A DNA stretch of 33,765 bases from an uncultured virus (IMG/VR IMGVR_UViG_3300028886_002149) (Duplodnaviria > Heunggongvirae > Uroviricota > Caudoviricetes), in IMG/VR virus record IMGVR_UViG_3300028886_002149; one strand, 5' to 3'. Position numbers and translations under genes: made by a program. This document shows, piece after piece, positions 1-33,765 of the stretch. Each line of letters starts with the position of its first letter. Position 1 is the first letter of the stretch. A model generated the notes under the pieces. The model was given only the letters and a program-made list of their open reading frames with translations, was not told the origin of the DNA and ran no database searches.

Positions 1-564
1 AACTATTCCGATGAGGAAGCCACCGTAACAATGGTGGATACGAATATCCAGCGTGAAGACATTCTTCCAAGCGAGAAGGCTCACGCTTATCGGATGAAAT
101 TTGATGTGATGAAGCATCAGGGTTCCGGAGGCGGAAGTACCTTTGAGAGCATCGGAGAGGCCGCAGGAGAAAGTGGAAAGACGGTGCAGAGATATATTCT
201 TCTGTCACGTCTGACGGATGTTTTGCTCGGCTTTGTGGATGAAAAGAAGCTGCCGATCCGCTCCGGTGTTGAAATATCTTATCTGACCGGAAAAGAGCAG
301 GGTCTGTTAGAAGATATCATCAATAATACCGGTGTCATTATCTCACCTGCTCAGGCTGAGAAGATCAGAGGATATTCACAGAACAAGGAACTAACCAAGG
401 CTCTTTTGATAGAGCTGTTGTCGGATGAAAAGCCCAAACCCAGGAAAGTGACTTTTAAGGGCGACAGGCTTTCAAAATACTTCCCCGATGATATGTCGGC
501 GGAAGAAATAGAAGAAGAGATCATCAGAATTCTTGATGAATGGAAGGATAAAGGAGGTCAGTAA
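1..564 (+). CDS. parB: ParB/RepB/Spo0J family partition protein, 5'-partial
   Basis: Frame is open from base 1 (NYSDEEATVTMVDTNIQREDILPSEKAHAYRMK), followed by an HTH segment (GESGKTVQRYILL) typical of ICE ParB proteins. Confidence 0.85.
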   Translation, partial: NYSDEEATVTMVDTNIQREDILPSEKAHAYRMKFDVMKHQGSGGGSTFESIGEAAGESGKTVQRYILLSRLTDVLLGFVDEKKLPIRSGVEISYLTGKEQGLLEDIINNTGVIISPAQAEKIRGYSQNKELTKALLIELLSDEKPKPRKVTFKGDRLSKYFPDDMSAEEIEEEIIRILDEWKDKGGQ

Positions 565-566
565 CC

Positions 567-1841
567 ATGGGGATACGTTCCAGCGGTTGTGCTGCCGTAG
601 ATGCAATGGACAGAATAAGAATAACGGGGAATGTGATTCCTCAAAGCTGGTATGGGGAGATACTGCGCGATAATGGCAAGCCGTATCTGCTCGCTGTCAT
701 ATTGCTCGCGGATATCGTGTACTGGTATCGCCCTGTTGAGGAAAGGGACGAGTCATCAGGCTTTGTGATCGGTCTGAGAAAGAGATTCAGAGGTGATCTT
801 CTTCAGAAGACCTATGATGAGTATGCGAAGCTCTACGGCGAATCAAAACGCACGATAAAGGCGGCACTTGACCGTTTGGAAGAACTTGGTCTGATCAGAA
901 AAATCTTCCGTGATATCAAACTGAAAAACGGAACGAAGATTCCCAATGTCATGTATATTGAGATCTTCCCGGAAAGGATAGAAAAGATTTCTCATTACGA
1001 TATCGACCCTTCAACTTCTGGACCGACGGTCCAGAAGTCGGAGGATGATGAAGCAGATGTCCCTGAAATAGAGGCATATGAGTCCTCCCAAACCGCGTCT
1101 TTTGCGGGTTCTGCAGGGGGTGGTACAAAATTTTGTAGGACCTCCTACGAAAAAATGTATGACCCCCTACAGAATAATGTAACACGTCCTACGGAGGAAT
1201 GTACCCATGTCATACAAAACGATGCAGGATATCCTACGCCGGATGTGGGGACAAATACAGAGAATACTTCAGAGACTATCTCAGAGATCACAACAAAGAA
1301 TACAACACAGATTACACGCAGAGAGAACAGTCCTGTCTTGTCTGCGCAGGATGTGGATAACTTGGACGATGATGAATGGCTGGAGCAGGTGAATTACTCA
1401 AGACCGATAAAGGTCAAAATGGAGCAACCAGAGGACAGACGGACTGACAGGGATATCTATATCGAGTTTTTAAGAGATCAGGTGCAATATGACCGTATTC
1501 ATCAGGAGGATACTTATGGTGACAAGATTAACATCGTTGATGGGATCATAAACATCATAGCGGATATCGCAACTACGGATCCACCGGATGGGTATGAACG
1601 GGTGAACGGAAGGCAGTATCCGCATGAGGTTGTTAAGAGCAGACTCTTGAAAATGGATTACGAGACGATCACTCATGTACTGGAAAGGTTCAAGGAAAAC
1701 AAAACAGAGATCAGAAACATGAGGAGTTATCTTCTGACAGCCCTTTATAATGCCAGGGATGAAAAAGACATCCAGTTCCAGAACTTTTTCAATCACAGCT
1801 ATTACGGCACGGACTGGACAGGGCAGCGAAGGGAGGATTGA
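567..1841 (+). CDS. Putative replication initiator (N-terminal HTH, Thr-rich linker, C-terminal DUF6017-like domain), 424 aa
   Basis: SD AAGGAGGT precedes the ATG. N-terminus GNVIPQSWY...ADIVYWYRP with an HTH (ESKRTIKAALDRLEELGLI); C-terminus VKSRLLK...EIRNMRSYLLTALYNA. Internal repeats lie in the linker. Confidence 0.75.
   Translation: MGIRSSGCAAVDAMDRIRITGNVIPQSWYGEILRDNGKPYLLAVILLADIVYWYRPVEERDESSGFVIGLRKRFRGDLLQKTYDEYAKLYGESKRTIKAALDRLEELGLIRKIFRDIKLKNGTKIPNVMYIEIFPERIEKISHYDIDPSTSGPTVQKSEDDEADVPEIEAYESSQTASFAGSAGGGTKFCRTSYEKMYDPLQNNVTRPTEECTHVIQNDAGYPTPDVGTNTENTSETISEITTKNTTQITRRENSPVLSAQDVDNLDDDEWLEQVNYSRPIKVKMEQPEDRRTDRDIYIEFLRDQVQYDRIHQEDTYGDKINIVDGIINIIADIATTDPPDGYERVNGRQYPHEVVKSRLLKMDYETITHVLERFKENKTEIRNMRSYLLTALYNARDEKDIQFQNFFNHSYYGTDWTGQRRED
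1014..1038. promoter_or_regulatory. 25-bp perfect palindrome, copy 1 (candidate parS/operator), inside the rep gene
   Basis: ACTTCTGGACCG-A-CGGTCCAGAAGT; identical to 3781-3805. Confidence 0.7.
1124..1247. repeat. Six iteron-like repeats with ~22-bp period inside the rep gene
   Basis: TAC-N7-TGTA-like units start at 1124, 1146, 1168, 1190, 1213 and 1235; the last two are degenerate. Confidence 0.7.
1258..1317. repeat. Five tandem A-rich 12-mers following the iterons
   Basis: CAGAGAATACTT, CAGAGACTATCT, CAGAGATCACAA, CAAAGAATACAA, CACAGATTACAC. Confidence 0.6.
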
Positions 1842-1845
1842 TCAG

Positions 1846-2889
1846 ATGATATCGTTTGCGGAGAAGTATCCTGAACTCGTTGCGGAATGGGCTGAGGAGA
1901 ACGAGATAAGACCGGAGAACGTCTCATACGGCTCAAACAAAAAGATACTCTGGAACGGTAGATGCGGACATACATGGGAGGCGACGATCAAGAACAGAGG
2001 CAATAAGCATGGCTGCCCGTATTGCTCCGGTAACAAGGTGCTGAAGGGGGTGAATGATCTGGCAACGTTGTTTCCTGAACTGGCTGATGAATGGGATGAA
2101 AGCAATAAGCCGCTGATGCCTGATATGGTATCACGAAAAGCCAACAGGGAGATCACATGGAAGTGTCTCCGTTGTGGTCAGACCTGGCGATCCAGAATAG
2201 CAGACAGGACAGACGGACACGGATGCCCGGTATGCTCAGGAGAAAGGCTTGTAAAGGGTATAAATGATTTTGAGACAGAACACCCTGAACTTGCATCAGA
2301 ATGGTCACAGAAGAATCAGAAGAAGCCCTCAGAGGTATGGTCGAAATCAAGGGAGAATGTCTGGTGGAGATGCAGCACATGCGGTCATGAATGGAAAGGT
2401 GTGATAGACAGCAGAGTGAAAGGATCCAGATGTCCGGAATGCCAGAAGCGGGAACGACAGATAAGAGTTCCTTATCATAATGTTACCGAGGAACGCAGGT
2501 TCCAAAATCATGTTATTGCGTATTACGCAAATAAGTCCGGAGTCGATGTGAATATAGGAAGCGATGCTGTTATAGGCATGGAGCTTGACGCATACTTTCC
2601 GACAAGGAAAGCAGCTATTCTGTATTCCAGAGCGCTGTGTGCGGACTTCAGGGTGCGCAGAGAAAGAGCAGTCAACTGGTTATGTCTTAACGCAGGGATC
2701 AAGCTCTTCCGTATTTTACAGGCAGGAGCAAATGAATATGATAACTGCATCTGTATCACCCTTGAGAACAGATCATTGGAAGTTCTCAGTCTTGCGCTTC
2801 AAACGATTTTTGACATGATCGGTATTGATGCAGATGTTGATATAGACAGGGATTTATTGAACATAAAAGATTTTTCAAAAAGTTTTTGA
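1846..2889 (+). CDS. Zinc-ribbon repeat protein (DUF4379-like) with a degenerate nuclease-like C-terminus, 347 aa
   Basis: Three PEL..EW...CG(H/Q).W...I..R...CP.C repeats. SD GGGAGG precedes ATG 1846 (the ORF track start at 1750 overlaps rep). Confidence 0.8.
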   Translation: MISFAEKYPELVAEWAEENEIRPENVSYGSNKKILWNGRCGHTWEATIKNRGNKHGCPYCSGNKVLKGVNDLATLFPELADEWDESNKPLMPDMVSRKANREITWKCLRCGQTWRSRIADRTDGHGCPVCSGERLVKGINDFETEHPELASEWSQKNQKKPSEVWSKSRENVWWRCSTCGHEWKGVIDSRVKGSRCPECQKRERQIRVPYHNVTEERRFQNHVIAYYANKSGVDVNIGSDAVIGMELDAYFPTRKAAILYSRALCADFRVRRERAVNWLCLNAGIKLFRILQAGANEYDNCICITLENRSLEVLSLALQTIFDMIGIDADVDIDRDLLNIKDFSKSF

Positions 2890-2913
2890 AAGTTGCACAC
2901 AACGCAACTTTTT

Positions 2914-2924
2914 TATGGTAAGAT
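2914..2924 (+). promoter_or_regulatory. Candidate extended -10 promoter flanked by inverted repeats
   Basis: TATG-G-TAAGAT fits TRTGn-TAnnnT. Inverted repeats at 2889-2911 and 2921-2943. Confidence 0.45.
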
Positions 2925-2960
2925 CTGAACGAAGTTCAGATCTGAGGCAAACAGCGATAG

Positions 2961-2996
2961 GGCAGTTACGAGAGAAATCTTGTGGCTGCTTTTTTT
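2961..2996 (+). terminator. Intrinsic terminator
   Basis: GGCAGTTACGAGA-GAAA-TCTTGTGGCTGCT stem with G-U pairs, followed by a T run. Confidence 0.75.
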
Positions 2997-3003
2997 ATTT
3001 TGA

Positions 3004-3028
3004 ACTTTAGGACCGTCGGTCCAGAAGT
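3004..3028. promoter_or_regulatory. 25-bp palindrome, copy 2, directly before an RBS
   Basis: ACTTTAGGACCG-T-CGGTCCAGAAGT (two left-arm mismatches), then GGAAGGAG. Confidence 0.7.
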
Positions 3029-3042
3029 TGGAAGGAGATAGA

Positions 3043-3699
3043 ATGGAATCAACAAGAGATATCAGAAGGATGATCGAAAGGGAGATCAAAAAAGGAAGTG
3101 CGCCGCTGACATTTGAACATATTGAATATCGCGGAGATGCTTTGCAGGAGATCACGTCAGAATCGAAGCTGAAGGAGGTTCTTGTATATCTTTTGAGAAC
3201 AGCCGAGTTTGAAAATCTGGCAAATGATATGACAAGAAACAATGTTTATACCGAAAATCATCTTATTCGCGGGGATAGTTTTCATAGGCGGAATAATGTG
3301 ATGGAGCGCAATGCCAACTATCTGAACGCAATAACCTATGCCAAAAGGCTGGGGCCGGTTTATGATGGAAAAACCTTTGTAGAGACCCTGCCATGTTTTT
3401 TCTCTTTTCCGGAGGTTGAACTTGACCGGTATCGCTTCGTGTATGAAGGGAATGAGACCTATGCATTTCCTTTATCCGGAAAACACATAATTAATGGTCT
3501 GTATCTTCTCAGTATTATGAGCCGCAAGGATCTTGCAGGGCAGATCATGCCACCATATCTTCAGGGTTACGTGAATAATCAAATATACCATCTGAAGGAT
3601 ATAAGAGCGGTTCTTTTTCAATGCCTGCTTCTGGATGATATGCATCCTGTGGATGGACTTTTTGAAGCAAAACTCCATACGATATATCTTTTGAAGTAA
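3043..3699 (+). CDS. Hypothetical protein, 218 aa
   Basis: SD GAAGGAG before ATG 3043; uninterrupted ORF; no recognised motif. Confidence 0.75.
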   Translation: MESTRDIRRMIEREIKKGSAPLTFEHIEYRGDALQEITSESKLKEVLVYLLRTAEFENLANDMTRNNVYTENHLIRGDSFHRRNNVMERNANYLNAITYAKRLGPVYDGKTFVETLPCFFSFPEVELDRYRFVYEGNETYAFPLSGKHIINGLYLLSIMSRKDLAGQIMPPYLQGYVNNQIYHLKDIRAVLFQCLLLDDMHPVDGLFEAKLHTIYLLK

Positions 3700-3728
3700 A
3701 CGATACATGAACTGAATACTTTGTAGCG

Positions 3729-3769
3729 AAAGCGCGGGTTTAGGAGAAATCTTAGGCTCGCGCTTTTTT
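3729..3769 (+). terminator. Intrinsic terminator
   Basis: AAAGCGCGGGTTTAGGA-GAAA-TCTTAGGCTCGCGCTTT, 17-bp stem with G-U pairs, followed by a T run. Confidence 0.8.
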
Positions 3770-3780
3770 GCGTTTGAGGA

Positions 3781-3805
3781 ACTTCTGGACCGACGGTCCA
3801 GAAGT
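3781..3805. promoter_or_regulatory. 25-bp perfect palindrome, copy 3, directly before an RBS
   Basis: ACTTCTGGACCG-A-CGGTCCAGAAGT, then GGAAAGGAGAGG. Confidence 0.7.
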
Positions 3806-3817
3806 GGAAAGGAGAGG

Positions 3818-4012
3818 ATGCTGGAAATGTATATGACAGAGGGCGAGATCTGTTATAGATATCGCATCAACGGATGTTACGGAGAGAAGCATATCAGCAT
3901 ACTGGCGCAGCTTAATGCCTGCACCTGTAAAGAAATAGATACGATCCTCCGCAAGAATGGACTGATTCCAAAACCGAGAAAGTATTGGAAGAAGAGAAAG
4001 AAGGCGATATGA
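3818..4012 (+). CDS. Small basic hypothetical protein (start may be 3827 or 3833)
   Basis: Strong SD; Lys/Arg-rich C-terminus. Confidence 0.6.
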   Translation: MLEMYMTEGEICYRYRINGCYGEKHISILAQLNACTCKEIDTILRKNGLIPKPRKYWKKRKKAI

Positions 4013-4092
4013 AAAAAACATTTTTACGCAGGCTGGTGGTGCCTCCCTGACACCACTGCAAATACAGGGCTATGCCCGGAAAGGAGTAACAG

Positions 4093-4575
4093 ATGCATGA
4101 AGAAGTAAATCAGAAGGTCGTATCCCTCGGGATCCGAACAGGAAAGCTTACTGCGAATGTGCTGGCAAAGGCAATGAAGATGTTCCTCGATGCACAGAAG
4201 CAGAAGTCTCATCAGTTCAAGCACGGGAAACAGTCGTTAAAACAGCTGATGGAGCAGAATGCCGGGGCGACGAATATCGAAGTGGATGAGAGCAACATCA
4301 AGTCCTTTGATCGCGTGGCGAGAAAGTATCATATCGACTACGCCGTGAAAAAGGATAAGACGCTTGACCCGCCGAAGTATTTCGTTTTCTTCAAGAGCAG
4401 GGATCAGGATGCGATGACGATGGCGTTCAAAGAGTTTATTGCAAGCAATAACCGCAAGAAAGAACACACACCGTTTAAGCAGGTCTTGAAGAAGTTCCGC
4501 GATCTGTCAATGGGATTGGACAAGAACCGCGAGAGGGAGAAGACCAGACAGAAGAACAGGGGGCAGAGCTTATGA
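4093..4575 (+). CDS. PcfB family (DUF3801) conjugation accessory protein
   Basis: GKQSLKQL, FDRVARKYHIDYAVKKD and YFVFFKSRD motifs; stop overlaps the virD4 start; SD AAAGGAG. Confidence 0.85.
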   Translation: MHEEVNQKVVSLGIRTGKLTANVLAKAMKMFLDAQKQKSHQFKHGKQSLKQLMEQNAGATNIEVDESNIKSFDRVARKYHIDYAVKKDKTLDPPKYFVFFKSRDQDAMTMAFKEFIASNNRKKEHTPFKQVLKKFRDLSMGLDKNREREKTRQKNRGQSL

Positions 4576-6506
4576 GTGAAGTAAAACAGCCTGCCGCCAA
4601 AAAGAGTACCGGTAAAGGCAAACCGAAGCCAAAGAAAGGCGGTGTGAAGAAACCGGCGCAAAAGCAACCTGTGAAGAGTAATCCTGTTGATCAGGCACTG
4701 ACAGTCGTGGCAAAGAAGTTCGTCAAAGCAGGCGGAACGAAGCTGCTGCTTAAGGTGTTCCCCTATCTGCTCTTCGGATATTTCGGAAACAAGATGGCGT
4801 ATGCGTATCGTGTGACGGAAGCACCTGATTTTTTCAACAAGCTGATGGGAAGTCTTTCCAATCTCGGACCGGCGTTTGAGAACATATGGCCAAGCATCAA
4901 TCCGATGGATCTGCTCTTTGGAGTTATATTCGGAGTGGGTATGAGGCTGGTCGTATATTTCAAGAGCAAGAACGCAAAGAAGTTTCGCAAGGGTGAGGAA
5001 TACGGAAGCGCCCGGTGGGGCAATGCAAAAGATATCGAGCCGTACATGGATCTGAATGATCCGGAGAACAATGTGATCCTCACGCAGACCGAGGGACTTA
5101 TCATGAACGGTAAGCCAAAGGGTCCGAAGTATGCCAGGAATAAGAACATCCTGGTAATCGGCGGTTCAGGCTCCGGTAAGACTCGCTTTTTTGTGAAGCC
5201 GAACATCATGCAGCTCCATTCTTCATATGTGATAACGGATCCGAAAGGAACTGTTTTACTTGAAGTTGGGCAGATGCTTTATGATGCCGGATATGAGGTC
5301 AAGGTACTCAACACGATCAATTTCAAGAAGTCGATGCACTACAATCCCTTCGCCTATCTTCACGATGAAAAAGACATCTTAAAACTGGTGAATACGCTCA
5401 TTGTAAACACCAAGGGTGAGGGGCAACAGGCAACCGAAGATTTCTGGGTCAAGGCAGAGAAGCTGCTGTATCAGGCATACATCGGATACATATTTTATGA
5501 GTGCGTAGAGGAGGAACAGAACTTCATCACGCTCATAGATATGATCAATGCATCGGAGACGAGAGAAGATGATGAGAGCTTCAAAAATGCCATAGATTTG
5601 ATTTTTGAAGAACTGGAAGCAGACGAGCCGGATCACTTTGCCGTGAAGCAATATAAAAAATATAAATTGGCTGCCGGCAAGACCGCGAAATCTATTTTGA
5701 TCTCATGCGGTGCAAGGCTTGCTCCGTTCGATATCAAGGAGCTTCGTGACCTGACAGAGTACGATGAAATGGAGCTTGATCAGATCGGTGAAAGAAAGAC
5801 CGCACTGTTTATGATCATGTCGGACACCGATGGTACTTTCAACTTTATTCTGGCGATGATGCAGTCGCAGATGTTCAACCTTTTATGCGAATGCGCAGAC
5901 GATAAGCACCATGGCAAATTGCCTGTTCATGTGAGGTTTCTCCTGGACGAGTTTGCCAATATCGGCCAGATACCGCAATTTGATAAGCTGATCGCGACGA
6001 TACGAAGTAGGGAGATCTCTGCTTCTATTATTTTGCAGTCAAAGAGTCAGCTGAAGGCAATCTACAAGGATAATGCCGATACGATAGAGGGCAACTGTGA
6101 TACCACGTTATTCCTCGGAGGAAAAGAGAAGACGACACTGAAAGAGATGTCGGAGATTTTGGGTAAGGAAACGATTGACCTCTACAATACATCGGATACC
6201 AGAGGACAATCCCCGTCCTACGGTTTGAATTATCAGAAAACGGGGAAAGAATTGATGTCGCAGGATGAGATCGCAGTCATGGACGGCGGGAAATGTATCA
6301 TGCAGCTTAGAGGCGTGAGACCATTCTTCTCAGACAAATTCGATATTACAAAGCATAAGCGGTACAAAGAACTGTCGGACTTTGATGATGCGAACCTGTT
6401 TGATGTCGAAGCGTTTTTATCCACGCAGCTGAAGATGAAAAAGAGTCAGCAGGTGGAGACATATGAACTGGGTGTCATTGAAGATGATGCCACTACAACT
6501 GAATAG
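4572..6506 (+). CDS. virD4: VirD4/TraG type IV coupling protein
   Basis: Two N-terminal TM segments, EYGSARWG, Walker A GGSGSGKT, Walker B LLDEFANIG. Confidence 0.95.
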   Translation: MSEVKQPAAKKSTGKGKPKPKKGGVKKPAQKQPVKSNPVDQALTVVAKKFVKAGGTKLLLKVFPYLLFGYFGNKMAYAYRVTEAPDFFNKLMGSLSNLGPAFENIWPSINPMDLLFGVIFGVGMRLVVYFKSKNAKKFRKGEEYGSARWGNAKDIEPYMDLNDPENNVILTQTEGLIMNGKPKGPKYARNKNILVIGGSGSGKTRFFVKPNIMQLHSSYVITDPKGTVLLEVGQMLYDAGYEVKVLNTINFKKSMHYNPFAYLHDEKDILKLVNTLIVNTKGEGQQATEDFWVKAEKLLYQAYIGYIFYECVEEEQNFITLIDMINASETREDDESFKNAIDLIFEELEADEPDHFAVKQYKKYKLAAGKTAKSILISCGARLAPFDIKELRDLTEYDEMELDQIGERKTALFMIMSDTDGTFNFILAMMQSQMFNLLCECADDKHHGKLPVHVRFLLDEFANIGQIPQFDKLIATIRSREISASIILQSKSQLKAIYKDNADTIEGNCDTTLFLGGKEKTTLKEMSEILGKETIDLYNTSDTRGQSPSYGLNYQKTGKELMSQDEIAVMDGGKCIMQLRGVRPFFSDKFDITKHKRYKELSDFDDANLFDVEAFLSTQLKMKKSQQVETYELGVIEDDATTTE

Positions 6507-6566
6507 GTGTAAGGCTACACGGACTCTTCGGAGCAAACCTGACGCCGGGGCCACTACAACTGAATA
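6489..6566 (+). repeat. 17-bp exact direct repeat GCCACTACAACTGAATA (6489-6505 and 6550-6566)
   Basis: Two exact copies separated by 44 bp; the first runs into the virD4 stop codon. Confidence 0.85.
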
Positions 6567-6620
6567 AAGGAAGCAGACGATGAGCGCCTACCAAGCAAAC
6601 ATCATCATCTGCCCCAAGCG

Positions 6621-6692
6621 GGAATGGCATAACCAGACCCTGTGTTCATTTTATCACAAGAGAGGATGACGCAGGGCTTTTTTATGCCTTCC
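6621..6692 (+). terminator. Long hairpin with T run upstream of maff2 (terminator/attenuator-like)
   Basis: Imperfect stem CCCTGTGTTCATT/GGATGACGCAGGG followed by T6 (6678-6683). An outer pairing GGAATGGCATAA/TTATGCCTTCC is possible. Confidence 0.55.
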
Positions 6693-6764
6693 GGAAGTAA
6701 CGTTAACAATTCAAACAATCGGAAGGAGGAAGAGTCTCACAAGGTTTGGGACTCAAACAAAATC

Positions 6765-6980
6765 ATGGCTTTTTTTACTAACTCAGTAACAGCACTCAAA
6801 ACCGTCGTAACCGCCATCGGAGCGGGCGTAGCCGTATGGGGTATCATCAACCTGCTTGAGGGCTACGGTAATGATAACCCCGGCGCAAAGAGCCAGGGAA
6901 TTAAGCAGCTGATGGCGGGCGGAGGTATCGTAATCATCGCCCAGACGGTGATCCCTCAGCTCTCCACTCTCTTCTCATAA
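6765..6980 (+). CDS. Maff2 family membrane protein (VirB2 pilin-like), 71 aa
   Basis: MAFF start, GYGNDNPGAKSQGIKQLMAGGG signature, two hydrophobic helices. Confidence 0.9.
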   Translation: MAFFTNSVTALKTVVTAIGAGVAVWGIINLLEGYGNDNPGAKSQGIKQLMAGGGIVIIAQTVIPQLSTLFS

Positions 6981-6997
6981 GGAGAAGTTCGCGATAG

Positions 6998-7870
6998 ATG
7001 AATACTATCGTAGAAAAGATTACCGAACTCATAAAGGAAATGCTGCAAGGCTGGGTAATGTCTAACCTCGAAGGTATGTTTACCGATGTCAACGACAAGG
7101 TGAGCACCATTGCCGGAGAGGTTAGTCAGACCCCCAGTGCATGGAACGCAAGTATTTTCAACATGATCAAGACCTTGTCAGACAATGTCGTCATACCGAT
7201 AGCCGGGATCATCATAACCTACGTGCTTTGTTATGAGCTGATCACGATGGTCATAGACAAAAACAACATGCATGAATTCGACACTTCGCTTTTCTTCAGG
7301 TATCTCTTTAAGGCTTGCATCGCAGTAATGCTTCTTAGCAAGACCTCGGATATCGTCATGGCGATCTTTGATGTTGGCGGTCATATGGTAAATGAAGCCG
7401 CCAGTGCGATCACGGGTTCTACTGCGCTTAATGTCGGAGCAACCATCCAGTCGATGTTCTCATCGCAGCTGTCAACCATGGAGATAGGTGAGTTAATTGG
7501 TCTCGGCATAGAAACGATGTTTTGCAGCTTCTGTATGAAGATCATGTCCGTTTTGATCACCGTCATTTTGTACGGACGTATGATCGAGATCTACCTTTAT
7601 GTATCGGTAGCACCGGTGCCGTTTGCAACTCTTGTAAACAGGGAATGGGGCGGTATCGGATCCAACTATATCAAAGGATGCATAGCCTTGGCTTTTCAGG
7701 GATTTTTCATCATGGTCTGTGTTGCGATATACGCAGTCCTGGTCAACGCAGTAGCGGTAGCCGCGAACCTGCACTCAGCTTTATGGCAGGTAATGGCTTA
7801 TACCGTAGTGCTATGTTTCACCCTGTTTAAGACCGGGTCACTCGCAAAGAGCATCCTCAATGCACATTAA
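6998..7870 (+). CDS. VirB6/TrbL-like conjugal transfer membrane protein
   Basis: Polytopic; YGRMIEIYLY...AP.PFAT and ALAFQGFFIMVCVAIY motifs; lies between maff2 and prgI. Confidence 0.85.
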   Translation: MNTIVEKITELIKEMLQGWVMSNLEGMFTDVNDKVSTIAGEVSQTPSAWNASIFNMIKTLSDNVVIPIAGIIITYVLCYELITMVIDKNNMHEFDTSLFFRYLFKACIAVMLLSKTSDIVMAIFDVGGHMVNEAASAITGSTALNVGATIQSMFSSQLSTMEIGELIGLGIETMFCSFCMKIMSVLITVILYGRMIEIYLYVSVAPVPFATLVNREWGGIGSNYIKGCIALAFQGFFIMVCVAIYAVLVNAVAVAANLHSALWQVMAYTVVLCFTLFKTGSLAKSILNAH

Positions 7871-7889
7871 ATACGGAGGTGACGAGCCT

Positions 7890-8309
7890 ATGGCAATCGC
7901 AGTAGATGTGGCAAAAGATCCAAAGGCGATAAAGAGTAAGTTCATCGGGAACTTCACAAAGCGCCAGGTCATTTGCTTTGGAGCGGCTGCCGTGGTTGGT
8001 GTTCCCTTCTATCTGCTGACAAGAAAGGTAATCGGGACGGACGTGGCTGCCCTCATGATGGTGGCAGTCATGCTCCCGTTCTTCTTTGTGGCAATGTACG
8101 AGAAGGACGGTGTGCCTGCGGAGCAATACTTAAAACAGGTGATAGAAATGAAATTCATCCGGCCCGGGATACGCAGATATAAGGTGGAAAACCTCTACGA
8201 GCAGCTTAAAGAAAGAGAATTAAAAGAGAAGGAGGTGGAAGCTCTTGAACGCAAACAAAAAAGGTGGAAAGAAGAGCGCTACGGTAAAGCAGAAAAACAA
8301 GCCGGTTAA
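7890..8309 (+). CDS. PrgI family protein (VirB3-like)
   Basis: SD GGAGGT; K..FIGNFTKRQVICF, two TMs, PFFFVAMYEKDG.PAE. Confidence 0.85.
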   Translation: MAIAVDVAKDPKAIKSKFIGNFTKRQVICFGAAAVVGVPFYLLTRKVIGTDVAALMMVAVMLPFFFVAMYEKDGVPAEQYLKQVIEMKFIRPGIRRYKVENLYEQLKERELKEKEVEALERKQKRWKEERYGKAEKQAG

Positions 8310-10812
8310 GAAGTCTGCAAATACTGTTTCGCTTGTTCAGAAGTTTACAGGGCTTACGCTTTCTGAGCATCTGAAGTTAAAGAAGCTTAAGAAAGAATTA
8401 TCCGGCGATGCAACACAGTCCGGTAAGCAGATTTCCACGCAGCAAACCATAACCTTTGACAAGATGTACAAGGACGGCATCTGCAAAGTGAGAAAGAACT
8501 ATTACACAAAGATGATCGAGTTTAACGACATCAATTATGTCCTGTTGGATGAGGATGAGAGGGCAGATATCCTGGGGCTGTATTCACAGTTGATCAATTA
8601 TTTTGATCCCAGTATCAATTTTCAGATCTTCCTCTTTAACAGGCATGTGAACGAAGAGACCCTTGCGGCACAGTTTGATATCGCGGCGCAGGGAGATAAG
8701 TTCGATGATATCCGTGAGGAGTTTTCGGATATGCTCAAGAACCTCTCTGCAAAGGGAAAAAACGGCGTGATCAAAACCAAGCACATAATCTTCGGTATTG
8801 AAGCGGAGAACTTGAAGGAAGCACGCCAGAGATTTATCAGCATAGAGGCGGATATCTTGAAGAACTTAAGGAATCTTGGAACCAATGCCAAGTCCCTCGA
8901 TGGAAAGGAGCGATTGAGTGTCCTGTATGAATTCTTTAATCAGGACAAGATGGAGCCTTTCCATTTTTCATTTAAGGAAATGGCAGAGTCCGGCAACAGC
9001 GTGAAGGATTATATCGCACCGCAGGGCTTTGAATTCCGTTTCCCCGGAAGATACAAGATGGGGCATATGTTTGGTGCGACCAAGTATCTGGATATCATTT
9101 CGCCGAAGCTGAATGATGAACTTATCAAGCGTCTGCTGGATATTGACAGCAACATTTCCTTATCCATCCATATGCAGACGATAGAGCCGATCGAAGCGAT
9201 CAAGCTTCTCAAAAGAGCTTTATCCGATGTTCAGAAGACCAAGATCGACGAACAGAAGAAGGCGGTCCGTGCCGGATACGACATGGATATCCTGCCGACG
9301 GATATCGTTTTGTATGAGAAGAATACCATGGAGCTTTTGGATGATCTGAACAGTTCCAATCAGAAGCTGATATGGACGACGATCCTGATTTCGGGCTTTG
9401 GCAGAAACAAGAAGGAACTGGAGAGCGTGACACAGAGGATATCCGGTATCATACAGCAGGCCAACTGCCGGCTGATCGACCTGCAGTATAAGCAGGAAGT
9501 GGCGATGAATGCTGCAGCACCTATCGGTATCAATGAAACCAAGGAAGGCAGGCATCTGATCACGAAGAACCTGGCGATTCTCGTACCGTTCAACACGCAG
9601 GAGCTGTTCCAACAGGGACAGTCATTGTATTACGGACTGAATGCCTTATCGAACAACATGATCATGGCTGACCGTAAGAAGTTAAGAACACCGAACGGAG
9701 TAATACTTGGTACACCCGGTTCCGGTAAATCCTTCTCGGCAAAGAGAGAGATCCTTGGAAGCTTTCTTGTGTCGCGTGATGACATTCTGATCTGCGATCC
9801 CGAGGGTGAGTATTATCCGCTTGTAAAGGCGCTTGGCGGCGAGGTGGTGAAGCTGGCGACCAATTCAAAGGATTATCTGAATCCCATGGATATCCAGTTA
9901 TCACACAAGAACGATCGTGAGGCATTAAAGCTTAAGTCAGACTTCCTTATCACGCTCTGTGATGCCATCGCAGGCGGTGAAACGGGACTGGCGAATGACG
10001 AAAAGGGTATCATCGACCGTTGTATCGAAAAGATCTACGATGATTATTTCAAAGATCCCAGACCGGAGAACATGCCGTTGCTTGAAGATCTGTATAATGC
10101 GCTGATCGCATACGAGCCTGACAAAGCGGTGTCGGAAGAACTTGCGGTTGATGCAAGGCAGAAAGCGGTACGTATCGCAAACAGCCTTGTGCTTTATGTG
10201 CATGGTTCTCAGAACTATTTCAACCATCGCACAAATGTGGATTCGCAGAACCGTATTGTCTGCTTTGATATCAGAGACCTGGGAAAACAGCTGAAAGAGC
10301 TTGGAATGCTGATCGTGCAGGATGCGGTCTGGAACAGGGTATCAAGAAACCGTGAGAGACATGTTGCTACCAGATACTACTGTGATGAATTCCATCTGCT
10401 CCTCAGAGATAAGCAGACGGCACAGTATTCAGTAGAAATCTGGAAGAGATTCAGAAAGTGGGGCGGTATCCCGACAGGACTGACACAGAACGTCGGTGAC
10501 TTCCTGCGTTCAGAAGAGATCGAGGGAATCCTCGGTAACAGTGACTTTGTATATCTTCTTAACCAGAACGCAAAGGATCAGGTCATACTCGCTGACAAGC
10601 TGGGGCTTTCCGCAAAGCAGCTCCAGTATGTTACCAACTCTGAATCCGGCTGCGGACTGATACTTTTCAACGATGTGGTCATTCCCTTTGTTGACAGATA
10701 TCCGACCGATACCAAGACATACAAGATCATGAATACGAAACCGGAAGAAGTTGACGAGCCGGTTGCAGCAGCTAAACAGGGAGATGATGCAGATGGCGAA
10801 GAAACAGAATAA
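8245..10812 (+). CDS. virB4: VirB4-like conjugal transfer ATPase
   Basis: TTG start with SD AAGGAGGT; Walker A GTPGSGKS, ICDPEGEY, Walker B YCDEFH, RFRKWGGIPTGLTQN. Confidence 0.93.
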   Translation: MNANKKGGKKSATVKQKNKPVKKSANTVSLVQKFTGLTLSEHLKLKKLKKELSGDATQSGKQISTQQTITFDKMYKDGICKVRKNYYTKMIEFNDINYVLLDEDERADILGLYSQLINYFDPSINFQIFLFNRHVNEETLAAQFDIAAQGDKFDDIREEFSDMLKNLSAKGKNGVIKTKHIIFGIEAENLKEARQRFISIEADILKNLRNLGTNAKSLDGKERLSVLYEFFNQDKMEPFHFSFKEMAESGNSVKDYIAPQGFEFRFPGRYKMGHMFGATKYLDIISPKLNDELIKRLLDIDSNISLSIHMQTIEPIEAIKLLKRALSDVQKTKIDEQKKAVRAGYDMDILPTDIVLYEKNTMELLDDLNSSNQKLIWTTILISGFGRNKKELESVTQRISGIIQQANCRLIDLQYKQEVAMNAAAPIGINETKEGRHLITKNLAILVPFNTQELFQQGQSLYYGLNALSNNMIMADRKKLRTPNGVILGTPGSGKSFSAKREILGSFLVSRDDILICDPEGEYYPLVKALGGEVVKLATNSKDYLNPMDIQLSHKNDREALKLKSDFLITLCDAIAGGETGLANDEKGIIDRCIEKIYDDYFKDPRPENMPLLEDLYNALIAYEPDKAVSEELAVDARQKAVRIANSLVLYVHGSQNYFNHRTNVDSQNRIVCFDIRDLGKQLKELGMLIVQDAVWNRVSRNRERHVATRYYCDEFHLLLRDKQTAQYSVEIWKRFRKWGGIPTGLTQNVGDFLRSEEIEGILGNSDFVYLLNQNAKDQVILADKLGLSAKQLQYVTNSESGCGLILFNDVVIPFVDRYPTDTKTYKIMNTKPEEVDEPVAAAKQGDDADGEETE

Positions 10813-13273
10813 TCCGGCAAAGGATGAAGCGTTAAAGAAGAATGCGATGAAGCAGGAACGCTTTAATGCCGGGTCCGATACCGGTGAGTTTAAGAAAGAA
10901 CGAGCGGGTCCTGCGGGATCCGCGAAGGCCGGGGGTAAGACCTCGGTTCGTAAGGATAAGCCTGTTTCGGAAGCGCAGGAAATGTTTACGCAGGGGACAG
11001 ATAATAAGACCGGCAGTAAATCTGAACAGACGAGCAGAAAGGCAAATCAGGAGTTCTTCAGCAAACATGAGCAGGAGGATGAGCGTAATACTGAGTATGC
11101 TTCACAGCGCGAAGAAACAAGGGCGAGACGCATCCACAGGCAGCATGATACGCGGACCCGTGTGAAAGACAGCTTTATTCAGTCTGACGGTGATTTCCAT
11201 GATAAGACAGGTTTTGTTGAAGAAGCAGGCGCTGAGCTTTCAGATAGTAAGAAGTTAGACAAACTTGAAAAGAAAGCTGAGAAGGCTGGAAAGAAAACCG
11301 AAAAGGCGCGTAAGAAGCTGCCACAGCGTAAGGAATACAAGCTGGTACGCCACTTTGATGAAAAGACCGGAAAAGTCACCTATGAGCTTCAGACCAATAA
11401 GGTCATGAAAAAGCGGAAACAGGGCAATCCCGTAACGGCGGCACAGCGCAGGGCGATGATGGAAGCCACAGGTTTTGTGCATCAGAAGATTGCGGAGAAT
11501 GAAAAGGAAAACGCAGGTGTCGAAGGTGCGCATAAGACCGAGCAGGCAGGTGAGGCGGCAATAGATTATGCAAGACGGTTCAAGCATGATAAATACGCCC
11601 GCCGTGTCAACAAGGTCGCAGCTCTTGAAAAGAAGCAGTTTAAGGCAGAAGTCAATTTCCGCTATCAGAAGTATCTGGAGGAACATCCGGAGGTTAAGAA
11701 AAAAGCCTTGCAGAAAAGACTCCAAAAGCAAAGGATCAAGCGCGAGTATGCAAAGGCAGTCAGGAAAGGGACACAGGCAAAGCAGGCGGCAGGGTACGCA
11801 AAGAAAGCAGCTCAGAAGACAACCAACATAGCGAGAAAGTTACAGGAATTTGCCCGGAAGCACATTGGAGCGATAGCTACCATAGGACTCTTCGGGCTTT
11901 TCTTTATGCTGATCGCGGCGGGTGTATCGAGCTGTGCTGCCATATTTAACGGCGGTGTTTCTACGACGATGGCAGGAAGTTATCAGAGTGTGCCTGCACA
12001 GCTTGATGCATCTGATGAAGCCATGACCTCAAGAGAGATGGCTTTGCAGAATACCATTGATGCCATTGAAACGGATTATCCGGATTATGACGAGTACAAC
12101 TATAACCTCGATGAAATCGGACATAATCCTTTCACGCTGATCAATTATCTGTCAGCAATCAAGGTGGATGTGGTGGCTGCGGACTGCGATGCGGAGATCG
12201 AATCGCTCTTTGACGAGATGTATGAGCTTACCCTTACACCAAGGGAAGAAACAAGAACAAGAACGGTCACTCAGACCAATGAAGAGACAGGCGAGGAAGA
12301 GGAGGTTGAAGAAGAGTATACGGTGACAATACTTGATGTGGAGCTTACCAGGAAGCCACTCGAAGATATCGTGGCGGACAGGCTTGCCGGGAACGATGAT
12401 GCAAGTGCGTTATATACGGCCTATCAGATGACGAACGGTGCGCTTCAGCAGTTTTACACACCGCTGGATATGGACTGGTACAACATGATCTCAAGCTATT
12501 ACGGATACCGCAAGAATCCCATAACAGGAGAGAATCAGTTCCATCGAGGGATTGATATAGCGGTTCCTGAAGGCACGGAGGTCTATGCGGCTCATGATGG
12601 AACTGTCACTACGGCAACCTATGACGCAGATTACGGGAACTATATAGTGATCGAGGATGCGCAGGGCTTTACTACGAAATATGCACACCTGCAAAGCATG
12701 AATGTCAGCGCAGGTCAGACGGTGAAGCACGGAGCGGTCATAGGTAAAACGGGTAACACCGGAGCCAGTACCGGAAGCCATCTGCATCTGGAGTGTCTTG
12801 CGAGCGGTGAGTATTATAACCCGCTCTTTTATTTTGAGAACGGAAACGGCTCAATCTATGGCACGACAGATCCTATCGGTGGTAACGGAGATGTGGCGGC
12901 ACTGTTCGCAGAAGCTGAGCAGTATCTTGGATACCCTTATGTATGGGGTGGTTCAAATCCGTCAACGAGTTTCGACTGTTCGGGCTTTGTGTGCTATGTG
13001 GTGACTCACAGCGGTTATTACAACCTGCCGAGGACAACGGCGCAGGGCATATACAATCAGTGCCAGCATATCAGCGCATCTGAGGCAAGAGCCGGAGACA
13101 TCATTTTCTTCACGGGAACATACAATTCCGGTAACCCGGTAACGCACGTAGGAATCTATGCCGGAAACGGTCAGATGATCCACTGCGGTGATCCCATTAA
13201 ATACACCTCGATCAACACACCGTATTGGCAGAGTCATTTTTATGCCTTCGGTCGTCTGCCTTCTTCACCATAG
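10793..13273 (+). CDS. Conjugative cell-wall hydrolase: charged N-terminus, one TM, M23 peptidase and NlpC/P60 domains
   Basis: M23 motifs HRGID, YAHL and HLHLE; NlpC/P60 motifs PYVWGG, FDCSG and HVGIY. Start chosen from SD GGGAG (10784 and 10787 also possible). Confidence 0.9.
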   Translation: MAKKQNNPAKDEALKKNAMKQERFNAGSDTGEFKKERAGPAGSAKAGGKTSVRKDKPVSEAQEMFTQGTDNKTGSKSEQTSRKANQEFFSKHEQEDERNTEYASQREETRARRIHRQHDTRTRVKDSFIQSDGDFHDKTGFVEEAGAELSDSKKLDKLEKKAEKAGKKTEKARKKLPQRKEYKLVRHFDEKTGKVTYELQTNKVMKKRKQGNPVTAAQRRAMMEATGFVHQKIAENEKENAGVEGAHKTEQAGEAAIDYARRFKHDKYARRVNKVAALEKKQFKAEVNFRYQKYLEEHPEVKKKALQKRLQKQRIKREYAKAVRKGTQAKQAAGYAKKAAQKTTNIARKLQEFARKHIGAIATIGLFGLFFMLIAAGVSSCAAIFNGGVSTTMAGSYQSVPAQLDASDEAMTSREMALQNTIDAIETDYPDYDEYNYNLDEIGHNPFTLINYLSAIKVDVVAADCDAEIESLFDEMYELTLTPREETRTRTVTQTNEETGEEEEVEEEYTVTILDVELTRKPLEDIVADRLAGNDDASALYTAYQMTNGALQQFYTPLDMDWYNMISSYYGYRKNPITGENQFHRGIDIAVPEGTEVYAAHDGTVTTATYDADYGNYIVIEDAQGFTTKYAHLQSMNVSAGQTVKHGAVIGKTGNTGASTGSHLHLECLASGEYYNPLFYFENGNGSIYGTTDPIGGNGDVAALFAEAEQYLGYPYVWGGSNPSTSFDCSGFVCYVVTHSGYYNLPRTTAQGIYNQCQHISASEARAGDIIFFTGTYNSGNPVTHVGIYAGNGQMIHCGDPIKYTSINTPYWQSHFYAFGRLPSSP

Positions 13274-13290
13274 AAACACGGAGGAGGCTT

Positions 13291-13617
13291 ATGAATATCG
13301 AGAAGATGAATGAGCAGATCAGCAGATTGGAAGGGCAGAAAGCTGAATATGATGAGCGCATGGATAAGAAGATCATAGCCATGAAGAAAGAAAAGGAAGC
13401 AATGATCTCTGCTCAGATGCAGCATATTTTCAGAAAACATAAGCTCGATCCCGATGTGCTGATCAAGCTTAGGTTTGCAAGTAAAGAACAACTACAGATG
13501 GTTCTGGATTTCATTAACAGTGAGATCGAAGAACCTGCAAAGCCGGAGCCAAAGGAAGCTTCGGATGATAAAAAAGAAAAGGAGAATCAGAACCATGCAA
13601 AAGAACTTAATACGTAG
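13291..13617 (+). CDS. Small coiled-coil protein of the conjugation operon, 108 aa
   Basis: SD GGAGGAGG; helical, charged sequence; sits between the hydrolase and the DUF4366-like gene. Confidence 0.7.
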   Translation: MNIEKMNEQISRLEGQKAEYDERMDKKIIAMKKEKEAMISAQMQHIFRKHKLDPDVLIKLRFASKEQLQMVLDFINSEIEEPAKPEPKEASDDKKEKENQNHAKELNT

Positions 13618-15403
13618 GATTGCGGCATCGCTGATATTATCGGTGATGCTTTTTGCTTTGCCGTTTGGAGCGTTTATTGCAAATACATCAAACGCAGTCA
13701 CGGCATATGCAGAAGACGATGTCTCGGGAAATGCTTCGGATGAAACTGATCCCGATGATGGCACAGATGATGAGACGATTGGCGGAGAAACCGGTACCGG
13801 AAATACCGATGACGGAAATGCCGGCGACGGAGAAACCGGCGACGGGAATTCCGGCCACGGTGAAGAAGGAGAAGAGGGAGATGATCCCACACCTACCCCC
13901 GAACCGACTCCGGAGCCGACACCTGAACCGGCGCCTGAGTGCATCTGCGACCACAAGTGCAGTCAGTACGATTACAACAAGGACTGTCCCGTATGCAGTG
14001 CTGATTATAAGGACTGTGAGTACAAAGAACCCAGCGTGAAGATCACCATCAATACTCCAAAAGGCTGGTACGGAAGAGGTACATCCGTAAAGGTTACCTT
14101 TAAGGTTGAGGATATCCTGGATACAGGGAACTTCGCTGTTAAGAGTGTCAGAGCCAAGATCGGGCAGAATGGCAGTTACCAGGATGTTACCGAGGATATG
14201 TACATAGAGATCACTGAGAATTGCTCGGTATATGTGCTCGTGACTGATGCACGCGATAAGAGCTATGAGCGCAGCCGTTCAATAAAGTGTTTCGATACTA
14301 CCAAGCCCACGCTTAATGCGGCTGTATCCGAGGGTCTGCTTACAGTACAGGCATCTGATACTGAGTCCGGTGTAAAGGTTATCTATGTGAACGGTTATGA
14401 ATTCAAGGATATCACCAACGGTACTGTGAATATCAGACTTTCCCAGTTTGATGCCGGATATGAGTATTTCACGATCACGGCTATGGATGAGGCGGGTAAT
14501 GTATCAGAGGTTTACAAGACAAAGAACCCTTACTACAAGGATCCAAACTCTGATGATGACTCTAATCCTGCCGAACAGCTTCCCGCAAGTGCACAGCCGA
14601 CCAATCCTTCAAGTGCTACGGCTACGGTAACGGAGCATACACAGACTGACAGCAACGGAAATACCACAAGCCAGACACCAAAGACACCGGAGCAGCAGAA
14701 AAAAGAGGAATTTGCAAAGGCAGATGCAGAGGAAGCCGCATTAAGTGAAGATGGCAAAGATGAGGATATGAATCTCGGAAAAGAGTTTTATACCATCGAA
14801 GCCGCAAGTGGAAAAGTGTTCTATCTGATCATCGACCGTGACGGCGAAGAAGAGCTTGTGTATTTCTTAACCGAGATCACGGAGAACGATCTGCTTAATG
14901 TGACTACGGATAATTCCGAGACATTGCCGAAGAACTCTGCCGCGCTTGAATCACAGATCCCTATCACGGAGAGTGCTCTCCCGAATAACAATACGGATTA
15001 TGAAGAGACGCATGAGGTAGAGACACCTACAGAAACTCCCGAGGAGCCTGAGGAGCCTACGGAGGAGGAGCCGAAAGAGGAACCGATGGAGCCTGTAAAG
15101 AGTAATCCGCTCGTAGGATATCTCATAATGGGAATCCTCGGTGCAGGAGTGATCGGAGCTGCTTACTATTTCAAGGTTGTAAAGAAAAAGCAGGATGGCG
15201 ATTTTGTCGAAGATGAGGACGAAGAGGACGATGATGAGGATTATGAGACCGAAGAGGAAGAATCTGAATCCGAGGACAATTTCTTCGAGAACGAAAGAGA
15301 ACCGGAGAACGGCAGAGAGCAGGAAAGACCTGAACCCACTGCCGAGGATGTAGCCGATACCATCGGTGATGATGAAACAGAATCTGATTCCGAAGAGGAA
15401 TAA
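13595..15403 (+). CDS. DUF4366-like surface protein (signal peptide, Cys-rich motif, C-terminal TM, acidic tail), 602 aa
   Basis: SD AAGGAG; KEFYTI...GKVFYLIIDR...VYFLTEITENDLL motif; PTPE repeats; TM followed by YYFKVVKKKQ. Confidence 0.8.
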   Translation: MQKNLIRRIAASLILSVMLFALPFGAFIANTSNAVTAYAEDDVSGNASDETDPDDGTDDETIGGETGTGNTDDGNAGDGETGDGNSGHGEEGEEGDDPTPTPEPTPEPTPEPAPECICDHKCSQYDYNKDCPVCSADYKDCEYKEPSVKITINTPKGWYGRGTSVKVTFKVEDILDTGNFAVKSVRAKIGQNGSYQDVTEDMYIEITENCSVYVLVTDARDKSYERSRSIKCFDTTKPTLNAAVSEGLLTVQASDTESGVKVIYVNGYEFKDITNGTVNIRLSQFDAGYEYFTITAMDEAGNVSEVYKTKNPYYKDPNSDDDSNPAEQLPASAQPTNPSSATATVTEHTQTDSNGNTTSQTPKTPEQQKKEEFAKADAEEAALSEDGKDEDMNLGKEFYTIEAASGKVFYLIIDRDGEEELVYFLTEITENDLLNVTTDNSETLPKNSAALESQIPITESALPNNNTDYEETHEVETPTETPEEPEEPTEEEPKEEPMEPVKSNPLVGYLIMGILGAGVIGAAYYFKVVKKKQDGDFVEDEDEEDDDEDYETEEEESESEDNFFENEREPENGREQERPEPTAEDVADTIGDDETESDSEEE

Positions 15404-15419
15404 GAGATAACCATTAACA

Positions 15420-15445
15420 TGAGCCGAGGCAACCGCCCCGGCTCA
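15420..15445. other. GC-rich hairpin without a T run
   Basis: TGAGCCGAGGC-AACC-GCCCCGGCTCA, one mismatch. Confidence 0.5.
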
Positions 15446-15471
15446 AATCATGATGAACAGGAGGAAAGATC

Positions 15472-16080
15472 ATGGACGAAAGAACAACAAGTGAAGTGGT
15501 ACAGGATGTGATGGAGGACATCGCAGCCAAGAGAGAGGAAACCGCAAAGGAAGAAAAGACACTTGCGGAGAAGTTCTCTGACAGCAAGGCAGAACAGGCT
15601 CAGCCCGAAGCGCCCGCCGAGGATGCAAAGAAGATGGATGAGATCACGCTCAAGTTCGGCAAGGGTTGTGTGGGTGATGAATTCCAGGGCAAGGATGGAG
15701 TCAAGTACAGAGAAATCCTTGTTCCCAATCAGGATAAGGAAGATCACCGTCCCTGGCAGACCTTTGTGGTCAAGTCGAATCATGTGCATGAGAACCAGTT
15801 CGGAAAGGGCATGTGGTGCAAGCTTCCTGCAAATGGTTCCACTACGCTTCACAGGAGCGTGAAGGTTGGACAGGATGAGCAGGGTAAGCCGATCTGGGAC
15901 ACCGAGAAAACCAAAGTCAGCAACAGGGATCTGAAGAAGATGGTGGAAGCCTATAAGGACAAGGATCGTGACCGCAGCTCCATGAAGGAGAAGCTTGCTG
16001 AAAAACAGGCGGTTGTTGCAGAGCAGAAGCCCGTATATAAGGCTGCGGAGAAGTCGAAGTCTAAGGAAACATCGTTATAA
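15472..16080 (+). CDS. Hypothetical protein, 202 aa, with a SMKEKL...KETSL tail
   Basis: SD AGGAGG; codon style like the backbone genes. Confidence 0.8.
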   Translation: MDERTTSEVVQDVMEDIAAKREETAKEEKTLAEKFSDSKAEQAQPEAPAEDAKKMDEITLKFGKGCVGDEFQGKDGVKYREILVPNQDKEDHRPWQTFVVKSNHVHENQFGKGMWCKLPANGSTTLHRSVKVGQDEQGKPIWDTEKTKVSNRDLKKMVEAYKDKDRDRSSMKEKLAEKQAVVAEQKPVYKAAEKSKSKETSL

Positions 16081-16090
16081 GGAGGCGTGT

Positions 16091-18199
16091 ATGGAACTTG
16101 TGATAGCTGAGAAGCCCTCGGTTGCTCAGTCCATTGCACAGGTGATCGGTGCCTCACAGCGTGGCGATGGCTTTCTCAAGGGAAACGGCTATATCGTTTC
16201 GTGGTGTTACGGTCATCTGATCGAGCTTGCAACGCCGGATAAATATGATGAATCCCTGAAGCACTGGTCATACAATACACTGCCCATTCTGCCGACAGAT
16301 TGGAAATATGTGATCAAAAAGGACACGAAGCCCCAGTTCAAGATACTGAAGGATCTGATGAAGGATGGGGATGTTACCGCTATCGTATGTGCAACGGACG
16401 CAGGACGTGAGGGAGAGCTGATCTTCCGGCTTGTCTATGAGCAGGCAGGATGTACGAAGCCTATCAAACGCCTCTGGATATCTTCGATGGAGGAGAGCGC
16501 GATCCGTGACGGCTTTGATCATTTAAGACCCGGTGCGGAGTATGACAATCTGTATGCTTCCGCACTTTGCAGACAGCAGGCAGACTGGCTTGTTGGCCTT
16601 AATGGTACAAGGCTTTTTACTGTGCTGTACAGGAGCAAGGTTTTGAAGGTCGGGAGAGTGCAGACTCCAACGCTTGCGATGTTGGTGGATCGAGAAGTGG
16701 AGATCAGAAACTTTAAGAAGACACCGTTTTATACTGTGCACCTTTTGGGGGATGGTGTGGATGCGGTTTCGGAGAAGTATCCGGATGATCACAAGGCTCA
16801 TGCCGTAGCTTCCGGTTGTATCGGAAGAAGCGCTACGGTTAAGAGCATTGTATCGGAGGAGAAAAGTGTTAATGCTCCGCGCTTGTATGATCTGACCACG
16901 CTACAAAGAGATGCCAACAGGATCTTTGGTCTGACTGCGAAGAAGACGCTGGAATACACGCAGTCGCTTTACGAGAAGAAGCTGTGCACCTATCCGCGAA
17001 CGGATTCGCAATACCTTTCTGATGATATGGAGGAGACAGCGAGGAACGTTCTGGAGATGGTGGAGAGTACGTTTCCGTATCTGAGGGACGACAGACCGAG
17101 AGAAGTGGATATCAGGCGTGTGATGAACAGCAAGAAGGTAACTGATCACCATGCGATCATTCCAACAGTGCAGATAGAGAACATTCCGAATACGGTTTTG
17201 TCAGAGGGAGAGATGAAAGTGCTCTCCCTTCTTGCTGCCAGGATAGTCACAGCGACTGCAGAGAAATATCAGTACCGGAGTGTAAAAGCAGAGATCGATT
17301 GCGGAGGTGTTGTCTTCACGGCAACAGGCAAGACGGTCATAAACGAAGGCTGGAAGAAATACGATGCTGCTCTTCGGAATCATTTCAGGGTGAAAACAGA
17401 AAAAGAGGATGAAGAGGACAGTAAGCCGCTTCCTGTGCTGACAGAAGGAATGATCATATCCGATGTGGATGCAAAGGTGGTAGAGGGATTCACCAAGCCG
17501 CCGGCACATTACACGGAGGACAGCCTGCTTTCCGCTATGGAAAAGGCTGGATCCGAGGATATGGGGGATGATGTGGAACGCAAGGGATTGGGTACTCCCG
17601 CCACCCGCGCAGATATCATAGAAAAGCTCGTCAAGGACGGGTTTGTAAGAAGGGAGAAGAAGCAGATGATCCCGACAGAGGACGGTGAAAAACTGATCAC
17701 CGTGCTGCCGGATGTAGTCAAGAGTCCCAAACTGACTGCCGACTGGGAAAACGCATTAACTCTAGTGTCAAAGGGCGAGTATTCCGCAGCGCAGTTTATG
17801 ACGGGGATTAGAAACATGGTAACTGATTTAGTTAAGACCTATCACGAGGTCGGAGAGGAGAACAGAAGTATGTTTGGATCGAATGAAGCGTTAGGAAAGT
17901 GCCCCAAGTGCGGCGGTGATGTACTGAAAGGCAAGTATGGTCCGTATTGCTCAGAGAAGTGCGGAATGACTCTCGGCAGGGCATACGGCAAGGAACTTAC
18001 AGAGGAGCAGGTGAAGGACTTGCTGGAGGGCAAGAAGATCTTTGTGGAAGGCCTCAAGTCCAAGAAGGGCGGCACCTATAATGCCTACCTTATACCGGAT
18101 GGAGTGCAGGAGTATTCCTACACCAAGAAGGACGGCTCGGAGTTTAACGGCTTCCAGTATAAGTTCAACATGGAATTCCCGAAGAAGGAGGATAAGTGA
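16091..18199 (+). CDS. topB: DNA topoisomerase III (type IA), 702 aa
   Basis: TOPRIM LVIAEKPSVA and ATDAGREGELI, GRVQTPTL, catalytic TYPRTD, GLGTPATRA, C-terminal CPKC; SD AAGGAGG. Confidence 0.95.
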   Translation: MELVIAEKPSVAQSIAQVIGASQRGDGFLKGNGYIVSWCYGHLIELATPDKYDESLKHWSYNTLPILPTDWKYVIKKDTKPQFKILKDLMKDGDVTAIVCATDAGREGELIFRLVYEQAGCTKPIKRLWISSMEESAIRDGFDHLRPGAEYDNLYASALCRQQADWLVGLNGTRLFTVLYRSKVLKVGRVQTPTLAMLVDREVEIRNFKKTPFYTVHLLGDGVDAVSEKYPDDHKAHAVASGCIGRSATVKSIVSEEKSVNAPRLYDLTTLQRDANRIFGLTAKKTLEYTQSLYEKKLCTYPRTDSQYLSDDMEETARNVLEMVESTFPYLRDDRPREVDIRRVMNSKKVTDHHAIIPTVQIENIPNTVLSEGEMKVLSLLAARIVTATAEKYQYRSVKAEIDCGGVVFTATGKTVINEGWKKYDAALRNHFRVKTEKEDEEDSKPLPVLTEGMIISDVDAKVVEGFTKPPAHYTEDSLLSAMEKAGSEDMGDDVERKGLGTPATRADIIEKLVKDGFVRREKKQMIPTEDGEKLITVLPDVVKSPKLTADWENALTLVSKGEYSAAQFMTGIRNMVTDLVKTYHEVGEENRSMFGSNEALGKCPKCGGDVLKGKYGPYCSEKCGMTLGRAYGKELTEEQVKDLLEGKKIFVEGLKSKKGGTYNAYLIPDGVQEYSYTKKDGSEFNGFQYKFNMEFPKKEDK

Positions 18200-18201
18200 T
18201 C

Positions 18202-18774
18202 ATGAAGAAAGCAGTAAAGGTTTTATTGACCCTCGCCGGTATCGCAGGTGCGGGTGCAGCCGGATTTGTTGGGGCTAATCTCTACCGCAACAGGACGGAT
18301 AAGGACAGATCGGTTACGGAGGATGATTTTTTCGATGATGAAGAGGATGATCCCGAACCGACGGACTGTTCGGATAACATAGGGGATCTGTTTGACAATC
18401 TGGACGAGAGTGTATGTCCGGAGGATATCGACCTGAAGGCTCAATGTCCGATCTTTGGAGACGAAAAGAAGCTTCTTCCTGGTGAGAAGAAGTTCCTTGA
18501 CGAGTTTCTGGACGGAGTGCAGGCAATCACCACGATCATGACAGATGAGCTTGATTCGATAGATCTTCTTGCGAGAACCAGCAATATGCCCTGCAAAATC
18601 AAGTGCGACAAGATCAGAGATCTTTGTAAGGAGGCACATGAGAATTGCCATCTGATTGCGGAGATTACTGATGATGTGTTGAAGGTGTTGAGAAAGGAAT
18701 ACTGCTGGGAATACAGAGATTATATCAATGCTGAGATTGCAAAAATGGAACAGGAGGGAATTAAGCATGAGTGA
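18202..18774 (+). CDS. Hypothetical protein with N-terminal membrane anchor, acidic and Cys-containing, 190 aa
   Basis: MKKAVKVLLTLAGIAGAGAAGFVG; SD AAGGAGG (GTG 18196 is an alternative start). Confidence 0.7.
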   Translation: MKKAVKVLLTLAGIAGAGAAGFVGANLYRNRTDKDRSVTEDDFFDDEEDDPEPTDCSDNIGDLFDNLDESVCPEDIDLKAQCPIFGDEKKLLPGEKKFLDEFLDGVQAITTIMTDELDSIDLLARTSNMPCKIKCDKIRDLCKEAHENCHLIAEITDDVLKVLRKEYCWEYRDYINAEIAKMEQEGIKHE

Positions 18775-18934
18775 GATGAAGAATTTACCCCAGGTTGGGG
18801 TAGAAAGCGTCAGCAAGGGTGCACAGAGAGCGAGATATACCGCGTATATGCAGGGGTATCGCAAACTGGAGCAGAAGGTAAAGACAGATAAGGCAAGCCG
18901 TGAGAAGGCAGCCAGAATGGGAGGTGCCGTATGA
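18767..18934 (+). CDS. Small hypothetical protein, 55 aa
   Basis: SD AGGAGG; overlaps both neighbours, suggesting translational coupling. Confidence 0.6.
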   Translation: MSEMKNLPQVGVESVSKGAQRARYTAYMQGYRKLEQKVKTDKASREKAARMGGAV

Positions 18935-20082
18935 TGGATTTTGAGGAATTCAAGGCAAGTGTGGCTGAGCAGATCAAGGATTATCTGCCTGAGAAGTATG
19001 CGGATGCAACAGTCAATCTGCAGGATGTGACCAAGAATAACGATACTGTGCTGACCGGTCTCCTTATCAGAACCGAGGACAGCAATATCGCTCCCAATAT
19101 CTACCTTGAGAACTTCTTCGCACAGTATCAGGATGGAGAGGATCTGGGGGATATCCTTCAGCATATCGCTGATATTCGTGTGAATCATGAGATGGAACAG
19201 GGGTTTGATGTGAGTAAGATCACGGATTTTGACCAGGTGAAGGATCATATCATCTGCAAACTTGTAAATGCCGAGATGAATGCAGATTATCTTGCAGATA
19301 AGCCCCACACTTTAGTAGAGGATCTGGCTGTTGTATATGCGATTGACCTTGGTGGTGGTGAATCCGGTCGTATGAGCGCACCTATCACTAACAATCTTAT
19401 GGAACAGTACGGAGTGACCACACAGGAACTGCATGATATCGCACTTCAGAACCTTTCAGAGTCTCAGATCGAGTTCAAGACCATGAGAGATGTGCTGGTG
19501 GATATGATGTTCCCCGATGGAATCCAGGAAGGGGATCCCAGAGCGTTTATGCTCCCGCCCGAAGAGGAGAACCCTTCCATGTACGTGCTTTCCAATGCGG
19601 ACAAGCTTAACGGAGCTGCCGCTCTTTTGGACGCTAAGACAATGGAAGATATTTCCGAGAAGCTGGGCGGAGACTTCGTGGTTTTACCTTCGAGTATCCA
19701 TGAAACCATCGTTTTACCTCTGAATGAAGATATGGACAGGCATACCCTTGAGGCAATGGTGCAGGATGTGAATGCCGGACAGGTGGCTCCCGAGGAAAGA
19801 CTTTCGGATCATGTCTATATGTACGATTCTCAGGCAAAGGAGCTTGTTCTTGCCGATAAGATGGAGGAGCGTCAGCAGCAGAGAGCTGAAGCTCAGAAGG
19901 ATGCCAAGGAAGCTGAGCAGGCCGATAAGTCCGGAAAGGCTGAAAGAGGTGAAAAGAAGCCTGAGCGCGAGCGTGTATCCATGAAGGAAAAGCTTCCCGA
20001 GAAGAAGGCGGAAGTCGCAAAAAACGAAGCAAGCCGGGAACATCCGGTACCAAGCAAGACGAAGGAGACGGCACTGGCGTAA
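18931..20082 (+). CDS. DUF5688-like protein
   Basis: VTKNN...LTGL...NIAPNIYL, MYVLSN...NGAA, VLPSSIHE and LSDHVY.YD motifs; SD GGAGGT. Confidence 0.8.
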   Translation: MMDFEEFKASVAEQIKDYLPEKYADATVNLQDVTKNNDTVLTGLLIRTEDSNIAPNIYLENFFAQYQDGEDLGDILQHIADIRVNHEMEQGFDVSKITDFDQVKDHIICKLVNAEMNADYLADKPHTLVEDLAVVYAIDLGGGESGRMSAPITNNLMEQYGVTTQELHDIALQNLSESQIEFKTMRDVLVDMMFPDGIQEGDPRAFMLPPEEENPSMYVLSNADKLNGAAALLDAKTMEDISEKLGGDFVVLPSSIHETIVLPLNEDMDRHTLEAMVQDVNAGQVAPEERLSDHVYMYDSQAKELVLADKMEERQQQRAEAQKDAKEAEQADKSGKAERGEKKPERERVSMKEKLPEKKAEVAKNEASREHPVPSKTKETALA

Positions 20083-20113
20083 AGCTGCATGACCGTTTGC
20101 AGGAAATGTTGTC

Positions 20114-20148
20114 GGATTGGGGCAGTCGAAAGGCTGCCCCGATTCTTT
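20114..20148 (+). terminator. Intrinsic terminator after the DUF5688-like gene
   Basis: GGATTGGGGCAGTC-GAAA-GGCTGCCCCGATTC followed by a short T run. Confidence 0.7.
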
Positions 20149-20163
20149 ACGAGGGGAATGAAG

Positions 20164-20268
20164 ATGGACGATTACGATAGTGAGGATGTTGTGCTTGTGA
20201 TAGCGGGCGTGTACCTGGCACTGTGTGTAGGGAGATTTCTGCTGTATTTTCTAATTGCCGTGCTATAA
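20164..20268 (+). CDS. Putative small membrane peptide, 34 aa (not in the ORF track)
   Basis: SD GAGGGG 7 nt before the ATG; MDDYDSEDVVLVIAGVYLALCVGRFLLYFLIAVL. Confidence 0.4.
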   Translation: MDDYDSEDVVLVIAGVYLALCVGRFLLYFLIAVL

Positions 20269-20269
20269 T
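20261..20269 (+). promoter_or_regulatory. Extended -10 promoter reading into the cargo block
   Basis: TGCTATAAT is a perfect TGn-TATAAT. Confidence 0.55.
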
Positions 20270-20360
20270 AAATAAACTCAGATATGTCGATACAATTATA
20301 TTGGGAACGGCAGTGGACATTGCGCCCCCGTGCCCCGATTATCTTCCAGTTTTATAGACT

Positions 20361-20807
20361 ATGACAGATCGGGGTTTGAGGTTGGATGATATGAAGTGTG
20401 AACTGTTAGCAGAATCAAATTATGCGTTGCTGCTGGACTTTATTGATGATGTGAACACAAAATACGATGAAACCGTGCTGAAAGCGTTTTTGAATGAAAA
20501 GAACGCATACGGTTATATTGCCGTAGACGACGGAAAAGCAATTGGATTTGCGTACGGTTATGTATTAAATGAACCTGATGGACGAAAGACTTTTTATCTG
20601 CACGCGATAGATATTATGACCGGTTATCAGAATCTTGGTTACGGAACGGAATTGGTCAGATTTGTGTATGCACATTCAAAAAGCCTGGGTTGCCGCAAAA
20701 TGTTTTTGATGACAAACACCGGCAACGTGTCTGCTTGCAGATGCTATGAAAAGGCGGGTGGAATAAGCGCTGCAGCTGACGTTGTCATGTATGAATACAA
20801 GAAATGA
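20361..20807 (+). CDS. GNAT family N-acetyltransferase (start may be 20391)
   Basis: Acetyl-CoA motif YQNLGYG, and N..A..CYEKAG. Confidence 0.85.
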   Translation: MTDRGLRLDDMKCELLAESNYALLLDFIDDVNTKYDETVLKAFLNEKNAYGYIAVDDGKAIGFAYGYVLNEPDGRKTFYLHAIDIMTGYQNLGYGTELVRFVYAHSKSLGCRKMFLMTNTGNVSACRCYEKAGGISAAADVVMYEYKK

Positions 20808-20862
20808 TTCAGCATGTAGTATGATCAGCTCGAAAAATCGATGTTTGTAAACGGAGGGAACT

Positions 20863-21018
20863 ATGTTAAAAGATTATGCAATAGACAAGCCAATTCTTGA
20901 AACAGACAGATTGATCATTCGTGTGATTAACGAAAAAGATGCTGATGATTTAAAAGAGTGGTTGGGAAGAGATGAAATTTACACATATTGGGGAAGCTTT
21001 ATGAATATTGCTATATGA
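20863..21018 (+). pseudogene. Truncated RimJ/RimL-type GNAT, 51 aa
   Basis: SD GGAGG; MLKDYAIDKPILETDRLIIRVINEKDADDL... is a typical RimJ/RimL N-terminus; stops before the CoA-binding motif. Confidence 0.65.
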
Positions 21019-21098
21019 AAAAATCGTAAATTGAACAATTGATAGTAGTAAGTAATATTACAAGATAATGTAGATTCCAATGGCTGAATGTTTTGGGC

Positions 21099-22007
21099 TC
21101 ATTGGCTACCTAATAACTTGGTTTTTCGATATTCACCCGGAGTCAAACCATAGTGTCTTTTGAAAGTTCTGCAAAAATGATCGAAGCTTTTAAACCCACA
21201 TTCTGCGGAAATTGTGCTTATTTTCTTTTCTGTATCCGATAATGCTGCCGCAGCAATTCTAAGCCTGTATGCAATGAGGTAGTTAACCGGTGTCATGTGC
21301 AGATATTGCTTGAAAAGATTCAGGGCAGTGCTTTTACTTATGCTGACTTTACATGAGATATCATTAAGAGAGATATCTTCTGGGTAGTGTTCATGTATAT
21401 ACTGCATCATCATCTGCAGCCTGGATAAAGAGGCTGCTGAAGCCCCCTGCTTTTCTTCTACAAGATCAAAGTTTATGCTTCTGTAGATGCTCAGCCATAA
21501 ATGCTGTATAAGCGATGATACAAGCAGTTCTTCATTCCTCTCTTCTTTATGAATTTGAATGATCTTACGAAAATCAGATAAAATGGAAGCATTGGAACGT
21601 TCCTGCTCTCTAAATATGATGCAGGGGATTGATGAATTTGTTACAGGCAGAACATATTTTTTGAATATAAGGCTGTCGTCGGGAGATATAAAGGAAGGCA
21701 AAAAAAGAAAATTTGGAATGGATGCTGCGCAGGGAGAATAGAACTTGTGCAGTATTTTTGTGTTTATGAATATAGCATCACCTTCATTTAATGTGAAATC
21801 CTGATCACCAACCCACATGGTCACGGTACCGCTCTCTATAAGAACAAATTCAAGTTCGGTGTGCCAGTGCCAGTCAATACAGTTAAAGTCAAACATGTCC
21901 ATATTTTCATAGTAGAAATGAAAAGGATAATCCGGACTGCCATGGCTTACAGTTTCCATCAGACTGTCATCGGTTGTTATATGCGGATAAGAAGCACTAA
22001 AAACCAT
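21099..22007 (-). CDS. AraC family transcriptional regulator (cupin + double HTH)
   Basis: Cupin HWHTELE; C-terminal CGFKSFDHFCRTFKRHYGLTPGEYR; SD GAGGGGG on the minus strand. Confidence 0.93.
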   Translation of the reverse strand: MVFSASYPHITTDDSLMETVSHGSPDYPFHFYYENMDMFDFNCIDWHWHTELEFVLIESGTVTMWVGDQDFTLNEGDAIFINTKILHKFYSPCAASIPNFLFLPSFISPDDSLIFKKYVLPVTNSSIPCIIFREQERSNASILSDFRKIIQIHKEERNEELLVSSLIQHLWLSIYRSINFDLVEEKQGASAASLSRLQMMMQYIHEHYPEDISLNDISCKVSISKSTALNLFKQYLHMTPVNYLIAYRLRIAAAALSDTEKKISTISAECGFKSFDHFCRTFKRHYGLTPGEYRKTKLLGSQ

Positions 22008-22125
22008 AATCCCCCCTCAACTACGATATAATACAATTATTATACGCTTTTATACAATGTAAATCCATGAAAAATAATATATTATACAAATATGTACATA
22101 ACTCAATGAATACGAGGAGAAAAAT

Positions 22126-23313
22126 ATGCCTAACTATCAGAAAACGAAAACAGCGTGCTATTTGGGATTTATAACGCAGGCAATTGCTGCTAATTTTGCG
22201 CCGCTGCTTTTCCTTAAGTTTCATAGTGACTACGGAATCTCGCTTGGAAACATAGCGCTTATATCCACGGTTTATTTCTTTACCCAGTTGTTGATAGACC
22301 TTTTCTGTGCAAAGTTTGTGGACAGGATCGGGTACAGGGTCTCAATCGTGATATCAGAAGTCTTTTCGGCAGCAGGGCTGATAGGACTTGCCTTTCTGCC
22401 GGATATGATGCCTGATGCGTTTGCGGGGATTCTCATCAGCGTAACGGTATATGCCATGGGCTGCGGACTTATTGAAGTACTGGCAAGCCCTATTGTTGAA
22501 GCGTGCCCGTTTGAGAATAAGGAAGCTACCATGAGTCTTTTGCATTCCTTTTACTGCTGGGGCTCAGTGGGAACAATAGTGATCTCAACGCTGTTCTTTG
22601 CGATATTCGGTATGGACAGCTGGAGATGGCTTGCTGTGATCTGGGCGTTGGTTCCGGCAATAAACATATATAACTTCTTAACCTGTCCCATAGTCCCGAT
22701 CGTTGAAGAAGGGCAGGGAATGGGTATCAGACAGCTGGGGAAAAGGCCTCTTTTCTGGGTCTCCATATGCCTTATGGTTTGTGCCGGCGCATCAGAGCTT
22801 GCAATGGCACAATGGGCATCAGCATATGCCGAGGCAGCGCTTGGATTATCCAAGACGGTTGGTGATCTTATGGGACCGTGTATGTTTGCGGTAACGATGG
22901 GTATAAGCCGTGCTATATATGGTAAATATGGTGAGAAATTGAATCTGATGCGATTCATGATCGGATCGGGGGCTTTATGTGTCTTCTGCTATCTGCTGGC
23001 ATCGCTTTCATCAAATCCTGTCATGGGACTGATCGGATGTGTGTTGTGCGGATTTTCTGTCGGTATAATGTGGCCGGGAACAATAAGCATATCATCCCAA
23101 AAGTTTCCCACAGGCGGAACTGCGATGTTTGCACTACTTGCAATGGCAGGAGATCTCGGCGGAAGTATAGGACCTGCGATTGTCGGCAAGGTTACACAGT
23201 ATGCCGGGGATAATATCAGAACAGGAATGAGAGTAGGACTTATTTTTCCGGTTGTGCTCATCCTAATGCTTATTCTATTGAGCAAGACGGCAGTAAGAAA
23301 AGCTCAAAGCTAA
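22126..23313 (+). CDS. MFS transporter (substrate unknown)
   Basis: Many hydrophobic segments, motif-A-like FVDRIGYR; SD GAGGAG; divergent from araC. Confidence 0.9.
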   Translation: MPNYQKTKTACYLGFITQAIAANFAPLLFLKFHSDYGISLGNIALISTVYFFTQLLIDLFCAKFVDRIGYRVSIVISEVFSAAGLIGLAFLPDMMPDAFAGILISVTVYAMGCGLIEVLASPIVEACPFENKEATMSLLHSFYCWGSVGTIVISTLFFAIFGMDSWRWLAVIWALVPAINIYNFLTCPIVPIVEEGQGMGIRQLGKRPLFWVSICLMVCAGASELAMAQWASAYAEAALGLSKTVGDLMGPCMFAVTMGISRAIYGKYGEKLNLMRFMIGSGALCVFCYLLASLSSNPVMGLIGCVLCGFSVGIMWPGTISISSQKFPTGGTAMFALLAMAGDLGGSIGPAIVGKVTQYAGDNIRTGMRVGLIFPVVLILMLILLSKTAVRKAQS

Positions 23314-23378
23314 GAATCTGATGATACATAAAATCGGAAAATAACTTATTGATTAATATACATGGAAATGGATCAGCT

Positions 23379-24203
23379 ATGGGACAAGAATTACGTCATA
23401 ATGGGGAATACGTTATCGTTAAAAATCATAAGATTCATATTTTTCGTGCAGGGAATAATAACGGACCTAAACTCGTTTTTTTGTCAGGCTCAGGCACAGT
23501 GGCCCCGGTATATGATTTCAAAATTTTATATCAGAAACTTTTTAATGATTTTGAGATAATTGTTATCGAGAAATTCGGATATGGTTACTCGGATTTATAC
23601 GATGCACCAACCGACATTGATTCATTGATTTCTTATCATAGAGAGGCGTTATTAAAAATAGGCGAGGAAGGCCCATTTATTCTCCTGCCGCATTCATTGT
23701 CCGGGCTTGAGGCAATACGATGGAAACAGACATATCCGGAGGAAATTAAAGCAATTATAGGACTTGATATGGCAGTTCCTGCGCAGTACTTAAGCTGGGG
23801 ACAGGAAGAGATTGATAAGCGGACCAACCAGATAATCAAACTACAGAAGCTTCATAAGAAAGGCCTGTTATTCTGGTATCCTTTGAATAAGCGTGGACTT
23901 AATAAAGATGACATTAAACAACAAAAACTTCTGTGGAAAAGAAACGGAATGAATGATTGTTATATCGGTGAAGCAAAAACTGTGTTGGACAATGCAAAGC
24001 TTGTTGACAAAAACGGTGAAATAGATTGCCCGATTCTGATGTTTGTATCTGATGGTAAGCAGGTATCCGCGAATTGGATTCAGTATCAGAAGGAGTTCGC
24101 AGAACGTAACAATGCAAAGATCATTCAATTAAACTGCGGACATTATGTGCATTATTATGAGAGCGATTGCATCAGTGAAGAAATCATGAGGTTTATTGAA
24201 TAA
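23379..24203 (+). CDS. Alpha/beta fold hydrolase (start uncertain, possibly 5'-truncated)
   Basis: LVFLSGSG, GYGYS, nucleophile elbow PHSLSG, C-terminal GHYVH. No clear SD. Confidence 0.8.
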   Translation: MGQELRHNGEYVIVKNHKIHIFRAGNNNGPKLVFLSGSGTVAPVYDFKILYQKLFNDFEIIVIEKFGYGYSDLYDAPTDIDSLISYHREALLKIGEEGPFILLPHSLSGLEAIRWKQTYPEEIKAIIGLDMAVPAQYLSWGQEEIDKRTNQIIKLQKLHKKGLLFWYPLNKRGLNKDDIKQQKLLWKRNGMNDCYIGEAKTVLDNAKLVDKNGEIDCPILMFVSDGKQVSANWIQYQKEFAERNNAKIIQLNCGHYVHYYESDCISEEIMRFIE

Positions 24204-24223
24204 AACCGGAAGATATTTTAGTC

Positions 24224-24251
24224 TTGACGATAAAGAAGCATGGTGTAAAAT
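24224..24251 (+). promoter_or_regulatory. Sigma-A-type promoter for the SCP2 gene
   Basis: TTGACG-N16-TAAAAT. Confidence 0.55.
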
Positions 24252-24286
24252 AGCGTTAAAATTGCCACGGAAAGGAGCAACAGATC

Positions 24287-24700
24287 ATGAACTATGAGGA
24301 ACTTGTAAAAAAGGCAAAGCAAGCAGCCAAGAAGATGGATGTCAGCACTATCAACGAGCATATCGCCGTACAGATAGATGTTGTTGGTGAAGGCGAAGGT
24401 GCGTTTTACGTTGAGGTAGCAGACGGAAAGGTATCTGTTGAACCTTATGAATACTATGATAATGACTGCAAGGTAACGGCAAGCGCAGATGTGATCACAG
24501 CGCTGTTTGCCGGCAAGCTGAACGTGGATGAGGCGCTTGCCAATGGAAGCGTTTCTGTTGAGGGCGACGGAGGAAAGGCACTGGCGATCATCAATGCTTT
24601 GAAGGTTGCTCCTGAGAAGAAGCCCGCAGCTGCAAAGAAACCGGCAGCAAAGAAAGCTCCGGCAAAGAAGACGACAGCAAAGAATACCACGAAGAAATAA
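24287..24700 (+). CDS. SCP2 sterol/lipid-binding domain protein with Lys/Ala-rich tail
   Basis: GEGEGAFYVEV...GKL....AL..G...VEGD; tail KKPAAAKKPAAKKAPAKK; SD AAAGGAG. Confidence 0.8.
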   Translation: MNYEELVKKAKQAAKKMDVSTINEHIAVQIDVVGEGEGAFYVEVADGKVSVEPYEYYDNDCKVTASADVITALFAGKLNVDEALANGSVSVEGDGGKALAIINALKVAPEKKPAAAKKPAAKKAPAKKTTAKNTTKK

Positions 24701-24724
24701 ACAAAAACCGAAAATAAGATAACC

Positions 24725-24770
24725 AAAGCGGTGGCTTTAGATCGAGAGATTTAGGGCCACCGCTTTTTTT
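24725..24770 (+). terminator. Intrinsic terminator directly upstream of the methylase/helicase gene
   Basis: AAAGCGGTGGCTTTAGATC-GAGA-GATTTAGGGCCACCGCTTT; the T run totals 7 (24764-24770). Confidence 0.85.
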
Positions 24771-24804
24771 ATAAACAAAAAAACGGAAGGAGGAAATGTA
24801 TCAA

Positions 24805-27800
24805 ATGGCGAGAAGATACCATGAGATCAAGGGACTGGCTGAGTACACGGCCAAGGTCATCGTGTCGGATGAGCAGGAGTGGAAGAAGTTTCTGCACACG
24901 GCGGGACATATGTATAAGTACCCGTTCAGAGAGCAGATGTTGATCTATGCTCAGAGACCTGATGCAACGGCGTGTGCTTCGCTGGAACTGTGGAATGAGA
25001 AGATGAACTGCTGGGTCAACAAAGGCGCTCAGGGCATCGCGCTCATCGACGAGGAGGGTGTGCACCGGTCGGGACTGAAATATGTCTTTGATGTCAAGGA
25101 TGTGCATGAGGCGAGGTTCATCGGGCGTAAACCTACCCTATGGCAGATGGAGGAGAGGCATAAGGATTATGTGATTGACTCCCTGGAGAGGATATACGGA
25201 GAGACGGATGCGAGCCGTTCTTTTGAGAGCAGGATCATGGAACTGGCGAACCGTATCGCTTCGGAGATGGCTCCGGATATCGTATCGGATCAGCTGACTA
25301 TGTCCGTGGAAGGGAGCTACCTTGACGGACTGGATGATCTGAATCTGGAGGTGAGGCTGCAGCAAACCCTGGCGGCAAGTATCGCATATACCGTGCTTGA
25401 ACGCTGCGGCATGGATCCCGAGGATGTAGTCGGTGTTGAGTTCCCGTATCTGCACGAGTTTAATTCCATGGAGGCTCTGCCGGTTATGGGTGAGGCCACA
25501 GCTGAACTGACTGAGCCTCTGCTTCGTGAGATCGGAAGGTCGATATCCGTTTATGAGCGTGAGAAGGCTCAGGAGGCGGTCAGAGCCGCATATGATGAAC
25601 ATATCGAGCGTCAGAGCGTAAGTGCCGAGAAAGGACTTGCAAATGCGTCAGAGCGTGGCTATAATGCCTTAACGCCAGATATGCCGAAGCAGGGTAATGA
25701 ATATATCGAGAGCGCAAAGATAAGCGCGGAAAGGAGCAATTATGACAATAGAGTACATTCAGAGCGGGGATTTTCAGATTCCGAACCTGATAGCGAACAA
25801 GGAGCCGGAAGGAACGCTCACGAAATACGGACTGATGAGAAGGAACTTCTTGAAGAACAACAGGAGAGGAGTTTACAGCGGGATGCTTCTGAAGGGAACG
25901 CTGAAAGAACACCTACTGACGATACAGGAGCAGGCAGATCAGAGGATGGATCTGTTGACATCGCAGATGGCGAAAGACCAGGGCGTGGACGAGCAGATGA
26001 AACGCACCGATCAGATGAAGTGGGTAGGTCTGATGAACAACATCAGGGCATCGGCGGAGGAGATAGTTTTATCGGAGCTGATCTACAGCTAAGTCCACCG
26101 GAGGAAGAATTACAACAACTGAATCTATTCGATCTGTTCCCGAGCTTTGAGGAGCAGATGGGAACAATGATAGCAGCGGAGGCAAGTGTAAAGCACACAA
26201 AACCCGCTGCTTTTTCTTTGTCGGACGAGCAGATTGACGATATTCTGCGCACAGGCGGAGGTATGGAGGATTCCCGTAAGCGAATATATGCCAAGTATCA
26301 GGAACACAAATCTCCTGCAGAGATGGCGGCGTTTTTACAGGCTGAGTACCGTACTACCGGCAAGGGCTTTACCTTTGGCGATGATCCTGTATCCGTATGG
26401 TTTGACGAAAACGGAATGAAAGCAGGCTATGGCACATCCGCAAAGGAGAACACGGTTCTGGATATGGGCTGGGCTGAAATAGAGAGTCATATCAGGGGAT
26501 TGGTTGAGGGCGGCACATACATGAACCGCGCGGAGGCTTTCCTTGTTGATCAGACGGAGCGTCAGAGAGTGGCGAACCACATCTATTTCTTCTTCCGCGA
26601 CGGACTTGATGAAATGCCGGAGAGTTTGCAGATTGCAGGCAATAACTACCCCGACAGCGAAGCGCATATCATGGAGCTTTTATCCACCCCGGAGGGCAGG
26701 AATATCATAGCCGCAGAACTTGAAAAGGCAAAGGCTGCGCTGGATAGCGGAGAGGCAGAGCTTCGTTGGCGTTATATCAAATCTCCGGAGTATCTGCTTG
26801 ATGAAGTGGCTGATCTTGATACGGAGATGCTCACTTTTCCGACACCTGATGAGGTGGATATAAAGCAGGAGAGCTTTATCACACAGGATGAGATCGACGC
26901 GATCCTCACGGGCGGCAGTGGAGTGTCCGGCGGGAAGATCCGTATCTATGAGTTCTTTCAGCAGGGGCATGACAGCAAAGAGAATATCGCTTTTCTTAAG
27001 AATGAGTATGGTACCGGCGGCAGGTCTCATGCACTGATCGGAAATGACAGAAGCTGGGAAGACCATGATGCCAAGGGTATCAAGTTGTCCAAGGGCAATA
27101 TCATGGAGCCTTATGCGACGGCCATCCTTACATGGAATGTGGTAGAAAAACGCATCCGTGAGCTTGTCACTGCAGATCAGTTCCTGAACCAGGCTGAAAA
27201 GGAAGAACTGGAGTCAAGGCATCTGGAGGAAGCAGTCGAAGAACTGTCTGATCAGGAAACCGAGATAGAAACGGAAACTGAAGCACAGGCACAGGAGGAA
27301 GATATAAAGCTTGAATCCATTGTGCTTGACCTTACGCCGAGAGAGCCGGAGCAGGAGAAGGAGCAGGCTCGCGAGATCGACAAGACCGGCGCGACCAATT
27401 TCCGTATCACGGATGACAGACTAGGAGCAGGCGGCCCGAAGGAGAAGTTTAGAAGGAATATTGCTGCGATAGAGACCTTAAAGCAGGTTGAGAGCGAGAA
27501 TCGTGTGGCGACACCGGAAGAGCAGCAAATACTTTCCCAGTATGTCGGCTGGGGCGGTCTTGCAGATGCTTTTGATGAAAGCAAGAGTAACTGGTCGGAT
27601 GAATATGTTCAGCTGAAAGGACTGCTTACGGATGAGGAGTATAAGGCGGCAAGGGAGAGTACCCTAAATGCGCACTATACAAGTCCAGTGATCATTCGCA
27701 GTATCTATGAAGCTCTTGGAAATATGGGCTTTGAAAAAGGCAATGTCCTAGAGCCTGCCATGGGTGTCGGTAACTTCTTCGGTATGCTGCCTGAAAAGAT

Positions 27801-30800
27801 GCAGGACTCAAGGCTTTACGGTGTGGAGCTTGATGATATTACCGGACGCATCGCAAGGCAGTTATATCCCAAAGCGGATGTTCGTATCAGCGGATTTGAA
27901 AAGACTGATTTTCAGAACGATTTCTTTGATGTCGCTGTTGGAAATGTGCCCTTTGGTAATTATCAGGTGTCGGACAGAGCCTATGATAAGCTTGGTTTCC
28001 AGATCCATGATTATTTCTTTGCAAAGACGCTTGATAAGGTAAGACCGGGCGGTATCGTCGCATTTGTTACAAGTAAGGGCACAATGGATAAGCAGTCGTC
28101 ACAGGTGAGAAAGTACCTCGCGCAGAGGGCGGAGCTTGTGGGAGCGGTGAGACTTCCCAATACAGCCTTTAAGGAGAATGCCGGAACAGAAGTAACTTCC
28201 GACATTCTTTTTTTCAAGAAGCGTGACAGGCTGATGGATATCGAGCCGGACTGGGTACATCTGTCTACGGATCAGAATGGCATAGCCATGAACCAGTATT
28301 TCGTGGATCACCCGGAGATGATTGTGGGAAAGATGGCCGAGGTATCCGGACCTTTTGGAATGGAGACCGCCTGCGTGCCGGATGAGACGAGACCCTTTGA
28401 GGAGCAGCTTAGGGATGCAATCAGTCATATCAGTGCAACTTATGAAGCTGTGGAACTGGAAGAGGGCGAGGAACTTGCCTTTGATACCATACCTGCAGAT
28501 CCGAACGTGAAGAATTACAGCTACTGCGTGGTGGATGATAAGGTGTATTACCGTGAAAACAGCATCATGAAGCCTGCCGACGTATCGGAGAGCATGGAAG
28601 AGCGCATCAAAGGTATGATCGGTATCCGTGACTGTACCCAGGAGTTGATCACAATGCAGATGGAAGAGTATTCCGATGCGGCGATCACAGCAAAACAGCA
28701 GGAACTGAATGATCGGTATGATGATTTTTCAAAGAAATTCGGGCTGATCAGCTCACAGACCAATAAGAGAGCATTTAATCAGGATTCTTCATACTGTCTG
28801 CTCTGTTCATTGGAAAAACTGGATGATGAGGGCAAGTTTGAAGGCAAGGCGGATATGTTCACCAAGCGCACCATCAAGCGTGCGGAAGTGGTGGAGAGCG
28901 TTGATACCGCAAGTGAAGCCCTGGCTGTATCCTTATCGGAAAAGGCAAAGGTGGATCTGCCGTATATGGCACAGCTTGCGGGCAAGAGCGAGGATGAGAT
29001 CACCGAAGAGCTTGCCGGAGTAATCTTTAAGAACCCGCTGACAGACAGATGGGAGACTGCGGATGAGTACCTGTCCGGAAATGTTAGGGAGAAGCTTGCC
29101 GTGGCAAGGAATTATGCGGAGAATCATCCGGAGTTTGCGGTAAACGTGGCATCCCTTGAGAGGGTGCAGCCCAAAGAACTGGATGCTTCGGAGATCGAGG
29201 TACGCATCGGTGCCACATGGATAGATCCTCATTATATCGAGGACTTCATGCGCGAGACTTTTCAGACACCGGATTATCTCTTCAACCGGGATGTAGTCGG
29301 AGTGCAGTTTTCCGATATCACGGGCCAGTGGAATGTGAAGGGCAAGAATGCCGATTATGGCAATACCCTCGTGCATAACACCTTCGGTACCGGCAGGGCG
29401 AACGCTTATAAGATCCTGGAGGATTCCCTTAACTTAAAGGACACCCGTATCTATGATACCGTGGTGGAAGATGGTAAGGAAAAGCGTGTACTTAACAAAA
29501 AGGAAACTACCCTTGCCAGTCAGAAGCAGGAAGCAATCCGGGAGGCATTTAAGGACTGGGTATTCAGAGATCCTGAGAGGAGAGCTGCTCTTACGGCAAA
29601 GTATAATGAGCTGTTCAATTCAACAAGACCGAGGGAGTATGACGGATCACATCTTAAGTTCCCGGGCATGACACCTGACATCATATTAAAACCGCATCAG
29701 TTAAATGCCGTGGCGCATGTGTTATACGGAGATAATACTCTCCTTGCGCATTGTGTCGGTGCGGGCAAGACCTTTGAAATGACAGCGGCGGCCATGGAAA
29801 GTAAGAGACTGGGGCTTTGTCATAAGTCGCTCTTCGTAGTGCCGAACCATCTGACAGAGCAATGGGCAAGTGATTTCTTAAGATTGTATCCCGGAGCCAA
29901 TATCCTGGCGGCAACCAAAAAGGACTTTGAGCCGGCAAACCGTAAGAAGTTTTGCTCCCGTATCGCTACGGGTGATTATGATGCGGTGATCATCGGGCAC
30001 AGTCAGTTTGAAAAGATCCCGCTTTCCACGGAAAGACAGATCGCGATCATTGAAAGACAGATTGATGAGATCGAAGCGGCAATAGCACTGGCAAAGGCTG
30101 AGAGGGGTGAGCGGTACACCATCAAGGAAATGGAGAAAAGCCGTAAATCCCTGATCGCTAAACTGGATAAGCTGAACGATACTACCCGTAAGGATAATGT
30201 CGTAACCTTTGAGCAGCTTGGTGTGGACAGGCTATTTGTAGATGAAAGTCATAATTACAAGAACCTGTTTCTCTATACCAAAATGAGAAATGTGGCGGGT
30301 ATAGCGCAGACCGAGGCACAGAAGTCGCAGGATATGTTTAACAAGTGCCAGTACCTTGACGAGATCACAGGCGGTAAGGGCGTGACCTTTGCAACCGGTA
30401 CACCGATCAGCAACAGCATGACGGAACTTTATACCAATATGCGTTATCTGCAGTATGGCACGCTTCAGAAGATGGGACTGGGACAGTTTGATTCATGGGC
30501 TGCAACCTTTGGAGAAACACAGACAGCGATAGAGCTTGCACCGGAGGGAACCGGATACAGAGCAAAGACAAGGTTTGCGAAGTTCTTTAACCTGCCGGAG
30601 CTGATATCACTATTCAAAGAGTCGGCGGATATACAGACACCGGATATGCTGAAATTACCTGTGCCGGAGGCAGAGTATGAGAATGTTACGCTTAAGCCTT
30701 CCGAAGCACAGAAGCAGATGGTGGAGTCATTGGCAGACAGAGCAGAGAGAGTGCGTAACCGTATGGTGGATTCTTCCGTCGATAATATGCTTAAGATAAC

Positions 30801-32430
30801 CAATGACGGACGGAAGCTTGCACTTGACCAGAGGCTTATGAATGATATGCTGCCGGATGATCCAAACAGTAAGGCGAGTGTATGTGTGGAGAAGGCTTTT
30901 GAGATATGGGAGCAGACAGCAGATAAGAGGTCGGCACAGCTGATCTTTTGCGACCTAAGTACGCCGAAAGGAGACGGAACATTCAATGTATATGAGGATA
31001 TCAGAAGTAAACTGGTGGCGAAGGGAGTGCCACCCGAGGAGATAGCTTTTATCCATGATGCGAATACGGAACTGAGGAAAGCGGAGTTGTTTGCGAAGGT
31101 AAGAAGCGGGCAGGTCCGTTTTTTATTGGGATCTACCGCAAAGATGGGAGCCGGTACGAACGTGCAGGATAAGCTGATCGCGTTACATCATCTGGATGTG
31201 CCATGGAGACCGTCAGACATTGAACAGCAGGAGGGCCGAATCTTAAGGCAGGGTAATACCAATCCGAAGGTGAAGATCTTCCGGTATGTCACGGAAGGGA
31301 CATTTGATGCGTACAGTTGGCAGCTGATCGAGAATAAACAGAAGTTCATCGGTCAGATCATGACGAGTAAATCTCCGGTCAGAAGCTGTGAGGATATCGA
31401 CGATGCTGCGCTTACCTATGCGGAAGTAAAAGCACTGGCAACGGGCAATCCCTACATCAAGGAAAAGATGGATCTGGATATCCAGGTATCAAAGCTTAAA
31501 CTCATGAAGGCAAATCATACCAGTCAGAAGTACAGACTGGAGGATGACATTGCGCAGAGGTATCCGAAGAAGATATCGGCTCTTAAGGAAAAGATCGAGG
31601 GCTTAAAGGCGGATATCGCTGATTACAATGCACGAAAGCCTGCGGATAAGGAGCTGTTTACCATGACGGTGGCAGGTAAAACCTATGAAGACAGGAAAGA
31701 AGCCGGAGAAGCCATCATTGGTATGTGCAGGGAGATGAAGACTGCCAACATACCTGTCGGTATCGGTGAATACCTCGGGATGAAGATGGCGGCGACCTTT
31801 GATTCTTTCAGCAGGAAGTTCACCTTGGCACTGAAAGGGAACTTAAGCCACACCATCGAGGTCGGTTCGGATCCTTCGGGTAACATTACCCGTATCAATA
31901 ATGCTCTTGATGGTATGGGAAAGCAGCTTGAAGAAGCCGTGGCAAGGCTTGAAAATGTGGAGCATCAGCTTGAGACTGCAAAGATCGAAGTGGTAAAACC
32001 CTTCGCACAGGAAGCGGAGCTTGCAGAAAAGCTTGACAGGCTGGCGGAGCTGAATGCCCTACTCAACATGGACGAAAAGGGTGATGAGGCCGTGGATATG
32101 GATGATGAAGCACCGAAGCAGGAAGGCCAGGATAAAGGACAGGACGTGACTGACGGAAAGACCGAAGCACCTGCACAGGAGGCAGAACAGCATGGCAGCG
32201 TATCTTATGTTGATAATACGGCAGAGATCCGTAAAGCATCCGAGCCGAAGGTGGAATACGGCAGTAAGATATCCGAACCGAAAACAGAATACAGCGCAAA
32301 GAAACCGGAAAAGCCTGATAGGGCAAGTGGGAAGCCGTTTCATGACAAGCTGGAGGCAAAGAAAGGCGAGGTGGCAAAGCAGTCGCCCCCAAAGCCCGCA
32401 GAGGTAAAGGATAAGCATACATCATTATAA
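24805..32430 (+). CDS. Giant ArdC-N-like / N6-adenine methyltransferase / SNF2-type helicase (DarB-like) protein, ~2541 aa
   Basis: N-terminal YKYPF..Q.LIYAQRP.ATACA; MTase VLEPAMGVGNF and VGNVPF; helicase HCVGAGKT, FVDESH, ATGTPISN and PWRPSDIEQQEGRILRQGN. ATG 24805 is better spaced from SD AGGAGG than 24796. Confidence 0.92.
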   Translation: MARRYHEIKGLAEYTAKVIVSDEQEWKKFLHTAGHMYKYPFREQMLIYAQRPDATACASLELWNEKMNCWVNKGAQGIALIDEEGVHRSGLKYVFDVKDVHEARFIGRKPTLWQMEERHKDYVIDSLERIYGETDASRSFESRIMELANRIASEMAPDIVSDQLTMSVEGSYLDGLDDLNLEVRLQQTLAASIAYTVLERCGMDPEDVVGVEFPYLHEFNSMEALPVMGEATAELTEPLLREIGRSISVYEREKAQEAVRAAYDEHIERQSVSAEKGLANASERGYNALTPDMPKQGNEYIESAKISAERSNYDNRVHSERGFSDSEPDSEQGAGRNAHEIRTDEKELLEEQQERSLQRDASEGNAERTPTDDTGAGRSEDGSVDIADGERPGRGRADETHRSDEVGRSDEQHQGIGGGDSFIGADLQLSPPEEELQQLNLFDLFPSFEEQMGTMIAAEASVKHTKPAAFSLSDEQIDDILRTGGGMEDSRKRIYAKYQEHKSPAEMAAFLQAEYRTTGKGFTFGDDPVSVWFDENGMKAGYGTSAKENTVLDMGWAEIESHIRGLVEGGTYMNRAEAFLVDQTERQRVANHIYFFFRDGLDEMPESLQIAGNNYPDSEAHIMELLSTPEGRNIIAAELEKAKAALDSGEAELRWRYIKSPEYLLDEVADLDTEMLTFPTPDEVDIKQESFITQDEIDAILTGGSGVSGGKIRIYEFFQQGHDSKENIAFLKNEYGTGGRSHALIGNDRSWEDHDAKGIKLSKGNIMEPYATAILTWNVVEKRIRELVTADQFLNQAEKEELESRHLEEAVEELSDQETEIETETEAQAQEEDIKLESIVLDLTPREPEQEKEQAREIDKTGATNFRITDDRLGAGGPKEKFRRNIAAIETLKQVESENRVATPEEQQILSQYVGWGGLADAFDESKSNWSDEYVQLKGLLTDEEYKAARESTLNAHYTSPVIIRSIYEALGNMGFEKGNVLEPAMGVGNFFGMLPEKMQDSRLYGVELDDITGRIARQLYPKADVRISGFEKTDFQNDFFDVAVGNVPFGNYQVSDRAYDKLGFQIHDYFFAKTLDKVRPGGIVAFVTSKGTMDKQSSQVRKYLAQRAELVGAVRLPNTAFKENAGTEVTSDILFFKKRDRLMDIEPDWVHLSTDQNGIAMNQYFVDHPEMIVGKMAEVSGPFGMETACVPDETRPFEEQLRDAISHISATYEAVELEEGEELAFDTIPADPNVKNYSYCVVDDKVYYRENSIMKPADVSESMEERIKGMIGIRDCTQELITMQMEEYSDAAITAKQQELNDRYDDFSKKFGLISSQTNKRAFNQDSSYCLLCSLEKLDDEGKFEGKADMFTKRTIKRAEVVESVDTASEALAVSLSEKAKVDLPYMAQLAGKSEDEITEELAGVIFKNPLTDRWETADEYLSGNVREKLAVARNYAENHPEFAVNVASLERVQPKELDASEIEVRIGATWIDPHYIEDFMRETFQTPDYLFNRDVVGVQFSDITGQWNVKGKNADYGNTLVHNTFGTGRANAYKILEDSLNLKDTRIYDTVVEDGKEKRVLNKKETTLASQKQEAIREAFKDWVFRDPERRAALTAKYNELFNSTRPREYDGSHLKFPGMTPDIILKPHQLNAVAHVLYGDNTLLAHCVGAGKTFEMTAAAMESKRLGLCHKSLFVVPNHLTEQWASDFLRLYPGANILAATKKDFEPANRKKFCSRIATGDYDAVIIGHSQFEKIPLSTERQIAIIERQIDEIEAAIALAKAERGERYTIKEMEKSRKSLIAKLDKLNDTTRKDNVVTFEQLGVDRLFVDESHNYKNLFLYTKMRNVAGIAQTEAQKSQDMFNKCQYLDEITGGKGVTFATGTPISNSMTELYTNMRYLQYGTLQKMGLGQFDSWAATFGETQTAIELAPEGTGYRAKTRFAKFFNLPELISLFKESADIQTPDMLKLPVPEAEYENVTLKPSEAQKQMVESLADRAERVRNRMVDSSVDNMLKITNDGRKLALDQRLMNDMLPDDPNSKASVCVEKAFEIWEQTADKRSAQLIFCDLSTPKGDGTFNVYEDIRSKLVAKGVPPEEIAFIHDANTELRKAELFAKVRSGQVRFLLGSTAKMGAGTNVQDKLIALHHLDVPWRPSDIEQQEGRILRQGNTNPKVKIFRYVTEGTFDAYSWQLIENKQKFIGQIMTSKSPVRSCEDIDDAALTYAEVKALATGNPYIKEKMDLDIQVSKLKLMKANHTSQKYRLEDDIAQRYPKKISALKEKIEGLKADIADYNARKPADKELFTMTVAGKTYEDRKEAGEAIIGMCREMKTANIPVGIGEYLGMKMAATFDSFSRKFTLALKGNLSHTIEVGSDPSGNITRINNALDGMGKQLEEAVARLENVEHQLETAKIEVVKPFAQEAELAEKLDRLAELNALLNMDEKGDEAVDMDDEAPKQEGQDKGQDVTDGKTEAPAQEAEQHGSVSYVDNTAEIRKASEPKVEYGSKISEPKTEYSAKKPEKPDRASGKPFHDKLEAKKGEVAKQSPPKPAEVKDKHTSL
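25637..25665 (+). promoter_or_regulatory. Internal sigma-A promoter within the helicase gene, upstream of the nested tnpV-like ORF
   Basis: TTGCAA-N17-TATAAT. Confidence 0.7.
25742..26092 (+). CDS. tnpV: TnpV family protein, nested in the +1 frame of the helicase gene, 116 aa
   Basis: GD..IPNL, KYG.MRR..LK, GV.EQMK..DQMKWVG.MNNIR..AEEIV..ELIY signature; SD AAAGGAG 5 nt before the ATG. Confidence 0.82.
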   Translation: MTIEYIQSGDFQIPNLIANKEPEGTLTKYGLMRRNFLKNNRRGVYSGMLLKGTLKEHLLTIQEQADQRMDLLTSQMAKDQGVDEQMKRTDQMKWVGLMNNIRASAEEIVLSELIYS

Positions 32431-32439
32431 AACAGGGAG

Positions 32440-32469
32440 ATCCCGGCTGAGTTTTCAGTCGGGATTTTT
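32440..32469 (+). terminator. Intrinsic terminator after the helicase gene
   Basis: ATCCCGGCTGA-GTTT-TCAGTCGGGAT followed by a T run. Confidence 0.7.
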
Positions 32470-32488
32470 ACCCGGAAAGGACAGTCAT

Positions 32489-32635
32489 ATGGAAGAAAAA
32501 GAAGTAGTGCTCACAAGCGTGGAGCAGTTTAAGGAATATCTTAAGAATACCGCAGATGATAAGACAGTGATCAGCGTGGTATTGGAGCTTGCCGGAAAGG
32601 ATGCGGATAAGGAAGGCGGTGAAGATGATGGCTGA
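32489..32635 (+). CDS. Small acidic hypothetical protein, 48 aa (not in the ORF track)
   Basis: SD GAAAGGA; MEEKEVVLTSVEQFKEYLKNTADDKTVISVVLELAGKDADKEGGEDDG; overlaps the next start codon. Confidence 0.55.
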   Translation: MEEKEVVLTSVEQFKEYLKNTADDKTVISVVLELAGKDADKEGGEDDG

Positions 32636-33765
32636 TGAATATGAACTGAAGCAGGTAAAGGTACGGCTGAAACTGGCTGAGGCGGAGCCTTTATACAGTA
32701 CGGAGCAGATCACAACGCCCGATAAGGCGGCAGAGGTTATGGCGCAGGCACTTTCACAGATGGACAGGGAGTATTGTTGCGTGGTGAATCTGGACGGAGC
32801 CAATCATCCCATCAATTTCAATGTGGTCAGCATCGGGGATGTGAACCAGGCGCATGTGCCGATCCAGAATGTATTTAAGAGTGCGATTCTCTCTAATGCC
32901 AGCAGCATCATGATGTTTCATAATCATCCGAGCGGATCCGTACAGGCAAGTCGTGAAGATATCGACGTGACAAAGAGGCTGATAGAAGCCGGAAAGATCA
33001 TGAATATCCCGGTGCTTGACCATATCATTGTGGGTGGCGGCACTGCGGAGCGGTTCAGCTTCAAGGAAGCCAATCCGGAGATGTTCAATGTATCGGAGAG
33101 AGCGGCGTATGCAGTTCATGAGCCGATAGAGCATAAGCCCATAGAAGGGGATCATTTCAGTATCTATCAGCTGAAGGATGAAGATTCCCTGCATTATATT
33201 CGATTCGAGGGACTCACAAGGCTGCATAAGGAAGGCAATGAGGTTGAGCGTGACAATTATGTTCTTATCTACGAAGCAGCCTTAAAGCCCGGGGCTTCCC
33301 TGGATGATCTGTATTATGAGTTTAATATGCAGCATCCGAAGGACTTCCGTGGGCATTCCATGTCCGTCAGCGATATCGTAGTTCTTCACAAAGGGAATGA
33401 GGATAAGGCATTTTATGTGGATACCTTTGGCTTTACCGAAGTACCGGAGTTTCTGCTTGAAAAGGTGCAGGAGCAGCAGATGGATATGGACGAGGCGGCC
33501 TATAAGCTGGGCGACCGCTATATCAGCATACAGAGGACGGATGAGGGCTTTGATTATTCCATCCATGATGAGGCTTATCATCTGTTGGACGGCGGTGTGC
33601 TGGATAATCCCGATATCAGTATCGGAGAGGTGCTTAAACAGATCACGGATGAACTGAAACAGCCGGTATATGATGCGGAGCATGACAGATATACTCATAC
33701 CGAGCTGCAGGGGAATATCCGACAGAAGGATGAGCCGGTAGCGGTTGATTTTGATGATCTGATGG
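32628..33765 (+). CDS. RadC/JAB + YodL + LPD16-like polyvalent protein, 3'-partial (not in the ORF track)
   Basis: Manual translation: JAB FHNHPSG...S..D...VLDHIIV; YodL GHSMSVSDIVV...FYVDTFGF; then YISIQRTDEGFDYSIHD...LLDGGVLDNPD. Open to the window end. Confidence 0.85.
   Translation, partial: MADEYELKQVKVRLKLAEAEPLYSTEQITTPDKAAEVMAQALSQMDREYCCVVNLDGANHPINFNVVSIGDVNQAHVPIQNVFKSAILSNASSIMMFHNHPSGSVQASREDIDVTKRLIEAGKIMNIPVLDHIIVGGGTAERFSFKEANPEMFNVSERAAYAVHEPIEHKPIEGDHFSIYQLKDEDSLHYIRFEGLTRLHKEGNEVERDNYVLIYEAALKPGASLDDLYYEFNMQHPKDFRGHSMSVSDIVVLHKGNEDKAFYVDTFGFTEVPEFLLEKVQEQQMDMDEAAYKLGDRYISIQRTDEGFDYSIHDEAYHLLDGGVLDNPDISIGEVLKQITDELKQPVYDAEHDRYTHTELQGNIRQKDEPVAVDFDDLM

Follow-up and report, generated by a model that had tools for sequence, protein, structure and literature searches.

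In phage lambda, the smaller of the spanin genes Rz and Rz1 is contained wholly in the other, sharing its strand but read in the +1 frame; both products are made, and they bind each other. Rz is itself a small gene, and the pair is carried on a shared late transcript. In Bacillus subtilis, comS lies out of frame within srfAB; it has 46 codons and its own ribosome-binding site, is driven by the srfA promoter, and occurs in a narrow group of species. To our knowledge, bacteria have yielded few well-supported cases of long genes nested on the same strand. In Agrobacterium, the small helical protein VirE1 binds VirE2, an ssDNA-binding protein exported by a type IV secretion system (T4SS), and virE1 is a separate upstream gene. 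DarB of phage P1 is a polyvalent protein. Proteins of this kind, from conjugative elements and phages, are described in the accessible text of Iyer et al. (2017, PMC5512222) as combining an ssDNA-binding ArdC-type N-terminal head, a methylase and a SNF2 helicase, encoded near T4SS genes.

The window analyzed here, meaning the whole stretch of 33,765 nucleotides, contains a giant gene which shares the polyvalent-protein architecture given in the accessible text of PMC5512222, and a tnpV gene inside its linker. The carrier is best explained as a Lachnospiraceae-type conjugative element. We consider it very likely that the locus is a conserved same-strand gene-within-a-gene, in which the DNA of the giant gene's linker is also a complete TnpV expression cassette.

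Like Rz/Rz1, the tnpV/giant gene pair shows full same-strand nesting in the +1 frame. Unlike Rz/Rz1, the host is a multidomain gene of 2,544 codons, the site is a disordered linker, the inner gene has an apparent promoter of its own, and both products are predicted. Like comS, tnpV is a short out-of-frame gene that has its own ribosome-binding site and is embedded in a giant multidomain gene of the Bacillota, but it has 116 codons, belongs to a widespread Pfam family whose members are also free-standing, and is nested in many lineages. The nested TnpV and the TnpV of Tn4451/Tn4453 and Tn6104-type elements belong to the same Pfam family, a small protein of mobile elements in Clostridia; in those elements tnpV is free-standing and its -1 frame is closed, unlike that of the nested gene. 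In the accessible text of PMC5512222, the description of polyvalent proteins includes no second gene within the linker; "overlapping", "internal promoter" and "PF14198" each have 0 occurrences there, and "nested", used 2 times, refers to a hairpin fold. No published description of the nested tnpV arrangement was found among the titles and abstracts listed in searches of the open literature.

Layout of the giant gene and of tnpV

The features of the locus are as follows.

24725..24766, + strand: intrinsic-terminator-like hairpin immediately 5' of the giant gene, with a 19-pair stem and a T-run
24785..24793, + strand: Shine-Dalgarno GGAAGGAGG of the giant gene, as read from the sequence; the ATG is at 24796
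24796..32430, + strand: giant polyvalent gene (ArdC-like head, linker, DarB-like N6-methylase/SNF2 helicase)
24796..25635, + strand: ArdC-like head module, about aa 1-280, from the AF2 model and fold match
25637..25642, + strand: putative -35 element TTGCAA, inside host codons L-A-N; consensus match, conserved in relatives
25660..25665, + strand: putative -10 element TATAAT, from host codons Tyr-Asn; consensus match, conserved in relatives
25730..25736, + strand: Shine-Dalgarno AAAGGAG of tnpV, 5 nt 5' of its ATG
25741..26091, + strand: host-frame codons 316-432, an acidic linker-like segment overprinted on tnpV (same bases)
25742..26092, + strand: tnpV, offset by +1 from the frame of the giant gene; 116 codons beginning with ATG, then TAA at 26090-26092
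27895..28137, + strand: N6-adenine methylase motif region, aa 1034-1114 (Pfam Eco57I, below cut-off)
29683..31254, + strand: SNF2/ResIII helicase core and Helicase_C, aa 1630-2153 (Pfam, with partial NCBIfam DrmD/SNF2 matches)

The giant open reading frame (ORF) encodes 2,544 aa counted from the first ATG; the database copy of the protein (P0003), which begins at the second Met, is 2,541 aa long. Pfam places a SNF2/ResIII helicase core in it, with ResIII at 28.1 bits (cut-off 22.5) and SNF2-rel at 24.9 bits, exactly at its cut-off of 24.9. Helicase_C (19.8 bits) and Eco57I (E 8.7e-5, 23.1 bits against 25.3) fall under their cut-offs. The methylase region also has a partial NCBIfam match to the MAD2 methyltransferase, and the segment preceding it matches the PHROG "DarB-like antirestriction" at 6.6e-18. 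T4SS genes adjoin the giant gene, and a second polyvalent gene (RadC-YodL-LPD16) is located after it. A total of 1,659 long homologues (1,399-4,452 aa) span residues 230-520 of the giant protein. The best explanation of these data is that the giant gene encodes one polypeptide, made of an ArdC-like head, a disordered linker of roughly 160 residues, and a DarB-like methylase/SNF2 helicase. A search of the window against Rfam returned no family. At about 26158 there is a host-frame ATG preceded by GAGGAG, in a region that aligned poorly across loci; it would be a candidate start for the N-terminally shortened helicase which the preliminary description raised as a possible product of the internal promoter.

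The head was modeled by AF2 with a mean pLDDT of 75, falling under 50 at aa 280-315. In a wide structural search its top fold match was ArdC of R388 (6sna_A), at a borderline Z of 7.6 with an rmsd of 5.0 over 210 of 265 residues; the next row had a Z of 5.8. By sequence, the head matched nothing in Pfam at E up to 10, nothing in PHROG, and nothing among PDB sequences at E up to 1, so an ArdC N-terminal domain is not recognized at that level, and Foldseek returned nothing at E up to 0.001. The preliminary description had called this module ArdC-N. The fold match leans toward that label and no sequence model does, and because the match is borderline and comes without a sequence match, the module is named ArdC-like here and is not assigned to ArdC.

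The small ORF lies entirely inside the giant ORF by its coordinates, on the same strand and in a different frame. TnpV matches Pfam PF14198 over the full profile (E 1.2e-39; 135.2 bits, cut-off 27; residues 4-114 aligned to positions 1-111 of 111) and PHROG 24764 at 2.8e-35. With its own start and its own stop, tnpV has the form of a gene for a free product in the range of about 110-130 aa. The AF2 model (pLDDT 89.5) is a beta-hairpin followed by five helices. Foldseek against the PDB gave a best E of 1.2 and no solved relative, and the top Z in a wide VIA search was 5.9, a value that helical proteins reach as noise. No Xis-like fold was among the structure matches, a result which does not exclude such a fold, and the ESM Atlas held no usable match outside PF14198.

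Conservation was assessed on the best 80 of 563 relatives, with 73 aligned loci and 46 loci after de-replication. The tnpV ATG is retained in 73 of 73 aligned loci. A GGAG or GAGG lies within 20 nt of it in 55, and the other 18 have only the weaker AGGGG or AGGA. Assembled contigs from four RNA-labelled runs gave only short matches, 90-100% alike; some of them cover the tnpV 3' end (26012-26109), and one, as long as a read, covers 25682-25844. These contigs carry no information on start, strand or level. Several parts of the preliminary description agree with these data directly: the 116-aa ORF in the +1 frame with its Shine-Dalgarno and TTGCAA-N17-TATAAT, the identity of the nested frame as a full TnpV, and the terminator at 24725.

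A promoter-like motif inside the giant gene

The sequence TTGCAA-17-TATAAT matches the sigma-70-type consensus at 10 of 12 positions, has a spacer within the usual 16-18 nt, and ends 76 nt 5' of the tnpV ATG. The proposed cassette would begin with a sigma-70-type promoter, followed by a leader of roughly 70 nt and a Shine-Dalgarno, and then by 116 codons that are read from an ATG in the +1 frame and closed by TAA. RNA polymerase would initiate inside the giant gene, giving a transcript that probably starts near 25672, and ribosomes would initiate at 25742, so that the production of free TnpV would not depend on the transcript or the translation of the giant protein.

A different explanation of the motif is that tnpV is made only from the long mRNA of the giant gene, by internal ribosome entry, and that TTGCAA-N17-TATAAT is conserved not as a working promoter but, for example, because it encodes a protein motif (LAN...YNAL) or is a DNA site recognized by a regulator. 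The Shine-Dalgarno and ATG of tnpV would suffice for translation from any covering transcript, and promoter-like matches are no more frequent in the window than by chance (4 in 24000-27000 vs 3.1 +/- 1.3 in shuffles). The motif stands out beyond chance because of its conservation in relatives, not its frequency in the window. The -35 reads TTGCAA in 70 of 73 aligned loci and TTGAAA in the other 3 (43 and 3 of the 46 non-redundant loci). The -10 reads TATAAT in 71 and TACAAT in 2 (TATAAT in 45 of the 46 non-redundant loci). All 73 aligned loci share a spacer of exactly 17 nt.

It is the bases that are conserved, not the residues. Where the host residues change, the hexamer stays in place: L to I or V retains TT, and A to E gives TTGAAA. 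The Tyr and Asn codons of the -10 are TAT and AAT in 45-46 of 46 loci. Host wobble diversity is 0-0.04 in the hexamers (0.00 within the -35), compared with 0.26-0.73 in the neighboring spacer codons. A strict protein motif is also not expected here because the segment is modeled as disordered (aa 280-315, pLDDT <50). Judging from the aligned loci, the hexamers are fixed at positions silent for the host protein, a conservation as DNA that goes beyond the needs of the coding frame.

The motif also follows the nested arrangement. A score of at least 10/12 is found upstream of 78 of 107 nested copies, but upstream of none of 69 standalone tnpV genes and in none of 105 control segments. Distant nested lineages have a weaker motif, with scores of 7-9 in 29 of 107, as translation from the long mRNA alone would allow. 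On balance that alternative is unlikely, and the conservation at silent sites across relatives argues for the internal promoter put forward in the preliminary description. If so, the locus is an example of a promoter embedded in, and shaping, protein-coding sequence.

Two readings of the same bases

Both frames are open in 76 of the best 80 of 563 relatives, and the third frame is always closed, at 4-27 aa. Close relatives include loci L002-L006, from Butyrivibrio or Oribacterium isolates. Two plasmids, from Monoglobus and Subdoligranulum, have the nested arrangement at 47-49% TnpV identity. In a sample of 400 Clostridia genomes, TnpV was found in 151; of about 321 matches 91 were classified, and 27 of these are nested with both frames open, always with 265-295 host codons upstream. 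The nesting recurs, then, in a large share of Clostridia, at about 30% of fetched copies. A single genome contains three nested copies at 66, 40 and 27% identity. In all, both readings are intact in well over a hundred related elements. These locus counts are not independent events, because the loci are phylogenetically related and many are on spreading mobile elements; the pattern was unchanged after de-replication to 46 loci. Standalone tnpV copies are free-standing genes of the same length; those of the Tn4451/Tn4453 and Tn6104 type adjoin recombinase, relaxase or tet(O) genes and have a -1 frame that closes at 0-95 aa.

The host frame over tnpV reads as the charged, disordered-looking linker that had been described, with a pI of 4.4, a GRAVY of -1.49, and 73% D/E/K/R/S/G/P/Q/N. 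It aligns without gaps in 19 long homologues at 47-87% identity. When the linker protein was held fixed and its codons were resampled, the tnpV frame was stop-free in 12% of trials (up to 34%), so the openness of the tnpV frame alone is weak evidence. When TnpV was held fixed, the host frame was stop-free in 0.02% of trials, with 6.9 stops expected per sequence; in the relatives it is stop-free in 46 of 46 non-redundant loci.

Substitutions show which protein is under selection. Within the overlap pN/pS is 0.31 in the tnpV frame and 1.52 in the host frame. In the flanks the host-frame value is 0.36, from 18 fully occupied codons, and the p3/p1 profile is the better flank control: along the gene, host-frame diversity gives p3/p1 ratios of 1.2-3.1, which drop to 0.38-0.52 only in 25759-26058. 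Variation in the overlap by tnpV codon position is 0.198, 0.148 and 0.328, with the host wobble position the least variable. At matched pN, nested copies have a lower pS than standalone copies (for example 0.536 vs 0.659, and 0.658 vs 0.807). With the open loci, the stop avoidance, the codon-position switch and the reduced pS taken together, the comparative data indicate that both frames are kept open. By the same substitution patterns, amino-acid selection within the overlap acts on TnpV, and the host frame is held stop-free and slows silent change in tnpV. True dual coding, as first suggested, is thereby borne out at the level of sequence, with the +1 frame intact and spanned by the host in the 76 of the best 80 of 563 relatives, and with selection switching at the tnpV borders.

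One could suppose instead that the nested frame is a silent relic, held open as a by-product of selection on the host linker or on the DNA, with no TnpV made. The 12% (up to 34%) of host-fixed resamplings that leave the frame open is what such a relic could draw on, but the pN/pS values are the reverse of those expected from host-frame selection and the wobble pattern follows tnpV. In addition, identity to the TnpV of the window varies among nested copies from 27% to 92%, yet they keep full-length Pfam matches, and the ATG is present in all 73 aligned loci, which makes a relic very improbable.

Still less probable, and close to refuted, is the reading that no giant protein spans this region and that head, tnpV and methylase-helicase are three distinct genes, with the host frame an accidental read-through. 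Over tnpV the host frame does resemble non-functional sequence, with a pN/pS above 1, and in 4 of the 76 nested loci (L044, L067, L071 and L076) the long frame stops short. Against this, chance read-through is expected in 0.02% of cases and was seen in 46 of 46 loci. The head and the methylase-helicase are in one frame, also in distant lineages, and the long ORF reaches the locus end in 72 of the best 80 of 563 relatives. Among 70 standalone copies with flanks of 1.3-4 kb, no unfused intermediate was found, that is, no head gene, tnpV and helicase gene separated by stops. There is next to no probability left for a reading in which two compensating frameshifts, programmed or from assembly errors, make TnpV an in-frame part of the giant protein: the co-fold described below sets TnpV against the head like a neighboring domain, but the same frame relations are found in >100 independent assemblies, tnpV has its own ATG (73 of 73), Shine-Dalgarno and stop codon, the host frame is kept open across tnpV, which a shifted reading would not need, and standalone tnpV genes of the same length are free-standing.

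For the gene-within-a-gene, we are led to suspect that the giant protein reads the tnpV bases as a spacer and that tnpV sets the sequence of this spacer. The tnpV frame may be the older of the two, with the linker born when an upstream head gene fused through tnpV to a methylase-helicase gene; this direction is suggested only because TnpV is folded and the host frame is linker-like. In >1,600 giant protein clusters, the "linker" that is conserved without gaps would then be an alternate reading of tnpV and not a protein motif, which bears on domain definitions. Annotation was expected to drop one of the two frames, and the databases agree: among the 120 TnpV protein clusters listed, 79 have no source other than contigs shorter than 3 kb, in which the giant ORF is cut. 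Because gene callers report one frame or the other, tnpV is systematically absent from conjugative elements as annotated.

TnpV and the ArdC-like head

TnpV and the ArdC-like head were co-folded, and the pair scored 0.89 (0.00, 0.89 and 0.89 in individual runs) with a best control of 0.00. A mark of 0.89 was reached by 116 of 157 solved complexes and by 2 of 215 mismatched pairs, a calibration which holds only roughly because unpaired alignments made for this analysis were used. The runs share at least 42% of contacts, and the partner pLDDT is at least 74. The score is not a memory of a known structure, since TnpV has no solved relative. The predicted interface, which includes TnpV residues 10-16 and 43-50, is no more conserved than the rest of TnpV (0.63 vs 0.66 in nested copies, 0.56 vs 0.58 in standalone copies), a result that speaks neither for nor against binding. 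The co-fold with its controls supports, but does not show, binding of TnpV to the ArdC-like head. TnpV had been suggested as a partner of the helicase; the support gained here is for a partnership with the giant protein through its head and not its helicase.

In such a complex, and here with less confidence, free TnpV might bind the head through its N-terminal beta-hairpin and second helix, and as a small partner or chaperone it might mask or escort the head, which is presumed to bind ssDNA and to be associated with transfer. The likeness to VirE1-VirE2 is an analogy in proposed role only, with binding in the present case predicted. The predicted binding would be a concrete lead for the function of TnpV.

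A more specific proposal, which we find doubtful at present, is that TnpV serves, as a small partner dedicated to it, the ArdC-like "header" of polyvalent anti-restriction proteins that are delivered by conjugation. TnpV could act as a VirE1-like chaperone or mask over the DNA-binding face in the donor, and placing tnpV and its promoter in the linker of its client might keep the pair together through horizontal transfer. If true, the long-uncharacterized TnpV family would gain a function, and the "linker motif" whose conservation across hundreds of giant proteins is puzzling would be the shadow of a second gene.

TnpV is evidently able to work without an adjacent head, because 69 of 70 standalone genes have no ArdC-like gene in their flanks. 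Among nested copies, an ArdC-like head lies upstream of 108 of 111. The one standalone copy with a head-like ORF nearby (L156) is in a rearranged locus with two tnpV copies.

Two overlapping genes on one strand

The tnpV gene lies entirely within the giant ORF by the ORF listing, and the coordinates place it in the +1 frame, so the nested same-strand gene of the preliminary description is present as observed. PF14198 (TnpV, Pfam) matches its 116 residues along the whole profile (1-111 of 111; E 1.2e-39, 135.2 bits, cut-off 27), which bears out the full TnpV signature first read by eye. Read in the frame of the giant ORF (the host frame), the same bases encode an acidic and polar stretch (pI 4.4, GRAVY -1.49, 73% D/E/K/R/S/G/P/Q/N), matching the charged, disordered-looking linker described earlier.

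Features of the window around tnpV
20361-24700, cargo block between the transfer genes and the giant gene
24725-24766, strong terminator-like hairpin (19-pair, T-run)
24785-24793, strong SD of the giant gene, GGAAGGAGG, ~20 nt after the hairpin
24796..32430, +, giant ORF, 2,544 aa
25637-25642, +, -35 TTGCAA, 17 nt before the -10
25660-25665, +, -10 TATAAT, ending 76 nt 5' of the tnpV ATG
25730-25736, +, SD AAAGGAG, 5 nt 5' of the tnpV ATG
25742..26092, +, tnpV, ATG start, 116 aa
32589-33764, second polyvalent-type gene (RadC JAB domain-YodL-LPD16), 3' of the giant gene, running off the window end

The SD and the TTGCAA-N17-TATAAT element named in the preliminary description are both in the sequence, and the terminator it placed at 24725 corresponds to the strong hairpin.

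For the giant protein, ResIII/SNF2 helicase matches reach or exceed the Pfam cut-offs, a Pfam match to an Eco57I-type methylase is sub-threshold, and PHROG gives a 'DarB-like antirestriction' match (6.6e-18). Its first 315 residues, the head module, had no match in Pfam, PHROG or PDB sequences, and a Foldseek search with the head matched nothing. A wide structural search placed ArdC of plasmid R388 (6sna_A) on top, with 210 residues aligned (Z 7.6, rmsd 5.0; next row Z 5.8). The head is labelled ArdC-like, with modest support, because it lacks a sequence match but 6sna_A ranks first structurally. In the AF2 model of the head, residues 280-315 fall under pLDDT 50, so the folded part seems to end near residue 280; on this model a disordered spacer accommodates promoter, leader and tnpV. 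The full-length gene presumed earlier does extend across this region in homologues: with residues 230-520 as the query, 1,659 clusters of proteins of 1,399-4,452 aa matched at E <=0.001. The 120 clusters listed aligned to the query over 99-100% of its length with 47-100% identity, and the stretch over tnpV has no gaps in 19 aligned long homologues, despite its linker-like look.

Both frames in relatives, and selection on them

Relatives were found by searching a TnpV alignment against one-genome-per-species contigs; of 563 found, the best 80 (60-92% identity) were kept. In 76 of these 80 loci tnpV is intact and the host frame (-1 to tnpV) is open across the whole of it. The host frame reaches the locus end in 72 of the 76, over >1,100 codons if the locus is long enough, and stops earlier in four (L044, L067, L071, L076). 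The other four loci (L063, L077, L079, L080) carry a free-standing tnpV, and there the host frame is closed at 43-80 aa. The third frame is closed at 4-27 aa in all 80. On these comparisons both overlapping frames are maintained.

A codon alignment was made of the window and 72 nested loci, leaving out L054, L060, L066 and L071 for too little flank. Within the overlap, pN/pS is low in the tnpV frame and above one in the host frame.

Uncorrected Nei-Gojobori proportions, 46 representatives <97% identical (L076 dropped for a gap)
tnpV frame, overlap: pS 0.497, pN 0.154, pN/pS 0.31
host frame, overlap: pS 0.162, pN 0.247, pN/pS 1.52
host frame, flanks (just 18 fully occupied codons): pS 0.640, pN 0.232, pN/pS 0.36

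A better flank control used 40 representatives, ~2.5 kb of the giant gene and 25-codon windows. Diversity at host position 3, divided by that at position 1, was 1.2-3.1 outside tnpV, intermediate in two windows at the tnpV borders and 0.38-0.52 in the four windows of 25759-26058. The drop is confined to the tnpV windows, and therefore amino-acid selection switches to the tnpV frame exactly in the nested ORF. By this measure it is TnpV on which such selection acts.

The host frame is evidently constrained too. When each TnpV protein was held fixed and its synonymous codons were redrawn from the giant gene's usage, the expectation was 6.9 host-frame stops per sequence, with 0.02% of draws stop-free; all 46 observed host frames are stop-free. 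The converse test is weak, since 12% of draws left the tnpV frame open. Compared at equal pN, pS is lower in nested than in free-standing tnpV in every bin, although the pairs are not independent.

pS at matched pN (pairs not independent)
pN 0.05-0.10: nested 0.338, free-standing 0.444
pN 0.15-0.20: nested 0.536, free-standing 0.659
pN 0.30-0.40: nested 0.658, free-standing 0.807

A second reading frame would cause such lowered silent change, and the comparisons identify the host frame as the cause of both the stop avoidance and the slowed silent change. Open frames in relatives, avoided host stops and amino-acid selection in the tnpV frame together support the dual coding that had been proposed. 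Of the two frames tnpV would be the older, because its product is folded, because it also occurs free-standing, and because the host frame reads like a linker here and has pN/pS >1.

A promoter-like element inside the host gene

Within the window alone a match of this kind is unremarkable, with 4 promoter-like matches in 24000-27000 against 3.1 +/- 1.3 in shuffles. Among the 73 aligned sequences, 70 have TTGCAA as the -35 and 3 have TTGAAA; for the -10, 71 have TATAAT and 2 have TACAAT. All 73 share the 17-nt spacer and the ATG start. GGAG or GAGG lies <=20 nt from the start in 55 of 73, and just the weaker AGGGG/AGGA in 18. In the 46 representatives, wobble diversity at four host positions in the hexamers is 0.00, 0.00, 0.04 and 0.00, against 0.26-0.73 in five spacer codons, and the hexamer bases are unchanged where the host residue varies (Leu to Ile or Val, Ala to Glu). 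With the bases kept and the silent positions fixed, the 'LAN...YNAL' motif of the giant proteins is thus best read as a promoter imprint. The promoter-like element, with its SD and ATG, is conserved as DNA.

A scan of the 160 nt 5' of every tnpV gave scores >=10/12 for 78/107 nested copies, 0/69 free-standing copies and 0/105 control segments inside giant genes. More distant nested lineages have TTTGCA-N18-TATAAT or weaker variants. RNA starting near 25672 and translation starting at 25742 would yield free TnpV independent of the giant protein, itself presumably a single chain with a spacer whose sequence tnpV dictates. Up to 27000 there is no terminator-like site after tnpV, so an internal transcript would run into the methylase-helicase part.

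The bases after the -10 (25666-25700; TTA AAG CGT GAA AGC, host LKRES) are conserved in most relatives among L001-L080, wobble positions included (0.85-0.99 identical). Here the window and its nearest relatives deviate, with host residues LTPDM. The LKRES segment could have a conserved role in the tnpV transcript, as its start region, leader or operator.

Out-of-frame genes nested in larger ones are already known, for example Rz1 in Rz and comS in srfAB. The tnpV gene is a new and unusually well-supported case, distinguished by its length, its spread, its place in a disordered linker encoded by a giant multidomain gene, and its apparently private promoter imprinted on the host protein sequence. 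No description of the arrangement was found in the TnpV literature as covered by titles and abstracts in accessible journals, and by PMC3158075. In the polyvalent-protein paper PMC5512222, 'overlapping', 'internal promoter' and 'PF14198' have 0 occurrences, and nothing relevant stood among the papers listed in wider searches on overlapping or nested genes and antirestriction.

Spread, candidate partner and surrounding element

Two more nested copies (47-49% TnpV identity) are on plasmids of Monoglobus and Subdoligranulum, and nested tnpV is also on two 'UNVERIFIED Bacteriophage sp.' scaffolds. Free-standing copies have a relaxase or recombinase gene before them or tet(O) after them; those of Enterococcus and Lactococcus plasmids and phage phiNJ3 lie beside tet(O). 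For a less biased census, PF14198 was searched in 400 genomes drawn evenly from one carrier's class, Clostridia; 151 of the genomes had matches, of which 150 were listed and 171 were further ones. The best 30 loci by score gave 2 nested and 28 not; 60 further loci, picked from the matches listed and >1.5 kb from the contig start, held 61 matches, 25 nested and 36 not, for a nested share of 27/91 in both batches. Host-frame length is bimodal, <100 aa or >800 aa up to the locus end, except in decayed cases such as L130, L156 and L178, and nested copies always have 265-295 host codons before tnpV. One genome (G003) holds three nested pairs (L086, L089, L090) whose TnpV is only 66, 40 and 27% identical to the window's; therefore very divergent versions coexist in one genome.

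A TnpV tree of 133 sequences <95% identical (64 nested, 69 free-standing) splits into a broad nested assemblage, from which a few free-standing copies have escaped, and two large clades of free-standing copies. It requires at least 7 changes of state, against 40-45 in five shuffles; since the tree is unrooted and the protein short, the figure is approximate and gives no direction. Three free-standing copies within the nested clade (L063, L077, L079) follow a 464-aa relaxase-like gene, with a conserved 110-112-aa ORF (VEKREKNLLDI...) ~330-350 nt past tnpV and then variable restriction-modification-type cargo, e.g. HsdR-like, or a Vsr and C5-methylase pair. The rearranged locus L156 (G305:C216) combines a head module with two tnpV copies: the first is nested, its host frame ending one codon later, and the other is free-standing, 160 nt further downstream. 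Such a locus may capture decay, or escape from nesting, in progress.

The AF2 model of TnpV (pLDDT 89.5) is a beta-hairpin followed by five helices, and structure searches gave no convincing solved relative. A head-module HMM matched 5' of 108/111 nested copies, which include three loci present twice in the set (L086-L088 duplicate L018, L003 and L002), and near just 1/70 free-standing copies. The 315-aa head (16-row alignment) co-folded with TnpV (18-row alignment) scored 0.89 (runs 0.00, 0.89, 0.89), against 0.00 for the best of three controls. This mark is reached by 116/157 solved complexes and 2/215 mismatched pairs, a calibration that holds only roughly because own alignments were used. 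At least 42% of contacts agree between runs, partner pLDDT is >=74, and there is no solved complex that the co-fold could remember. The predicted interface pairs TnpV residues 1, 3, 5, 10-20, 38, 40-47 and 49-52 (hairpin and second helix) with head residues 8-19, 43-53, 74-98, 165-170 and 225-237, where invariant head columns include F44, Q53, V74, G80, I81, D85, L94, Y96 and F98. The models support, short of demonstrating, that TnpV binds the ArdC-like head. Two points count against binding: TnpV's interface residues are no more conserved than its others, and TnpV from free-standing copies evidently needs no head next to it. Predicted head binding gives TnpV function one concrete, testable lead. 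By analogy with VirE1-VirE2, TnpV might mask or escort this presumed ssDNA-binding, transfer-associated head.

The window is a conjugative element of Bacillota type. It encodes a T4SS coupling protein, TrbL_2, PrgI, a VirB4-like ATPase, an M23/NlpC-P60 hydrolase, a CD1107-like protein, topoisomerase III and DUF5688. The cargo block encodes a GNAT acetyltransferase, a divergent AraC regulator, an MFS transporter, an alpha/beta hydrolase and an SCP2-like protein, and a promoter-like site of its own lies at 24224-24251. Between the hairpin and the giant gene's SD none was reported; options for the giant gene's own transcription are read-through, antitermination or a distant promoter. At the element's left end, a 379-aa protein with three DUF4379 treble-clef zinc-finger repeats (1750-2889) adjoins a DUF6017/HTH_36 protein.
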